Origin: Dehalococcoidia bacterium
GTDB lineage: Bacteria; Chloroflexota; Dehalococcoidia; Lucifugimonadales; UBA3495
Length of the DNA stretch: 64,000 nt
Direction: 5' to 3'
NCBI GenBank assembly: GCA_965203435.1
Contig: CBDBCU010000006.1
Location: 38,028 to 102,027, forward strand
Made by a program: the position numbers and the translations under genes
The notes under the pieces: generated by a model
Databases searched by the model: none
What the model saw: only the letters and a program-made list of their open reading frames with translations
Told to the model about the DNA's origin: nothing
Shown: positions 1-64,000 of the stretch, piece by piece
Layout: each line of letters starts with the position of its first letter
Numbering within the stretch: position 1 is the first letter of the stretch

Positions 1-288
1 GGCGGCGGTGACGATGGCATCCCGGGCGTGGGAAACATAAAGAATGTCCGGCTGCGCCACATCGTGGTCGGAAAGAGCCACATCCAGAGGGGCAAACCAC
101 ACCCGGCCCCGGTCGCGGCTGCTGACGAACTGGTGCAGGGCAAAGGCCAGGGTCAGCACAACCCTTTGATGCTGATTGTTGGGAGCAGCGGCCAAAATCA
201 ACTCTCCGTCCAGCAACTGGTAGCGGGCGCCCTCCGGCGTTGCCATATAGTCGGCCACGGTCAACTTGGCCCGGGGTTTGGTAGTCAT
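1..288 (-). CDS. Uma2-family (DUF820) putative endonuclease, partial (runs off window start)
   Basis: Minus-strand ATG at 286-288. Translation MTTKPRAKLTVADYMATPEGARYQLLDGELILAAAPNNQHQRVV...DVAQPDILYVSH fits the Uma2/DUF820 N-terminal pattern. Absent from the ORF track because there is no stop inside the window. Confidence 0.7.
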   Translation of the reverse strand, partial: MTTKPRAKLTVADYMATPEGARYQLLDGELILAAAPNNQHQRVVLTLAFALHQFVSSRDRGRVWFAPLDVALSDHDVAQPDILYVSHARDAIVTAA

Positions 289-362
289 TGCGCTGCCCCC
301 CCTTTAAGGAATGGGATAGGATGGGATGGGGCTATTATACACCTTTATTCCCGGCTTGCCGC

Positions 363-1787
363 CTACCCCCGCCGCGCCGCCGCCCTTTGCTGTTCCGCCG
401 CCCTTTCCGTGGTCCGCCGGGCCGGCCGCCGCGGCCGCGGCAGGATGATATAGGTCAGGCAGGCCAAGCCCAGCAATCCCATCAGCGGAAACAAGGCCCA
501 GAAGTAACTGCCGGTGTGGTCGAAAATCAATCCCATCCACACCGCCGTCCACATCGACATCAGCTGGTCGGGCAAGTGCTGCCAGCCGCGCAGGGTGGCA
601 AAATTGCGGCGGCCGAAAAACTCGCCCATTATGGCCCAATTCAGGGAATTGGCGCTTTCCGACAAAGCCAGCAGCAGGGCAAAGGCCGCCAGCTGCCACA
701 AGTTGCCGTTGGCGTTCAGCAGAAAGGTCAGGGATACGGCCCCGGCGGCCATGCAGACCGCGCACAGCAGCTGGCGGGAAAAGCGGTCGCCCAGCCAGCC
801 CACCAACGGATTGAACAGGATGACGCCGCCGGCTACCAGTCCCACGAACAGAGCGGCAATCTGCAAACTTTCCGTTTGCTCCCGCCCGCCGGCTTGCAGA
901 AACCAGACCATCAGCGGCGCCAATAGAAAAGACAGCCCGGAGTGGGCCGTATTCCGCAATCCGGAGGCCAGCACTACCATCCAGTAAGAGGGGGTGTGCA
1001 TGGCCTCCCGGACGGTGAAGTCGGTTTCCCCGCCGCCACGGGCCGGCCGCCGCGGCCGGGAAACCGCCGCCGGCTCCCTTTCCACCGCTGGGTCATCGCC
1101 ATCGGGCAGCAATCCCATACTTTCCGGCGACCGCCGCACCAGCAGCGACAAGGGGACAATCAGCACGATGATGACGATGCCGGAAATCAGCACCGCGTTG
1201 CGCCAGCCGAAAGTCAGCACCATCAGCCCGGTTAGGGGGGCAATCGTTCCCCCCAGGCCATGCCCCATCGACACGATGGACATCGCCAGGCCGCGCCGCC
1301 GCCGAAACCAGTTGTTCACCGCCGCTATGGAGGCGTTGTTGTAGCCGGAACGGAAACCGACCGACATCAGCCCGACGAATACCAGCAGGAAAAAGAAGTA
1401 GTTGCCGGTTTGGGACAGCAGGATGAAACCCAGGCCGGACAGGATGCCACCGACCGCCAGCATAACCCCCGGGCCATAGCGGTCGGTCAGATAGCCGACT
1501 ACCGGCCCCTGGAGGCCGCCCATCAGCCGGCCCAGGGTATCGGCCCAGCCGATGGCGGCGGCGCTCAGCCCCAAGTCGTTCTGAATGGGGATGATATAGA
1601 CGGTAAAACCCCGGTTGAAACTGCCCTGCTTAATGCCGTCGGCAATCAAGCTGACCAGCACAATCCACCACCCGTAGAAAATCCGGGGCGGACGCCGCAA
1701 AAAATCCTGCCAAGCCGCTAATTTCAGCACAAAGGGCAGTATAGCAGGTTTCGGCGGCAAGGGGGTATGCCTGCCCCATCCGCTCAT
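363..1787 (-). CDS. MFS transporter (oxalate/formate antiporter-like)
   Basis: 474-aa ORF, hydrophobic throughout with multiple TM-like segments and an MFS-type N-terminus (FYGWWIVLVSLIADG...GYLTDRYGPG). The 5' end overlaps a family-B repeat, so the true start may be an internal GTG/TTG. Confidence 0.85.
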   Translation of the reverse strand: MSGWGRHTPLPPKPAILPFVLKLAAWQDFLRRPPRIFYGWWIVLVSLIADGIKQGSFNRGFTVYIIPIQNDLGLSAAAIGWADTLGRLMGGLQGPVVGYLTDRYGPGVMLAVGGILSGLGFILLSQTGNYFFFLLVFVGLMSVGFRSGYNNASIAAVNNWFRRRRGLAMSIVSMGHGLGGTIAPLTGLMVLTFGWRNAVLISGIVIIVLIVPLSLLVRRSPESMGLLPDGDDPAVEREPAAVSRPRRPARGGGETDFTVREAMHTPSYWMVVLASGLRNTAHSGLSFLLAPLMVWFLQAGGREQTESLQIAALFVGLVAGGVILFNPLVGWLGDRFSRQLLCAVCMAAGAVSLTFLLNANGNLWQLAAFALLLALSESANSLNWAIMGEFFGRRNFATLRGWQHLPDQLMSMWTAVWMGLIFDHTGSYFWALFPLMGLLGLACLTYIILPRPRRPARRTTERAAEQQRAAARRG

Positions 1788-1808
1788 CCTGAACTTGTTG
1801 AAGGATGG
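1780..1808. repeat. Family-B hairpin repeat (core ccgctcatcctgaacttgttgaaggatgg)
   Basis: Exact core copy. Translates to the spurious AHPELVEGW / ILQQVQDER peptides seen in several ORF-track entries. Confidence 0.85.
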
Positions 1809-1835
1809 GATGGACGGTTTTATACGCCCTTGCCC

Positions 1836-2276
1836 CTAGCCCAAATGCACAATTTCCACGCCGCCCCACTGGTGCGCCAGGTATTCGGCGGCCAGGCGGC
1901 GGTGGCAATGGTCGGGCTTATCCTCGCTGCACAGCAGGACGGCGTCGGCCAGCAATTCTTGCAACCCGGGTTCGGCCGCCACTTCCCGGGCCGCCAGCAA
2001 AGCCAAATACTGCCCGGCGTAGGCCGCCCAATCCTTATGCCCCTTGCGATAAGCGTCCAGCATCTCCCGGGTGGGGGCCAATTGCGGTAGGTGGACATAT
2101 TCCATCCCGCAAATCCGCTCCAGAAAATAGGCCAGATCCTCCCGCTTGGCAAAGCCGGCCAACTGGGAAACATTATTCAGCCGTACATCCACCAGCCGCC
2201 GCGCCCCGGACTGTTGCAGCAGGCCAAAGAACTGCGCCGCCGACTTTTTGGTAAACCCGATGGTGTAGAGTTTCAT
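1836..2276 (-). CDS. DUF488 family protein
   Basis: ATG at 2274-2276 (MKLYTIGFTKKSAAQFF...LLCSEDKPDHCHRRLAAEYL). The upstream 99 codons of the track ORF overlap the next gene and are rejected. Confidence 0.85.
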   Translation of the reverse strand: MKLYTIGFTKKSAAQFFGLLQQSGARRLVDVRLNNVSQLAGFAKREDLAYFLERICGMEYVHLPQLAPTREMLDAYRKGHKDWAAYAGQYLALLAAREVAAEPGLQELLADAVLLCSEDKPDHCHRRLAAEYLAHQWGGVEIVHLG

Positions 2277-2293
2277 ACCATCCTGCAACCAGT

Positions 2294-2923
2294 TCAGGAT
2301 GAGCGGAGGGCGGGGGCATCCTCCGGCCGCTCTACTGTATAGGCCACGCGCTGCGCCTGCCGGGTCAAGGCGTCGGCAACTATTTCCTCCCGGGAGCGGA
2401 ACAGATCGCCGTTGGGCGGCAGCTGGAAAAGCGCAAGCAGTCGATCCATTGCGGCCGCGTGGCTTTCCAGTTCGCCGTTGGCGTGGATATGCTTTACCGC
2501 CAAGCCGCGCGCGGTCAAGGCGCGGGCCACCAGCAGAGTGCGATGACACTCCAACGGCTCCTTTTCGGTACACAGCAGGGCCAAGCGGCGGTCGTCGGCA
2601 TTGCGGATAATGCGCCGCAGCCCCTCCGCAAAGAAATCGGCAGCCGCCACCCGGTCATAGCAGACCCGGCCGGCGTCATCATAGCACGACCGATCGGCCG
2701 GCCGGCCGCCCAATTCACCGCCCATGAAAAGGTAGGCAATGCCCGCCTTTTCCAAGGCGTCTTTCAGGACATCGTGGTTGAAATGGGGCGCATAACGGCT
2801 GTAGGGCGCAGAACGCACATCGGCCACCGCCGCCACGCTCTGCTCTTGCAGCAAAGCGCGGAAAGCATCCGGCGAATGGTTGGAATGTCCGATAGTAAAT
2901 ACCGGGTATTGGGTGGCGGCCAC
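2294..2923 (-). CDS. DUF488 family protein (tandem paralogue)
   Basis: GTG start. VFTIGHSNHSPDAFRALL...LLCTEKEPLECHRTLL has the same family signature as the downstream gene. Confidence 0.85.
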   Translation of the reverse strand: MAATQYPVFTIGHSNHSPDAFRALLQEQSVAAVADVRSAPYSRYAPHFNHDVLKDALEKAGIAYLFMGGELGGRPADRSCYDDAGRVCYDRVAAADFFAEGLRRIIRNADDRRLALLCTEKEPLECHRTLLVARALTARGLAVKHIHANGELESHAAAMDRLLALFQLPPNGDLFRSREEIVADALTRQAQRVAYTVERPEDAPALRSS

Positions 2924-3426
2924 GGTGCAAGTTCCCCCGTTAAGGCTGAATAATGGCGGCGATTAACTTATAGGCATAGCCTTGAAAAGGCTCGCCCAGG
3001 CTGATGGTCAGGAAAGCGTCTCCGATCGGGTAATCGCCATCAGGTTGTTGCCGGTACCGCCGTTCCCAGACCGAGTCAGTAACCCGCAGCCAATAATCCG
3101 CGCCATTATACTGAAAACGCCCCTGCGCCCTTCGCCGGTAGTTGCCGAAATCAAGGCAATTGTATTATAAATGAATCCCATATCTGACTGAGTGCCAGAT
3201 CTTTTCCCCTTGACCAGGAAAAATCTGGATTCAAACCACAGTGTAGATAGGGATATAATGCCCCGAATTAAAACGGGATTGCCCTGAAATTGCTCATTCC
3301 CGGCGCCCTTTTTGCGTCAATTTACTGTTATAATGGCGGGACAACCTAAAGTTGCCTTGACCGGATTGAGCGGCCGAATAGCCGCCCCATCCCCATCCCT
3401 GGCATAACAACAGGAGGTAAGCCCCA

Positions 3427-3789
3427 ATGCCCGCTAAAGGTCGTCGGATTGCCTCGCGGCAAGCCCAGCTGGGCCGCCGCCGGCGGCAGCAAAGCCGTAA
3501 AACCGAGGAAAGCCTCGCCGTCAGCGTAGCCGCCCCGGTCGATATTCCGGCGGAAACCGCCGCGCCGGCCAACGCCGCCGCCGCTACTCCGGCCGCCGCG
3601 GAAACCGCCCGGGCGTCGACCGCCGGCTCCGCGGCTACTCCGGCCCGCGCCCCCCGCCGGCCCGCCGCCGGCCAAACCCGCACCGACCGCTCGGCCGCCT
3701 ATACCCACCTCGGCTCCGAAATGCGCCGCATCCTGATCCTGGCCGGCATCCTGCTGGCGGTGCTGATTGGCTTGTCCTTTGTAATCTAA
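3427..3789 (+). CDS. Hypothetical small protein, basic/Ala-rich with C-terminal TM anchor
   Basis: AGGAGG 7 nt upstream of the ATG. C-terminal RRILILAGILLAVLIGLSFVI. Sits directly upstream of uvrC. Confidence 0.6.
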   Translation: MPAKGRRIASRQAQLGRRRRQQSRKTEESLAVSVAAPVDIPAETAAPANAAAATPAAAETARASTAGSAATPARAPRRPAAGQTRTDRSAAYTHLGSEMRRILILAGILLAVLIGLSFVI

Positions 3790-3868
3790 CCCGTAACCGG
3801 CCTTGCCGGGCCCGGGAATTGCAATTCCCCCGGCCCCGGGCCCGGCCGGCCCTTATCGGCAGGAAACT

Positions 3869-5776
3869 ATGTCCCCCGCCGCCTTATTCGAACACCGCCT
3901 CCGGGTCGTCCCGGAAAAGCCGGGCGTCTATATTATGAAAGACGCCCAAAATACCGTGCTGTATGTGGGCAAGGCCAACATCCTCCGCAATCGCCTGCGC
4001 TCCTACTTCGGCGCGGCCAACGGGATGCCGCCCAAAATCCGCCGGATGGTGTCCCAACTGGCCGATTTCGAGTTCATCGTCACCGACACCGAGGCGGAGG
4101 CTCTGATTCTGGAAAACACCTTGATTAAGCGGTATAAGCCGCATTTCAACGCCCGCCTCAAGGATGACAAGACCTATCCCTACCTGAAAATCGACCTGAC
4201 CGAGGACTTTCCCCGGGTCTATATCACCCGGCAGGTCGCCCAGGACGGCGCCCGCTACTTCGGCCCCTTTGCCACGGCCAGCAGCGTCCGCCGCACTATG
4301 GACTTGGTAAAAAAACTCTTTCCCTACCGTTCCTGCACCAAGACCATCACCGGCAAAGACCCCCGCCCCTGCCTGGAATACTACATCCACCGCTGCGTAG
4401 CCCCCTGCTCCGGCCTGGCCGATAAAGAGGATTATGCCCAGGTCATCCGCCAGGTTATCCTGTTTATGGAGGGCAACACCGAGGCGGTAACTAGGGATTT
4501 GCGCCGCAAAATGACCGCCGCCGCCGAGGAAATGCAGTTCGAGCGCGCCGCCGCCCTGCGCGATCAAATTCGCGGCATTGACCAGGTCGTCGCGGAACAG
4601 CAGGCCAAGGTGGAATCCAATCCCGGCGGCGATACCGACATCATCGCTATGGCCCAGGGGACTAACGAAACCTGGGTAGAAGTATTTTTCATCCGCCGCG
4701 GCAAGCTGATTGGCCGCGACCATTTCTTTATGGAAGGCACCCAAGACGAAAGCCCGGAACGGGTGTTGAGCCACTTTATCCGCCAGTTCTACCAATCGGC
4801 CCTGGTCATCCCCCCCACCATCCTGCTGCAATACGCCCCGGAGGATCGGGAACTGATTCGCGGCTGGCTCAAGGAACGCCGCGGTGGGGCCGTCCAGCTG
4901 ATTTGCCCCCAGCGCGGCCAGCGCAAAAAGCTGCTGGAGGTAGTGGCGGAAAATGCCGTGCAGGGCTTGGCCCAGCACCGGGTCAAGTGGCTCAGCAATT
5001 CCAATGTCATTCAGCAGGCGATGGCTGAACTGCAAGAGGAACTGAGTTTGCCGGCGATTCCGTTGCGGATGGAATGTTACGACATTTCCCATGTGCAGGG
5101 GACGAACCTGGTGGGCAGTATGGTGGTCTTTCAGGATGGCCGCCCCAAGCCGGCCCACTACCGCCGCTTTCAGATAAAGTCCGTGGCCGGCGTGGACGAT
5201 TACGCCAGTATGCAGGAAATGTTGCGCCGCCGTTTCAAGCGCCTGGCCGACGCTAGGGCTGAGGAAATGGCCGGCCCGCCTACTGAGGAGGATGATACGG
5301 CCGCGGCTGATGGCGGCAAGGGCGGCGGCGGTTCCGGCGCGGCTTGGGGCATTGCCCCCGACTTGGTAATCATCGATGGCGGCAAGGGGCATCTGTCGGC
5401 CGCCCTGGAAGTATTGCTGGAGTTGGGCCTGGATGATTTGCCTTTGGCGGCCTTGGCCAAGGAAAACGAATGGCTTTTTGTGCCGCACACTTCCGAACCC
5501 ATTGCCCTGCCGCGCCAATCCCAGGGCTTGTACCTGGTGCAGCGCATCCGGGACGAGGCCCATCGCTTTGCCGTCACCTACCATCGCCACCTGCGGAGCA
5601 AAAGCAGCCTGCGCTCCTCCATTGACCTGGTCACCGGCATTGGCCCCAAGCGCAAGCGGATGCTGCTGCGGAAATTCGGCTCCATTCAGGCCATTAAAGA
5701 CGCCCCGGTGGACGAAATCGCCGCCGTTCCCGGCCTGACCCGCTCCCTGGCCCTGCGCCTGAAACAAACCTTGTAA
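3869..5776 (+). CDS. uvrC: Excinuclease ABC subunit C
   Basis: GIY-YIG N-terminus (PGVYIMKDAQNTVLYVGKANILRNRLRSY), UVR domain (FERAAALRDQI), RNaseH-like endonuclease region and C-terminal HhH. ATG at 3869 chosen over the TTG at 3803. Confidence 0.95.
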   Translation: MSPAALFEHRLRVVPEKPGVYIMKDAQNTVLYVGKANILRNRLRSYFGAANGMPPKIRRMVSQLADFEFIVTDTEAEALILENTLIKRYKPHFNARLKDDKTYPYLKIDLTEDFPRVYITRQVAQDGARYFGPFATASSVRRTMDLVKKLFPYRSCTKTITGKDPRPCLEYYIHRCVAPCSGLADKEDYAQVIRQVILFMEGNTEAVTRDLRRKMTAAAEEMQFERAAALRDQIRGIDQVVAEQQAKVESNPGGDTDIIAMAQGTNETWVEVFFIRRGKLIGRDHFFMEGTQDESPERVLSHFIRQFYQSALVIPPTILLQYAPEDRELIRGWLKERRGGAVQLICPQRGQRKKLLEVVAENAVQGLAQHRVKWLSNSNVIQQAMAELQEELSLPAIPLRMECYDISHVQGTNLVGSMVVFQDGRPKPAHYRRFQIKSVAGVDDYASMQEMLRRRFKRLADARAEEMAGPPTEEDDTAAADGGKGGGGSGAAWGIAPDLVIIDGGKGHLSAALEVLLELGLDDLPLAALAKENEWLFVPHTSEPIALPRQSQGLYLVQRIRDEAHRFAVTYHRHLRSKSSLRSSIDLVTGIGPKRKRMLLRKFGSIQAIKDAPVDEIAAVPGLTRSLALRLKQTL

Positions 5777-5800
5777 GGCATTTTGTGCCAGCGCGTCTCG

Positions 5801-5944
5801 AACCGTCATTCCCGCGCAAGTGCCATCCTTACCGCCGCCCCCCTACCGTCATTCCCGCGTAAGCGGGAATCCCGAAATGCCTAATGGGTGGTACGCCGGT
5901 ATTTGGCAACGCCGTTCGGGATTCCCGCTTACGCGGGAATGACG
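5801..5944. repeat. Family-A nested-palindrome element (MITE/REP-like), one half copy plus one full copy
   Basis: Left arm ccctaccgtcattcccgcgtaagcgggaatcccgaa. Right arm ttcgggattcccgcttacgcgggaatgacg, its reverse complement. About 45-nt spacer. Confidence 0.85.
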
Positions 5945-6039
5945 ATTTGCGCGGGCATCATCCCTAACTTGCCAACCCCCGGCCGATTGGGTAACATATT
6001 ACCGTCTCAAAAATTCCCGGCAATGCGGTGGGCAGCCCG

Positions 6040-6846
6040 ATGCTGAAAATCTCCATTACCTTGCCCAACAACGCCCAGATAAATCTGGAAACGGCGGATG
6101 CGGCGGTCATCGACAAGATTCTCGATGCGGCCCTGCCGGTTATCACCCGCAACTTGACCGGCGCAACAGCGGCGGTCAATGGCGGCCCGGCATCCGCTAC
6201 GCCCACTGAGCAAAAGCCGCCGGCCGCCGTACCACCCCCGGCCGCTGTACCGCAACCGCCGCCGCCATCCCCGGCTCCGGTACAGAATTGGGAAACCGCC
6301 GCTCCGGAAGTGCCGGAAAAGGAAACCATCCCATCACCCTGGCCGGCCGCAACCGCCGCCGCCGTTCCGGCTCCCGCCGCCTTTGCCAAGGCGCCGGAAA
6401 CGGACCTTGACCCGGAGGAGGAGGAGTGGCCCGCCTTTGACGATGGGGATGAGGACGATGAGGATGACGCCGTCGTCGCAGCGGAAAAGGCCGCCCTTTC
6501 CCGCTTGGCGGTCAATGGCGCGGCGACCGCCCGGCCGGGAATGTTCGGGCCGTCGGGATCGGAACAGGCTTTCATTGACTTCTGCCGGGAAGCCAGCCCC
6601 CTGGGCGATATGCGCCGGGTAGTAGTAGCCGCCGAGGCCGCCAGCCGCTACCTGGGGATGAGCGGCGTCGATGCCCAGGGCTTGGGCCATCTCTTTAACC
6701 TGGCCGGCTGGCCGCAGGCCCACAGCTTTACCCAGACCCTCCGCAACGCCGCCCGCAGCAAATTCCGCTGGCTGGAGCGGGTGCCGGGCCGGGCCGGCTA
6801 CTACGCCGTCACCGACCTGGGCCGCAAAACGGCTTTGGGGGAGTAG
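6040..6846 (+). CDS. Hypothetical protein (Pro/Ala-rich and acidic central region, conserved-looking C-terminal domain)
   Basis: Long ORF with coding-like composition. ATG at 6040 preferred over the GTG at 6028. No family recognised. Confidence 0.55.
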   Translation: MLKISITLPNNAQINLETADAAVIDKILDAALPVITRNLTGATAAVNGGPASATPTEQKPPAAVPPPAAVPQPPPPSPAPVQNWETAAPEVPEKETIPSPWPAATAAAVPAPAAFAKAPETDLDPEEEEWPAFDDGDEDDEDDAVVAAEKAALSRLAVNGAATARPGMFGPSGSEQAFIDFCREASPLGDMRRVVVAAEAASRYLGMSGVDAQGLGHLFNLAGWPQAHSFTQTLRNAARSKFRWLERVPGRAGYYAVTDLGRKTALGE

Positions 6847-6992
6847 CCGCAGTGTCAGTTTGATTAAGCCTTGCCCGGTTATTTCGATCCTTATGCTGAA
6901 AGGAAAACGCCAATTCCCCGGCATTGATTCTCTGTAACCTTGCGGCCCAATCCCCTATAATGGAATCATCCGCCAAGAAAGGAGGTTGTTCG

Positions 6993-7259
6993 ATGCCGGA
7001 AAAGGCAACGGCTGAGGAAATCGAAACCCGCGGCCATGCCCGCTACCTGGAATTGCGGGAGCAACTGGAAACCGACCACTTCGGCCAAATCATCGTCATT
7101 GACATCTACAGCGGCGACTACGAAGTAGCCCCCGACGATCTGACCGCTACCCTGCGGATGTTTGCGCGGCGGCCCGACGCCCTCACCTGGGGCGAGCGCA
7201 TTGGCGGCGGCGGGGTCTATGTGGTCAACGAAAGGATTTCCTTTGTCCTCGGAAATTAA
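6993..7259 (+). CDS. Hypothetical small protein, partner of the retropepsin-like protease
   Basis: GGAGG 6 nt upstream of the ATG at 6993. 88 aa. Its stop overlaps the next gene. Confidence 0.6.
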   Translation: MPEKATAEEIETRGHARYLELREQLETDHFGQIIVIDIYSGDYEVAPDDLTATLRMFARRPDALTWGERIGGGGVYVVNERISFVLGN

Positions 7260-7650
7260 GGGCCAAGTAGTCCTGCTGGGCCGCATCGAGCGATTCAACC
7301 TCTTGGAGCCGCGCATTGAACTGCTCGTTGCCGGCCCCGAGCTGCGCTTCCAACCGATGGAGTGCGTAGTGGATACCGGCTTTACCGGTTGGTTGACGCT
7401 GCCCGCTCAGTTAGTCCAGGATCTGGGGTTGAATTACTACGGCAGCCGCGACAGCACCATAGCTGACGGGCGTCAAATCCGCATTGAAACCTACCAAGCC
7501 TTTGCGCGGTGGAACGACCGGCCGGTTCCGATTCTGGTCCACCGGTCGGAAAACCCGCGCCCCTTGATAGGGGCGGCGATGCTCGAAAACTGCCGTCTGA
7601 TTGTTGATATGTGGCCGGGCGGCGGCGTAACCATAGTTCCCAATCCCTGA
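7243..7650 (+). CDS. Retropepsin-like (clan AA) aspartic protease
   Basis: VVDTGFTGWLTLP contains the D-T/S-G active-site motif and the size fits single-domain bacterial retropepsins. Start uncertain: TTG 7243, ATT 7255 or ATG 7219. Confidence 0.7.
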   Translation: MSSEIKGQVVLLGRIERFNLLEPRIELLVAGPELRFQPMECVVDTGFTGWLTLPAQLVQDLGLNYYGSRDSTIADGRQIRIETYQAFARWNDRPVPILVHRSENPRPLIGAAMLENCRLIVDMWPGGGVTIVPNP

Positions 7651-7759
7651 ACCCCCCGCCCTCCCTCAAACCCGCCCTTTCCCTCCCTCAATCCCCCATC
7701 CCTCCCGCAAATGTGCTAATATATTCCCCAACCGCCCAACGGAAAGGAGAAGTTTCGTT

Positions 7760-9172
7760 ATGCAAATGTATATCAACGGCCAGTGGGTTGACCGGGCCGC
7801 GACTATGCCCGTCTATAATCCCTTTGACGGTTCCGTCATCGACACCGTCCCCCGGGGCAGCGCCGCCGATGTGGACGCCGCCATTGCCAGCGCGGCCCGC
7901 GGGGCCGCCGTAATGGCGAAACTGCCCGCCTTCGAGCGCTACGCCATCCTCCGCCGCGCCGCCGACCTTATGGCGGAACGGGTCGAGGACCTGGGCCGCA
8001 CCATCACTATGGAGGAGGGCAAGGTTATCGCCGAGGGCCGCGGCGAAGTCCTGCGCGCCATTCAGACCATCACCCTCTCCGCTGAGGAAGCCAAGCGCCT
8101 GCACGGGGAAACGGTGCCGCTGGACGCCGCCCCCGGCAATACCACCCAATTCGGCTTTACCATCCGCGTGCCGGTGGGCGTCGTGGCCGCCATTGCCCCC
8201 TTTAACTTTCCCCTCAACCTGGTCTGCCACAAAGTCGGCCCGGCCCTGGCCGCCGGCAACGCCGTCGTCCTCAAGCCGGCCGGCGATACCCCTTTGTCTG
8301 GCCTCAAGCTGACCGAAATCCTGCTCGAAGCCGGCCTGCCCCCGGAAGCTATCCAATGCGTTACCGGCTCCGGAGCGGAAATCGGCGATGCCATCACCAG
8401 CGACCCCCGCGTCCGCAAAATCACCTTTACCGGCAGCATGGAAGTGGGCGACCGCATCTGCCGCACCGCCGGCATTAAAAAGGTTACGATGGAACTGGGT
8501 TCCAACAGCCCCCTGATTGTGATGGCCGACGCCGACATTGAAAAGGTCGCCGCCGCTACCGTGGCCAGCGGCTTTGCCAATGCCGGCCAGGTCTGCATCT
8601 CTACCCAGCGGGTGCTGGCCGACCGCCGCATCTACGCCGATTTCCTTGACGCCCTCAAAGCCCCGGCCGAAGCCTTTGCCACCGGCGATCCCCTCGACGA
8701 ATCCATCAAAATGGGGCCGATGATTCGGGAATCCGACGCTTCCCGGGTGCGGCAGTGGATTGACGAGGCGGTAGGCCAAGGCGCGCGGGTCGTGGCCGGC
8801 GGCGACCAGGAGGGTACCATCCACGCCCCCACCGTGGTGGCGGATGTCCGGCCTGAGATGCGCCTTTCCCGGGAGGAACTGTTCGGCCCGGCCGTGGGCG
8901 TCAGCGCGTTCAGCGACATTGACGAAGCCATCGCTATGGCTAACGATACCCGGTTCGGCCTGGCCGCCGGCATCTTTACCCAGAATGTGGATTGGGCCAT
9001 GCGCTTTGCCCAGGAAGTTCATTCCGGCAATCTGCACATCAATTCCCATCCCCAGTGGCGCGCCGACCTGATGCCCTACGGCGGCCTCAAAGACAGCGGG
9101 ATGGGCAAGGAAGGCCCCGGCTACGCCATCGCCGAAATGACCGAGCTGAAAATGGTGGTTTTCCACCTGTAA
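7760..9172 (+). CDS. NAD(P)-dependent aldehyde dehydrogenase family protein
   Basis: 470 aa. Catalytic-Glu motif VTMELGSNSP, Cys region FANAGQVCIS, EELFGPA. AAAGGAG upstream. Confidence 0.95.
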   Translation: MQMYINGQWVDRAATMPVYNPFDGSVIDTVPRGSAADVDAAIASAARGAAVMAKLPAFERYAILRRAADLMAERVEDLGRTITMEEGKVIAEGRGEVLRAIQTITLSAEEAKRLHGETVPLDAAPGNTTQFGFTIRVPVGVVAAIAPFNFPLNLVCHKVGPALAAGNAVVLKPAGDTPLSGLKLTEILLEAGLPPEAIQCVTGSGAEIGDAITSDPRVRKITFTGSMEVGDRICRTAGIKKVTMELGSNSPLIVMADADIEKVAAATVASGFANAGQVCISTQRVLADRRIYADFLDALKAPAEAFATGDPLDESIKMGPMIRESDASRVRQWIDEAVGQGARVVAGGDQEGTIHAPTVVADVRPEMRLSREELFGPAVGVSAFSDIDEAIAMANDTRFGLAAGIFTQNVDWAMRFAQEVHSGNLHINSHPQWRADLMPYGGLKDSGMGKEGPGYAIAEMTELKMVVFHL

Positions 9173-9210
9173 CCGATCCAAGGCTGGCAATATCCGGTTG
9201 TCGCTGCCTA

Positions 9211-9409
9211 TCCGTCCATCCTGAACCTGTTAAAGGGTTGCCCGGAACAGGTTGTCGGAGGGCTGATTTATTCCGCTCATCCTGAACTTGTTGAAGGATG
9301 GCCCGGAACTGGTTGCCCGGACATCCTGACCGCTCATCCTGAACGGGTGGCCGGAGGGCTGATTTATTCCGCTCATCCTGAACTTGTTGAAGGATAAGCG
9401 GAATAAATC
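9211..9409. repeat. Cluster of family-B hairpin repeats (about 4 copies)
   Basis: ggagggctgatttattccgctcatcctgaacttgttgaaggat occurs twice. The last copy is closed by the complementary aagcggaataaatcggcc. Confidence 0.85.
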
Positions 9410-9502
9410 GGCCGGCCGGGAAAGCGGCCGACCCTGTCTTGCCGTAGTATAATGGCAAGAAATCCTGCCGGGTAAGAGACGACTCCTTTGCGAAAAGCTG
9501 CA

Positions 9503-10687
9503 ATGAAAACCATCCTTGCCCCCCTGCTGGCTTTGGCCTTGGCCGCGGCCTTGGTTGCCTGCGGTCAAGGGGAAAGCGCGCCCACGCCGGTTATCGTCGA
9601 ACGGGAAGTAGAGGTCATCCGCGAAGTAGAAGTGCCGGTCGAGGTCGTCCGCGAAGTGGAAGTGCCGGTAGAAGTCGTCCGCGAGGTAAAAGTGCCGGTG
9701 GTCGAGGAAGTAATCCGCGAGGTGCCGGTAGAAGTGCTGGTGACGGCTCCGGCGCTTACCCCAACGCCCTATCCCACGGCCACGCCGCGCCCTACCTACA
9801 CGCCCTATCCCACGCCGACTTTACCCCCGGAGCAGTTCCGCTGGCTGCGCTGCCACGACGACTATTGGATTAAGCGCACTCCGGAGGCTATCAACAGCGA
9901 GGGATACAATGGCTGCGCGGCGGCTACCCTGGACACCTTTGACTGGCTGGCTACCAGCGCCGCCGTCGAGCGCCGGCCGATTACCCTGCCCCACACCGGC
10001 GAGGTTATGCTCCTGATCGCCCGCGGCGCGGCCGCCGGTGCCGACTTTGCCCCTTTCGCTATGGATACTTTCGAGCAGGAAGTGCGCGCCATTGAGGATT
10101 ACCTGGGCCTGCCCTATCCCACCCGAACCTTGCGACTGGTATTTATCCCGCCCACCGACGAATATGCCGGCGCCTTTCATCCCGGCTATATTGCGGTGAA
10201 CTCCACCTGCGCCGCCTCCGCGTACTGCCTTTCGATTACCCTGTCCCACGAAGTAACCCATTACCATTTCAATACCACCTCAATGCTGATCCGCGAGGGG
10301 ACGGCGGTTTTCGTCGAGGATTATCTGCGCTACCAGCGGCACGGCGTAGCCGAAGGTCTGGCGATGGGGCCGGTTTTGACTGATGGCCGGCCGGAATGTG
10401 ACGGCTATAATCGCATCGGCAAATGGCTCGCCAGCGACCAGTCCGACTTGAGCTGCGCCTACTACTTCGGCCATGTCCTGTTCCATCAGCTGTACCTGGA
10501 TCTCGACGAAAGGGAATTCAAGGCCGGTCTCCGCCGCCTGAATCAAATAGTCTTGGACAGCACCGTCAACATCGTCCACGGCCATCACCGGATTTATGGC
10601 AATTTGCCGCCCACGACGCCCTTGCCGGAAGTGCGCGCGGCCTTTCCCAGCCCCCGCGCCCAGGAAACCATTGATTCCCTTTGGTAG
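9503..10687 (+). CDS. Lipoprotein with tandem VREVEVPVEV repeats and an HExxH motif (putative secreted metalloprotease)
   Basis: Signal peptide plus lipobox MKTILAPLLALALAAALVAC. 30-bp tandem repeats around 9593-9743. Pro/Thr linker. SHEVTHYHF near 10247-10270. Confidence 0.7.
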   Translation: MKTILAPLLALALAAALVACGQGESAPTPVIVEREVEVIREVEVPVEVVREVEVPVEVVREVKVPVVEEVIREVPVEVLVTAPALTPTPYPTATPRPTYTPYPTPTLPPEQFRWLRCHDDYWIKRTPEAINSEGYNGCAAATLDTFDWLATSAAVERRPITLPHTGEVMLLIARGAAAGADFAPFAMDTFEQEVRAIEDYLGLPYPTRTLRLVFIPPTDEYAGAFHPGYIAVNSTCAASAYCLSITLSHEVTHYHFNTTSMLIREGTAVFVEDYLRYQRHGVAEGLAMGPVLTDGRPECDGYNRIGKWLASDQSDLSCAYYFGHVLFHQLYLDLDEREFKAGLRRLNQIVLDSTVNIVHGHHRIYGNLPPTTPLPEVRAAFPSPRAQETIDSLW

Positions 10688-10782
10688 CGCCAAATCCAAG
10701 CCGTTGCGACTTTGCCGGCGGAAATAAATCCTTGCCCGGCATTAAGCGATTCAACCCGCCTTAAAGGAGTCCCGCCACAACT

Positions 10783-11535
10783 ATGGGAATGGAAATCATC
10801 ACTGACCCGCCGCGCCGCGCCCTGGTCGTTACCCCCCATCCCGATGACGCCGAGGGCGGCTGCGGCGCTACTATGGCGAAGTGGGTTAAGGAATCCGCAA
10901 CCCAAATCGTGGTAGCCCTGTGTACCAACGGCGACAAAGGCACTTCCGACCGGGCAATGGCCCCGGCCGCCCTGGCTGCAATCCGGGAACAGGAACAGCG
11001 CAACGCCGCCGAATACCTGGGCGTCCAAGAAGTGGTCTTTCTGCGTCATCCGGACGGCGGTCTGGAGGATACGATGCAATTTCGGGGGGAAGTAGTGCGG
11101 GAAATCCGCCGCCACCGCCCGGAAGTTATTTTCTGCATCGACCCTTACCGCATTAAAAGCCACACCCACCGCGACCACCGCATAAGCGGCCAGGTTGCTA
11201 TCGACGCCGCCTACACCTACGCCTGGAGCTACAATCAGTTTCCGGAGCAAATCACTGCGGAGGGGCTGCAACCCCACCGGGTCACCGCCGCCTATCTGTG
11301 GGGGACCGAGGATGCCGATGTTTTCGTCGCGGTCGACGATTATATCGAAAAGAAAGCCGAATCCCTCGGCCGCCACGCCAGCCAGATGCTGCGGCGCACC
11401 CCGGAGCAGCGCCTGGCGCGGATTAGGGAAAGCACCGCCCGCCAAGGCCAAGGGGTAGGATTGGCCCACGCCGAGGGTTTCCGCCGCCTATCCTTTAAGC
11501 CCGATTCCCTGGAATGGCGGCTCTTTAATTCCTGA
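10783..11535 (+). CDS. PIG-L/LmbE family deacetylase
   Basis: VVTPHPDDAEGGCGATMAKW is the family signature, with the HRDH motif later in the protein. Confidence 0.9.
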   Translation: MGMEIITDPPRRALVVTPHPDDAEGGCGATMAKWVKESATQIVVALCTNGDKGTSDRAMAPAALAAIREQEQRNAAEYLGVQEVVFLRHPDGGLEDTMQFRGEVVREIRRHRPEVIFCIDPYRIKSHTHRDHRISGQVAIDAAYTYAWSYNQFPEQITAEGLQPHRVTAAYLWGTEDADVFVAVDDYIEKKAESLGRHASQMLRRTPEQRLARIRESTARQGQGVGLAHAEGFRRLSFKPDSLEWRLFNS

Positions 11536-11549
11536 ACGGAATGGGCGGA

Positions 11550-11750
11550 TTCCGCTCATCCTGAACTTGTTGAAGGGTCATCCTGAACTTGTCGAAGTAC
11601 CGCCCTGACCTGTTGCCGGACTAACCGGCGGCCTGCAAAAGGAAACAAAATCCGCTCATCCTGAACTTGTTGAAGGATGGCACGCGGCCACTAAAGAGAA
11701 CCGCTCGGTTACGCGACATTCATCCTTCAACAAGTTCAGGATGAGCGGAA
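11550..11750. repeat. Cluster of family-B hairpin repeats, including an inverted copy
   Basis: Three direct (one partial) copies plus one reverse-complement copy (catccttcaacaagttcaggatgagcgg). Confidence 0.85.
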
Positions 11751-11766
11751 TAAGGAAACCTCCCCC

Positions 11767-12789
11767 CTACCCCCCCTCCTGCAACTGCCGGATTATCCGC
11801 CGCCATTCCCGTTCCTCAGCCGGGCCGGCCGGAGTTGCCGCCAGGCTTACCGTGTCCACCAGTCCCCGATAGCGGGCCAGCACTTTGTCCGCAATTTCAT
11901 CATAATCCCCGATGACGGCAAAGGCATCCAGCATTTCAGCGCTGACCAAATCGCCCATTTCCGCCCATTTGCCCTCCCGGGACAACTGATGCAACCGCGG
12001 CCCCACTTCCGCAAAGCCGTGACCTTCCAACACCGGAAAATAGGTGGGGGTCGAGGCATAAAAGGCAATGCGCCGCCGGGTTTCCTGCACCGCCGCCTGC
12101 CGGGCCGCCGGATTGCGCCCGGCCACGATAAACCCGCCGCCGCTTACTGCAATATCCGCCGGATTGCGCCCGGCCCTTTCCGCTCCGGCCCGCAGGTGGG
12201 GCAATGCCACCTGCCGCACATATTCCGCCGAAGTAAAGGTATGCAGGACCAGCCCGTCGCTTACTTCCCCGGCCACCCGGCAGTTATACCCGTTCACCGC
12301 CGCATTGCAAATCGGCGGCGGCGGATATTGCCCCGGCCCGGGATTGAAAAAGGGCGTCATCAGGGAAAAGCGGTAGAACCGGCCGGGAAAATCCAGCCGT
12401 TCCCCGGTATCCCAGCAGCGCCAGATATGCCGCAGGGCTTGAATATACTCCCGCAGCTTGGGGCCGGGCGCGGCCCAAGGCGTGGCAAACCGCCGCTCAA
12501 TATGCCCCTTGACCTGCGTCCCCAAGCCCAGCCGAAACCGCCCGCCGGACAAATCCTGCAAATCCCGGGCGGTATAAGCCACCACCATCGGCGAGCGGGG
12601 AAAAGCGATGGCGACCTGGGTTTCCAGCGTAACCCGCGCCGTGGCCGTGGCGGCCAGCGTCAAGGCCATAAAGGGGTCGTGGGCCGTGTCGCTGCTGGAT
12701 ACCCCGTCATAGCCCATATTTTCGGCCCAAGCCGCTTCCGCCGCCACCGCCGCTACCGACCGATTGCTCAAAGGATAAGTTACCCGCAT
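11767..12789 (-). CDS. LLM-class (luciferase-like) F420/flavin-dependent oxidoreductase
   Basis: 340 aa with luciferase-like monooxygenase fold motifs (GYDGVSSSDTAHDPF..., RFRLGLGTQVKGH). Confidence 0.85.
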   Translation of the reverse strand: MRVTYPLSNRSVAAVAAEAAWAENMGYDGVSSSDTAHDPFMALTLAATATARVTLETQVAIAFPRSPMVVAYTARDLQDLSGGRFRLGLGTQVKGHIERRFATPWAAPGPKLREYIQALRHIWRCWDTGERLDFPGRFYRFSLMTPFFNPGPGQYPPPPICNAAVNGYNCRVAGEVSDGLVLHTFTSAEYVRQVALPHLRAGAERAGRNPADIAVSGGGFIVAGRNPAARQAAVQETRRRIAFYASTPTYFPVLEGHGFAEVGPRLHQLSREGKWAEMGDLVSAEMLDAFAVIGDYDEIADKVLARYRGLVDTVSLAATPAGPAEEREWRRIIRQLQEGG

Positions 12790-12795
12790 GGCTGC

Positions 12796-13158
12796 CTATT
12801 CTCCGGCGGCGGCGGCCAATTCCTGATAGAGCCGGTCGGTCTTGGCCGCCATAATGAAATCGTTGCGGTGCAGGTTGCGGATTTTGTGCGTCCACCAGGT
12901 TACGCCCACCCGCCCCCACTCGGTAACGACCCGGGGATGATGCCCCTCGGCCTCGGCCAACTCGCCGACGGCATTGCTGAAAGCCAGGGCCTGCCGAAAG
13001 TTCTGAAAGCGGAAAACCCGATCCAGCTGGGGAATGCCCGCCGCGTCCCGCAGTTCCCACTCGGCCACCGTCGGATGCAGCGCGCCGATTTCCTCCGCCG
13101 TCACCGCCGGCGAATCCCGCCGGCAGGCTACGCACCTTTCCTGATAAAGCTCGTTCAT
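12796..13158 (-). CDS. 4a-hydroxytetrahydrobiopterin (pterin-4a-carbinolamine) dehydratase
   Basis: FQNFRQALAFSNAVGELAEAEGHHP...W.THKIRNLHRNDF is the PCD signature. ATG at 13156-13158 with AGGAGGGG upstream. Confidence 0.9.
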   Translation of the reverse strand: MNELYQERCVACRRDSPAVTAEEIGALHPTVAEWELRDAAGIPQLDRVFRFQNFRQALAFSNAVGELAEAEGHHPRVVTEWGRVGVTWWTHKIRNLHRNDFIMAAKTDRLYQELAAAAGE

Positions 13159-13220
13159 TGCCCCTCCTGTCCAAGAATGTTGGGAAACATTGTAGCACAT
13201 ACCCGGCTATTGCCACTGCC

Positions 13221-13330
13221 CCCCTACCGTCCTTCCCGCGTAAGCGGGAATCCCGACGGTACTGCCAAAGACTTGCCCACTACCAATCGGGCATTTCGGG
13301 ATTCCCGCTTACGCGGGAATGACGGTGGGG
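13221..13330. repeat. Family-A nested-palindrome element, full copy
   Basis: cccctaccgtccttcccgcgtaagcgggaatcccga ... tcgggattcccgcttacgcgggaatgacggtgggg. Confidence 0.85.
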
Positions 13331-13377
13331 GTATATGCTACAATAGGAAAAACCGCAAACCGGAGGCAACCGAAATT

Positions 13378-13920
13378 ATGACCCTCAACCCCAACGACAA
13401 CGCCGGCGACAGCCTGCCGGCGGTGGAACATCACCGCAAAACCAGCCGGCGGCTGATCCGGCAGGCCGGCTACGAACTGGAAAAGCGCGGCGACCGGGTG
13501 CAAGCCTGTGACAAGGCATCCGGCGCCGTAGCCCACGGGGTCAAGGCCGTGGCCGAATCCCGCTATTGGCGCAGCGATTCCCACAACCACCGCCGGCGGA
13601 TTGTAAATCTGCTGGCCGTCGAGTACGCCCTGCCGGATTTGCCGGCGATGCAGAACGCCGCCGACCATCTGCACAACAACTATTACGAGGACTTGATGTA
13701 CGAGTGGGAGGTGCAGGATCGGCTGGCGTTTCTGGCCGACCAGCTGGCAACCTTTATGGCCCTGCTGGCGCGGGAGCCCAATCCCGACTTCGTACCGGAC
13801 TCGCAGCAGGAGCGGATGCTGACCCGCCTGCGCTTGACCGCCGAGGAAATCGCCGACCTGCGGGCTATGGAATATCCGCCCCCGCCGCCGGAGGATGGGG
13901 ATTTGCCGGAGGAGGATTAG
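13378..13920 (+). CDS. Hypothetical protein, PaREP1/HEPN-like helical N-terminal domain with acidic tail
   Basis: GGAGG upstream of the ATG at 13378. RVQACDKASGAVAHGVKAVAESRYWRSDSHNH resembles the PaREP1 pattern (low certainty). The 643-aa track ORF (11989-13920) is an antisense artefact apart from this tail. Confidence 0.6.
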   Translation: MTLNPNDNAGDSLPAVEHHRKTSRRLIRQAGYELEKRGDRVQACDKASGAVAHGVKAVAESRYWRSDSHNHRRRIVNLLAVEYALPDLPAMQNAADHLHNNYYEDLMYEWEVQDRLAFLADQLATFMALLAREPNPDFVPDSQQERMLTRLRLTAEEIADLRAMEYPPPPPEDGDLPEED

Positions 13921-13933
13921 GGCGGCGGCCCCT

Positions 13934-14045
13934 TTCTACCGTCATTCCCGCGTAGGCGGGAATCCCGCAGTGGTTTGCCGAGGATGAGGAATTATAAGGT
14001 AGTACCGTTCGGGATTCCCGCTTGCGTGGGAAGGACGGTGGGAGG
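13934..14045. repeat. Family-A nested-palindrome element, full copy (degenerate right arm)
   Basis: ttctaccgtcattcccgcgtaggcgggaatcccg ... cgggattcccgcttgcgtgggaaggacggtgggagg. Confidence 0.8.
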
Positions 14046-14063
14046 CCGTAGCCACCCTGAAAT

Positions 14064-14152
14064 GTCATTCCGAGCGTAGCCGAGGAATCTGAAAGTCTTG
14101 AAATGGAGTCTGGGTCGGGCATTTTAGATTCCTCGGCTACGCTCGGAATGAC
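14064..14152. repeat. Variant inverted-repeat element (arms gtcattccgagcgtagccgaggaatct / agattcctcggctacgctcggaatgac)
   Basis: Perfect 27-nt terminal inverted repeats around a 35-nt spacer. Shares the gtcattcc...ggaat frame of family A. Confidence 0.8.
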
Positions 14153-14260
14153 ATCATAGAGTAGTTGCGGATTGGCAATATGCCCGCCCCTAATATGCTA
14201 CAATAGACCTCGCCTTGTCCCTATAGCCCTTATTTTGTCCCGGAGGTAGCAGGAGCGGCG

Positions 14261-14506
14261 ATGCAGACTTATGTTTTCAAGGTAACAGTGGAGCCGGACG
14301 AGGAGCGCTGGCAGGCCGACTGCCCGGCCTTGCAGGAACACGGGGCCTACACTTGGGGTTATACCCGGGAGGAGGCCCTGGGGAACATCCAGGAAGTTAT
14401 CGGGATAATCCTGGCGGAGTTGGTCGAGGATGGCTTGCCCATCCCGGGGGAGCCGGCGGACCTCCCCTTGGCCGCCCCGGAACAGCGGGTAGCGGTATCC
14501 GCCTGA
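14261..14506 (+). CDS. hicB: Type II toxin-antitoxin system HicB-family antitoxin (short form)
   Basis: YVFKVTVEPDEERWQADCPALQEHGAYTWGYTREEALGNIQEVI is the UPF0150/HicB N-domain pattern. 1-nt gap to hicA. Confidence 0.85.
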   Translation: MQTYVFKVTVEPDEERWQADCPALQEHGAYTWGYTREEALGNIQEVIGIILAELVEDGLPIPGEPADLPLAAPEQRVAVSA

Positions 14507-14507
14507 A

Positions 14508-14753
14508 GTGAGCATCGCCTGGAGTCGGCTGCGCGGCTTAACGGCCCGGGAACTTACCCGCGCCCTGATTCGGGACGGGTTCCATTTGCGCCGCCAAACC
14601 GGCAGCCATCAGCATTACCAGCACCCGGATGGGCGTAAGGTTATGGTGGCCTTTCACCGCTCCGGGGAAACCTTTCCTATGGATACCCTCCGGAAAATGA
14701 TTCGCGGCGCCCGCTGGACGCCGGCGGATTTGACCCGTTTGGGTTTGTATTAG
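14508..14753 (+). CDS. hicA: Type II toxin-antitoxin system HicA-family toxin
   Basis: LTARELTRALIRDGFHLRRQTGSHQHYQHPDGRKVMVAFHRSGETFPMDTLRKMI is the HicA/YcfA pattern. GTG start. Confidence 0.85.
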   Translation: MSIAWSRLRGLTARELTRALIRDGFHLRRQTGSHQHYQHPDGRKVMVAFHRSGETFPMDTLRKMIRGARWTPADLTRLGLY

Positions 14754-14876
14754 CCCCGGGGCAATGGCATTATAAAGGCGATTGCCCGGTCAATCCCCCA
14801 ACCCCCCTTGCCCCATCCGCCGCTATCCGCTATAGTCAACTTGGTAAAACTGGAACCGGGCCGGAGGTGCGGAAAG

Positions 14877-15704
14877 ATGATTTTTGGCGCAATCACCAAT
14901 TCCTGGCGCAGTCAGTTGGCTGACCAGAGTTTGACCGAACTTATTACCGAAGCCGCGGCCCGGGGTTCCCGGCACATTGAACTGCGGCAAACCTGCCTCG
15001 GCGATGGCGAAAGCGGCCAGGGCGCGGACTGGCGGCCCAATTTGCCCGCTTTGCAGGCGGTGGCGGATGCCTTTCCCGCCCTGACCTTTGACTTGGCGAT
15101 GGCTTTCCCCTGCTTGACCGTCCCCGCCGACCCGGAGGGCGAGCAGTTTCAGCAGGCTTTGGCCGGGGCTAAAATCGTGGGCCGGGATACGCCGCACTTG
15201 CGGATGGTCGACCCGGTTTCCTTTGACGCCGCGTGGGAAAAAGCCGAGGATTTGCCCCCGGCGGCCTTGGGCGTAGCCGCCTTGGCCCGGGAAGCGGCCC
15301 GCCAGGGCGTCATCCTTTCTATGGAAAACTCCGGCCAGCCCATCGGCAGTATGGCCCTGCTAGTAGAGGAATGTCGCGCCCGAATGACGCCCGAATCCGC
15401 CGCTTATCTGGGCTTGTGTCCCGATCCGGTCAATCAGCTGCGCCGTTTCCCCCAGCGCGACGCCCTGGCCGAGCTGGACGCCTTGCCGCTGGATGTGCTG
15501 AAAATCGTCCACTTCAAGCAGACCCGGGAGGGCAATCCCCACCCCACGGTGGACGACGGCGATTTGGATTGCCGCCAGATGCTGCGGCTACTCGCGGCCA
15601 AAAACTACCAGGGGCCGGCCATAATGGAAATCCCGCCGCATCCGGAAGTCTTTGCCAACCTGACCGCCAGCTATAATTACCTGCGTCAAGGTGTAGATGA
15701 TTAG
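14877..15704 (+). CDS. Sugar phosphate isomerase/epimerase (xylose-isomerase-like TIM barrel)
   Basis: ATG at 14877 with GGAGGTG upstream. N-terminus MIFGAITNSW...HIELRQ and ...IMEIPPHP are typical of the family. Confidence 0.75.
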   Translation: MIFGAITNSWRSQLADQSLTELITEAAARGSRHIELRQTCLGDGESGQGADWRPNLPALQAVADAFPALTFDLAMAFPCLTVPADPEGEQFQQALAGAKIVGRDTPHLRMVDPVSFDAAWEKAEDLPPAALGVAALAREAARQGVILSMENSGQPIGSMALLVEECRARMTPESAAYLGLCPDPVNQLRRFPQRDALAELDALPLDVLKIVHFKQTREGNPHPTVDDGDLDCRQMLRLLAAKNYQGPAIMEIPPHPEVFANLTASYNYLRQGVDD

Positions 15705-15773
15705 AGACTGCCGGCGGCGGCTAGACCGGAGGGCAGTAACCCTCGCCCCCAGCCATGCTATACTGATACCGAC

Positions 15774-17156
15774 TTGCCCATTCCACCGGGAGCCAATCAT
15801 CCGCCCGTGACCGACTACAGCAACTACACCGTATCCATTCACTACGACCGCCGCCTGTATCGGCAGGATATTGCCGGTTCTATGGCCCACGCCCGGATGT
15901 TGGCCCGCCAGGGCATCATTCTCCTGGAGGACGCTGAGGCCATTATCTCCGGCTTGCAAACCATCCAGGCCGAAATTGCGGCCGGCGATTTTCCCTGGGA
16001 TCCGGCCCTCGAAGACCTGCACATGAACATTGAGCGGCGGTTGACCCAGCTAATTGGCCCCGCCGGCGGCCGCCTGCACACCGGCCGCTCCCGCAACGAC
16101 CAGATGGCCCTCGACCTCCGCCTCTACACTAGGGAAATCATTGCGGACACCTTGACCGCCCTGCGCGGCGTCCAGCAATCCTTGTTGACTCTGGCCGAAA
16201 AGTATGAGGGCGTACTGATTCCCGGCTATACCCACTTGCAGCGGGCGCAGCCGGTCTTGTTTGCCCACCATCTGCTGGCCTACTTTCAGATGTTCCAACG
16301 GGATAGCGCCCGATTCCGGGACTGCCGCCGCCGGGTCAACATAATGCCCCTGGGCAGCGGCGCTTTGGCCGGCGTTCCCTATCCTACCGACCGGGATTTT
16401 CTGGCTCAGGAACTGGATTTCCCGGAAATCACCGCCAACAGTATGGACGCCGTTTCCGACCGGGATTTTCTCCTGGAATATCAGGCCGCCGCATCCATCT
16501 GTATGCTGCACCTTTCCCGCCTTTCCGAGGAACTGGTATTGTGGGCCAGCCGGGAGTTCAACCTGATCCGCCTCTCCGACGCATTCACTACCGGCAGCAG
16601 CATTATGCCGCAGAAGCGCAATCCGGATTTTGCCGAGCTGGCCCGGGGCAAAACCGGCCGGGTGTACGGCCATCTGCTGGCCCTGCTGACCCTGCTGAAA
16701 GGGCTGCCGCTGACCTATAACCGGGATTTGCAGGAGGATAAGGAAGGCTTTTTTGACACGGTGGACACCCTGCTGTCCACCCTGGCGGTGTTTCGGGATA
16801 TGCTGGCCGGGCTGACCCTGAATGTGGCGCAGGCCGCCCGGATGGCCGGGGAAAGCTATATGCTGGCGACCGATTTAGCCGATTATCTGGTGGGCCGGGG
16901 CGTGCCGTTCCGGGAAGCCCACGGCGTTATGCGCCAACTCTGCGCCTGGTGCGAAACCGAAGGCCGGGAACTGGCCGCTTTGTCGCTAGAGGAATACCAT
17001 CGCTTTTCCCCCCACTTTGACGCCGGGGTGTATAATATCACCGCCGCCGCCGCCGTGGCGGCCCGGGACAATCCCGGCGGCACCGCCCCTAATCGGGTGG
17101 CCGAGCAGCTGCGCCAAGCCAGGGAATTGCTGGCGGCGGAATCCGATGACTGCTGA
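15774..17156 (+). CDS. argH: Argininosuccinate lyase (short N-terminus)
   Basis: HTGRSRNDQ, GYTHLQRAQP and GSSIMPQKRNPD signatures. The usual N-terminal WGGRF block is absent and there is an in-frame stop upstream of the TTG at 15774. Confidence 0.9.
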   Translation: MPIPPGANHPPVTDYSNYTVSIHYDRRLYRQDIAGSMAHARMLARQGIILLEDAEAIISGLQTIQAEIAAGDFPWDPALEDLHMNIERRLTQLIGPAGGRLHTGRSRNDQMALDLRLYTREIIADTLTALRGVQQSLLTLAEKYEGVLIPGYTHLQRAQPVLFAHHLLAYFQMFQRDSARFRDCRRRVNIMPLGSGALAGVPYPTDRDFLAQELDFPEITANSMDAVSDRDFLLEYQAAASICMLHLSRLSEELVLWASREFNLIRLSDAFTTGSSIMPQKRNPDFAELARGKTGRVYGHLLALLTLLKGLPLTYNRDLQEDKEGFFDTVDTLLSTLAVFRDMLAGLTLNVAQAARMAGESYMLATDLADYLVGRGVPFREAHGVMRQLCAWCETEGRELAALSLEEYHRFSPHFDAGVYNITAAAAVAARDNPGGTAPNRVAEQLRQARELLAAESDDC

Positions 17157-17835
17157 AACCCCCATCCAAATTGCCCCGTCTATTCTGGCCGCCGATTTTG
17201 CCCGCTTGGGGCAGCAGGTAGCGGAAGCCACTGCCGCCGGGGCTGACCTGCTCCATATCGATGTGATGGACGGCCGCTTTGTGCCGAACATTTCCTTTGG
17301 CGAAGTAGTGATTGACGCCGTCCGCCGCCACACCGCCCTGCCTTTGAACCTGCACCTGATGATTGAGGAGCCGACCGCCCTGCTGCCGGCTTTTCTCAAA
17401 TCGGCGACGGATCAGGTAATTATCCACGCCGAAGCCTGCACCCACCTGCACCGCGCCGTCTTTCAGATTAAGGAACAGGGCGCGCAAGTGGGCGTGGCAA
17501 TCAACCCGGCCACCCCCATCGCCGCCATTGAGGAAGTGCTGCCCGATTTGGATTTGGCCCTGGTGATGACCGTTAACCCCGGCTTTGGCGGCCAGAGTTT
17601 CATCCCCTCGACCCTGGACAAAGTGCGGCGGCTAAGCCAAATCATCCGCAGCAAAGGCTACCCTTGCCAAGTGGAAGTGGATGGCGGCGTCAAAGCCGAT
17701 TGGACGGCCCAGGAATCGGTAAAAGCTGGGGCCACGATTCTGGTTGCCGGCACCGCCATTTACAATCAAGAGGAAACCGTGCCGGCCGCGTTGACCCGCC
17801 TGCGAAACTGCCTGCACGGGTTAAAAGCGGAATAG
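17146..17835 (+). CDS. rpe: Ribulose-phosphate 3-epimerase
   Basis: IAPSILAADFARLGQQV...LHIDVMDGRFVPNISFG...MTVNPGFGGQSF. The ATG at 17146 overlaps the argH stop by 11 nt. Confidence 0.93.
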   Translation: MTAETPIQIAPSILAADFARLGQQVAEATAAGADLLHIDVMDGRFVPNISFGEVVIDAVRRHTALPLNLHLMIEEPTALLPAFLKSATDQVIIHAEACTHLHRAVFQIKEQGAQVGVAINPATPIAAIEEVLPDLDLALVMTVNPGFGGQSFIPSTLDKVRRLSQIIRSKGYPCQVEVDGGVKADWTAQESVKAGATILVAGTAIYNQEETVPAALTRLRNCLHGLKAE

Positions 17836-17867
17836 GCCGGGCAATCGCCTATCCCGGACAACCGGCC

Positions 17868-17962
17868 CACCGTCATTCCCCATCCCCCCACCGTCATTCC
17901 CGCGTAAGCGGGAATCCAGAGTCCGCGGCCTTTGGGGATTCCCGCCTGCGCGGGAATGACGG
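17868..17962. repeat. Family-A element, half copy plus short full copy
   Basis: caccgtcattcccgcgtaagcgggaatccaga ... ggggattcccgcctgcgcgggaatgacgg with only about a 16-nt spacer. Confidence 0.8.
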
Positions 17963-17980
17963 TTTCCAGCCGCCCAGCCC

Positions 17981-19681
17981 TTACTTCATATCAATATGCC
18001 CTTCCCAGTGCCAGGCTTCATTATAGCCCGTCCAGATGTTGGCAATGGGATAGCGCGGCAGCGGGATGGCGGCCAGGCAGCGATTGCCGCTCCGCGTACC
18101 ATAATCCCCGAACCGGAAATCCAAATTGTCAAACCCGAACTCCCGCCGATATTCGGGCAAATCCTCCTGGCTTACCGGGTCGATGTGCAGGAAAAACCGC
18201 CGGTTTACTTCATTGGGCGGGCAGGGATCCTGCAAATAGATTAACTGCCCCTCGGCCGCATAGACGGCGTAGTTAAAGCTGATGTCCGGCTCCCTTTCCC
18301 GGACGATTTTATCCCATTCCGGGGGGAACTTGCTGCTGAACGCGGCGCGGCTATCGACCGCGCTCTGCTCCGGATTGATTACCTGAATCCGGCCGTAAAA
18401 AGTAACCAGATAGAGCAGTCCCTCCCGCTCCAGAATGGCCGTAATGTAGCCGGCCGCCCCGCTGAAAAGGCGGGTGGGGGTAAAAGTGTCGTAGTCGAAC
18501 CGATCCACGGCAAAGCCGGCCCCGTCCTCCTCGGCGGTCAGATAGGCCGCATAAACCCCTTGGGTGTTGGCATAGGCCGCCGTGGCCGCCGTTCCGTGCA
18601 ACGCGGCCACCGGCTCCCGCACCAGGGCCGCCGGCGGGGCCGCGTTAGTCCCCCAAGCCGGATAGCCGTAAAATCCCCCCTGAATTATGGCGTTCAGCTC
18701 CTGCCGCGGTCCCGGCGTAGCAATCCCGGCCGCCGTGTTGTCGGCCCCGTACAGCTGCCCGTCCGGGGTCAGGGCCAGGCCGGCGGTATTGCGGAAACCG
18801 GTGGCATAGACTTGCAGCTCCTCATCCCCGGGCCGAAAGCGGGCCACCACCCCCATCAAATCCGGCCGGCCGCCGGCCGCCGCCAGCTGCCCCGACCCGG
18901 CGGTCAGATAATTCGCCGCCGCGCCCGGCGCCCCCTGATAGGGATGGGCGATGCTGACATAAATCCATTCCCCATCGTTGGTCAAGCCCTTGGGGCCTTG
19001 ATCCCAGCCATCGCCTAATATCCCGTCCACCACCACTTGCGGATCGTCCAGCAGCCCGTCGGCGCTGATGCGGTAGGATAAAATCCGGGCGCTGGATTGG
19101 GTCAGCAGTTCCTGCCGCTCTCCATCCGGCCACTGCACCAGCGGCTGGCAGGCGGCCTGTTCCGCTGCCGTCGGCAATGCTTCGCAGACATTGCCCAGAT
19201 CCGACAGATACAGGCGGCCGTCCAGAACCGTCAAGCCCTGGGGGATGGTCAATCCCTCCAGCACCGTTTTGATGGCCCCGGTCGGCACATTCAGCAGACG
19301 GATGCGCCCCTCCCAATCGGCCAGATACATCCGGTCAGCGTCCAGCCAGGCCGCCGCGGTCAACTGCCCGCCCAATTCCAAGGTCGGACAGCACTCCGGC
19401 CGGTTTGCCGGGTCATCAATAGGCTGATTTCCGGCGGCGGCAACCACGGCGGCCCCCTCGCCGGCGGCCGGCGGGACGGACGGCGTCTGTGTAGCCGGGG
19501 TCACGGCGACCCGGCCCGGATCGGAAACAGGCAGGACGGGCGTCGGCGCGGCCGGCGGCGGGGTTGGCGTAGCGGTGGGCGGCGGCTTGGTCGGCTCCAC
19601 AACGACGCAGCCCACGGCCAACAAAGCGGCCAGCAGCCCCGCCACCCCCCAGCGCGCCTTTGCGGTCAGCGCCTTGAGCAT
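17981..19681 (-). CDS. Lipoprotein, beta-propeller (PQQ-dependent sugar dehydrogenase / NHL-like)
   Basis: ATG at 19679-19681. Signal/lipobox LLAALLAVGC followed by a Pro/Thr linker. GFRNTAGLALTPDGQLYGADN resembles glucose/sorbosone dehydrogenase propellers. Confidence 0.6.
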   Translation of the reverse strand: MLKALTAKARWGVAGLLAALLAVGCVVVEPTKPPPTATPTPPPAAPTPVLPVSDPGRVAVTPATQTPSVPPAAGEGAAVVAAAGNQPIDDPANRPECCPTLELGGQLTAAAWLDADRMYLADWEGRIRLLNVPTGAIKTVLEGLTIPQGLTVLDGRLYLSDLGNVCEALPTAAEQAACQPLVQWPDGERQELLTQSSARILSYRISADGLLDDPQVVVDGILGDGWDQGPKGLTNDGEWIYVSIAHPYQGAPGAAANYLTAGSGQLAAAGGRPDLMGVVARFRPGDEELQVYATGFRNTAGLALTPDGQLYGADNTAAGIATPGPRQELNAIIQGGFYGYPAWGTNAAPPAALVREPVAALHGTAATAAYANTQGVYAAYLTAEEDGAGFAVDRFDYDTFTPTRLFSGAAGYITAILEREGLLYLVTFYGRIQVINPEQSAVDSRAAFSSKFPPEWDKIVREREPDISFNYAVYAAEGQLIYLQDPCPPNEVNRRFFLHIDPVSQEDLPEYRREFGFDNLDFRFGDYGTRSGNRCLAAIPLPRYPIANIWTGYNEAWHWEGHIDMK

Positions 19682-19683
19682 CG

Positions 19684-19896
19684 TTAACCCGCGGCCGCCT
19701 TGGCCCGGCCGCGCAGCCGCGGCGGCTTGTGCAGGGTCCGCAGGCAGCGACTGCAAATCTTGACCCGCTGCACCTTGCCGCCCAACTCAATGGTCTGCTT
19801 GTGGACATTGGCCTTGAACCGGGTCTTGGTATGCCGGTTCGAGTGGCTTACATTGTGGCCGGTCATCCCGGCCTTCTGGCAAATCTGGCACTGCAT
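19684..19896 (-). CDS. rpmB: 50S ribosomal protein L28
   Basis: MQCQICQKAGMTGHNVSHSNRHTKTRFKANVHKQ is the L28 pattern. AAGGAAG upstream of the ATG at 19894-19896. Confidence 0.85.
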   Translation of the reverse strand: MQCQICQKAGMTGHNVSHSNRHTKTRFKANVHKQTIELGGKVQRVKICSRCLRTLHKPPRLRGRAKAAAG

Positions 19897-20132
19897 AATC
19901 GCCACAGCTTCCTTTAAGATAAAAGCCATAATACCACAACTTCCCCCGCTATACAAGCCGGCTTTTGCCTGAATTGGGAAAATGGCCGGCCTTGCCATCC
20001 TTGCCCAAACCCCTCCCCTTCGCCCCCTATTGCGCCGCCCCAGCAAATAGGGCATAATGCCTCGCAGAGCTTGACCAGCCTTGACTAGTCTATCATCCTG
20101 CCATCCCCAGCCTTGCCGGGAGGGAAAACATT

Positions 20133-21080
20133 ATGCCGGCCGCCATTCCTGCCGAAAGCGAAGTTTTGACCTACTTTCAGCGGTTCAGCAACTGGGGCCG
20201 CTGGGGCGCCGACGATGAACTAGGCACGCCCAACCTGATTACTCCGGAAAAGACCCGCCGCGCCCTGGCCACGGTGCAGGAGGGAACTACCGTATCCCTG
20301 GCCCGCACCGTCCATTTCGAGCCCAGCCTGGACGCCCCGGCCCCGCCGGTGCATTTTATGGTGGAAAGCGGCGAGGGCTGGGGCAGCGGCGATAAGGTCA
20401 GCAGCCGCCCCAACGCCGCCGCCGTGGACTACTTCGGGATGATTTTCCACGGCTACACCGTTACCCATGTCGACAGCCTGGCCCACTTCTTTTGGGAGGG
20501 CAAAACCTACAACGGCAAGCCGGCCCACCTGGTTTCCACCAGTATGGGGGCCACTATTTGCTCCGTCGAGGCCGCCAAAAACGGCTTTATCACCCGCGGC
20601 GTCCTGGTGGATGTACCGCTAATCCGCGGCGTGGATTGGCTGGAACGCGGCGAGGGGGTGATGCCGGAGGACATTCTGGCCGCCGAGGAACGCTGCGGCT
20701 TTCAGGTAGAGGAGGGGGATGCGCTGCTGGTACGCACCGGCCAGCTGCATCGCCGCAATGTGGAAGGCCCGGTAGAACGCGCCGCCGGCTCTACCGCCTG
20801 CCAGGCCGCTTGCCTGCCGCTGTTCCACGAGCGCGGCATTGCCGTCCTCGGCTCCGACACCGGCAACGATGTCAGCCCGCCCCAATACGAAAAGGTCTTG
20901 CAGCCCATCCATCAGGTCGGCATCACCGCCATGGGCCTCTGGATTCTGGACAATGCCAACCTGGAGGAAGTAGCCCAAGCCTGCCAAGAGCGCCAGCGCT
21001 GGGAGTTTCTGGTCGCCATCGGCCCCCTGCGCCTGCACAACACCACCGGCTCCCCGGTGAACCCCATAGCGGTGTTTTAG
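20133..21080 (+). CDS. Cyclase family protein (kynurenine-formamidase-like)
   Basis: NWGRWGADDELGTPNLITPE and FHGYTVTHVDSLAHF motifs. Confidence 0.8.
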   Translation: MPAAIPAESEVLTYFQRFSNWGRWGADDELGTPNLITPEKTRRALATVQEGTTVSLARTVHFEPSLDAPAPPVHFMVESGEGWGSGDKVSSRPNAAAVDYFGMIFHGYTVTHVDSLAHFFWEGKTYNGKPAHLVSTSMGATICSVEAAKNGFITRGVLVDVPLIRGVDWLERGEGVMPEDILAAEERCGFQVEEGDALLVRTGQLHRRNVEGPVERAAGSTACQAACLPLFHERGIAVLGSDTGNDVSPPQYEKVLQPIHQVGITAMGLWILDNANLEEVAQACQERQRWEFLVAIGPLRLHNTTGSPVNPIAVF

Positions 21081-21082
21081 CC

Positions 21083-21397
21083 CTAAAACAACCCCCTTAC
21101 CGCCGTCAAAATTTCGGCGGTTTTGACCGGGGTAAGGCGGCCGACGGTGCGCCCGAATTTGCTTTCGTTCAGGGTGGTTAACCGGTCAATGCGGACACGA
21201 CTGACCGCCGGCAATCGCCCACGCTCCAGATCGTTCCGGGCCAAGGCTACATCGCCGGGACGGAAAAGGCGGCCACTGGTTAGGGGGCAAACTATCCAAT
21301 CCTGCATACCCCCGTCGACCAACAATACCACCGGGCGCGGCTTGAATCCGCTCAAATCGGTGTAGAACACCGGGGCCCAGACTACATCGCCCACCAT
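21083..21397 (-). CDS. PemK/MazF-like toxin-fold protein, copy 2
   Basis: ATG at 21395-21397, 5 nt after the stop of the upstream TRD-only gene. VFYTDLSGFKPRPVVLL...WIVCPLTS... The C-terminus FGRTVGRLTPVKTAEILTAVRGLF is near identical to copy 1. Confidence 0.75.
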   Translation of the reverse strand: MVGDVVWAPVFYTDLSGFKPRPVVLLVDGGMQDWIVCPLTSGRLFRPGDVALARNDLERGRLPAVSRVRIDRLTTLNESKFGRTVGRLTPVKTAEILTAVRGLF

Positions 21398-21402
21398 TGC
21401 CC

Positions 21403-22665
21403 TTACCCCCGCTCCGCCGCGGGAACCGGGCCGGGCCGCCAGAGGTCGAGGCCCATTCCCGTATCCCCGTAGCCGACCAGGGAGCCATCGTCCAGCCAAA
21501 AGGCTATCCCGTCCATAATTTCCACTGTCCGTACGCTGACCGTGCAGACCCGCCGCAGCAGGTCAATTACCGCCTCCTTGTAGTCGGCAAAGCGGTAAGG
21601 ATTGAACTGCGCTGCGCCAGTGGCATCCTTGGGTTTGCGCTCCTTATACTGCTCCAGTACCCCCTCCAAGGCGCTGCGGTTGCCCAACCGGTACGACCAA
21701 GCCGATGCCGGGACGCCGGCCAACGTAGTTCCCTCGTCCAGCCTAATCAGCCCCTTTTCCTTATCCGCTTTCAGAATGGCCTTGCCGCCGCCCGCCGGCG
21801 CTTTTTCGTTATCCCGCCGTTCCAGGGGATAGGGTTCGACGGTCGCAAAATTCAGGTGCAAATCCAGCAACTCCCGCCCGGCATCCAGCCAGAGATCGAA
21901 GTCGTGATAGAGCGGCAGGCGGGGAAATTCCCGGAGCAGGTCGACCCGGTAGTCGTACCGATATTCCCGGTCGTGCAGCACGCCGTAGAGGTAGGCGAAA
22001 ATATCCTCGGCGGTAATGCCCCCCGGGCCAAAAAACTCCCGGCAAGCCTCCTCGCCCCAATCCCGCAAGCGCTGGGCGTTAACTTCCCGCACCGCCCAAT
22101 CGGTGATGTTGCACACCCTTTCCCCGTCCGCCGTGTAGCGGTAAAGCGGCAGGCAGTGGGTATTGCCGGCAAAGCGCCGGTCGGTCAACTTGTCAGTTGC
22201 CAGGGCGTAAAAATCCTTGCCGTTGACGCAGAAATTGATGACCTGGTTAGGCTGCTGCAAATCCGGGCCAAAGATTTCGTAGTGCTTGCCGGTCAATCCC
22301 GGGCTCAGGGCTGGGTCGGCAAGGCAATGTTTGGTTACAAAGGGACGATACAAGGCCGGCACTACCGCCCCTTGACCATCGCCGCGGCGCCGGCCGCCGG
22401 CCTCGGGGCCATTGCCGGCGTCGGCCAAGAACCGGGCCTTGTCCAAGAGGTTTTGCCGGTCGAAATCGTACGAACCTTCGCCCCGGCCGGTATTGACGCC
22501 CTTGACGGAAAGGGCAAAAACCGGTTCCGGGGCCGGGTTGGCTTTAATGCCCACTTGCCGCCGGGTCAGCGGCAGCATCTGCTTGAACCGGAAACGATTG
22601 GCGGACTGGTTCAGCCATTGGCCGAACTCGTCGGGGGTTATTTCGTCAAAGTTCAGCTCCAGCAT
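21403..22665 (-). CDS. Stand-alone target-recognition-domain protein, paralogue of the C-terminal about 420 aa of the adjacent RM enzyme
   Basis: GAGGAG 7 nt upstream of the ATG at 22663-22665. Shares blocks with the 23037-26216 product (QPNQVINFCVN, CLPLYRYTADGERVCNITDW, AEDIFAYLYGVLHD, LLREFPRLP, GGKAILKADKEKGLIRLDE, YKERKP). No MTase or nuclease motifs. Confidence 0.75.
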   Translation of the reverse strand: MLELNFDEITPDEFGQWLNQSANRFRFKQMLPLTRRQVGIKANPAPEPVFALSVKGVNTGRGEGSYDFDRQNLLDKARFLADAGNGPEAGGRRRGDGQGAVVPALYRPFVTKHCLADPALSPGLTGKHYEIFGPDLQQPNQVINFCVNGKDFYALATDKLTDRRFAGNTHCLPLYRYTADGERVCNITDWAVREVNAQRLRDWGEEACREFFGPGGITAEDIFAYLYGVLHDREYRYDYRVDLLREFPRLPLYHDFDLWLDAGRELLDLHLNFATVEPYPLERRDNEKAPAGGGKAILKADKEKGLIRLDEGTTLAGVPASAWSYRLGNRSALEGVLEQYKERKPKDATGAAQFNPYRFADYKEAVIDLLRRVCTVSVRTVEIMDGIAFWLDDGSLVGYGDTGMGLDLWRPGPVPAAERG

Positions 22666-22715
22666 ACTGCTACTCCTCAAATAGTCGGCTTGGGCCGCGG
22701 TGCGGGGCTAGAGAC

Positions 22716-23030
22716 CTAAAACAACCCCCGCACTGCCGCCAGAATTTCGGCGGTTTTAGCCGGGGTAAGGCGGCCGATGGTGCGCCCGAACCGGCTTTCC
22801 GCCAGCGTCAGCAGCCGGTCGGGATGTACCCAACTGGCATAGTCCAGATGGCCGGCGGACAAATCCGCATCGGCCAGGGCTATCTCCCGACCGCCCGGAT
22901 GCGCCCGGCTGATGCGACACACGATCCAGTCCTCGGCACCCACCCGGGACAAAACCAGGGCCGGGCGGGTTTTCATTCCGCGCAGATTCGTGAAAGGGAA
23001 AGGCACCAGCACAATGTCCCTTACCGCCAT
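22716..23030 (-). CDS. PemK/MazF-like toxin-fold protein, copy 1
   Basis: MAVRDIVLVPFPFTNLRGMKTRPALVLSRVGAEDWIVCRIS is the PemK/MazF N-terminal pattern. Starts 6 nt after the RM enzyme stop. Confidence 0.8.
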   Translation of the reverse strand: MAVRDIVLVPFPFTNLRGMKTRPALVLSRVGAEDWIVCRISRAHPGGREIALADADLSAGHLDYASWVHPDRLLTLAESRFGRTIGRLTPAKTAEILAAVRGLF

Positions 23031-23036
23031 TGCCGG

Positions 23037-26000
23037 CTACTCCCCCGCCCCAATATCGGGCAAAGCGGCCAGCCAAGCCTGATATTCCGGGTCATCATCC
23101 GGGTCGTCCGGATCGTTAAACCACTGGGCCAGCCCCATCATCGACCACTCCTCCTGATCCCGATCGCCGAAAACTACCAACTGCCCGTCCCGCCAATAAG
23201 CCATCCCATCCACCACCGCCATCGTGCCTACGCTGACGGCGCAGACCCGGCGCAGCAGGGCGATTACCGATTCTTTGTGGTCGGCAAAGCGGTAGTTGTG
23301 GAACCGGGCGGCGATGGTGGGGTCGCGGGGCTTGCGTTCCTTATACTGATCCAACACCCACTCCAAAGCGCTGCGACTGCCCAGGGTGTAGCGCCACGCC
23401 GCCGCCGGGATGCCAGCCAGGGTGGTCTGTTCGTCGAGGCGGATTAGCCCCTTTTCCTTGTCGGCTTTCAGGATGGCCTTGCCGCCTTTAGCCGCGGCGG
23501 CCCGGTTTTCCCGCCGTTCCAACGGATAGGGTTCGGCGGTCTCAAACCCCAAGTGCAAAGCCAGCAGCTCCCGGCCCATCGCCGCCCAATTCCCGAAATG
23601 GACATAAAAAGGCAGCCGGGGAAACTCCCGCAACAAATCCGCCCCGTAATCATAGCGATACACCGGGTCATGCAGCACCGCGTAAGTGTAGGCAAAAATA
23701 TCCTCGGCGCTGATGGATTCGTCCCGGTAATGCTCCCGAAACTGCCGCAATCCCCAATCGGTAATGTTGCTGACCCGTTCCCCGTCCGCCGTGTAGCGGT
23801 AAAGCGGCAGGCATTGCGTATCGCCGGTGAAATGCAGGTCGCAGGGTTTATCGGCGGCCAAGGTGTAAAAGCTCTTGTGGTTGACACAAAAGCTGATTAC
23901 CTGATTCGGCTGTTTCAGGTCTTGGCCGAACAGCTCGAAATGATTGCGGGTGAGAACGTCGTTCATCAAAAAGTCGGCAAAATGATGTTTCACGACGTAG
24001 GGCCGGAACAGGGTTTGGATGAGTTTCCCATCGTCATAAACCATCCGCTTGCCGCGGTTGTATTCGTTGACCAGGTCGCGGCTCCACTTGATAACCGGGT
24101 CATAGGAATCATCGCCGGCATCCAGAAAATCGTTATAGGTGTCGGCAAAGAACCGGGCTTTGGCCCGCAGATTGGCCGGGTCAAAATCATAGACCCAGCC
24201 GTCGCGGTTCGTAGCGATTCCCATCGCGTACAAACCGAACAACGATTTCTCTGCTTCGCCCCCCTTGTCTTGTTTGGCTTGGCGGCTGGCAATAGGCAAG
24301 GGCAACTTCTCAAAACCGGCGCTGGTCTGATTAAGCCAATTGCCCGTGCTGTCCGGCGCAATTTCCTGAAAGCCCAGGTCGGCAACATTGAGTTGCTGCA
24401 ACGCCGCCAACTTATCGGCCCCGGACTGTTCGTCCTCCAGGGCGTAGTAATGGATTTGGCCCGCCGACTGCCGGCCGGAACGCCGCACAAAGAACCCCAC
24501 GGCAACGCCGGTCATTATGCCAAAGACATTGCCGACCTTGCCTTTCTTGCGAATATCGCCGCCCAGGTCAACGATATACAGGTCGCTGAACTCCGACGGC
24601 ATTACCTTGCGGAAACCGTCATCCTGCCGGGAATCGATGTACGCCCGGTTAGTGATGAAAGCGATAATACCGTCATCGGCCAGGCGATCCGAGGCCCAGC
24701 GCAGGAATCGCTTATACATATCGTACTGCTTGGTTTTCTGGGCGGCGCTGGCGTCAACATAGGTTTCCCGGATCCGCTGGTCGACTGCCGAGTAGGCCCA
24801 ATTGTCACTGCCGTCGCCCCACCGGGTAGCGTTGGCATTGTAGGGCGGATTGCCGAGGATGGCGCTGATGGTTTTGGCGTTCTGCCCTTGCAGGCGCAGC
24901 CAGTTCTCCTCGGACAAAGCCCCCAGGTTGAAAGCCCCTTGCCGCTGCACCGCCGCGCCGCTGGCCCCCTGCGCCTGCCAGCCCAGGTTGTCCAGGGTGT
25001 CCACAAAGCACAGGTTGGGAAACTCCCGGTAATGGCCGGCCCGCTCTTTGTAGCTGTATTCAATGTTCAGGTTGGCGATGTAATAGGGCAGGATGGCGAC
25101 TTCGTTGGCGTGGATTTCGTGCTGGTACTTGTATTCCAGCCGTTCCGGGGGCAGGTAGTTAATCAGGCTGGTGATGAAAGTGCCGGTGCCGGTGGCCGGA
25201 TCCAGGATTTGCACCTGGTCGTCGGCCAGGGAACGGCCAAAGTGTTTTTGCAGCAGCCCGTCCGTCCCCCGGATGATAAAGTCCACCACTTCATTGGGGG
25301 TATAGACCACGCCCAGATAGTCGGCGGCCGCCGGATTGTAGGCTTGGTAAAAGCTTTCGTAGATGCCTTTGAGGAACTGCTGCTTTTCGGCGTAGTCGGC
25401 GATTTCGTCGGCGGAGCGGCCGATGACGCTGTAATAGGCCCGCAGGCGGTCGATGGCTTGGCGGCGGACATTGCCGGTGAAAAAGGTTTGCTCCAGGGCG
25501 TCCAGCTGGCGGGCGATGTTGTTTTCCCGATGAAACTGATCCTCGGCGAACACCCGCAGGAAAATGTCTTTGGTCAGGATGTGCTGCAACAGCATTTCCC
25601 GCACATCGGCGGCCGACACGGCCGGCCCGATGGTGCGCTGGCACAATTCCTGAAAGGCGGCCGCCGCCGCCTGATATTCCCGGTTGACCGCCGCCGCCGC
25701 ATCCACGGCGGCCCGCAGGTTTGCCAGCACGGTGGGCAGGTCGGCCTTGAACTGCTGCTGCGCCCGGCGGAACTCCGCAATGCTGGGCAGTTCATAATCC
25801 AGAAAGCGGCGGATCAGGCGATGCAGTTCCCGGGAGCGGGCCATATCCACCCGCATAGCCTCCTGCCGGTTCTGAAAAAGCACGGCGGTGCGGGAATCCT
25901 CAAAGACGATATTGTCCCGGGGATAGCCCCGGTTAAATTTGCGCTGGATTTCGGCGTCCAGGTCGTCGTGGCTGTCTTTGGCCTCCCAGTAGCCCCGGGC

Positions 26001-26216
26001 CATCCGCAGAGCATCCCTGACCGTGCCGTCCGGGATGATGCCCGGCTGGGATTTCAGCTGCGGCACCAGGACCAGTTTATCCCGGTGGTCGCGGCAATAA
26101 GCGTCCAGGCAGCCCTGAAAGGCGGCGCTGATGTTGAGTTCATTGTCCGACCCGCCGAACTCAATCAGATCCCGCAACCGGTCGCGATAGGTTTCAATAT
26201 GCGGGTAAGCAGGCAT
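23037..26216 (-). CDS. Single-chain restriction-modification enzyme, MmeI-like (type IIL/IIG): PD-ExK nuclease + N6-adenine MTase + type-ISP-like TRD
   Basis: N-terminal RD-x9-EAK (PDGTVRDALRMARGYWEAKD). SAM motif I ILDPATGTGTF. Motif IV LGNPPYNAN. Long C-terminal specificity region. ATG at 26214-26216 preferred over the track start at 26255. Confidence 0.8.
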   Translation of the reverse strand: MPAYPHIETYRDRLRDLIEFGGSDNELNISAAFQGCLDAYCRDHRDKLVLVPQLKSQPGIIPDGTVRDALRMARGYWEAKDSHDDLDAEIQRKFNRGYPRDNIVFEDSRTAVLFQNRQEAMRVDMARSRELHRLIRRFLDYELPSIAEFRRAQQQFKADLPTVLANLRAAVDAAAAVNREYQAAAAAFQELCQRTIGPAVSAADVREMLLQHILTKDIFLRVFAEDQFHRENNIARQLDALEQTFFTGNVRRQAIDRLRAYYSVIGRSADEIADYAEKQQFLKGIYESFYQAYNPAAADYLGVVYTPNEVVDFIIRGTDGLLQKHFGRSLADDQVQILDPATGTGTFITSLINYLPPERLEYKYQHEIHANEVAILPYYIANLNIEYSYKERAGHYREFPNLCFVDTLDNLGWQAQGASGAAVQRQGAFNLGALSEENWLRLQGQNAKTISAILGNPPYNANATRWGDGSDNWAYSAVDQRIRETYVDASAAQKTKQYDMYKRFLRWASDRLADDGIIAFITNRAYIDSRQDDGFRKVMPSEFSDLYIVDLGGDIRKKGKVGNVFGIMTGVAVGFFVRRSGRQSAGQIHYYALEDEQSGADKLAALQQLNVADLGFQEIAPDSTGNWLNQTSAGFEKLPLPIASRQAKQDKGGEAEKSLFGLYAMGIATNRDGWVYDFDPANLRAKARFFADTYNDFLDAGDDSYDPVIKWSRDLVNEYNRGKRMVYDDGKLIQTLFRPYVVKHHFADFLMNDVLTRNHFELFGQDLKQPNQVISFCVNHKSFYTLAADKPCDLHFTGDTQCLPLYRYTADGERVSNITDWGLRQFREHYRDESISAEDIFAYTYAVLHDPVYRYDYGADLLREFPRLPFYVHFGNWAAMGRELLALHLGFETAEPYPLERRENRAAAAKGGKAILKADKEKGLIRLDEQTTLAGIPAAAWRYTLGSRSALEWVLDQYKERKPRDPTIAARFHNYRFADHKESVIALLRRVCAVSVGTMAVVDGMAYWRDGQLVVFGDRDQEEWSMMGLAQWFNDPDDPDDDPEYQAWLAALPDIGAGE

Positions 26217-26273
26217 AACACTTCCATAATAGCAAAGGGGGGGATGTGGGGGCAAGGGGGGATTGTTGCCGGC

Positions 26274-26545
26274 TCTTACCGTCCTTCCCGCCCGCCCCCA
26301 CCGTCCTTCCCGCGTAAGCGGGAATCCTGTCCCCCTTACCGTCCTTCCCGTCCCCCGACCGTCCTTCCCGTCCCCCTTACCGTCCTTCCCGTCCCCCTAC
26401 CGTCATTCCCGTCCCCCCGACCGTCATTCCCGCGTAAGCGGGAATCCCCACGGTACTGCCGTATAATGCCGCATCCCCGGCAAGCCACCGCGGGATTCCC
26501 GCTTACGCGGGAATGACGGTAAGGGTGAGGCCGGAATGACCTAGT
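26274..26545. repeat. Family-A cluster: tandem array of about 7 left-arm half units (period about 21-22 nt) ending in one full element
   Basis: accgtccttcccg / accgtcattcccg recurs 7 times. The full element is at about 26420-26520, with arms ccgtcattcccgcgtaagcgggaatcc / ggattcccgcttacgcgggaatgacgg. Confidence 0.85.
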
Positions 26546-26695
26546 GGGGTAGCTGCGGTTTGCCAACATACTTCCTGTCAACCTTTGCCTATCAGCGGCG
26601 GCCGGCCGACTGGCACAAACGGCGGCCGCCGGCTGTGTAGGCATACGGTACTCCAGTTCCAACGGATTCGGTGGAAGTGTTGAGTGGAACGGAGG

Positions 26696-27148
26696 TTACT
26701 TGTTGAAATCAGGGCGGAGTATCCCAATTGCAAAGTACTCAGCCCACTTGATTTCCAAGTTCAGCTCGTCCCTCGTCACCCAACGGATGACGACATTGTC
26801 TTTAATCCATCCTCTGCCGCTAGGAACGCTGGCGACCTTTCCTTCTTTCACCAAGCGACGGGACAAATCGGATGAAGTGGTACCAGCCCAATGGTCTTTC
26901 ATCCGACTTTTGAGACCTACTTCGCTACGGCCAATGTAAAGGAACCTCCCGGTTCGCTTCTCCGAGAACAGATACACCCCGCTTTTATCGGGCATCTGAT
27001 CTACGGTGGGACTGAGGAAAGGGATACTTTCTTTGAGCAGCAGACTCTCTACCGCCGCACGCCCCTCGTCGATGCGATTCTGTATATCCAGAACTGCCCC
27101 CCTCTGCTGATTTGAGATAAACCTCGGTTGCAACATTGCAACCGACAT
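26696..27148 (-). CDS. GIY-YIG nuclease domain protein
   Basis: SGVYLFSEKRTGRFLYIGRSEVGLKSRMKDH plus a downstream E...N (EIKWAEYFAIGILRPDFN). Line GC counts of 47-57% against about 65% in the flanks. Start is ATG 27148 or 27136. Confidence 0.75.
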   Translation of the reverse strand: MSVAMLQPRFISNQQRGAVLDIQNRIDEGRAAVESLLLKESIPFLSPTVDQMPDKSGVYLFSEKRTGRFLYIGRSEVGLKSRMKDHWAGTTSSDLSRRLVKEGKVASVPSGRGWIKDNVVIRWVTRDELNLEIKWAEYFAIGILRPDFNK

Positions 27149-27165
27149 CCGGGTCAAAATACGAC

Positions 27166-27957
27166 TCACGGCGCAAAGCGCACCAAGGCCTGGGCCGCGT
27201 GGCGGCTGATGGCCGCCGTTCCTTGCCCGACCCACTCCTCCAGCAGCTGCCGGTAGGAACAGGATACGAACTTCACTTCGTCGTTGGCGACGGCTTTGGC
27301 AAAGGCCGCAATTTCCTCTTTATGCCGGGTATGATTGTCCGGGTTAATGGGCCGGCCGCCCTCCGGCCAACGGGCCGGCTCGGCGTAGAGGTAAAAGAGG
27401 ATGGGCGTCAACCCGGGATAAGCCCCGTCGTTCTGCACCGCCGTCCGCAGGGCAAAGGCGTGCTTGAAAAGTTGCGCCGTATCCAGCAGGTACGGGTTGC
27501 CCTTGCTTTCCTGCAACTCATCCCGCACCCGCTCATAGCCCTTCATCCGATTGCCCCACACCTTCCGCCAGTAGGATTCGGACAGTTTCTTGACCCGGTT
27601 CGGGCGGAAAGGCTCGAACCGCTTGGATTCCACGCCGATCAGGGTGGTCGGCGTCGTTACCACCGCGTCCAGGACGGGATGCCGCCCACCCCGCAGCCAG
27701 GTTTTGCCCCGGCCCCAGGGAAAGCGCACCTCGGTTTCCAGAGTCACCGCCTCCGCCGGCCAGCGCACATCCGGGCAGCCGGGCAGGGCCGGCAATTCCC
27801 CGGCCCGGTTCAGGAAATACCCGAACACATTGGCCGCCAGAGCCGCCGAGGATTCCGGGCTATCGAACTTCCCGGACTTGATTTCGTTTCCCGGCGCAGC
27901 GTTAAAAATCGCCTCAATTTCCGCGCCCGGTACGCCGGGCAGAAACCGTTCCGTCAT
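27166..27957 (-). CDS. Hypothetical protein, probable PD-(D/E)xK-fold nuclease
   Basis: HPVLDAVVTTPTTLIGVESKRFEP gives a D...E-x-K arrangement. N-terminal SSAALAANVFGYF resembles restriction-endonuclease-like families. Family not identified. Confidence 0.55.
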   Translation of the reverse strand: MTERFLPGVPGAEIEAIFNAAPGNEIKSGKFDSPESSAALAANVFGYFLNRAGELPALPGCPDVRWPAEAVTLETEVRFPWGRGKTWLRGGRHPVLDAVVTTPTTLIGVESKRFEPFRPNRVKKLSESYWRKVWGNRMKGYERVRDELQESKGNPYLLDTAQLFKHAFALRTAVQNDGAYPGLTPILFYLYAEPARWPEGGRPINPDNHTRHKEEIAAFAKAVANDEVKFVSCSYRQLLEEWVGQGTAAISRHAAQALVRFAP

Positions 27958-27975
27958 TCTCTCGCTCCCGTCCTT

Positions 27976-29340
27976 TTAACCCGAAAATCCCGGCGGCCGC
28001 AAATCAATCCCTAGCGCCGCCTCGCACCAGCCGGCTACGGCCAGCAGCCGCCCCTCGGCCCAGGGCGGCCCGGCCAGTTGAATCCCCAAAGGCAGCCCAT
28101 CCCCGGCCAAGCCGGAGGGTATTGTAATAGTCGGCAGTCCCGCCGAAGTCCAGGGGGCTTGAAAGGCCGCGTCTCCGGTAGTGGTCAAGTCCCGGGGCGC
28201 CGGAGCCGGCGTGGACGGAGTCAGCAAAGCGTCCGCCGATTCCGCCAATGCGGTCAAATCCTGCCGGAACTGGCGGCGCAGCCGTTGGGCTTGCAAATAA
28301 GTTACCGCCGGGATTAGCATCCCCATCTCGATGTTGGCCCGCAGGCGCGGCCCATACTCCTCGGCCCGATAGCGAAACCACTGCTCGTGAAAGGCGGCGC
28401 ATTCCACATTCATCACAATGCGCTGGCAATCGGCGGTGGTGGCAAAGCTGGCCGGCAATTCCATTTCCGCAATTACCGCCCCGGCCCGGGCCAATTCCTG
28501 CGCCGCGGCCTCCGTATGCCGCCGTACTTCGTCCGTAGCCCGGTCAAAGAAATAGCCCTTGTTCAACAGGCCGATCCGCGGCGGCCTATCCCACCGCGCC
28601 ATTTCCGCCGAATAGTCCGGGACCGGCTGGTTGGCCGAACCCGGATCCTTGGCATCATATCCGGCCATAGCCTGGAGCAGCAAAGCGGCGTCCGCTACCC
28701 GCCGGGTCAGAATGCCCACCGTATCCAGGGACCAGCTGACCGGCACCACCCCATAGCGGCTGATGCGCCCGTAGGTTGGTTTCAGCCCCACAATGCCGTT
28801 GTAGGCCGCCGGCCGGCAAGTGGAGCCGCCGGTTTGAGAACCCAAAGCCCCGGGACACATCCCGGCGGCCACGGCTACCGCCGACCCGCTGCTGGAGCCG
28901 CCGGGGGTGTGTTCCCGATTCCAGGGATTGCGCGTCGGCGACGGGTCGGAAGTGGCAAACTCGGTCGTTACCGCCTTGCCCAGGATGACCGCTCCGGCCG
29001 CCTTGAGCCGGGCCACGCAAGTGGCGTCATAATCCGGCACAAAGTCGGCGTAAATGCGGGAGCAGGCCGTAGTTTTCAGCCCGGCGGTGTAGAAAATATC
29101 CTTCAGGGCGATGGGGACGCCGTGCAGGATACCCGGCGCGGCCCCCCGGGCCAGTTCCTGCTCCCGTTCCGCGGCGGCCGCTAGCGCCCCTTCCCGGTCG
29201 AGGGTTACCCAGGCTTGCAGGGCCGGCTCGCCAGCGTCAATCCGCGCCAGCAACGCCGTGGCGTAGTCCCCCGGCGACAACTCCCGCCGGCGGATTAAAT
29301 CAGCGGCGGCGCTGAGGCTGAGGGTATAAGGTTCGGCCAT
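27976..29340 (-). CDS. Amidase-signature family amidohydrolase (GatA/AtzE-like)
   Basis: GGSSSGSAVAVAAG...GSQTGGSTCRPAAYNGIVGLKPTYGRISRYG. ATG at 29338-29340 with GAGGAAG upstream. Confidence 0.9.
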   Translation of the reverse strand: MAEPYTLSLSAAADLIRRRELSPGDYATALLARIDAGEPALQAWVTLDREGALAAAAEREQELARGAAPGILHGVPIALKDIFYTAGLKTTACSRIYADFVPDYDATCVARLKAAGAVILGKAVTTEFATSDPSPTRNPWNREHTPGGSSSGSAVAVAAGMCPGALGSQTGGSTCRPAAYNGIVGLKPTYGRISRYGVVPVSWSLDTVGILTRRVADAALLLQAMAGYDAKDPGSANQPVPDYSAEMARWDRPPRIGLLNKGYFFDRATDEVRRHTEAAAQELARAGAVIAEMELPASFATTADCQRIVMNVECAAFHEQWFRYRAEEYGPRLRANIEMGMLIPAVTYLQAQRLRRQFRQDLTALAESADALLTPSTPAPAPRDLTTTGDAAFQAPWTSAGLPTITIPSGLAGDGLPLGIQLAGPPWAEGRLLAVAGWCEAALGIDLRPPGFSG

Positions 29341-29360
29341 AACTTCCTCTCTGCCGGCGG

Positions 29361-29549
29361 CTACTGATAAAAGCCCGGCTCCGTTTCCGTATCCGGCAAG
29401 TTGTTGGCAATCTGCGCTACATAGGCCGCCGCCTGCGCCAGCAGGGCCGGATTTTGGGCGGCATAATCCGCCCCCCAAAGGATTTGGGCCTGCGCCGTCA
29501 GTTGCCGCAGCGCCGTCTCCCCAGTAATATCCGGGGTGGCATCGCCCAT
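29361..29549 (-). CDS. Hypothetical 62-aa protein upstream of the amidase (possible GatC/AtzG-like small subunit)
   Basis: Co-oriented, 20 nt upstream of the amidase, with helical Ala/Gln-rich composition. The assignment is speculative. Confidence 0.45.
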   Translation of the reverse strand: MGDATPDITGETALRQLTAQAQILWGADYAAQNPALLAQAAAYVAQIANNLPDTETEPGFYQ

Positions 29550-29652
29550 AACAAACCTCGCAGTGTGGGATACGCTTGCCGGCCCTTCCAGCCTAATCCC
29601 GCCCTATTCTACCCTAAATCCCGTCAATAGGGAATCCCTGGCGGCGCGCCTG

Positions 29653-29681
29653 TTGCATTTGATAATTTCCTCCGTTACAAT
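29653..29681 (+). promoter_or_regulatory. Sigma-70-type promoter TTGCAT-17-TACAAT, apparently leaderless
   Basis: The -10 ends 6 nt before the ATG at 29688 and there is no Shine-Dalgarno sequence. Confidence 0.5.
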
Positions 29682-29687
29682 AGCCCT

Positions 29688-30632
29688 ATGGCAACCGCAG
29701 CGGCTTTTGACACCTACCGGTTCATCCAGAGCCTGATTAAGAGCGGCTTCACCGAGCAGCAGGCCGAAACCCTGGCCTACGAGCAGGTGAACCTGCTCAA
29801 CAGCAACTTGACCACCACCCAGGACTTGGAAATCTCGCGCCTGGCCACGGAAGCCAAGATTGAGGAATCCCGGGCGGCCACGGAAGCCAAAATCGCCGAG
29901 TCCCAGGCGGCCACGGAAGCCAAAATTGAGGAACTGCGCCTCGCCACCGCCAAGGATATTGCGGATTCGCGGGCGGCTATGGAAGCCAAAATCGCGGAAT
30001 CGCAGGCGGCCACCGACGCCAAGATTGAGGAACTGCGCCTCGCCACCGCCAAAGATATTGCGGATTCGCGGGCGGCTATGGAAGCCAAAATCGCGGAATC
30101 GCAGGCTGCTACCGACGCCAAGATTGAGGAACTGCGCCTCGCCACCGCCAAGGATATTGCGGATTCGCGGGCGGCTATGGAAGCCAAAATCGCGGAATCG
30201 CAGGCCGCTACCGACGCCAAAATCGCGGACCTGGACGCCAAAGTCACGGAATTCCGCATCGCTACTGATGCCCGGATTGCGGCGATTCAATCTGACGTGG
30301 AAAAGGCCCGCATCTCCACCGAGGCTAAACTCGAGGAATTCCGCATCGCTACCGATGCCCGGACCGCGGCAATTCAATCTGACGTGGAAAAGGCCCGCAT
30401 CTCCACCGAGGCTAAACTCGAGGAATTCCGCATCGCTACCGATGCCCGGACCGCGGCAATTCAAGCCGACGGGGAAAAGGCCCGCATTTCCACCGAGGCT
30501 AAAATCGAGGAACTTCGCCACTCCACCGAGGCCAAAATCCAATCCGCCAAGTACGACCTGGTCAAGTGGATTTATCCCGCCCTGGTCGCCCAACTCGGGC
30601 TTTACATTGCCCTGACTAAACTCCTTGAGTGA
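29688..30632 (+). CDS. DUF1640-like coiled-coil protein with expanded internal repeats and C-terminal TM helix
   Basis: N-terminus FDTYRFIQSLIKSGFTEQQAETLA is the DUF1640 pattern. Internal 33-aa x3 and 29-aa x3 repeats. C-terminal WIYPALVAQLGLYIAL. Confidence 0.75.
   Translation: MATAAAFDTYRFIQSLIKSGFTEQQAETLAYEQVNLLNSNLTTTQDLEISRLATEAKIEESRAATEAKIAESQAATEAKIEELRLATAKDIADSRAAMEAKIAESQAATDAKIEELRLATAKDIADSRAAMEAKIAESQAATDAKIEELRLATAKDIADSRAAMEAKIAESQAATDAKIADLDAKVTEFRIATDARIAAIQSDVEKARISTEAKLEEFRIATDARTAAIQSDVEKARISTEAKLEEFRIATDARTAAIQADGEKARISTEAKIEELRHSTEAKIQSAKYDLVKWIYPALVAQLGLYIALTKLLE
29928..30224 (+). repeat. Intragenic tandem repeat, 99 bp x 3
   Basis: gaggaactgcgcctcgccaccgcc recurs at 29928, 30027 and 30126, with near-identical units. 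Confidence 0.9.
30249..30509 (+). repeat. Intragenic tandem repeat, 87 bp x 3
   Basis: gaattccgcatcgct recurs at 30249, 30336 and 30423. Confidence 0.9.
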
Positions 30633-30733
30633 CCTGCCTCTCGTCGCCCGTTAGCCTGGTTTATAAGGGCGCATAGGGTAACCACTGGCAAGAACAGCCT
30701 GGCGCGAGCAGACCGCCCGCTCCGGAGGGGAAC

Positions 30734-31375
30734 TTGGATATTATATCCGCGGCCGCTTTGGGTTCCTCGGCCGGTATGCGGGTGTTCCTGCCGTTGCTCC
30801 TGTTGACTTTGGCTGCCAATGGCTACTTGCCCTTAGGCGGCCTCGGCATTGCTGAGCTACCGACCAGTATGGCATGGCTGGGTACGCCCTATGCTTTGGC
30901 TGTCGCCGCTGTCCTCTACGCCATCGAACGGCTGGCCTACTTTGTGCCGGGCATTGACCACATCACCGACGTAGTTGAAACTTTTCTTGCGCCCCTTGCC
31001 GGCGCTGTCGTAGCCATGGCGGCCCTTGTCCAACCCAGCGTCCCGGAAACGGTTAATGTTCTTATGCCGGTAGCTGCCCTGGCGACAGTCGGCGTCGCCG
31101 AAGTCAGCCTTGGACCATGGCTGACTGCCTTGGCGGTCGGCGGCATCCCGGCTCTGGTCATGCACGGGGCAATGGCTATTGCCCGGGCTGTTCTGAACTT
31201 GATGACTGGCTGCCTCGGCACCGTTGCTATATCGGTGTTTGAGGACATCGGCGCGGTAATAGTTTTTGTCCTGGCCTTAGTGCTGCCAATACTGGCGCTG
31301 GTCTTGCTGGCTGGTCTTGCCGCGTTTCTGGTAATCAAATGGGTGCGCCGGAAAGGGCGTCCGCAAGCGGCGTAA
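30734..31375 (+). CDS. DUF4126 family membrane protein
   Basis: TTG start with GGAGGGG upstream. AAALGSSAGMRVFLPLLLLTLAA and multiple TM segments. Confidence 0.75.
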   Translation: MDIISAAALGSSAGMRVFLPLLLLTLAANGYLPLGGLGIAELPTSMAWLGTPYALAVAAVLYAIERLAYFVPGIDHITDVVETFLAPLAGAVVAMAALVQPSVPETVNVLMPVAALATVGVAEVSLGPWLTALAVGGIPALVMHGAMAIARAVLNLMTGCLGTVAISVFEDIGAVIVFVLALVLPILALVLLAGLAAFLVIKWVRRKGRPQAA

Positions 31376-31388
31376 ATCCCCCCGGCAT

Positions 31389-31417
31389 TTGACCTTTCCC
31401 CCGTTCCCTGCCATAAT
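31389..31417 (+). promoter_or_regulatory. Promoter TTGACC-17-CATAAT with TG extension
   Basis: TTGACC at 31389-31394, tgcCATAAT at 31409-31417. The track's TTG start at 31389 is this -35 hexamer. Confidence 0.5.
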
Positions 31418-31466
31418 CATTCCCGAACCCGCAACCAGCCCGCATACCCCCATAAGGAGGCGCGCC

Positions 31467-32387
31467 TTGACTACTGCTAAACCTATCGTTGGCGGCGGCC
31501 AATATACCTACGAAATGCATACCGATTGGGCCAAGCTGCCCGCCGGCTGGGCGATGCCCGCCGCCGCGGTGTACGGCGATTCCCAAGACCGGGTTTATTG
31601 CTTCAACCGCGACCCGGAACATCCCATCGTCATCTTTGACCGGGAGGGCAACTACCTCAACTCCTGGGGCGCGGGGATGTTCAGCTTCCCCCACGCCATC
31701 ATCCTCGACCCCGCCGATAATGTCTGGCTGGTCGAGCGCAACGACGGCCAGATTATGAAGTTCACCCCGGACGGCCAGCTGCTGATGACCATCGGCGTCA
31801 AGGGCTACCGCTCTGACACCGGCGTGGACAATACCGTCATCAGTTCCAACGCTTGGCCCGAGGTAGTGCGCGGCGCCGAACCCTTTAACCTGCCGGCCGG
31901 CATCGCCGTCAATGCGGCCGGGGAAATCTTTATCGCCGACGGCTACGCCAACGCCCGGGTGCATCACTTCACCCCCGAGGGCCGCCTGATTAAATCCTGG
32001 GGCGGCCCCGGCTCCGGCCCCGGCCAGTTCAACCTGCCCCATGGCGCCTGGATTGACCGCAAAGCCCGCCTGCTGATTGCCGACCGGGAAAATGACCGCA
32101 TCCAGGTTTTTGACCAGGAGGGCGGCCATATCACCGACTTTCCCACCAAACTGATTGGCCCGGCCGTTATGTATGTGGACGACGAGGACATCGTCTATGT
32201 GGCCGAACACAACGGCGGCCTGGTCAGCATCCTGAACCTGGACGGGGAACTGCTGGCCCAATGGGGTTCTATGACTCACCGCTCCTGTCACGGCATCTGG
32301 GTCGATTCCCATAAAGACCTGTATGTGGTGGAACCCTACGAGGGCAGCCAGGGCCGCACCGTGGTCAAGTTCGTCCGCCAGTCCTGA
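31467..32387 (+). CDS. NHL-repeat six-bladed beta-propeller protein (peptidyl-hydroxyglycine amidating-lyase-like)
   Basis: AAGGAGG 7 nt upstream of the TTG at 31467. Repeated FxxPHGxxxDxxxxxxVxD-type blades (FSFPHAIILDPADNVWLVERN, FNLPAGIAVNAAGEIFIADG, FNLPHGAWIDRKARLLIADREN). Confidence 0.8.
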   Translation: MTTAKPIVGGGQYTYEMHTDWAKLPAGWAMPAAAVYGDSQDRVYCFNRDPEHPIVIFDREGNYLNSWGAGMFSFPHAIILDPADNVWLVERNDGQIMKFTPDGQLLMTIGVKGYRSDTGVDNTVISSNAWPEVVRGAEPFNLPAGIAVNAAGEIFIADGYANARVHHFTPEGRLIKSWGGPGSGPGQFNLPHGAWIDRKARLLIADRENDRIQVFDQEGGHITDFPTKLIGPAVMYVDDEDIVYVAEHNGGLVSILNLDGELLAQWGSMTHRSCHGIWVDSHKDLYVVEPYEGSQGRTVVKFVRQS

Positions 32388-32413
32388 CCCCGCCAAGCCG
32401 GTTGGCGGCGGGC

Positions 32414-32458
32414 GGCTTTCCGCTCATCCTGAACTTGTTGAAGGATGGGCGGAAAGCC
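32414..32458. repeat. Family-B hairpin repeat with complementary flanks
   Basis: ggctttccgc-tcatcctgaacttgttgaaggatgg-gcggaaagcc. Confidence 0.85.
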
Positions 32459-32549
32459 GGTGGCGGTTGCCCGGTCTGCTAACTATTAGTGCAAGTACGC
32501 CCGGAAATGCCGCGCCCTTAACCCCCCACAGGATTTGTAACTTTCCCCA

Positions 32550-33878
32550 ATGCGCGCCCTCCGCTCCCTGTTCCGTTCCGCCAACTTCCGCCTGCTCTGG
32601 GGCGCCGGCGGCTTATCGGCTATCGGCGACCAGTTTGACCTGATTGCCTTTCCCTGGCTGGTGCTGCTGCTGGCCGGCGACCCGCTAGCCGTTGGCACGG
32701 TGATCGCGGTCGGCAACGCCCCCACCGTCCTCTTTATGCTGCTGGGCGGCGGCCTGGTGGATCGCTTTTCCCCCCGCCGCATTATGCAGGCCAGCAATCT
32801 GTTGCGGCTGCTGCTGGGGGCAAGTCTGGCCGCCCTGATTCTGACCGGCCATATTGCCCTCTGGCTGATTTACCCCCTGGCTCTGCTGAAAGGACTGGCC
32901 GATGCCCTTTACTACCCGGCCCAGGGCGCGCTGTTGCCCCGGGTAGTGCCGCCCGGCCAATTGCGCCAGGCTAATGCCGTGGTCCACACCACCTTTGAGC
33001 TCAGCGGCATCCTGGGCCCGGCCCTGGCCGGCGCGCTGATTGCCCTGTTCAGCAACGGCGGCGGGATGGCCGCCGCCGCTCCCTTGCCCGGCTCCGGAGC
33101 CGCCGCGGCTGCCGGATTGACCGGCTTGGCCTTGGTCTTTGCCGGCGTTGCGGTCGTCTTTCTCTTGTCAGCCCTGCTGCTTACCGCCCTGCGGTTGGAT
33201 AAGGACGCCGCGGACGCCGCCGATCCGGATGCGGAAACCGGCGGCATCCTCCGCTCCATAGTCCAGGGCATTAAGTTCGTCCGGGCCGACGCCGCGATGT
33301 TCACCCTCTTTCTGCTGATTGCCGGCATTGAACTGCTGATTGAGGGGCCGGTCATTGTCGGCATTCCCATCCTGGCGAACAGCAAAATGCCGCAGGGCGC
33401 TCTGGCCTTGGGCGTAATCGTATCGGCCCATGCCGGCGGTGCTTTGGTGGGTTCGGCCCTGGCCGGCCTGCTGCCCGCCCCCAAACGCGGGTTGGGCTTG
33501 CTGCTGATTTTCCTCTTTGCCCTTTCCGGCCTCCTGGTAATGCCCTTCGGATTTCTCACCTCTATGCTCCTGGCGGCGGTTATCGCCCTGATTATCGGCC
33601 TTGGCGGCGGTTACACCGATGTTATCTTTGCCACCTGGCTGCAAGCCCGCACCCCCCGGCGGATGTTGGGCCGGGTGATGAGCCTGCTGATGATTGCCAC
33701 CGTGGGCCTGGGGCCGGTGTCCAATGTGCTGGCCGGCGCGCTGATTAAGCTGAGCCTGGAGGGGGTTTTCGTCGGCGCCGGCGCGCTGATTGCCCTGCTC
33801 TGCCTGGTCGTAGGTTTCCGCCGGGAAGTGCGGACTATGGCTATGCCCGCCAGCGTCCGGGAGCAAACCGCCGAATAA
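32550..33878 (+). CDS. MFS transporter
   Basis: 442 aa with about 12 TM segments. N-terminus FRLLWGAGGLSAIGDQFDLIAFPWLVL is typical of MFS (enterobactin-exporter-like) proteins. Confidence 0.85.
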   Translation: MRALRSLFRSANFRLLWGAGGLSAIGDQFDLIAFPWLVLLLAGDPLAVGTVIAVGNAPTVLFMLLGGGLVDRFSPRRIMQASNLLRLLLGASLAALILTGHIALWLIYPLALLKGLADALYYPAQGALLPRVVPPGQLRQANAVVHTTFELSGILGPALAGALIALFSNGGGMAAAAPLPGSGAAAAAGLTGLALVFAGVAVVFLLSALLLTALRLDKDAADAADPDAETGGILRSIVQGIKFVRADAAMFTLFLLIAGIELLIEGPVIVGIPILANSKMPQGALALGVIVSAHAGGALVGSALAGLLPAPKRGLGLLLIFLFALSGLLVMPFGFLTSMLLAAVIALIIGLGGGYTDVIFATWLQARTPRRMLGRVMSLLMIATVGLGPVSNVLAGALIKLSLEGVFVGAGALIALLCLVVGFRREVRTMAMPASVREQTAE

Positions 33879-33918
33879 AGGAAATTTGGCGAATATAGGA
33901 AATTCGGCAAAAACCCGG

Positions 33919-33947
33919 TTGCAAACCCCGCCGGCATCGGTTAAACT
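33919..33947 (+). promoter_or_regulatory. Candidate tRNA promoter TTGCAA-17-TAAACT
   Basis: Hexamers at 33919-33924 and 33942-33947, about 40 nt upstream of the tRNA 5' end. Confidence 0.4.
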
Positions 33948-33985
33948 AATAAACCCGGGCATTCCCCACGCCCGCCGCGTTGAAT

Positions 33986-34061
33986 GGGGCTGTAGCTCAT
34001 CTGGGAGAGCGCTTCAATGGCATTGAAGAGGTAGGGGGTTCGAGTCCCCCCAGCTCCACCA
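33986..34061 (+). tRNA. tRNA-Ala (anticodon GGC), CCA encoded
   Basis: 76-nt cloverleaf folded by hand: acceptor GGGGCUG/CAGCUCC with the G3:U70 Ala identity pair, anticodon loop AUGGCAU, T-arm GGGGG-UUCGAGU-CCCCC. Confidence 0.95.
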
Positions 34062-34090
34062 TTCCCTATCTAAAGGTAAGGGAGTAGTTT

Positions 34091-34861
34091 ATGGCAGAGT
34101 TCCTTACCACGACCGGCGTATCGCACCACCTTGAAGAGGTCATTAAGAGGGCCAATGACCGCCTTATCATAGTCAGCCCTTACCTCAAGCTTAACCGTAG
34201 GGTTAGGGAACTCCTTGAGGAGAGGGATCGCGCCAAGCTGGACATCCGGCTGGTTTATGGCAAGCGAGACCTCCGGCCGGAAGAAATAAACTGGCTGGAG
34301 TCGGTTTCCATCCGCACCAGTTTCCGCGAGAACCTCCACGCCAAGTGCTATATGAACGAGAAGCAGGCCATCCTGACCTCGATGAACCTGTACGAGTTCT
34401 CGCAGCAGAACAACGACGAGATGGGGGTTCTTGTATCTATCGACAAAGACCCCGATCTTTTCGGGGATATTCGTCGCGAGGTGCAACGCATCCTGGAGGG
34501 TAGCGATGAGTTTCGCGTTACGGTTGCCCGCGTCCAGCCCGCCGAAACCGTCGCGCCGCCGGCGATAACCAGGGATACCCCCAGGGCGCCGCAAAGGAAA
34601 CCGGAACCGGCGGTTGGGATACCCAACACCGCCTTCTGCATCCGGGACAAAGCCGTTATACCGCCCAACCCCGGCAAGCCCTACTGTGACCGTTGCTTCG
34701 GGTCCTGGAACCGGTACAAAAACTACGAGTACGAGGAGAAGTGTTGCCACATTTGCGGCAACGAAAACAGCTCCACGATGGCTAAGCCGCTCTGCTTGTC
34801 CTGCTACCGGACTTATAAGGACATCCTAGTCACAGATGATATAGCTGATCTGCCTTTCTAA
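34091..34861 (+). CDS. PLD-like (single HKD) nuclease-family protein with C-terminal Cys-rich zinc ribbon, paralogue 1
   Basis: NLHAKCYMNEKQAILTSMNLYEF carries the HxK...TSxN motif. C-terminus FCIRDK...CDRCFGSWNRY...CHICG...CLSCY. Starts 30 nt after the tRNA. Line GC about 55%. Confidence 0.8.
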   Translation: MAEFLTTTGVSHHLEEVIKRANDRLIIVSPYLKLNRRVRELLEERDRAKLDIRLVYGKRDLRPEEINWLESVSIRTSFRENLHAKCYMNEKQAILTSMNLYEFSQQNNDEMGVLVSIDKDPDLFGDIRREVQRILEGSDEFRVTVARVQPAETVAPPAITRDTPRAPQRKPEPAVGIPNTAFCIRDKAVIPPNPGKPYCDRCFGSWNRYKNYEYEEKCCHICGNENSSTMAKPLCLSCYRTYKDILVTDDIADLPF

Positions 34862-34961
34862 CGAACTGTTAGAGAGGTAGATCATCCGGTAGAGGGCTGA
34901 ACTCGCGCCCCGGCAGAATGATGCCGGGGCGCAACATCCAACGGAGAGGAAACCCTGACCC

Positions 34962-35702
34962 ATGGCCGAATTCTTGAACACCAAAGAAATCGCCGCCGGG
35001 ATCCAGAACATCATCCAGGACGCCCGTGTGGAGATTATCCTCATCAGCCCCTATATCAAGGCTGACCGGCAAATCAGCCAACGTTTGGCGTATCAGGCCA
35101 ATTCCAACCCGGAAGTTCGTATCACCGTAATCTACGGTAAGAAGGAGCAGCCGGAAGTACGGGATTGGCTCAAAGACCTGCCCGCCGTTGAACTCCGTTT
35201 CAGTCCCAACCTTCACGCCAAGTGCTACCTGAACGAGCAGGAAGCTCTGGTGACCTCGATGAATCTCTATGATTTCTCCGAGGCCAACAATGACGAAATG
35301 GGGCTACGGGTATCCGCCAAGGATGACCGGGATCTTTACGGCAAAATCCGTGAGGATGTGCGGCGGATTGCGGCCAATAGTGAAGTTCGCAAGGCCGCAA
35401 CTGTCAAACCCGCCCCAGCAGTCAAAGCCCGTCCCGCGCCCCAACCGACTCCCAGCAAACCGGCCCCGACTTCGGGGATACCTAAAGTCGGCTTCTGCAT
35501 CCGGGACAAAGCGAGCATACCGGCTAACCCCATCAAGCCCTACTGCGAGCGTTGCTACCGGTCCTGGAACCGGTATAAGGACCCCGAGTACGAGGAAAAG
35601 TACTGCCACATCTGCGGCAAGGAAAACGACTCCACGATGGTCAAACCCCTCTGCCTGCCCTGCTACCGGAAGTATAAGGACGATTTCGAGTTTGCCATCT
35701 AA
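34962..35702 (+). CDS. PLD-like (single HKD) nuclease-family protein with C-terminal Cys-rich zinc ribbon, paralogue 2
   Basis: NLHAKCYLNEQEALVTSMNLYDF. C-terminus FCIRDK...CERCYRSWNRY...CHICG...CLPCY. Same architecture as paralogue 1. Confidence 0.8.
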   Translation: MAEFLNTKEIAAGIQNIIQDARVEIILISPYIKADRQISQRLAYQANSNPEVRITVIYGKKEQPEVRDWLKDLPAVELRFSPNLHAKCYLNEQEALVTSMNLYDFSEANNDEMGLRVSAKDDRDLYGKIREDVRRIAANSEVRKAATVKPAPAVKARPAPQPTPSKPAPTSGIPKVGFCIRDKASIPANPIKPYCERCYRSWNRYKDPEYEEKYCHICGKENDSTMVKPLCLPCYRKYKDDFEFAI

Positions 35703-35723
35703 CGCTGCCCCACATTACGATAC

Positions 35724-35751
35724 CGGCCCCGGCGCTATTCCGCCGGGGCCG
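35724..35751. terminator. GC-rich hairpin between convergent genes (no clear U tract)
   Basis: cggccccggcg-ctattc-cgccggggccg, an 11-bp perfect stem. Confidence 0.4.
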
Positions 35752-35760
35752 CCATCCCCT

Positions 35761-37080
35761 CTACTCCCCCGTCCGTTCCCTTAACCGCCCGCCCGGATCC
35801 ACCGCCGTTCCCCCTTTCCTTCGCGCCGGCAGGAAAAAGCCAATGCCCCAACTCAGGTGCATCGTCGCCAATACCAGCGGCAGCAGGATAGCGGCGGCGT
35901 CCCGGCGGCGCAAACCGATCAGCAACGCCCCCAGCAGCAGGGCGGCGGCATACAGCAGCGGTAGCGCCGCCGCCAGAGCGGTAAAGCCGGCCAGGCCCAG
36001 CCCGGCCGAGGCCAGCAGTCCCGTCACCAGGGCCGGGGCCGCCAGATGCCGCGCTCGCACCTCTTTAGGATGTTTCCGCAGGGCGACCGGCTTCCAGCGC
36101 CCATAGTCAAAATACTGCCGGGCCAAGGCTCCCAGGGAGCGCCGCGGCCGATAATAGACCGTCAACTGCGGGTCAAACCACACCAACTCGCCCCGCCGCC
36201 GCTGCCGCCAGTTGAACTCGCAATCCTGATTCCGGGTCAGGGCCGGGTCAAAGCCATCCACCGCTTCCAGGGCGGCCCGGGTATAGACCCCCAGATAAAA
36301 GTTGTCCACCGGCCCGGCCGGGCCGCCCAGCCGATAGCGGGCATCCCCTGCCCCCAGCGGCGTGCTGAGGGCCAAAGCCACCGCCCGTTGCAGCAGGTTA
36401 TCGCCCACCGGCCGCTGCCGGCCGCCGACCACGGCCGCCCCGGTGCGTTCCAGGGTAGCCACCGCCCGCCGCAGATAATCCGGGGCCAGGGTGGTATAGC
36501 AGTCGCAGCGGGCGACCACCGGCCCCCGGGCGGCGGCGATGGCGGCGTTGAGACCGTGCGGCGTGGTCTTTTCCGGATTGGCGACAATCCGCGCGGCGGG
36601 ATAATGCCGCCGCGCGGTTTCCGCCGTTTCCCCCGTGTCCGAGCCGTCGGCGATTATTACCTCTACCGGCCCGGCGTAATCCTGCGCCCGGATCGAATCC
36701 AGGGTAGCCCCGATGGTGCCGGCGGCGTTGCGCGCCGGGATTACCACCGACACCAGCGGCCAAGGGACGGCCGGATCGCCGCCGCCGCCGGCCGCCCGCG
36801 GCTCCTCCGGCAGCTCCGGCGTCGCCGCCCAATTCCGGCCCAGCACCCGCCGCGCCGCCCGCAGCAGCAACCGCAAATCGGCAAAAAAGCCCTGCCGCTC
36901 CAGGTAGGCCAAATCCACCCGCAGCTTTTCCGGCAGTAGCGTACCGATGTAATAATCCTCAAAACTATCCCCCGGCCCAGGCCAGCAGCTCCTCCTCATG
37001 GACATACTCCACATTGGCCGCGCTGACCAGGCCGGGCCGTACGCTGAACACCCGCCGCTGTTCCGGGGTATAGTGGGCAA
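35761..37080 (-). CDS. Family 2 glycosyltransferase ORF whose 5' part encodes the missing C-terminus of the upstream sugar transferase
   Basis: VSVVIPARNAAGTIGATLDSIRAQDY...IIADGSD is a GT2 signature. Residues about 38-80 of this ORF (DSFEDYYIGTLLPEKLRVDLAYLERQGFFADLRLLLRAARRVL) match the Bac_transf C-terminal pattern. The first about 35 codons overlap 36965-37438 and are probably not translated in this frame. Confidence 0.7.
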   Translation of the reverse strand: MPTIPRNSGGCSAYGPAWSARPMWSMSMRRSCWPGPGDSFEDYYIGTLLPEKLRVDLAYLERQGFFADLRLLLRAARRVLGRNWAATPELPEEPRAAGGGGDPAVPWPLVSVVIPARNAAGTIGATLDSIRAQDYAGPVEVIIADGSDTGETAETARRHYPAARIVANPEKTTPHGLNAAIAAARGPVVARCDCYTTLAPDYLRRAVATLERTGAAVVGGRQRPVGDNLLQRAVALALSTPLGAGDARYRLGGPAGPVDNFYLGVYTRAALEAVDGFDPALTRNQDCEFNWRQRRRGELVWFDPQLTVYYRPRRSLGALARQYFDYGRWKPVALRKHPKEVRARHLAAPALVTGLLASAGLGLAGFTALAAALPLLYAAALLLGALLIGLRRRDAAAILLPLVLATMHLSWGIGFFLPARRKGGTAVDPGGRLRERTGE

Positions 37081-37438
37081 AATAGCGGGGGTCTTGCGGC
37101 CGCGTTCCCACCAAGCTCATCTCCCCCCGCAGCACATTCCAGAGCTGCGGCAGTTCATCCAGCTTGTTGTCCCGCAGGAAACGCCCTATTCCGGTCACCC
37201 GGGGATCCCGGGCCGGCGTAACCCGGGACGCCGCCGCCGTATCCCCCTCCCGCATCGTGCGGAACTTATACATCACAAAGGGCTGCCCCCCCTGGCCGAT
37301 GCGTACCGCCCGGTAGATTACCGCCCCCGGCGAGCTGACCTTGACCAGCAGGGCCAGGCCCAGCAAAACCGGCAGCAACAGCAGCAGACTGCCGCCGGCC
37401 ACTACGCATTCAAAGCCCCGTTTCAGCGCCGACCCCAC
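36965..37438 (-). CDS. Bacterial sugar transferase (undecaprenyl-phosphate sugar phosphotransferase family), truncated by a frame change
   Basis: LKRGFECVVAGGSLLLLLPVLL...YKFRTM...DELPQLWNVLRGEMSLVGTRP...VRPGL. Stops at 36965 just where homology continues in the other frame. Confidence 0.75.
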   Translation of the reverse strand: MGSALKRGFECVVAGGSLLLLLPVLLGLALLVKVSSPGAVIYRAVRIGQGGQPFVMYKFRTMREGDTAAASRVTPARDPRVTGIGRFLRDNKLDELPQLWNVLRGEMSLVGTRPQDPRYFAHYTPEQRRVFSVRPGLVSAANVEYVHEEELLAWAGG

Positions 37439-37546
37439 CTCAACCTCCGTTAAAGGGATAGGTCCTTCCCGATGGCTAATCTACCACACCGGCCCTTTCC
37501 CCGGCAAGGGCGGCCGCCTTACCCGCGCACGCAATCGCATATAGAA

Positions 37547-37675
37547 ACCGTCATTCCGCCCGTCCCCTACCGTCATTCCCGCGTAAGCGGGAATCCCGAG
37601 CGGTACTGAAAATACCAGACCTTTGCCGTCCTGCCACCGCCGGATTCCCGCTTACGCGGGAATGACGGTAGGGGG
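37547..37675. repeat. Family-A element, half copy plus full copy
   Basis: cctaccgtcattcccgcgtaagcgggaatcccgag ... ccggattcccgcttacgcgggaatgacggtaggg. Confidence 0.85.
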
Positions 37676-37710
37676 CAGGTATATGCCCTTGCCGGCCGCC
37701 TTGCTTGCCC

Positions 37711-37739
37711 TTGCCGCCGCCCCATTCCAAGCATATAAT
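37711..37739 (+). promoter_or_regulatory. Candidate promoter TTGCCG-17-TATAAT
   Basis: TATAAT at 37734-37739, 40 nt upstream of the ATG at 37779, which has an AAGGAG Shine-Dalgarno sequence. Confidence 0.45.
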
Positions 37740-37778
37740 CATCCTAGGAAACCGAAACCGGCAAGGAGCGACTTTACT

Positions 37779-38552
37779 ATGCGAACCAACACGGCCCAAG
37801 CCAAACTGGCCGCCGGCGAAACGGTATTCGGAGCCATCATTACCCGCTACGCCCCGGACGCCGTGGAAATTTTCGGGGCTATCGGCTTCGACTTTGTGAT
37901 GATTGACGGCGAACACGGGCCGCTGAACCTGGATCAGGTGGAAAATATGGTGCGGGCCGCCGAATCCTTTGGCATTACCCCCATCGCCCGCATTCCCAAT
38001 CACGACGATTCCACCCTCCTGCGCTTTCTGGATCGGGGAGTGCAGGGCATCATCGTTCCCCATATCAACAGCGGCGCGGCGGCCGCCGCCGTTGCCGCCG
38101 CGGCCCGCTATCATCCCGCCGGCCACCGGGGAATGGGCGGCGGCCGCCCCCACGACTACGGCATCGGCGTCAGCCGGGACGAATCCACCGCTTGGGTCAA
38201 TGCCCAAACCCTGGTCATCCCTATGGTCGAGGAAGTGGCGGCGGTGGAAAATCTGGACGAAATCCTGGCCGTGCCGGGCGTGGATGTCCTCCATGTGGCC
38301 GCCGGCGACCTGAGCCAGAGTATGGGTTTCCCGCCGGCCGCGGCAGTCCGCCAGGTGATGGCTGAAGTCATCCCCCGGGTGCGGGCCGCCGGCAAACACT
38401 GCGGCGTCGGCGGCAACAACCCGGCCGATGCCGCCGGCATTGCCGAGTTCATCAAACTGGGGGCCAACTTCGTAACCGTCTCCGGCTGGGGCCTGTTGCG
38501 CTTGGGCGCGGAGGACTTCCGCCGCCGCCTGGACGCCGCCCTGCAAGCCTAG
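37779..38552 (+). CDS. HpcH/HpaI family aldolase
   Basis: FGAIGFDFVMIDGEHGPLNLDQVENMVRAAE...ARIPNHD...LDRGVQGIIVPHI. Confidence 0.85.
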   Translation: MRTNTAQAKLAAGETVFGAIITRYAPDAVEIFGAIGFDFVMIDGEHGPLNLDQVENMVRAAESFGITPIARIPNHDDSTLLRFLDRGVQGIIVPHINSGAAAAAVAAAARYHPAGHRGMGGGRPHDYGIGVSRDESTAWVNAQTLVIPMVEEVAAVENLDEILAVPGVDVLHVAAGDLSQSMGFPPAAAVRQVMAEVIPRVRAAGKHCGVGGNNPADAAGIAEFIKLGANFVTVSGWGLLRLGAEDFRRRLDAALQA

Positions 38553-38566
38553 CCCTATCCCAGCGT

Positions 38567-38632
38567 CCTTACCGTACATTCAACCGTCCTTCCCGTGTAT
38601 TTAACCGTCATTCCCGCGTAAGCGGGAACCCA
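38567..38632. repeat. Family-A left-arm half copies (3, degenerate)
   Basis: cttaccgtacattc / aaccgtccttcccgtg / aaccgtcattcccgcgtaagcgggaaccc. Confidence 0.7.
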
Positions 38633-38693
38633 GTCAAAACTGGACATCCCGGCCAACCGAATCCCGGCAATCCACTCGACAGGAGGCAACCCA

Positions 38694-39107
38694 ATGCCCG
38701 AACCGACCTTGAAACTGGAACAGGTGCAGGCGGCGATGGCCGCGATGCTGCGGAAAGCCCAGGAAACCCCGGAGGCCCCGGTAGCCATGGCTATCGTCGA
38801 CGCCACCGGCAACTTGGAAGCCTATGCCAAGATGGACAACCTGCGGCTGTTCAGCCGCCGCCACGCCCTCCGCAAGGCGTACACCGCCGCCGTTATGGGC
38901 CTTAACACCGGCGCCCACGCCGAGCGGCTCCACGGCCAGGGCCGCAGCATCAGCGAACTCGGCGATCCCAACCTGACCCACGGCCAGGGCGGCCTGGTCA
39001 TTATGCAAGACGGCATCATCCTCGGCGGCATCGGCGTCGGCGGCTACCCCAGCGGCCAGTCCGATGAGGATTTGTCCCGGATTGGCCTCGCAGCGATGAA
39101 CCTGTAA
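38694..39107 (+). CDS. GlcG/HbpS-like (DUF336) heme-binding protein
   Basis: AIVDATGNLEAYAKMDN...AYTAA...GGLVIMQDGIILGGIGVGGYPSGQSDE. Confidence 0.8.
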   Translation: MPEPTLKLEQVQAAMAAMLRKAQETPEAPVAMAIVDATGNLEAYAKMDNLRLFSRRHALRKAYTAAVMGLNTGAHAERLHGQGRSISELGDPNLTHGQGGLVIMQDGIILGGIGVGGYPSGQSDEDLSRIGLAAMNL

Positions 39108-39202
39108 AACCGCAACGGCCGCCCCACAAAAAGACGCCCCGGCATTGGGATGCCGGGGCGTCTTGATTCAGCAGACCCAGGATAATTGCATATACCCGCC
39201 AA

Positions 39203-39447
39203 CCCCCTACCGTCATTCCCGCGCAAGCGGGAATCCAGAGAGGCCGCAACCCCCTACCGTCATTCCCGGCCGTCCCTACCGTCCTTCCCGCGTAAGCGGG
39301 AATCCCGAGAGGCCGCAACCCCCTACCGTCATTCGCGGCCGCACCTACCGTCATTCCCGCGCAAGCGGGAATCCCGAAAGCGCTGCCTTATGCCGCCGCA
39401 TCCTCGGCAAGCAACCTCTGGATTTCCGCTTGCGCGGGAATGACGAT
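39203..39447. repeat. Family-A cluster (about 5 left arms, one right arm)
   Basis: Repeated ccctaccgtcattcccgcgcaagcgggaatcc units, loop GCAA or GTAA. Terminal right arm gatttccgcttgcgcgggaatgacg. Confidence 0.85.
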
Positions 39448-39482
39448 CTCTATATGCCCTAGCCTTGGGCCGTCCCCCAACC

Positions 39483-40565
39483 CTACCGCAACTTGGGCGC
39501 TACTTCCTGCGCGTACAGCCGCACCGAATTAAGGATTTTTTCCTGCGGCAACCCCCCGCCCACATTCGGCTCCATAATTATCCCGTCCAGGCCCAGCCGC
39601 GCTTTCAGGGTCAGCAGCTTTTCCGTCACCGTCTCCGGGCTGCCGTAGGCTAGGCGGTCTTGCAGCAGGTCATCGTAGGTAACATTCGCCAGCCGTTCCG
39701 CCCGTTCCCGCCGTTCCTCGGACAGGGTAGTCCCGGCCTGCCCGGCGGAAGTCCCGAACAATCCGCCCAACCGCCGGTAAGAGCGCATCGTGCTTTCCTC
39801 CGGCTCCGCCCGTCCCAAATCGTCCGTTTCCGCCACATAAATGGGCGCCCGCAGAAAAACCTCGCCTTGGCCCGGATGCCCCCCTTCCTGCCGGGCCTGT
39901 CGGTACATTGCGATATGTTCCGCCACTTCATGCACATCAAAGCCGCGCAGCCCGGAAATGACCGCATGGCCGCTGCGCCCCACCTGCGGAAAAGTGTCCC
40001 GGGTGGTAGCGGCAATCCGCACCGGCGGATGCGGCCGCTGATAGGGCTTGGGCAGTACGCACAAGTCGTCGAACTGGAAAAACTCTCCCTGATGGGAAAA
40101 CCGTTCCTCCGACCACGCCTTGAGGATGATTTCCAGGGATTCCTGAAAGCGCGCCCGGCTTTCGGCGTAGGGTATGCCGTAGCCGTCATAAGAGCGGGGG
40201 AAACCGCTGCGGCCGACTCCGAACTCCAGCCGGCCCCGGCTTACCTGATCCACGGTAGCCGCTTCCTCGGCCAAGCGTACCGGATGGCACAAAGGCAGCA
40301 CGCTGACCCCGGTGCCAATCCGCACCTGTTTCGTCCGCCCGGCAATGGCCGAGGCCATTACCAGCGGCACCGACACCACCGACGGGATGCCGGCCCCCAT
40401 TGGGTCGCCCGGCCGGCGCGGGGCCGCGAAATGCCGTTCCGCCAGCCACACCCCATCCAAGCCGTAAGTGTCGGCGGTCTCGGCCAGGGCAAAGGCTTCA
40501 TCAAAAGCCGCCTCCTGCGTTACCCCCATCCGGTAATCGCACTCCATTACCACGCCAATGTGCAT
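39483..40565 (-). CDS. LLM-class flavin-dependent oxidoreductase
   Basis: 360 aa. GLDGVWLAERHF..., RLEFGVGRSGFPRSYDGYG is the luciferase-like pattern. Confidence 0.85.
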   Translation of the reverse strand: MHIGVVMECDYRMGVTQEAAFDEAFALAETADTYGLDGVWLAERHFAAPRRPGDPMGAGIPSVVSVPLVMASAIAGRTKQVRIGTGVSVLPLCHPVRLAEEAATVDQVSRGRLEFGVGRSGFPRSYDGYGIPYAESRARFQESLEIILKAWSEERFSHQGEFFQFDDLCVLPKPYQRPHPPVRIAATTRDTFPQVGRSGHAVISGLRGFDVHEVAEHIAMYRQARQEGGHPGQGEVFLRAPIYVAETDDLGRAEPEESTMRSYRRLGGLFGTSAGQAGTTLSEERRERAERLANVTYDDLLQDRLAYGSPETVTEKLLTLKARLGLDGIIMEPNVGGGLPQEKILNSVRLYAQEVAPKLR

Positions 40566-40606
40566 CGCTGCGCCTCCTGATTTTTGCCCCGATTTTGCCC
40601 TTGCCG

Positions 40607-42187
40607 CTAACCGCCGCCGGCCGCCCCGCTGCCGTACTCGTTAAGCGGATTCCGATAGACCGAATGATAATGCCCGCCCTCGGCGGCCACGTCCTCGTTG
40701 GAAAACTCAATAATCAGCGTCGGCCCCTGAATCCTATAGTAGCTCGGCCCGCCGCCCTCCCCGGCGCCATGCCAGGCAAAGGAAGTTTCCTCCAGGTCGG
40801 CGGCTATTTCCACCAGCCGCAACTGCGCGCTTTCCGCCGGCAACATTCCCACCCACAAAGCGATGGTATCCCGTAGCTGTTGCCGCTGCGCCGCCGGCCA
40901 ATCCCCGGCTTTAGACCCGGCCCAGGCCGGGATTACTCCATCTTGGCCGGCCCCGGTCAAAACTTCCCCTGCCGCCGCCGGACTGATGTCCAGCCTTGCC
41001 GCTTGTTGCGCCGCGCCGTCCAATCCCTGAAACAAAGCCCGCCCGGCCGCCGCTTGCGCCGCCAGCGGCATCACCGTAACCCCGTCCCGCTCATAAACCG
41101 CCGGGTCAATGCCCACAAAGGTCGGCGACAGATAGCTGCGTCCCCCCACCACGGTGACATTCACCCCTAGATGATGCCCCCCGAACTGCCAACCCCAAGC
41201 CTGCTCCGTTGCCGGTTCGCCAAAGAAAGCCAGAAAGTAATTATCCGAACCCCAGCCCAACAATCCCGCCCACCAGGATTCCCCCAGCGCATCCTCAGCC
41301 CCGACCACGCCCTGCACGGTAGCGTAGCCCTGGGGACTCAACGCCGTGGCCAGAAAATCCTCCAGCGCGGCCTGTTGCGCCGCATCCAAATCCCGGATCC
41401 GCACCCCGTTGCGCCGGGACATTTCCGCCGGCAGGTTTGACCAGTTAGCCCGCCGGGGATCGTCAAAGGCGTACACCGCCGCCGCCCGTTGTTCCGCCGC
41501 CAGGCTATCCAGAAAGGCTTGCGCCGCCGCCACTATCCCTTGACTCGTACCGCCGCCGCTTTCCGATACCCCGGAACTCCCCCGGTGTTCCCCGGATTCC
41601 CGGCCGCCGCTATGTTCCCCAGCCTCGCCGCTACGATGTTCGCCGCCCCCGCCGCTGTGTTCCCCAGATTCGGAGCCGCCGCTATGTTCTCCGCCGCCCT
41701 CAGCATTGCCGCCGCCCACTTCCGGATGCGCTCCCCAGCGGACAAAGGGCTGATTGCCGGCCGGCAAATTTACCGGCAGCGCCTGGCCCGGCATCAAATC
41801 CACCGGCGCCGTCGGCCCCAACTCTACGCCGTTGGACAGATGAACTTCCACCCGCACCTGCGGCAGGATGGCGTTGGTAGTATTGACCACCGTGCCGGTA
41901 AAAGCCTGGGCCGCCGCATCATAGCTCAGGGTCAGCCGCGCCCCGGCCCGCACCTTATCGTAAGTATCGGTCAACCCGAACTGCTGCCCCGATTCCTCAG
42001 CGCCGGCGTCGGTTTGGGGAATGTTGCCGACTTCCCGGGCCGCGCTGCCATTGCCGCCGCCGGTCGCGGCAGCCGTCCCCTGACCGACCGCCTCCGGGCT
42101 GCTACTGCACGCCGCCAAAGCCGCCAGCAGGAGGGCCGCCAATCCGGCCAAAACCGCCGGGATATATTTGCTGACCTGCCTTTTCAT
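40607..42187 (-). CDS. DUF3500 lipoprotein with N-terminal extra domain and His/Gly/Glu-rich GEHSGG repeats
   Basis: Lipobox LLAALAACSSS. (G)GEHSGG-type repeats encoded around 41540-41740. C-terminal PSYYRIQGPTLIIEFSNED is typical of DUF3500. Confidence 0.8.
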   Translation of the reverse strand: MKRQVSKYIPAVLAGLAALLLAALAACSSSPEAVGQGTAAATGGGNGSAAREVGNIPQTDAGAEESGQQFGLTDTYDKVRAGARLTLSYDAAAQAFTGTVVNTTNAILPQVRVEVHLSNGVELGPTAPVDLMPGQALPVNLPAGNQPFVRWGAHPEVGGGNAEGGGEHSGGSESGEHSGGGGEHRSGEAGEHSGGRESGEHRGSSGVSESGGGTSQGIVAAAQAFLDSLAAEQRAAAVYAFDDPRRANWSNLPAEMSRRNGVRIRDLDAAQQAALEDFLATALSPQGYATVQGVVGAEDALGESWWAGLLGWGSDNYFLAFFGEPATEQAWGWQFGGHHLGVNVTVVGGRSYLSPTFVGIDPAVYERDGVTVMPLAAQAAAGRALFQGLDGAAQQAARLDISPAAAGEVLTGAGQDGVIPAWAGSKAGDWPAAQRQQLRDTIALWVGMLPAESAQLRLVEIAADLEETSFAWHGAGEGGGPSYYRIQGPTLIIEFSNEDVAAEGGHYHSVYRNPLNEYGSGAAGGG

Positions 42188-42300
42188 CCGCCTGAACCCT
42201 CCTCAGTTTCCCTATGCTTGCGGTATCCGCCATCCGGAATCTACCGCCCAACTTTCAAGAAACTGTGAAGGTTTTTGCGATTCCGTTCTGCTGGGGTAAT

Positions 42301-42331
42301 TCGTCCTTCAACAAGTTCAGGATGAACGGAG
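42301..42331. repeat. Family-B repeat (reverse orientation)
   Basis: tcgtccttcaacaagttcaggatgaacgga. Confidence 0.8.
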
Positions 42332-42360
42332 CGATCTACCCCAACCATCCGGCCGCCGCC

Positions 42361-42570
42361 CTAGGCCCCCGGCGCCTCCAGATAAGTCAGCGGCGCGGCC
42401 AGAAACTTGGTGCGGCAATCCAGCCCGCAAAAGTAGTACCACTGGCCGTTGTGAAAGCTGCGGGTGCCTTGCTGCGGATCCACTTCCGAGGCCCCGTGCA
42501 TGGTCTGCCCGGTCTGCGCCCGGGCTTCCCCCTCGTCAATCTCGATCCCGCATACCGGATCCTTTGCCAT
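42361..42570 (-). CDS. YHS-domain (TRASH-type) metal-binding protein
   Basis: MAKDPVCGIEI...YYFCGLDCRTKF. AGGAGGGG upstream of the ATG at 42568-42570. Confidence 0.8.
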   Translation of the reverse strand: MAKDPVCGIEIDEGEARAQTGQTMHGASEVDPQQGTRSFHNGQWYYFCGLDCRTKFLAAPLTYLEAPGA

Positions 42571-42726
42571 AGTTTCCCCTCCTATCCTGAGGTTTGCGGT
42601 TGCCTTGCCCTTGGCCCGGTTTCTATTCCGTTGGGGGGTATTGCCTTGCAACCGATTCCGGGTTAACGGGCAATACGCCGCAACGGAACGGAAACTTGAG
42701 AGCCGGCGGGTAATCCGGCCGGCTGG

Positions 42727-43902
42727 CTAACCTACTGGAATCTGGTTCATTCCCAAGCGCACCCGGCCCGGCTGATCCAGCAGCGACTGGGCGATTTTGG
42801 CCCGATGCTCAAAGCTCGTCCCCAGCCGCAGCGTCCACGCCGTCACCCGCCGGAACCACAAATGCAGGTCAAACTCCATCATAAACCCCATCCCCCCGTG
42901 AATGACCTGGGAGGAACGGACTACCGCCTCCAGCTTGTCGTTGCAGAACGCCTTGGCTTGAGACACCTCGACGCCGGCCGGCAAGCCCTGATCCATTTTC
43001 CACAGGGCTTCATAGGTGAGCAGCTGCCCGCCGTCCACCCACAAAATCATATCGGCGCAGATGTGCTGAATGGACTGGAAAGCGGCGATGGGCCGCCCGA
43101 AAGCCGCCCGATTCTTGGCGTACTCAATGCCCATTTCCGCATCTTTCCGCGCCGCACCGACCATCTGCGCGCACAGCAAAGCCGTCGCCAATTCCAGCAT
43201 TTCCCGCGCCACCGGCCAGCCCTGATGCAGTTCCCCCACCAGATTGCCCTGAGGAACCCGCACCTGGTCAAAAGCGACCTTGCTCTGCTTATCCTTGGCC
43301 AGGGTGGTCAACGGCGTATGGGATACTCCGGGGCTGGCGGTATCCACCAGCAGCAGCGACAGGCCGGCGCTGTCGGCCGTGGCCGGGGCGGTGCGGCAGA
43401 CCACCAGAACCTGGCCGGCGGCGTTAAAGTTGTCCACAAAGTTTTTGCCGCCGCTGAGTACGAAATCCGCCCCGTCGGCGGTAGCCGTAGCCTGCACCGT
43501 TTCCGGCCGATAGCGGGGATCCGCCTCGGAAAAGGCCCAGGTCAAAACCAAATCCCCCCGGCTGACCGCCGGCAACAGTTGTTGCCGCTGTTCCGCCGTC
43601 CCATGCCGGGCCAGAGTCAAGGCCGCCACGGCGGTGGAATGGAGCGGCGCCGGGGCGATGGCCCGCCCCATTTCCTCCAGGATGATGCCCAGGTAAGTCA
43701 AGGGCAAGCCCTGGCCGCCGTATCCCTCCGGCAGGGATATGCCCAGCCAGCCCAGGTCGGCCATCTTGCGCCACAGCTCCGGCGGATAGCCCAGGTCATC
43801 CTTTTCCATCGCCCGGGCCAGGCGCGGCGGACACTCCGCTTCCAGAAACTCCCGGGCCAGGTTCTTTACCATCTGTTCCTGTTCGTTAGGCAGTACGTCC
43901 AT
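42727..43902 (-). CDS. Acyl-CoA dehydrogenase family protein
   Basis: Typical ACAD N-terminus (EQEQMVKNLAREFLEAE), middle and C-terminal domains (IHGGMGFMMEFDLHLWFRR). Confidence 0.9.
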   Translation of the reverse strand: MDVLPNEQEQMVKNLAREFLEAECPPRLARAMEKDDLGYPPELWRKMADLGWLGISLPEGYGGQGLPLTYLGIILEEMGRAIAPAPLHSTAVAALTLARHGTAEQRQQLLPAVSRGDLVLTWAFSEADPRYRPETVQATATADGADFVLSGGKNFVDNFNAAGQVLVVCRTAPATADSAGLSLLLVDTASPGVSHTPLTTLAKDKQSKVAFDQVRVPQGNLVGELHQGWPVAREMLELATALLCAQMVGAARKDAEMGIEYAKNRAAFGRPIAAFQSIQHICADMILWVDGGQLLTYEALWKMDQGLPAGVEVSQAKAFCNDKLEAVVRSSQVIHGGMGFMMEFDLHLWFRRVTAWTLRLGTSFEHRAKIAQSLLDQPGRVRLGMNQIPVG

Positions 43903-43924
43903 AAACTCCCTTGCTTTCCCCCAG

Positions 43925-44092
43925 TCTGACCGGCAATCCCGCAGTGCTGACCGCAACGCTGACCGGCAATCCCCCAGCCCTGACCGGCAAATTACCGCTT
44001 CAACCGTCTTTCCCGCTCCTCAACCGTCCTTCTCGACCTTCGACCGTCAATCCCGCTTTTTAACCGTCATTCCCGCGTAAGCGGGAACCCGG
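43925..44092. repeat. Tandem ctgaccggcaatccc units followed by family-A left-arm half copies
   Basis: Four ctgacc(g)gcaa... units, then caaccgtctttcccg / caaccgtccttctcg / cgaccgtcaatcccg / aaccgtcattcccgcgtaagcgggaaccc. Confidence 0.75.
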
Positions 44093-44220
44093 AATATAGC
44101 GGATAGGCAACCCGCAAAACCGCCCGGCAACCCGTTATTCCCGGCGCCTACCCATTCTATTGCCGTCCCCGGGAATCGTCAAGTTGCCGTCAAGAGGATA
44201 CCATACCGGGCTATCGCCGG

Positions 44221-44252
44221 TAAAAACCGCCCTTTCCCTTTTCCGGGAAAGG
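44221..44252 (-). terminator. Candidate rho-independent terminator
   Basis: On the minus strand: cctttccc-ggaaaa-gggaaagg, then gcggttttta. About 70 nt after the stop at 44325. Confidence 0.45.
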
Positions 44253-44324
44253 ACGGTGAGCGCTTATTTCGGCATAGGCAACGGCCCGACGGGACAATTC
44301 CCGGCCGGCCCGGTTGCCGCCGCC

Positions 44325-45170
44325 CTAGGGCGGCAGGGTAATGCCGGCCGGCCTGGATTGCGGCCCGGTACCATTGCGGTTCACCGTGGCGATTTTGTAG
44401 GCGTAAGGCCGGCCCCGCCGCACCTCGGTGTCCCGCCAGCCGCTGTTGCCCCCGCCCACGACGGTATGGATGCTCAGGTAACGGGCGTACAGGGAATCGG
44501 CATTTTGCCGGTAGATGATGTATTTCGTGGCCCCGCTCCGCGCATCCCAAGTCAAATCCACTCCGTTCGACCGGTAGGAAACCTCAAAGTTCTCCGGCGG
44601 CAGCAGCGGCAAGTTGCTGCCCACCCGATGGGTCAAAGGATCGCGGATGGCCCGGGAGAGCCGCGTCCGCGCCGCATAGTCGTTAATGTTGCCGGAGCCG
44701 CGATAATCGTTGTTGACGAAAACCGCATGGGGCGCTTTGATGGCATCCCGCCCCATACTGATGCCGTCCACATCCCGGTCAGCCGCCACTACCGTATATT
44801 CCCAATGATGTTCGGTATGGCCGTAGACGTTAATGGACTGGTCGCTGTACGCGGCCCGGCGGTTGGTGTCGCCGATTTCAATTTCCAGTTCCGGCCACTG
44901 GATCGGCTGATGCGGCGGCGTGGTCTGAATCACCCGCACCGGCTTGTTGAAAGTCACCGTAATCGTAACCGTCTCCCCGGCCCGGTACGCATCCCCATCG
45001 GCCGCCGTCGAGGTTATCTGATTCTTGGTGATGATTAGCGACCAGTCCGTAGCCGCCGCCTCCCGCCCGGAAAGCCCGGCCAGGGCCAGCAGCCCCACGA
45101 CGGCCGCCAGCGCCAACAGCCCGGCCAGCCCGGCCCAGCCCCGCCGCCCTTGCCTTATCCCTTTCATCAT
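44325..45170 (-). CDS. Secreted/membrane-anchored hypothetical protein with C-terminal fibronectin-III-like domain
   Basis: N-terminal signal/TM WAGLAGLLALAAVVGLLALAGL. C-terminal PPENFEVSYRSNGVDLTWDARSGATKYIIYRQ...YAYKIATVN is an FN3 pattern. Confidence 0.6.
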   Translation of the reverse strand: MMKGIRQGRRGWAGLAGLLALAAVVGLLALAGLSGREAAATDWSLIITKNQITSTAADGDAYRAGETVTITVTFNKPVRVIQTTPPHQPIQWPELEIEIGDTNRRAAYSDQSINVYGHTEHHWEYTVVAADRDVDGISMGRDAIKAPHAVFVNNDYRGSGNINDYAARTRLSRAIRDPLTHRVGSNLPLLPPENFEVSYRSNGVDLTWDARSGATKYIIYRQNADSLYARYLSIHTVVGGGNSGWRDTEVRRGRPYAYKIATVNRNGTGPQSRPAGITLPP

Positions 45171-45357
45171 ACCCGCCTCCTAATGCGCTGATTCCGCTCT
45201 ATACCGGCAACCGTTGCATACCCCGCCGCCCCTTGTCAATCCATAAAACCGCTTTGATTCCCCTGGCTTTTGGCGGATTTTTCCCTTGCCTTGAACTGCC
45301 GACAGTATGAACCGGTCAAAAGCCAGGGGACGCCGCCCGGCCCCAAGCCGGCGCATT

Positions 45358-45393
45358 AAAAAACCGCCCATCCCCCTGACGCGGGACGGGCGG
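45358..45393 (-). terminator. Rho-independent terminator of the acyl-CoA dehydrogenase gene
   Basis: On the minus strand: ccgcccgtccc-gcgtcagg-gggatgggcgg followed by tttttt. 38 nt after the stop at 45431. Confidence 0.7.
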
Positions 45394-45430
45394 CTGATAG
45401 CTGCTCTCTGAAAGACCCAGCCCGGAACGA

Positions 45431-46633
45431 CTACCCCCGGGGCATTCCCAACCCCCGCCGGGCAATCTGATCCCGCATTACCTGAGTGCTGCCGTGATTG
45501 ATGCCCGACTGGAAAGAACCCATCAGGTTGTGGGCAAACACCCCCTCCTCAATGGCATCCTCCGACCCGTTAAGCAGTTGGGCATAAGGCCCCAGGATTT
45601 GGGAGATGGTTTCGGTGGTGCGGACGCCATGCTCCGGCGCAAAAACCTTTTCCGCCGCCCCCTCGTAGGTAAAGCTGCCGCCCTGCTCCACTAGCGACAT
45701 ACTCCGCATCGTCATCAGCCGGCAGACCTGCGCCTCAATCCACAGCTCGGCAAGGCGATCCCGCACCGCCGGATCCTCGGCCACCCGGTAACCGCCCAGG
45801 TCCTGCTCCTTGACATAGTTGACGATGTCCTCGTCCCGCTGCACCGAAATCAGGTAGCGGCTGGCCCCCACCCGATCCAGGTTCAGTCCCATGGCCCCCA
45901 CATACCAGCCCATATTTTCCTCCCCCAGCAGGCAGGAGGCCGGGGCCCGCACATCCTCGAAAAAGACCTCGTTAGTGCGGGCATCCCCATAGGTCGTGCC
46001 GCTGGGCGCCGGCGGATCGTTCTGAATCGTCCACAGCGGCCGCACCGTAATTCCCGGCGTGTCCATAGGGATCAGGAAAATGGAAATGCCGCGATGCTTG
46101 GGGGCCTCCGGGTCGGTGCGCGCCATCAGGTAGATATGGCTGGCGTAGTGCGCCCCGGTGGTGAACATCTTTTGCCCGTTGATGACATAGTCATCGCCGT
46201 CCCGCACCGCCCGGCATTGCAGGCTGGCCAGGTCGGCCCCGGCCTGCGGCTCGGTAAAGCCCAAGGCAAAGGAGATTTCCCCCCGAATCAGGCCCGGCAG
46301 AAAATACTTTTTCTGCTCCTCGGTGCCGGCCGCCAGAATGGCCGGCGCGCCGCTGCCGGCCCCGCCCACGGTAATGCCCACCCGGGCAAACTCCTCCTCC
46401 ACGATATACTGGTCAATGCGGCTGCCGTCCTGACCGCCGTACTCCTTGGGCCAGCTGATGCCGACCCAGCCCTTTTCGCCCAGCTTGCGGTACATTTCCC
46501 GCACCTGCGGCCCCCGGCGGCGGACGCCCATTTCCTCGATTTCCCGCCGCACCTCCGGGGTTACATTTTCCTCAATAAAGCGGCGGACTTCCGCCCGCAG
46601 GGTTTCCTGTTCCGGGGTATAAGCAAAGTCCAT
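45431..46633 (-). CDS. Acyl-CoA dehydrogenase family protein
   Basis: MDFAYTPEQETLRAEVRRFIEENV..., FALGFTEPQAGADLASL, GSTQVMRDQIARRGLG. Confidence 0.9.
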   Translation of the reverse strand: MDFAYTPEQETLRAEVRRFIEENVTPEVRREIEEMGVRRRGPQVREMYRKLGEKGWVGISWPKEYGGQDGSRIDQYIVEEEFARVGITVGGAGSGAPAILAAGTEEQKKYFLPGLIRGEISFALGFTEPQAGADLASLQCRAVRDGDDYVINGQKMFTTGAHYASHIYLMARTDPEAPKHRGISIFLIPMDTPGITVRPLWTIQNDPPAPSGTTYGDARTNEVFFEDVRAPASCLLGEENMGWYVGAMGLNLDRVGASRYLISVQRDEDIVNYVKEQDLGGYRVAEDPAVRDRLAELWIEAQVCRLMTMRSMSLVEQGGSFTYEGAAEKVFAPEHGVRTTETISQILGPYAQLLNGSEDAIEEGVFAHNLMGSFQSGINHGSTQVMRDQIARRGLGMPRG

Positions 46634-46713
46634 AACCCTTCCCTCCCAGCGCGCCGCTGGCAATTTTAAGGAATTATATACCAAACCGGGCCCGCCGGCA
46701 AAACCGCTTTTGC

Positions 46714-46955
46714 CCTACCTTACCGTCCTTCCCGCGCAAGCGGGAACCCCGACCGTCCTTCCCGCCCTTTTTACCGTCCTTCCCGCGTAAGCGGGAATCC
46801 CGAACGGTGATGCCCTAGGATGCCGCCTTACCGTCCTTCCCGGCCGCCCCCTACCGTCCTTCCCGCGTAAGCGGGAATCCCGAAATGCCTGAGGGATGGT
46901 ATGCCGGTCTTGGCAGTACCGTTCGGGATTCCCGCTTACGCGGGAATGACGGTAA
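46714..46955. repeat. Family-A cluster (4-5 left arms plus one full element)
   Basis: The full element at about 46848-46953 has a spacer closely resembling the 5841-5944 copy (cccgaaatgcct.a...ggta.gccggt.ttggca...ccgttcggg). Confidence 0.85.
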
Positions 46956-46999
46956 AAAGGGCGATAGCCCGGCCCCCTTTACCCCCCAGCAACCCCCAC

Positions 47000-48850
47000 C
47001 TACCCCATCCCGCCCAGAACCGGCCGCAATTCCTGCACCAAAGCCGGCAGATATTCCCGCCAATCGCCGACAATCCCATAATCGGCGGCCTTGAAAATGG
47101 GATGCCGCCGGTTAGTGTTCACCGCAATAATCGTCCCGGCTTTCTGGATGCCGACGGTGTGGTCAAAGACCCCCCGGATGCCGACCGCCAGATAGACCTG
47201 CGGCGCAATGGCCCGCCCGCTGATGCCCACTTGCAGCTGATGCGGCAGCCAGCCGGCATGAACCGCATTGCGGGTCGTAGCCAGGACCGCCCCCATTTCC
47301 GCCGCCAGTTCCCGGGCCGCCGGCAGATTTTCCGGGCCGCCCAAGCCCATCCCCACGCCCATAACCACCGGGGCTTGGGCCAGGGCAACGCCGCCGCTAT
47401 CCTCCTGATAATGGCTTTCCCGCAGGATAATGTCCGCCCCGGCCAATGCCGGCGCCGGCAAAACTTCTACCGCAGCCGTTGCGCTGTAATCCGATTCCAA
47501 CGGCGTCAGCAAGCCCGGCCGCAGCGTAACCATATTGGGCAAAGTCTTGGACAGGATGGGCGCGAGGACATTGCCGCCCAAGGCCGGTTTCAGCTGTACC
47601 AACCGCCCCTGCTCGTCAATTTCCAAGTCAATGGCATCGCCGGTCAAGCCCAAGCCCAAGCGGGCCGCGCTGCGGGCGGCCAAATCCCGCCCGTCGGCCG
47701 TGGCGGCGAATAATACCGCATAGGGCCGGGCCGCCGCTATCGCCGCCGCCAGAGCGGCCGCCACGCCCCGGCTGCATACCGGCCCCAATTCCGCATTGTC
47801 CAAGGTCATTACCCGGTCGGCCCCATAGGCCGCCAATTCCGCAATCATTTCCGGCCGGGCCGGGCCGATTAGCGCGGTTGCCACGGCGCTATGCGTAACC
47901 GCCGCCAATTCCCGGGCCTTGCCCAGCAATTCCAGCGTTACCCGCCGCAAGCCCTCCCCGGCGGTTTCCGCCACTACCCAGATGCTTTGCTCCCGGTTAT
48001 CCGGGTAACGGATTGCCGGCCGCTTGCCAGTCGTTCCGGGATTATTCCCTGGATTTTCCGACACGGCGGCCAAGCGTTCCCGCAGCAGTTGCGCCACCTG
48101 TTGAGCGGCCGTTTCCGGGCTTTCCCCCTCAATCATAATGCCCAGCCGCGTCGGTTCTACCAGCCGAATATCCGCTACCCAAGTGGGGGATCCCGCCAGC
48201 CCGAATTGGGACAAATCCGCGGAAAGTTGGGCGCAGGTCAATTCCTCGACCGGCTTTTCCCGGGCCGCTGCCACTTGTTCCCGGTTGGCAAAGGTTTCCG
48301 CCGCCACCCCCTCGGTAACGCAGACCAGGGCCGGCAGGGAACACTCGATAACCTGATACCCCTCGTCGGTGATCCGCTCGGCGACAATGCGGTGGCTATC
48401 CGCTAGATATTCCAGTTTGCGGACTTGGCTGAGGTGGGGGAGGCCCAACAATTCGGCCAATTCCGGGCCGACCTGCCCGGTTTCGGCATCGGCGCTGTTG
48501 CGGCCGCAGACAATCAAATCCGGCTGTTCCCGCTGCAAAGCCAGGCTCAAGGCCCGGGCCGTGGCCAGGGTGTCGGAGCCGGCCAAAGCCCGGTCGCTCA
48601 GCAATACCGCCCGATCCGCGCCCAGGGCCAGGCAGGTGGTCAATCCCTCGGCGGCCTGCGGCGGCCCCATCGACAAGGCGACCACTTCATCCCCCGGCCC
48701 GGACTTCAGTTCTACCGCCCGGGTCAAGCCCAAGACATCAAAGGGGTTCACCTCCGACGGCACCCCCTCGCGGATGATGGTCTTGCTTTCATAGTCAAAG
48801 GTGATGCGGGACACCACCGGCACATATTTGACGCACACCGCCGTTTTCAT
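47000..48850 (-). CDS. Fused electron-transfer flavoprotein, beta (EtfB) then alpha (EtfA) in one 616-aa polypeptide
   Basis: N-terminal half MKTAVCVKYVPVV...NPFDVLGLTRAVELK is EtfB-like. C-terminal half ...IWVVAE...GRDLAARSAARLGLGLTGDAIDLE...AIAPQVYLAVGIRGVFDHTVGIQKAGTIIAVN is EtfA-like. GAGGAG upstream of the ATG at 48848-48850. Confidence 0.85.
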   Translation of the reverse strand: MKTAVCVKYVPVVSRITFDYESKTIIREGVPSEVNPFDVLGLTRAVELKSGPGDEVVALSMGPPQAAEGLTTCLALGADRAVLLSDRALAGSDTLATARALSLALQREQPDLIVCGRNSADAETGQVGPELAELLGLPHLSQVRKLEYLADSHRIVAERITDEGYQVIECSLPALVCVTEGVAAETFANREQVAAAREKPVEELTCAQLSADLSQFGLAGSPTWVADIRLVEPTRLGIMIEGESPETAAQQVAQLLRERLAAVSENPGNNPGTTGKRPAIRYPDNREQSIWVVAETAGEGLRRVTLELLGKARELAAVTHSAVATALIGPARPEMIAELAAYGADRVMTLDNAELGPVCSRGVAAALAAAIAAARPYAVLFAATADGRDLAARSAARLGLGLTGDAIDLEIDEQGRLVQLKPALGGNVLAPILSKTLPNMVTLRPGLLTPLESDYSATAAVEVLPAPALAGADIILRESHYQEDSGGVALAQAPVVMGVGMGLGGPENLPAARELAAEMGAVLATTRNAVHAGWLPHQLQVGISGRAIAPQVYLAVGIRGVFDHTVGIQKAGTIIAVNTNRRHPIFKAADYGIVGDWREYLPALVQELRPVLGGMG

Positions 48851-48889
48851 CCGCCTACTCCTCAGGACTTTCCAATCGTTCCAGCAAAT

Positions 48890-48917
48890 CCGCTCATCCT
48901 GAACTTGTTGAAGGATG
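48890..48917. repeat. Family-B repeat
   Basis: ccgctcatcctgaacttgttgaaggatg, between the pncB stop and the etf start. Confidence 0.85.
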
Positions 48918-48925
48918 CCCAACGG

Positions 48926-50314
48926 CTACGGGCCATCGGGACTTTCCAACCGTTCCAACAAATTGCCCTGCACCTGGTTAGTCAGCCGCATCAGGGCGGG
49001 ACTGAACTCCACCGGGTAGCGGGGCGGTTGACGCAATCGCCGATAAGCCGCCGGCAGCTGCCCGAAATCCTGTTGAAAGCGTTCCCGCATTTCCGCCAGG
49101 GTCGGATCCGGCCGGGTGCGCCGCCCGTCCGTCATCACCGTTTCCAGTAGCGGCTCCCCGCCGGGCAGGTTTTCCGTATCCAAGGCCACCACATCCCGCG
49201 CCCACTGGCCGGCCGCCTCCCGCAGCCGATAAACCTGCTTGGCTCCCGGCGGCGACACCTTGCCCGGACTCAGTTTCATCACCGGCTGCCCATCGTAGCT
49301 TACCAGCTTGTAAGACATATCGGTATAGGGCGCATCGGCGGAAACGCTGACCTTAGTGCCAACGCCGAAAATATCAATGGGCGCGCCGCCTTGTACCAAG
49401 TCCGCAATCCCATATTCATCCAACCCGCCGCTGACCACGATTTGCGTATAATCCAACCCGGCGGCATCCAGAATAGCCCGTACTTGCCGGCTCAGTTGGG
49501 CATAATCCCCGGAATCCAGCCGCACCCCGGCCAGGCGGTTGCCGGCGGCCGCCATTTCCTGCCCGACAATGGCGGCGTTATGGGCTCCGGCGATAGTGTC
49601 ATAGGTATCCAACAGCAGGACGGCGTTTTGCGGAAAAGTGGCGGCGTAGGCCCGGAAAGCGTCAATTTCCGCCGGAAAGGCGGTGATGTAGGAATGGGCC
49701 ATCGTGCCGGCCGGGGGGATGCCATAACGCTGCGCCGCCAGGGCATTGCTGGTGGACTCAAAGCCGGCAATCCAGCCGGCCCGGGACATGGTCAGCGCCG
49801 CATCGGCTCCGGGCGACCGCCGCGCCCCGAAATCCGACACTACCCGGCCATCGGCGGCGGCCACGCAGCGGGCGGCGATGGTGGCCTGCAAACTCTGAAA
49901 GTTCAGCCGGTTAATCAGCCAAGTTTCGGCCAGTTGCCCCTCGATAATCGGCGCCGTTACTTCCACGAGGGGCGCTTTGCCAAAATAGAGCCGCCCCTCG
50001 GCCAAGGCCCGGACGCTGCCGGTAAAGCGCAGCCCGGCCAGATATTCCAGAAACTCCCTACGGAACCGCCCGGTTTCCCGCAGGAACTCAAGGCTGGCCG
50101 GGCCAAAATGCAGGTTTTCCAGAAACTCCAACCCCTCCGCCAACCCGGCGCTCACCAGATAGCCCCGATTGGCCGGCAGATTGCGGACAAAAAGGCTGAA
50201 CACCGCCGGCCCGAACCTCCGCCGGTCAAAATAAGCCTGGGCCATCGTCAACTCGTACCAGTCGGTAAACAGGCCCAGGGCCTCGGGGGAAAGGGTATAA
50301 GCGTTGGCGGTCAT
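48926..50314 (-). CDS. pncB: Nicotinate phosphoribosyltransferase
   Basis: LFTDWYELTMAQAYF..., GTMAHSYI, LLLDTYDT, GVRLDSGD. Confidence 0.9.
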   Translation of the reverse strand: MTANAYTLSPEALGLFTDWYELTMAQAYFDRRRFGPAVFSLFVRNLPANRGYLVSAGLAEGLEFLENLHFGPASLEFLRETGRFRREFLEYLAGLRFTGSVRALAEGRLYFGKAPLVEVTAPIIEGQLAETWLINRLNFQSLQATIAARCVAAADGRVVSDFGARRSPGADAALTMSRAGWIAGFESTSNALAAQRYGIPPAGTMAHSYITAFPAEIDAFRAYAATFPQNAVLLLDTYDTIAGAHNAAIVGQEMAAAGNRLAGVRLDSGDYAQLSRQVRAILDAAGLDYTQIVVSGGLDEYGIADLVQGGAPIDIFGVGTKVSVSADAPYTDMSYKLVSYDGQPVMKLSPGKVSPPGAKQVYRLREAAGQWARDVVALDTENLPGGEPLLETVMTDGRRTRPDPTLAEMRERFQQDFGQLPAAYRRLRQPPRYPVEFSPALMRLTNQVQGNLLERLESPDGP

Positions 50315-50412
50315 AACAGAGGCTATTATGTTTGCGGATAGGCCGGTCTGTCAATCAGGAAAGGGATGGGACTGAAACAAAGGGTATCCCCGGCTTTTGG
50401 GTGAGGATGGGA

Positions 50413-50694
50413 TTAGCCGATTTGCGCTTCGTAGCGGCCGGCCGATTTTTTGACCGCCTGCGCCAAATCATAGGCGGCTTGCAACTGGTACCAGGTAGCC
50501 GCGCCGCCGCCAAAAACCCGGTCGAGGCGTATCGCCATCGCCGGCGATATTCCCGCATGGCCGTTCACGATGTTGGACAGTTGCTTGCGGCTGACCCCAA
50601 GCTTTTCCGCCGCCGCCGTCAAACTCAGGCCCCTAGGCTCCAGGCAGTCGTGCCGGATTGCCAGCCCGGGATGCGGCGGGTTATGCATTGGCAT
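50413..50694 (-). CDS. higA: HigA-family antitoxin (XRE HTH)
   Basis: [60 protein letters not shown] upstream of the ATG at 50692-50694. Confidence 0.85.
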
Positions 50695-50706
50695 TTCCCC
50701 CAACTC

Positions 50707-50985
50707 CTAGTGGTAGTCGACCAGATCTACGTCCAGAAAATTGCCGGCCTCGAAGCGGAAAATCAGCCGCCAGTTGCCGGATACGGAGACGGCCCAGAAG
50801 CCGTTCAGGTTGCCGCTTAAGCGATGCAACCGGTAACCCGGGAGGTTCATATTCTCTGGCGTGGCGGCTACTTCAAGCCGAGCCAGGATACGCTCGATTT
50901 TATCCGCATATTCCGGCGGGATGTACCGCCGGTCTCCCTGCTCGTACAGCCGTCGTAGCCCCCGGTGCCGGAACCCCACTATCAT
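50707..50985 (-). CDS. higB: HigB-type (RelE/ParE superfamily) toxin
   Basis: FRHRGLRRLYEQGDRRYIPPEYADKIERILARL...YRLHRLSGNLNGFWAVSVSGNWRLIFRF. Confidence 0.85.
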   Translation of the reverse strand: MIVGFRHRGLRRLYEQGDRRYIPPEYADKIERILARLEVAATPENMNLPGYRLHRLSGNLNGFWAVSVSGNWRLIFRFEAGNFLDVDLVDYH

Positions 50986-51100
50986 AGTCAGCCAGTGTAA
51001 CCGGTTGCTTCACGAATTTCAATCCTTGCTGGCGCTGAATATATGCTAGTGAGCGCCCTTTGCCCTTTGCCATCCGCCGGTATCCCGCAATTTTGGGCAT

Positions 51101-51143
51101 TAAACAGCAAAATACCGGGGCGGGCCGGTATGGCCCGCCCCGG
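51101..51143 (-). terminator. Rho-independent terminator
   Basis: 12-bp perfect stem ccggggcgggcc/ggcccgccccgg, followed on the minus strand by tattttgctgttt. 22 nt after the stop at 51165. Confidence 0.65.
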
Positions 51144-51164
51144 CAAAAGTTCCCGGAGCGCCGG

Positions 51165-51812
51165 CTACTGGCAAAAATTCCGGAATTTTTCTCCGGCGGA
51201 AACGGATAGTTTCATGATGTCTTTATCCGCATCGCCTACATCCTCGATAGCGTCCGCGGCATCACCGGAATCCTGAGCGACTGCGGAGTTCACGAAATCT
51301 TCGTACCGTTCAGCGGCCTCCTCCAGCAGGTCAGCCATGCGTTCCAGGTCGGAATGTATGTCCCGAACCGATTCCGGATCGCTGCCAAACCGGCGCAGCT
51401 GTTTCGCGTTGGTTTCCATGCGCTTCTGCATACCCCTTACGCGGCCAAGCCATTCCGGGTTGCCAAGCATCATACTGTTGCTGGCAACTTGGTTTGACAG
51501 ACTACGCATAAGCTCCAAGTCTGTCAGCACCGCCAACATCGTATCGCTCTTGCGGGACAGGTATAGCTCCTCGGCTATGGTCGGGCATTCGTCGGTGGTA
51601 GGAATCGGCCCTGGCGTTACTGCCAGGGTCGGGGCGTTGGCGGAGGAGGTTTCCGCGCCCGGGCCGGAAGTCGCCGGTTGGGAATCCGGAGCCGCGGTTT
51701 GGGTCTGCTCCTCGCCGCTGCCGGTGATAGCCAGGATAACGGCCAGGATGAGGGTCAAGGCGAGAAACCCGCCGCACCCGATGCCGCCGAACTTCAGAAC
51801 CTTCTTGAACAT
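51165..51812 (-). CDS. Hypothetical membrane-anchored protein
   Basis: ATG at 51810-51812 (MFKKVLKFGGIGCGGFLALTLILAVILAI), Ser/Thr/Pro linker, helical C-terminal domain. GC looks lower by eye. No family recognised. Confidence 0.55.
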   Translation of the reverse strand: MFKKVLKFGGIGCGGFLALTLILAVILAITGSGEEQTQTAAPDSQPATSGPGAETSSANAPTLAVTPGPIPTTDECPTIAEELYLSRKSDTMLAVLTDLELMRSLSNQVASNSMMLGNPEWLGRVRGMQKRMETNAKQLRRFGSDPESVRDIHSDLERMADLLEEAAERYEDFVNSAVAQDSGDAADAIEDVGDADKDIMKLSVSAGEKFRNFCQ

Positions 51813-52045
51813 AAAGCGCCCCCTCGTGGTCAGGATGCAATCGTCACAACCGCATCGGCCCTCGCGGGTCCACTCAGGGGCAATAAATTGCACCCATCGC
51901 TGGCTGCCCGATTCAGGGCAGCCGACCCGCGATAAAAAGACCACTCGGTTAGCCGAGGGCGGTTGTGACGGGGTTACTTTAGCACACAAGCAGCGATTTG
52001 GAAACCCGGTTTTGCAATGGATTTAGCAATCCGCCCAATTCCCAT

Positions 52046-52074
52046 TTGACACCCGCCCCATCTTTAGTTATTAT
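52046..52074 (+). promoter_or_regulatory. Promoter TTGACA-17-TATTAT driving the SAM riboswitch operon
   Basis: Consensus -35 at 52046-52051, 17-nt spacer, -10 at 52069-52074. About 40 nt upstream of the riboswitch P1. Confidence 0.65.
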
Positions 52075-52115
52075 TACTGGCGGCAGCCCTTAAAAACCGA
52101 ATACCCTATCTGGAA

Positions 52116-52297
52116 CCCTTATCCAGAACGGCAGAGGGATCGGCCCGACGAAGCCAGGCAACCGCCCCGGCCGGCGGCTTAACCGCCGCTGACCCGGCAA
52201 GGTGCTAAATCCGGCGTCTCCCCCGTTACAACGGGAGACGAAAGATGAGGGAGTTGCAGCTCAGCGGCGCTTCTCCCCCCGGAGAAGCTTTTTTATT
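52116..52297 (+). promoter_or_regulatory. SAM-I (S-box) riboswitch with intrinsic terminator
   Basis: P1 cccttatc(52116-52123)/gatgaggg(52244-52251). Conserved core GGCAGAGGGAUCGGCCCGACGAAGCCAGGCAACC...AAGGUGCUAAAUCC. Terminator gcttctcc-cccc-ggagaagc + tttttt at 52269-52297. Confidence 0.9.
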
Positions 52298-52331
52298 GCC
52301 CGGAAATTGTCCCCCGGCAGGAAACATTGCC

Positions 52332-53390
52332 TTGAAAGAAATACGCCCCATCCAGTGGGATAACGGCGTCCTGCGTCTCCTCGACCAGACCCGGCTCCCC
52401 TTGGCGCAGCTAACCCTGGAGTTGACCGACTACCGGGAGGCGGTAGCCGCCATCCGGGATATGCAGGTGCGCGGCGCGCCGGCCATCGGCGTTACCGCCG
52501 CCTATGCCGTGGTAATGGCCGCCCGGGAACTGCCGGCGGAAAGCAACGCCGCTTTTCTGGCCGGCCTGCGTCAGGCCGCCGCCGTCATCAACGCCGCCCG
52601 CCCGACCGCCGTCAACCTGGCTTGGGCCGTGCGGCGGATGCTCCGGGTCGCGGAACAGGCCGCCGCCCACCGGGATTTGGTCGAGGTCAAAGCCCGGCTG
52701 GAATCCGAGGCCCGCCTGATTCAGCAGGAGGACGAGGACATCAACCGGCGGATGGGCAACCTGGGCAAAACCCTGCTGCCGGAGGGCGGGGCCGTGTTGA
52801 CCCACTGCAACACCGGCGCTCTGGCGACTTCGGCCTATGGCACGGCCCTGGGCGTCATCCGGGCCGCTTGGGAATCCGGCCGGCGCTTTCAAGTGTTCAA
52901 CACCGAAACCCGTCCCTTTCTGCAAGGGGCGCGGCTGACCGCTTGGGAGTTTCAGCAGCTGGGCATCCCGGCGGCGCTGATTGTGGATTCCGCCGCCGGC
53001 CTGCTGATGCAGCGCGGCGACATCGGCTGCGTTATCACCGGGGCCGATCGCATCGCCGCCAATGGGGATACCGCCAACAAAATCGGCACCTACGCCTTGG
53101 CCGTGCTGGCCCGGGAAAACGACTTGCCCTTTTATGTGGCCGCCCCCACCAGCACCGTGGATTTGAGATTGGCCGCCGGGGCGGAAATCGCCATTGAGGA
53201 ACGGCCGGCCGCCGAAGTTACCCACTTTCAGGGGCAGCCCACGGCTCCGGTCGGCGTAACCGCCCTGAACCCGGCCTTTGATGTAACGCCGCACCGTTAT
53301 ATCAGCGCCATCATCACCGAAAACGCCGTAGCCCGTCCGCCCTATACGGAAAGCCTGCGCCTGGCGGTAAGGGCTGCCGGTCAATCCTGA
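52332..53390 (+). CDS. mtnA: S-methyl-5-thioribose-1-phosphate isomerase
   Basis: IRPIQWDNGVLRLLDQTRLP...VRGAPAIGVTAAYA...TGADRIAANGDTANKIGTY. The TTG at 52332 (AGGAAA 7 nt upstream) is chosen because the ATG at 52245 lies inside riboswitch P1 and upstream of the terminator. Confidence 0.88.
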   Translation: MKEIRPIQWDNGVLRLLDQTRLPLAQLTLELTDYREAVAAIRDMQVRGAPAIGVTAAYAVVMAARELPAESNAAFLAGLRQAAAVINAARPTAVNLAWAVRRMLRVAEQAAAHRDLVEVKARLESEARLIQQEDEDINRRMGNLGKTLLPEGGAVLTHCNTGALATSAYGTALGVIRAAWESGRRFQVFNTETRPFLQGARLTAWEFQQLGIPAALIVDSAAGLLMQRGDIGCVITGADRIAANGDTANKIGTYALAVLARENDLPFYVAAPTSTVDLRLAAGAEIAIEERPAAEVTHFQGQPTAPVGVTALNPAFDVTPHRYISAIITENAVARPPYTESLRLAVRAAGQS

Positions 53391-53438
53391 TTGATGCCCC
53401 GGCCGCCATCATCCGGCCGCCGGATCCAAGGAGCTTAA

Positions 53439-54539
53439 ATGCCGAATCTCGACCAACAAACCCGCCGCCGTATGGCCGCCACCGGGCTGACCGCCCGGGA
53501 CGAATCCCGGGCTTGTCCCGGCTATGTCGTCTATGCCCCCATGAGCGGCCGCGGCGAAGTCTATCTGCTGGACGAGCAGGGCCGGGAAGTCCACCAGTGG
53601 CAGCTGCCCCATCCGCCGGGCTTGTACGGCTATCTGCTGCCCAACGGCCACCTCTTTTACGGCGGCAAAATTCAAGATGACACCTGGCAGCGCTTTCCCT
53701 CCTGGAAACGCTTCAAGGGCGGCGTTATGCTGGAAGTGGACTGGGCGGGCCACATCCTTTGGGAACACTACGATCCGGAACATCACCACGACGCCCGCCG
53801 CACCGACGCCGGCGGCGCTCTCTACCTGACCGTGGCATTGATGGATCCGGCCCAGGCCGCCCAGGTTCAGGGCGGCGTCCCCGGCAGCGATGCCGAAGGG
53901 ATGTGGGCCGATGTCATCGTGGAAGTGGATCAAGACGGCAACCGCATTTGGGAATGGCGCGCCGCCGAACATCTCGACCCGGCTGTCCACACCCTTACCT
54001 TTAACGACCTGCGGGATGAATGGAGCCACGGCAACACAGTGGTGCCCCTGCCCGACAATCGGGTAATGTTCAGTTTCCGCAACATTTCCACCGTCGGCAT
54101 TATTGATAAAAAGTCCGGCGCTATTGTCTGGCAGTTGGGCGACACCGTCCTGGCCCAGCAGCACGACCCCAGCCTGCTGCCCAATGGCAATATCCTGATT
54201 TACGACAACGGCGCCCACCGCCGCCATACCGGATTGCCCTTTTCCCGGGTTATCGAAGTCAACCCGGCTACCAACGAAATCGTCTGGAGCTATCAGGATT
54301 CCCCGCCCTACAACTTTTTCAGCCCCTACATTTCCGGGGCCCGCCGCCTGCCCAACGGCAACACCCTGATCACCGAGGGGATGTTCGGGCGGATGTTTCA
54401 GGTAACGCCGGAGGGGCAGGTGGTCTGGGAATATATCAATCCCTATTTCTATGCGGATGCGGAGGGGCAGGTGGTCAACCGCGTCTTTCGCGCCAATCAT
54501 TACCTGCCGGAACAGATTCCGGCTTTGCCAGGGGTATAA
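53439..54539 (+). CDS. Arylsulfotransferase (ASST)-like beta-propeller protein
   Basis: Repeated LPNG(H/N)-type blades (LLPNGHLFYGG, LLPNGNILIYDNG, RLPNGNTLITEG) and HGNTVVPLPDNRVMFSFRN...GIIDKKSGAIVWQLG. The stop abuts the mtnP ATG. Confidence 0.7.
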   Translation: MPNLDQQTRRRMAATGLTARDESRACPGYVVYAPMSGRGEVYLLDEQGREVHQWQLPHPPGLYGYLLPNGHLFYGGKIQDDTWQRFPSWKRFKGGVMLEVDWAGHILWEHYDPEHHHDARRTDAGGALYLTVALMDPAQAAQVQGGVPGSDAEGMWADVIVEVDQDGNRIWEWRAAEHLDPAVHTLTFNDLRDEWSHGNTVVPLPDNRVMFSFRNISTVGIIDKKSGAIVWQLGDTVLAQQHDPSLLPNGNILIYDNGAHRRHTGLPFSRVIEVNPATNEIVWSYQDSPPYNFFSPYISGARRLPNGNTLITEGMFGRMFQVTPEGQVVWEYINPYFYADAEGQVVNRVFRANHYLPEQIPALPGV

Positions 54540-55409
54540 ATGACCGACCAAACCGCGACGATCGGCGTCATCGGCGGCAGCGGCCTCTACGATTTGGAGG
54601 GCCTGGCCGGTGTCCGCCGCCTGGAACTGAATACCCCCTTTGGCCCGCCCAGCGACAGCATTGTTGTCGGTGAATTGGCCGGTACGCGGGTGGCTTTTCT
54701 GCCGCGTCACGGCCGCGGCCACCGCTTTAATCCCGCCGCTATTCCGGCCCGGGCCAATATCTATGCCCTGAAAACTTTGGGCGTGCAGCGGCTCCTGGCG
54801 GTCAGCGCGGTGGGCAGCCTGAAAGAGGATTTGGCCCCCCTGGATCTGGTGATCCCCGACCAGCTGATTGACCGCACCCGCGGCCGGGTCAGCACCTTTT
54901 TTGACGCCGGCATTGTGGCCCATATCGGTTTTGCCGAACCCTTTTGCGCCGCCAGCAGCGCCGTTATCGCCGCCGCCGCTGCCGAAATCGGCATTAACCG
55001 CCATCTCGAGGGAACGATGGTGGTTATGGAAGGGCCGGCCTTTTCCACTAAAGCCGAATCCTTTATGTACCGTTCCTGGGGCGCGGACATTATCGGGATG
55101 ACCGCCCTGCCGGAGGCCAAGCTGGCCCGGGAAGCCGAAATGTGCTACGCCACTATGGCCTGGATTACCGACTACGATTGCTGGCACGAAGCCGAGGAAA
55201 GCGTGTCCGTGGAAATGGTGGTGCAGAACCTGCTGAAAAATGTCGCCAACTCCCGGGAAATGCTGCGCCGGGTTATCCCCCGCCTCGGGGAGCCGGCCGG
55301 CTGTTCCTGCGGCTCCGCCCTGAAAGACGCCATCATCACCCATCCCGAAGTCATCCCCCCGGAGGTAAAGGAGCCGCTGGCCCCCCTGGTCGGCAAATAC
55401 CTGAACTAA
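54540..55409 (+). CDS. mtnP: S-methyl-5'-thioadenosine phosphorylase
   Basis: IGVIGGSGLYDL...FLPRHGRGHR..PA.IPARANIYALK.LGV...MTALPEAKLAREAEMCYA. Confidence 0.9.
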   Translation: MTDQTATIGVIGGSGLYDLEGLAGVRRLELNTPFGPPSDSIVVGELAGTRVAFLPRHGRGHRFNPAAIPARANIYALKTLGVQRLLAVSAVGSLKEDLAPLDLVIPDQLIDRTRGRVSTFFDAGIVAHIGFAEPFCAASSAVIAAAAAEIGINRHLEGTMVVMEGPAFSTKAESFMYRSWGADIIGMTALPEAKLAREAEMCYATMAWITDYDCWHEAEESVSVEMVVQNLLKNVANSREMLRRVIPRLGEPAGCSCGSALKDAIITHPEVIPPEVKEPLAPLVGKYLN

Positions 55410-55463
55410 TCCCGCCTTTCCGGGTATCTGGAACCGTCAATCTATACAAGGAGGCAACGCAAA

Positions 55464-55823
55464 ATGCCCAGGCAAGAACCCGGCGAACCCTATTACCGGG
55501 TGGATTCCAACGAAGCCCGTTCCATCCTCGACGCCGACACGGCCGGCACGGTGGTGGTGGATGTGCGCCGCGAGGACGAATGGATCACCGGCCATATCGC
55601 CGGGGCCCGGCACATTCCCATTGACGACCTGGCCGACCGCATCGACGAAGTCCCCCGGGACAAGCGGCTACTGTTCATCTGCGCGATGGGCGTCCGCAGC
55701 GGCTTGGCCTGCGAAGTGGCGGCGTCTATGGGCTACGCCACCGAAAACCTTTACAACATCGAGGATGGCACTCCGGCCTGGATTGCCGCCGGCCATCCCA
55801 CTACCTACGGCGCTGACGCCTAG
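55464..55823 (+). CDS. Rhodanese-domain sulfurtransferase
   Basis: VVVDVRREDEWITGHIAGARHIP...LLFICAMGVRSGLA, with the active-site Cys loop. Confidence 0.85.
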   Translation: MPRQEPGEPYYRVDSNEARSILDADTAGTVVVDVRREDEWITGHIAGARHIPIDDLADRIDEVPRDKRLLFICAMGVRSGLACEVAASMGYATENLYNIEDGTPAWIAAGHPTTYGADA

Positions 55824-55877
55824 CCCCCGCCCTTTCCCGGCAAGGGGGCCGGGCCAAATCAAAGCATAAGGAGTTAG

Positions 55878-57152
<1,275 letters not shown>

Positions 57153-57273
57153 CGGCCGGCCGGTCCCGGCCGGTCAAAACCTTGCCCCCAACCGACAAAA
57201 CGGCGCGGCGGGCCGCGGCAAAAACCGGGAAATCCGATCCGGCCCGCCGCCGCGACAATTGGAGGAAGTACCT

Positions 57274-58497
57274 ATGCCCATTCAGTTCATGGTTTCGCCC
57301 AAGTATCTGCTGACTTCCGAGTCGGTGACCGAGGGTCACCCGGACAAGCTGTGCGACCAGATTTCCGATGCGGTGCTGGACGCCGCCCTGGCCGGGGATC
57401 GCGGCAGCCGGGTCGCCTGCGAGACGGTCGCCACCAAGAACCTGATTATGGTTACCGGGGAAATTACCACCGCCTCGGATCTGGACTTTAACGACATCGC
57501 CCGCCAGGTGATGCAGGACATCGGCTATACCGATGTGAAGTACGGCTTGGATGGCAATTCCTGCGGCGTGGTGGCCCATGTCAGCAAGCAGTCCCCGGAC
57601 ATCAGCGGCGGCGTTACCACCGCCCTGGAACACCGGGATGACGATGCGGCCGCCGCTGATGCCCGCCGGGCCACCGGGGCCGGAGACCAGGGGATGATGG
57701 TCGGCTTTGCCTGCAACGAAACCGCGGCCCTGATGCCGCTGACCGTCGACCTCTCCCACCGCCTGGTCGAGCAGTTGGCCGCCGTCCGCAAGGATGGCCT
57801 GCTGCCTTACCTCGGCCCCGACGGGAAATCCCAGGTCACCGTGGAATATCGCCACGGCAAGCCGCACCGGGTCGACGCCGTGGTCATCAGCACCCAGCAC
57901 GATGACCACAGCAATCGGGAAAAGTTCAATCAGCAGCTGCGCCGCGACATCAAGCAGCAGGTCATCAAGCCCATTGCCGGGGACTTGATGGACGAGGACA
58001 CCAACATTTTCGTCAATCCCAGCGGCTGGTTCGTGGTCGGCGGCCCCCAGGGCGATACCGGCTTGACCGGGCGCAAGATTCTGGTGGACACCTATGGCGG
58101 CATTGCCCGCCACGGCGGCGGGGCCTTTTCCGGCAAAGACCCCACGAAAGTCGACCGCTCCGGAGCCTACGCCGCCCGCTATGTCGCCAAAAATCTGGTC
58201 GCCGCCGGCTTGGCCGACCGGGTGGAAGTCATCGTTTCCTACGCTATCGGCGTGGCCGACCCCATTTCCGTCTCCGTGGAAACCTTTGACACCAATCATC
58301 TGGACAACGAGCGCATCGAGGAACTGGTGCGGGATAACTTCGACCTGCGCCCCGGGGCCATCATCGAAGACCTGAACCTGCGCCGGCCCATCTATCGCCG
58401 CACCGCCGCTTACGGCCACTTCGGGCGCAACGACCTGCAACTGCCCTGGGAACAGACCGACAAGGCCGCAATGCTGCGTCAGCAGGCCGGCCTCTAG
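57274..58497 (+). CDS. metK: S-adenosylmethionine synthetase
   Basis: [63 protein letters not shown] upstream of the ATG at 57274. Confidence 0.95.
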
Positions 58498-58520
58498 CCG
58501 CCCCGGGCCAAGGAGACCTA

Positions 58521-59936
58521 ATGACTGCCGCCATCAAGTTCGGCACCGACGGCTGGCGGGCCATCATTGCCGAGGACTTTACCTTTGCCAATGTAGCCCG
58601 CTGCGCCCAGGGCCTGGCCGACTACCTGCGGGCTGCCGGCCCGGCCGGGCAGGGCTTGGTCGTCGGCTACGATACCCGCTTTCTCTCCCGGGAGTTTGCC
58701 GAAACCGTGGCGGCGGTCTGCGCCGGCAACGGCCTCCGCGCTTACCTCTGTGACCGGGCTGCCCCCACGCCAACCGTCAGTTTCAATGTGCTGGCCCGGC
58801 AGGCCGCCGGAGCCGCCATCATCACCGCCAGCCATAACCCCGGCCATTGGAACGGATTCAAGTTCAAGCCCGAATACGCCGGCAGCGCCACCCAGGAAAT
58901 CACCGACCGCTTGGAGGCTAAAATCGCCGCCGCCGGCCCGCCGGCCACCCTGGCCCTGGCCGCCGCCCGCCGCCAGGGATTGGTAGTGGATATGGACCCG
59001 GATCCGCCTTATATGGAACGCTTGGCCGCCCTGATTGACCTGGAATCCATTCGCGCCGCCGGTTTCCCTATCCTGGTAGATGCTATGTTTGGCGCGGGCG
59101 CCGGCTATCTGCCGCGCCTGCTGGCCGGCGGCGCTACTACTATTGAGGAACTTAACGGCGAGCGCAATCCGGCCTTTCCCGGAATGGAACAGCCGGAACC
59201 CATTGCCCCCAATCTGGCCGGCTTGCTGGCGGCCGTCCCGGCCCGGGGCTCGGCCGCCGGCCTGGCCCTCGACGGCGATGCCGACCGGGTGGGCCTGGTG
59301 GATGAACAGGGCCGCTTTGTCAGCACCTTGGAAGTCTTTTCCCTGCTGGCCCTATATCTGCTGGAACATAAATGCCAGCGCGGCCCCCTGGTCAAGGGCG
59401 TTACTTCCTCCATGATGCTGAACAAACTGGGGGAAAAATACGGCGTTCCCGTCCATGAAATGCCGGTCGGTTTCAAGCACATCGGCCCCAAGTTTTCCGC
59501 GGTGGACGGGCTGATGGGCGGCGAGGAAAGCGGCGGTTTTGCCTTCCGCGGCCACATTCCGGAGCGGGACGGCATCCTCAGCGCTCTCTATCTGCTGGAA
59601 TATATGGCAACCACCGGCCAAACCCCGGCCCAACTGGTACAGCGGCTCTTTGCCCAGGTCGGCCGCCACTACTACCAGCGGCGGGATATTGCCTTCGACC
59701 CGGCGGCCCGGCCGGAAATCCAAACCCGCTTGCAAAGCGGCGACTTAACCGAACTGGCCGGCCTGCCGGTACGCAGCGCCGATGAAATTGATGGCCGCCG
59801 CCTGTTCTTTGACCAGGCTTGGCTGGCCGCCCGCTTTTCCGGCACCGAACCCCTGCTCCGTATCTACTGCGAGGCCGAAAGCCCGGAACAGGTAACGCAG
59901 CTGCTGGATGCGGCGGCGGCCTATCTGGGGGTATGA
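58521..59936 (+). CDS. Phosphoglucomutase/phosphomannomutase family protein
   Basis: FGTDGWRA, ITASHNPGHWNGFKF, LALDGDADRVG, GGEESGG. Confidence 0.9.
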   Translation: MTAAIKFGTDGWRAIIAEDFTFANVARCAQGLADYLRAAGPAGQGLVVGYDTRFLSREFAETVAAVCAGNGLRAYLCDRAAPTPTVSFNVLARQAAGAAIITASHNPGHWNGFKFKPEYAGSATQEITDRLEAKIAAAGPPATLALAAARRQGLVVDMDPDPPYMERLAALIDLESIRAAGFPILVDAMFGAGAGYLPRLLAGGATTIEELNGERNPAFPGMEQPEPIAPNLAGLLAAVPARGSAAGLALDGDADRVGLVDEQGRFVSTLEVFSLLALYLLEHKCQRGPLVKGVTSSMMLNKLGEKYGVPVHEMPVGFKHIGPKFSAVDGLMGGEESGGFAFRGHIPERDGILSALYLLEYMATTGQTPAQLVQRLFAQVGRHYYQRRDIAFDPAARPEIQTRLQSGDLTELAGLPVRSADEIDGRRLFFDQAWLAARFSGTEPLLRIYCEAESPEQVTQLLDAAAAYLGV

Positions 59937-60817
59937 CTATGCAAACCGCCGCCCGACCTTCCCGCCGCCCCTACATCATCACCGCCCTGGTATCCCTGGC
60001 CGCCATTGCCCTGGCCGTTATCGGCGCGCAGACCCTGGGCAGTGATGCCGATATTGACGCTGTCAACTACTTTGTCGAGCTATTGGCCGGCCGCTCGGCC
60101 AACTACCTCGGCGGCGTGTTCAACGCCGCCGCCCTGTTTGCCCTGGCCGCGGGGATGGCTTCGGCGGTCAATCCCTGCGGCTTTGCGATGCTGCCGGCCT
60201 ATTTGGGCTTATACCTGGGCGGCGGGACGGCTGGGGCTTCGGGCAATCCGATCCGTCACTTCCCCCGGGCTCTGCTGGTAGGGGCGTCCGTTACCGCCGG
60301 CTTTGTGTTGCTGTTTGGCGTGGCCGGCGTCATTATCGGCTTGGGCGCGTCTTTCCTGGCCCAAGCCCTGCCCTGGTTCGGCTTGATTGTGGGGATATTG
60401 CTGGCTATCGGCGGGGCTTGGCTGGTCAGCGGCGGCAAGATTTATACCGGCGTCGCCGCCCGGGCCGCCGCCCATATCGGCGAGCCTACGGAAGTGGGCA
60501 TCCGCGGCTACTTCCTCTTTGGCGTCAGCTACGGCGTAGCCTCCCTCAGCTGCACCCTGCCCATCTTTCTGGCCGTCCTGGGCCTCAGCGCCGCCAGCAT
60601 CGCCTTTCTCGAAATCCTGCTCAACTTTATCCTCTTTGCCCTGGGGATGGGCTTGGTGATAATGGCCCTGACTTTGGGAATGGCGATTTTCAAGGGGGCG
60701 ATGGTGCGTTTCCTGCGCCGCGCCCTGCCCTACATCCAGCCCGTCGGCGCCTGGCTGATGGTATTGGCCGGCGCCTACATAATCTTTTACTGGCTAACCA
60801 TCGGCGGGTTGCTGTAG
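59933..60817 (+). CDS. ccdA: Cytochrome c biogenesis CcdA/DsbD-family thiol-disulfide transporter
   Basis: ATGA overlap with the upstream stop. AVNPCGFAMLPAYLGLY and a second SLSCTLPIFLAVL half-site. Multiple TM segments. Confidence 0.8.
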   Translation: MTMQTAARPSRRPYIITALVSLAAIALAVIGAQTLGSDADIDAVNYFVELLAGRSANYLGGVFNAAALFALAAGMASAVNPCGFAMLPAYLGLYLGGGTAGASGNPIRHFPRALLVGASVTAGFVLLFGVAGVIIGLGASFLAQALPWFGLIVGILLAIGGAWLVSGGKIYTGVAARAAAHIGEPTEVGIRGYFLFGVSYGVASLSCTLPIFLAVLGLSAASIAFLEILLNFILFALGMGLVIMALTLGMAIFKGAMVRFLRRALPYIQPVGAWLMVLAGAYIIFYWLTIGGLL

Positions 60818-60868
60818 ATTGCGGGACGGCCCGGCCTTCTACCATCCTTTCCCGCCCTGTTGCCATCC

Positions 60869-61025
60869 CTCTACCGTCATTCCCGCGTAAGCGGGAATCC
60901 AGAGACGCCTACTGGTAAAGACCGGCCTGCTACCAGTCCGGCATTTCTGGATTCCCGCTTACGCGGGAATGACGGTAGAGAGGGCAGCGGGAATGACGGT
61001 AGGCAATGCGCGGGAAGGACGGCAG
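60869..61025. repeat. Family-A element, perfect full copy plus two extra right-arm fragments
   Basis: 35-nt perfect terminal inverted repeats, ctctaccgtcattcccgcgtaagcgggaatccaga / tctggattcccgcttacgcgggaatgacggtagag, at 60869-60980. Confidence 0.9.
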
Positions 61026-61044
61026 CAGAGACACCGCCATCCCT

Positions 61045-61113
61045 TTCCGCTCATCCTGTTCATCCCTGAACTTCGCCATCCCCCATCCGCTCATCCTGAA
61101 CTTGTTGAAGGAT
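61045..61113. repeat. Family-B repeats (one degenerate, one exact)
   Basis: ccgctcatcctgttcatccctgaacttcgcc, then ccgctcatcctgaacttgttgaaggatgg. Confidence 0.8.
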
Positions 61114-61119
61114 GGGCGA

Positions 61120-61955
61120 CTACCGCCCCCCTATTTCCGGGTGCGGCGCACTTTCTTTTCGCAGGTGGCGCTCCACTGGCGCATACTGATAAGCCGCGAA
61201 GGTGTGGTAGGTTGGGCCGTTCATCCAGATGAACTCGGTGTAGCCCCCCCACAGTTGCTGGGTGTTGCTGATGCTGTGGTCAAAGGGGATGGTGACGACG
61301 TTGCGGGCGGTGCGGAGTAGCCCGGGAACGGCAGTAAGGCCCGCGGCGACGGATTTGGCCTCGTTGGTCCCAGTCGGAAAGCCGACAGAGGGTCGACGGA
61401 GACGGAGAACAGATTGCCGCGGACCATTGTTCAGCGTATGGCAGCGGCTGGCAGTATTGGCACCTATTGAGTAGAGTCTAAGGGTCCCAGGGGCGATGCG
61501 ACCAGGCGGCTCGGGGTCGGCAGGGATTTTGCGCCGCACCGTCTTTACCCGCCGCCGTTCCTCCCGGGGAAACTCAAAAATCCGATCCCGGCTGACCCCG
61601 GTAATGCCCGATTCCCCATCAGTCAGCCAACCCTCTTGGGCGGCGATAAAGCCGCGGAAAATGCCTTGTTCCCCGGAATAGATGGTGTCATCCCGCTCGT
61701 TGCGGTCCTTGCCGGCTTCCCAAGTTTCGGCCTTGGTAAAGGTATCGGACTGGTCGATGCCGCAATAGAGGGTCTTGCCGCGATTTTCGGCCAGGGATTC
61801 CAGGATGGCGGTCGTGCGGTCGGCGTGGGCAAAGGCTTGCCAGTCGGAACAATCCCAGGGGATCGACCGGGCTTGGGACGCGGTTGCCCCCCCCCCCCTA
61901 TTGCGTTCATTAAAAGGAATAGGGCGATGGCGGCTACGATTTTGCGGAGGGACAT
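61120..61955 (-). pseudogene. Secreted hypothetical protein gene interrupted at a 12-nt poly-C/G tract (frameshifted or phase-variable)
   Basis: GGGAGG Shine-Dalgarno sequence and signal peptide MSLRKIVAAIALFLLMNAIGGGG in one frame. From the last G of the run (61887) a second frame is open for about 255 codons to 61120, hand-translated with no stops (ATASQARSIPWDCSDWQAF...). The track shows only its GTG-initiated tail, 61120-61539. Confidence 0.65.
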
Positions 61956-62065
61956 GGCGGTATCCTCCCGGATGGAGTTAGGGGTCTTTGGCTGACTACT
62001 AGTTTAGCAGGTTTGGCGGGCTGGTCAAGGATTTGCGGGGGTAATTTTCAGGGGAAATTTCCCTT

Positions 62066-62212
62066 TCCCTCTACCGCCCTATCTACCGTCCTTCCCGCCG
62101 CCCCTCTACCGTCATTCCCGCGTAAGCGGGAATCCGGCGGTTGCTTGTCAAGACTGCGGCATTATAAGGCAGTACCGTCGGGATTCCCGCTTACGCGGGA
62201 ATGACGGTAGCG
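62066..62212. repeat. Family-A element, half copies plus full copy
   Basis: ctctaccgtcattcccgcgtaagcgggaatccgg ... cgggattcccgcttacgcgggaatgacggtagcg. Confidence 0.85.
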
Positions 62213-62228
62213 GCGGGTGCAATCCGGC

Positions 62229-62303
62229 CATCCTTCAACCAGTTCAGGATGACCCGGCAACCCGTTCCGGGCGACCCTTCAACAAGTTCCGGGTGAGCGG
62301 AAT
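62229..62303. repeat. Family-B repeats (two, reverse orientation, degenerate)
   Basis: catccttcaaccagttcaggatgac and cccttcaacaagttccgggtgagcgg. Confidence 0.75.
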
Positions 62304-62714
62304 CTACCGCTTGGTGTATTGGGGGGCGCGGCGGGCCCGTTTCAGCCCGTACTTTTTGCTTTCCTTGATCCGGGAATCCCGCGTTACCAGCCCCCGCCGG
62401 CGCAGGGCGGCCTTCAGTCCCCCGTCATAGGCAATCAGGGCGCGGGCAATGCCGTGCCGGATGGCTTCGGCCTGGGCATTGACCCCGCCGCCGGCCACCC
62501 GGGCCACCAGCCGGAACTGGCCGCCGGTGTTGGTCACCGCAAAGGGCTCGCCCACCGTGGTCTGCCACGGCTGCCAGTTGAAATACTGCTCCAGCGGCTT
62601 GTCGTTGATCGTCGGCACCCGCCCATCGCCGGGATACAGGCGCACCTGGGCGATGGCCGTCTTGCGCTTGCCGGTTCCGTAGAAATACTGCTGCTGCCCC
62701 TCGCTCTGTACCAA
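62304..62714 (-). CDS. rpsI: 30S ribosomal protein S9
   Basis: YGTGKRKTAIAQVRL..., C-terminal RARRAPQYTKR. TTG start. Confidence 0.95.
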   Translation of the reverse strand: MVQSEGQQQYFYGTGKRKTAIAQVRLYPGDGRVPTINDKPLEQYFNWQPWQTTVGEPFAVTNTGGQFRLVARVAGGGVNAQAEAIRHGIARALIAYDGGLKAALRRRGLVTRDSRIKESKKYGLKRARRAPQYTKR

Positions 62715-62720
62715 AGCGCT

Positions 62721-63167
62721 CTAACCTTCCTTTTCAGCGTTCAGTTGGCCCAACTGGGCCTGGTGGGGATGACTCTCCCCGGCATAGACCTTCAGCCGTT
62801 TCAGCATCTCCCGGCCCAGCTTGTTGCGCGGCAACATCCCCTTTACCGCCAGCTGCAACACCCGATCCGGGTGGTCGGCCAGCAGATCCCGCAGGATAAA
62901 GGACTTCAGGTTGCCCACATAGCCGCTGTGCCGGTAGTAGGTCTTTTGCAGCAGCTTGTGGCCGGTAACCCGCACCTGGGCCATATTCACCACCACCACA
63001 TGGTCGCCGGTGAGGATGTGCGGCGTGTAGTCGGGCCGGTCTTTCCCTTGCAGGGCCACGGCCACATTGCGGGCCAAGCGGCCCAGAGACTGCCCGCTGG
63101 CGTCAATCAGCCGCCAGTTCTGCGGAACTTCCCCGCTCTTGGGAAAGTAAGTGCTGGTGCGTTTCAT
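62721..63167 (-). CDS. rplM: 50S ribosomal protein L13
   Basis: [33 protein letters not shown]...GDHVVVVN...[12 protein letters not shown]. Confidence 0.95.
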
Positions 63168-63928
63168 ACCCTTTTAACCTTTGCCCCAAAATCCGGATAG
63201 GTTACTTGAACCAGGCACAGCCCCCCGGCCGGCAGCAACGGCCGCTTTCCCGCCGTTTCGGGAACGCTTTCCCCGGCCAGGATCCGCCGCAGGGTATCCT
63301 CCGGCCAGTGGCCTTTGCCGATTTCCACCAGGATGGCATTGGCCCGGCGGATCTGCTGCCGCAGAAAGCCGTTGCCTTCGCAACGGATAACCACTTCCGC
63401 CCCGTTGCCCTCTACGGCCCACTGATAAACCCGCCGCACCGCGCTTTTATCCGGGGGATGGCCCAACGCCAAGGGGCGGAAGTCGTGGACGCCCACCAGG
63501 TCTTGGGCCGCCTGATTCATTCTTGCTGTTGTTAAGGGTTCCCGGATCCAAGCCCATTCCCGCCGCCGCAACGCCGGGGGTTGCGCCCGGTTCAGGATTT
63601 GATAGCGGTAAATCCGACTGGCCGCGTCCCGCCGGGAATGAAAATCCGCCGTCATCTCCCAAGCCCACTGCACCCGAATATCCGGCGGCAGATAATAGTT
63701 CAGGGCTTGGCGAAAGGTATCCGCCGAATGACGGCTGGCCGTCAGAAAATCCACTACCTGCCCCAAGGCGTGCGCCCCGGCGTCAGTGCGGCTGGCGGCT
63801 CGGATGCGGATGCTTTCCCCGGTCAGCCGATTTAACGCTGTTTCAATTTCCCCCTGGATCGTTGGCCGGTGACTTTGGAGTTGAAATCCGGCATAATTGC
63901 CGCCATCATACTCCACCGCCAGGGCCAT
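63164..63928 (-). CDS. truA: tRNA pseudouridine(38-40) synthase
   Basis: [18 protein letters not shown]...[14 protein letters not shown]...R.YRY. The ATG at 63926-63928 is preferred over the GTG at 63964. The stop overlaps the rplM start (ATGA). Confidence 0.9.
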
Positions 63929-63972
63929 CCGCCGTTGCGGGAAAGGGGCTTGACCGCTGTCCACCCCGTTCC

Positions 63973-64000
63973 CTAGACCAACTCGATGACGGCCATCTGC
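63973..64000 (-). CDS. rplQ: 3' end of a gene, probably 50S ribosomal protein L17
   Basis: Last codons ...QMAVIELV-stop resemble L17 C-termini, and the position upstream of truA fits the usual rplQ-truA-rplM-rpsI order. Confidence 0.5.

Follow-up and report, generated by a model that had tools for sequence, protein, structure and literature searches.

Homopolymer phase variation is textbook biology in small-genome pathogens and commensals, and to our knowledge there is hardly any record of it from environmental or symbiotic lineages that are known through metagenomes alone. Passages of four papers describe poly-G/C contingency loci in Campylobacter, Helicobacter, Neisseria (hmbR, hpuA) and Bordetella (PMC8355987, PMC3786947, PMC1891110, PMC2831843), and one of these passages puts forward homopolymer tracts close to the 5' end of genes as a device of general use in prokaryotes (PMC2831843). 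Our literature search returned no report tying Dehalococcoidia or Chloroflexota to phase variation or contingency loci.

Here we analyse a 12-G homopolymer within a stretch of 64,000 nucleotides from a Dehalococcoidia bacterium (the window, by which we mean that whole stretch). We consider it probable that this tract is a slipped-strand translational phase-variation (contingency) locus, similar to opa, in the leader of a secreted-protein gene, and that the window copy is in the out-of-frame (OFF) state. The novelty lies in the family and the lineage, as the mechanism itself is known.

The locus resembles Neisseria opa in several respects. Both are multicopy families of exported proteins (export being predicted here) in which each copy has its own promoter and would switch independently through a simple repeat inside the signal-peptide coding region, such that in-frame changes leave the mature protein unchanged. 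Copies that are in frame (ON) and OFF also occur together in one genome, as on the 4.4-Mb contig ctg394354, which carries L095 (ON) and L088 (OFF). However, the repeat here is a G or C homopolymer whereas that of opa is a CTCTT pentamer, and the proteins have no sequence relationship and fall outside the Opa/opacity family (Pfam Opacity), so that the likeness is one of mechanism only. Additionally, there are ~33-43 paralogues per genome here, about a third or fewer of them with a tract, and the bacterium is of Dehalococcoidia type and uncultured, whereas opa belongs to a proteobacterial pathogen.

With the poly-G/C contingency loci the present locus shares an intragenic G/C homopolymer of ~8-13 nt near the 5' end of a gene of predicted surface or secreted function, and a between-strain length polymorphism that toggles the frame; unlike in those loci, the tract keeps a fixed place at the signal-peptide/mature junction, within a single expanded orphan family. 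Mycoplasma vlp/vsp offers a third parallel, in that paralogues have expanded into a family whose N-terminal export region is conserved and whose C-terminal region varies, and in that homopolymers control single members. A poly-C tract upstream of the promoter (C5-C21, in paralogues from metagenome-assembled genomes (MAGs), with a putative regulatory role) recalls the promoter poly-A of vlp. In contrast to vlp, the main switch here would be translational and not in a promoter spacer, and the proteins are neither lipoproteins nor Vlp by sequence.

Leader, tract and reading frames

On the minus strand, a Shine-Dalgarno sequence (GGGAGG, 61969-61964) and an ATG (61955-61953) open a leader, MSLRKIVAAIALFLLMNAI, that continues into GGGG, encoded by 12 G (read as 12 C on the plus strand, 61887-61898); the frame then becomes Pro/Arg-rich and the ORF ends at 61623. 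These elements had all been claimed in an earlier note on this DNA, and they are borne out by direct reading of the sequence. A second frame, which begins with the last G of the run (61887), has no stop to 61120 and spans 256 codons (about 255 in the earlier note), of which the ORF listing holds only the GTG-initiated tail, 61120-61539. The features of the locus, in window coordinates, are:

62097-62301, no strand: upstream REP-like palindrome block (62097-62213) and one inverted-repeat arm (62212-62301)
62001-62028, minus strand: sigma-70-like promoter, TTGACC-16 nt-TAAACT
61964-61969, minus strand: Shine-Dalgarno sequence GGGAGG, 8 nt 5' of the ATG, by direct reading
61899-61955, minus strand: coding part of the predicted signal peptide, MSLRKIVAAIALFLLMNAI, n-region and h-region, by a heuristic call
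61887-61898, minus strand: 12-G homopolymer, coding the Gly3-4 c-region of the predicted signal peptide; out-of-frame (OFF) length
61513-61887, minus strand: cleavage-site region ATASQA and conserved N-terminal domain (IPWDCSDWQAFAHADRTTAILESLAENRGKTLYCG...FEFPREERRR...ADP), intact, no indels
61131-61512, minus strand: variable C-terminal domain, disrupted; the conserved tail, RQWSATCEKKVRRTRK and a stop, lies at 61181-61131, out of the N-domain frame
60862-61131, no strand: downstream REP-like palindrome block (60862-60985) and the other inverted-repeat arm (61086-61131)

The promoter is the sole promoter-like match in 60800-62320 (0.3 expected), and TTGAC...TATAAT/TACCAT equivalents lie upstream of the homologues in L001 and L002. 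The Shine-Dalgarno sequence is kept as GGGAGG or GAGAGG in homologous loci, and the MSLR(K/N)... leader is shared with the in-frame homologues P0004, P0008, P0013, P0019 and P0025. Contingency loci carry an uninterrupted repeat of at least ~8 G/C in the 5' coding region, and here the 12 G form ORF codons 20-23. The leader shows an n/h/c layout and an SQA cleavage motif (a heuristic signal-peptide call), and four invariant Cys suggest that disulfides may form; export of the family protein is predicted.

The arithmetic of the earlier note is correct, in that 3n+1 G (10 or 13) joins both frames, and its predicted 10-G fusion exists naturally at the syntenic locus of a relative (L085), where ATA+G10 fuses leader and mature protein exactly. 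Two of its statements hold in part. The long frame, described there as of ordinary globular composition, is a conserved domain over its first ~125 codons (to about 61513), but beyond that point it is native only in patches. Likewise, repair of the tract would join the frames, but 13 G or 10 G alone would give no normal protein here, as eight further frame breaks follow.

Tract length across related loci

Comparison of related loci recovered a homologous tract of G9-G13 at the same junction in 15 other loci. Together with the window, the poly-G set with DNA comprises 16 loci (window, L001, L002, L034, L083, L085-L088, L090-L096), six of them in frame and ten out; six of 16 is about one third, as expected for random phase. 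By sequence preceding the run and run length, they are:

ON, ATA+G10: L085 (syntenic), L094
ON, GGT+G10: L001
ON, AT+G11: L093
ON, GCA+G9: L095, L096
OFF, ATA+G12: window, L088
OFF, ATA+G11: L083
OFF, AT+G12: L086, L087, L090, L002
OFF, AT+G13: L092
OFF, GCA+G10: L091, L034

The tract is uninterrupted at this junction across about 10% nucleotide divergence, and no synonymous change breaks it in any locus save for the GGT before G10 in L001; GGG accounts for 28% of Gly codons in the genes of the window. Contingency loci are marked by length polymorphism between strains, and here in-frame and out-of-frame alleles occur at the same locus, the comparison being one between lineages 8-17% divergent, with no clonal or near-identical pairs among them.

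We propose that the 12-G run acts as a hypermutable simple-sequence repeat in the c-region of a predicted Sec-type signal peptide. Slipped-strand mispairing at replication would change the number of G. In the ATA context, 3n+1 lengths (G10, G13) would put the signal peptide in frame with the mature protein (ON), while at other lengths translation would end after a short junk peptide (OFF), the presumed state of the window copy with its G12. An in-frame change in length would add or remove Gly in the cleaved leader only and leave the mature protein unaltered. Changes in tract length are presumably frequent and reversible in populations, and the resulting variation may serve as bet-hedging of a surface or secreted repertoire.

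A run of this length is not improbable on composition alone, since a 12-C run is present in 39 of 100 dinucleotide-preserving shuffles of the window. The window nevertheless has far fewer C runs of at least 8 than expected (5 overlapping matches vs 33.6 +/- 9.7), and all five overlapping C8 matches belong to the one tract at 61887-61898, the sole homopolymer of at least 8 in the 64 kb; the next longest is 7. What places the tract beyond chance, and constitutes the decisive evidence, is that the same codon position holds a tract in 15 other loci. Chance origin is therefore rejected on conservation and not on composition.

The protein family

The repaired window protein has no Pfam or NCBIfam match at E<=1, and a large protein collection holds 823 homologues of it. 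The homologues make up a narrow orphan family, with only 90 clusters at 50% identity in a set of 1.84 billion representatives. A Pfam domain was found in none of ten divergent members, and the window protein and three family members have no match in Pfam, NCBIfam, PHROGs or PADLOC. A PDB sequence search with a family protein gave no match, and with Foldseek no PDB or BFVD structure matched the model below E=0.1. In AlphaFold the variable C-domain reaches pLDDT >90, and the conserved N-domain stays at pLDDT <50, that is, unmodelled.

Family members are laid out as a predicted Sec-type leader, an N-domain, a basic linker and a variable C-domain with a Cys-containing basic tail. The N-domain, of ~115 aa, is nearly invariant (IPWDCSDWQAFAHADRTTAILESLAENRGKTLYCG...FEFPREERRR) and holds two invariant Cys (C34 and C63, P0002 numbering). 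The C-domain is variable, holds two more invariant Cys and has the terminus ...W(T/S)ATCEKKVRRTRR. No lipobox Cys follows the leader, and the proteins are not lipoproteins. Among GTDB species representatives the family occurs in only two Dehalococcoidia MAGs, in ~43 and ~33 copies; gene copies have one promoter each, and the window contains one copy. Two DNA patterns gave nothing usable beyond these loci: an MSLR leader plus PWDC motif had no match in genome contigs, and poly-G plus PWDC, with a protein-guided scan, had no usable match in JGI metagenome contigs. No record matched the 139-aa ORF of the window exactly.

Most leaders are of types without a homopolymer, MPK... in the relatives of the window copy and MNRYRF... 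in the MAGs, and these homopolymer-free leaders are in frame with the mature domain, with the exceptions of L060 and the remnant L078. The MSLR-type leader always has Gly3-4 at its end.

Selection on out-of-frame copies

Among 36 pairs in which both copies are OFF, the 105-codon N-domain has a median dN of 0.054, dS of 0.51 and dN/dS of 0.11, the same as for all pairs; for the window N-domain against 12 homologues, dN/dS is 0.07-0.15. The mature ORFs behind OFF tracts are intact in the relatives, with one or two poly-C exceptions; as assembled, the window copy is broken beyond its N-domain. Because dN/dS is ~0.11 at dS ~0.5, OFF alleles are not dead genes. Constraint over this distance implies that tract genes have been translated over evolutionary time, and therefore that the OFF state is transient or bypassed.

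A poly-C sister subfamily and possible recoding

A run of C8-C11 (coding PPP) separates the leader from the PWDC motif, ~55 nt 5' of the latter, in 26 of 76 paralogues from the two Dehalococcoidia MAGs, and the number of C together with the next base accounts for the whole frame offset:

In frame: C9G (L046, L064)
+1: C9A, C10G, C9T
+2: C10A, C11G, C8G

Only two of the 26 are ON, and 17 are in the +1 state, including 12 identical C9A. The conserved tail ends all poly-C mature ORFs but one or two, and copies with an interrupted run also exist (L057, CCCCTCTCC, in frame; and L060). The scatter of poly-C lengths is lower than free slippage predicts, given the two ON copies and the shared C9A. This low scatter could reflect long-read consensus bias or +1 decoding on CCC-C.

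Homopolymers of at least 8 are concentrated at the leader/mature junction, with eight of eight in 109 kb of ENA/JGI loci and 27 of 46 in 483 kb of MAG loci. Of the other such runs in the MAG loci, about nine are found upstream of paralogues that lack a tract at the junction. Five of these belong to a single hypervariable poly-C tract that lies ~75 nt 5' of a hairpin-embedded TTGACA promoter; in the nine paralogues examined, the tract length varies from C5 to C21.

These data bear on recoding, in which RNA polymerase or the ribosome would restore the frame in some products of a slippery tract and OFF alleles would have low constitutive expression. Transcriptional slippage occurs on runs longer than the RNA:DNA hybrid, and ribosomal +1 slips involve tRNA-Pro on CCC-C or tRNA-Gly on GGG-G. 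By its nature CCC-C favours +1 frameshifting, and ribosomes stall on polyproline. Recoding would account for the fact that most tract-bearing copies are out of frame and nevertheless remain intact, with purifying selection acting on them, and the predominance of the +1 state and of identical C9A tracts in the poly-C group also speaks for it, such that these genes might be decoded partly by +1 frameshifting on CCC-C. However, programmed recoding should show one fixed offset across orthologues, whereas this one site shows offsets of 0, +1 and +2, with in-frame alleles among them. Furthermore, neither a stimulatory hairpin nor a stop codon was noted as a conserved feature, A/T runs account for most documented cases of transcriptional slippage, and length change at the DNA level is directly observed between lineages. 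We therefore consider recoding unlikely as the explanation of the tract, and phase variation by slippage the probable one; the two may coexist.

The syntenic site and its alleles

Exact look-up of the window RplM yielded ten syntenic regions that share S13...truA-rplM-rpsI, followed by a variable spot. The spot holds a family gene in six of the ten, with tracts of G10 (ON), G11 and G12 (OFF), and the mature ORF is intact in all six gene-bearing relatives (225-248 aa, with the conserved tail at the end). The other four (L081, L082, L084, L089) have a different gene there, of 361-362 aa (317 aa in L084), which in three of them matches Nal1_C weakly or faintly; all four still carry a copy of the bracketing repeat. 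In the window the cassette is flanked by REP-like palindromes and by inverted repeats of 26-41 nt. Rfam matches in the region were far sub-threshold, of miRNA type and on the REP palindromes, and we rejected an RNA element here.

The six syntenic alleles are 8-17% divergent and mosaic, with different nearest relatives for the upstream region, N-domain and C-domain, and three C-domain types can be told apart among them. In one sample (ERZ25070167) the locus is present in at least three states.

The C-terminal half of the window copy

The window copy was aligned with L085, L086, L079 and L080, which are intact homologues that share its C-domain type. From the ATG to 61513 there is no window-specific indel outside the tract (the aligner sets one extra column beside it). 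Between 61512 and 61185 there are 11 window-specific insertions and no deletions, with sizes of +1, +7, +1, +2, +2, +1, +3, +1, +6, +3 and +1, eight of them frame-breaking. With none in the 375-nt N-domain and 11 in the next ~330 nt, the probability of such clustering by chance is (330/780)^11, or ~8e-5. The window C-domain is in part a mosaic of allele types 1 and 2, with short patches that match the second type.

Could the window copy simply be a pseudogene, a decaying family member in which the poly-G is a Gly-rich linker with a chance base change and no switching? The eight frame-breaking insertions and the out-of-frame tail fit this, as does the replacement of a nearly invariant residue (R to Q in GERG), and the gene is missing from the syntenic site in four relatives and therefore dispensable. 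Against it stand the indel-free N-domain, its low dN/dS and a spectrum made up of insertions only, natural bacterial decay being deletion-biased. A pseudogene in the window would also leave unexplained why G9-G13 and C8-C11 tracts are conserved in dozens of otherwise intact genes. Uniform decay of the window copy is rejected on the clustered, insertion-only indels, and ordinary decay is disfavoured because of the clustering, the insertion-only spectrum and the second-allele patches; overall we judge a plain pseudogene improbable. The pattern of insertions fits a consensus collapsed from co-occurring alleles of a polymorphic locus, and the C-terminal disruption is either a chimeric consensus of that kind or a truly defective or mosaic copy. 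Of the two traits that the earlier note had set jointly against its own reading, decay elsewhere in the gene is seen in the window copy, yet the orthologues keep the homopolymer.

Tract length and assembly error

The earlier note had left open whether the tract was a switch or an assembly error. The comparative data favour a switch, although the window copy is also broken in its C-terminal half. A one-off assembly error is insufficient because the tract is conserved, variable in length and OFF in several independent assemblies with intact, selected ORFs. Tracts of OFF length are present in six scaffold-style assemblies that are independent and stem from different samples (L083, L086, L087, L090, L091, L092; Illumina-like by their names) and also on long-read-style contigs (ctg..._x_l, contig_N; platform judged by names). 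The genes neighbouring the window copy (rpsI, rplM, truA and phosphoglucomutase) match full-length Pfam models.

A more general error, in which all true tracts are in frame and the OFF lengths, including the G12 of the window, are consensus artefacts, draws on the facts that homopolymers of at least 10 are the weakest point of long-read consensus, that several loci lie on long-read-style contigs and that the insertion-only, partly allele-mosaic C-terminal half resembles a mixed-strain consensus of doubtful local quality, but it is improbable, as it conflicts with the six scaffold-style assemblies and the intact neighbouring genes, would need corrections both ways (+1 and -1 or -2) and thus no single systematic bias, must accommodate in-frame tracts of the same length class from the same data sets (L001, L093, L094, L096), and would leave a conserved, uninterrupted tract even if some lengths were wrong.

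A possible switchable repertoire

With phase variation by slippage as the favoured account of the tract, this orphan family of ~40 copies appears to be partly organised around switches, in an uncultured, non-pathogenic lineage. We are evenly divided on the broader proposal that an uncultured Dehalococcoidia lineage carries an Opa/Vlp-like repertoire, that is, ~33-43 secreted paralogues per genome whose N-domain is close to invariant and whose C-domain, though hypervariable, folds confidently, at least a third of them gated singly by coding poly-G, coding poly-C or promoter-upstream poly-C (5-21 nt). If true, Chloroflexota would gain their first described contingency-locus system, one of large size and in a non-pathogen. 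It would also suggest strong fluctuating selection on the cell surface or secretome, for example by phage, host or grazers. The sample prefix PANK22-1 may denote a sponge-microbiome study, and by sample naming only the lineage is possibly sponge-associated.

There is also a practical warning, as gene callers shorten or miss tract-bearing genes and collapsed strain variation can corrupt their variable halves. A search with the out-of-frame junk peptide gave only four relevant matches (P0121, P0122, P0125, P0126), because gene callers rarely call OFF-frame ORFs. Three family entries (P0010, P0023, P0091) are mis-started gene calls that begin inside or just before the tract of OFF alleles.

Cassette organization and proposed exchange among family members

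The family gene of the window (minus strand, 61131-61955), a member of an orphan family of predicted secreted proteins, forms together with its promoter a cassette of ~1.2 kb. REP-like palindromes (CTCTACCGTCATTCCCGCGTAAGCGGGAATCC) flank this cassette on either side, and 26-41-nt inverted repeats (TCATCCTGAACTTGTTGAAGGATGG) also bracket it.

Bracketing repeats of the cassette
Window 60862-60985
Window 61086-61131
Window 62097-62301

Four relatives with the same synteny retain a copy of the repeat while lacking the gene, and we therefore conclude that the gene is subject to presence/absence polymorphism. Where the gene is present at the syntenic site (alleles L083, L085-L088 and L090), comparison with the window copy yields different nearest relatives for the upstream region, the conserved N-domain and the C-domain, and three C-domain types occur among these alleles and the window. 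These sequence comparisons indicate that members of the family have recombined or exchanged cassettes.

Aligned with four intact homologues (L085, L086, L079 and L080), the window copy carries 11 window-specific insertions and no deletions, all restricted to the variable domain (window 61185-61512), and short patches within this interval match a second allele type. This pattern looks like either a consensus into which several strains were collapsed or a mosaic on a fine scale.

Predicted structure

In the AlphaFold model of family protein P0002 (m73d653b6b7b5), the sequence-variable C-domain has pLDDT above 90, and the almost invariant N-domain is not predicted (pLDDT below 50). The model had no fold match in PDB or BFVD. 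Four cysteines are invariant across the family, which is a true orphan.

Homopolymers and lesions beyond the coding tract

Paralogues without the coding tract in both Dehalococcoidia MAGs are preceded by a hypervariable poly-C, measuring C5, C6, C7, C8, C9, C12, C19 or C21 across nine loci.

Upstream poly-C tract
~2710-2770 of each locus: L022-L026, L038, L040, L054, L077

It lies inside a conserved upstream element, and a TTGACA promoter embedded in a long hairpin follows ~75 nt downstream; the tract may represent a second homopolymer switch, of transcriptional type.

A few members carry other lesions. In locus L072 (~2990-3000), a second C-run just before the PWDC motif is shortened from C6 to C4, and two copies with the MPK-type leader (P0123 and P0124) are frameshifted within the N-domain. 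Thus, the family contains some genuine decay, or some error. The sequences flanking family loci in the MAGs contain further long G/C homopolymers, away from the leader junction of the family gene.

Flank homopolymers (locus:position)
L061:916, C26
L069:83, G10
L012:454, C9
L068:727, C9
L006:4825, C8
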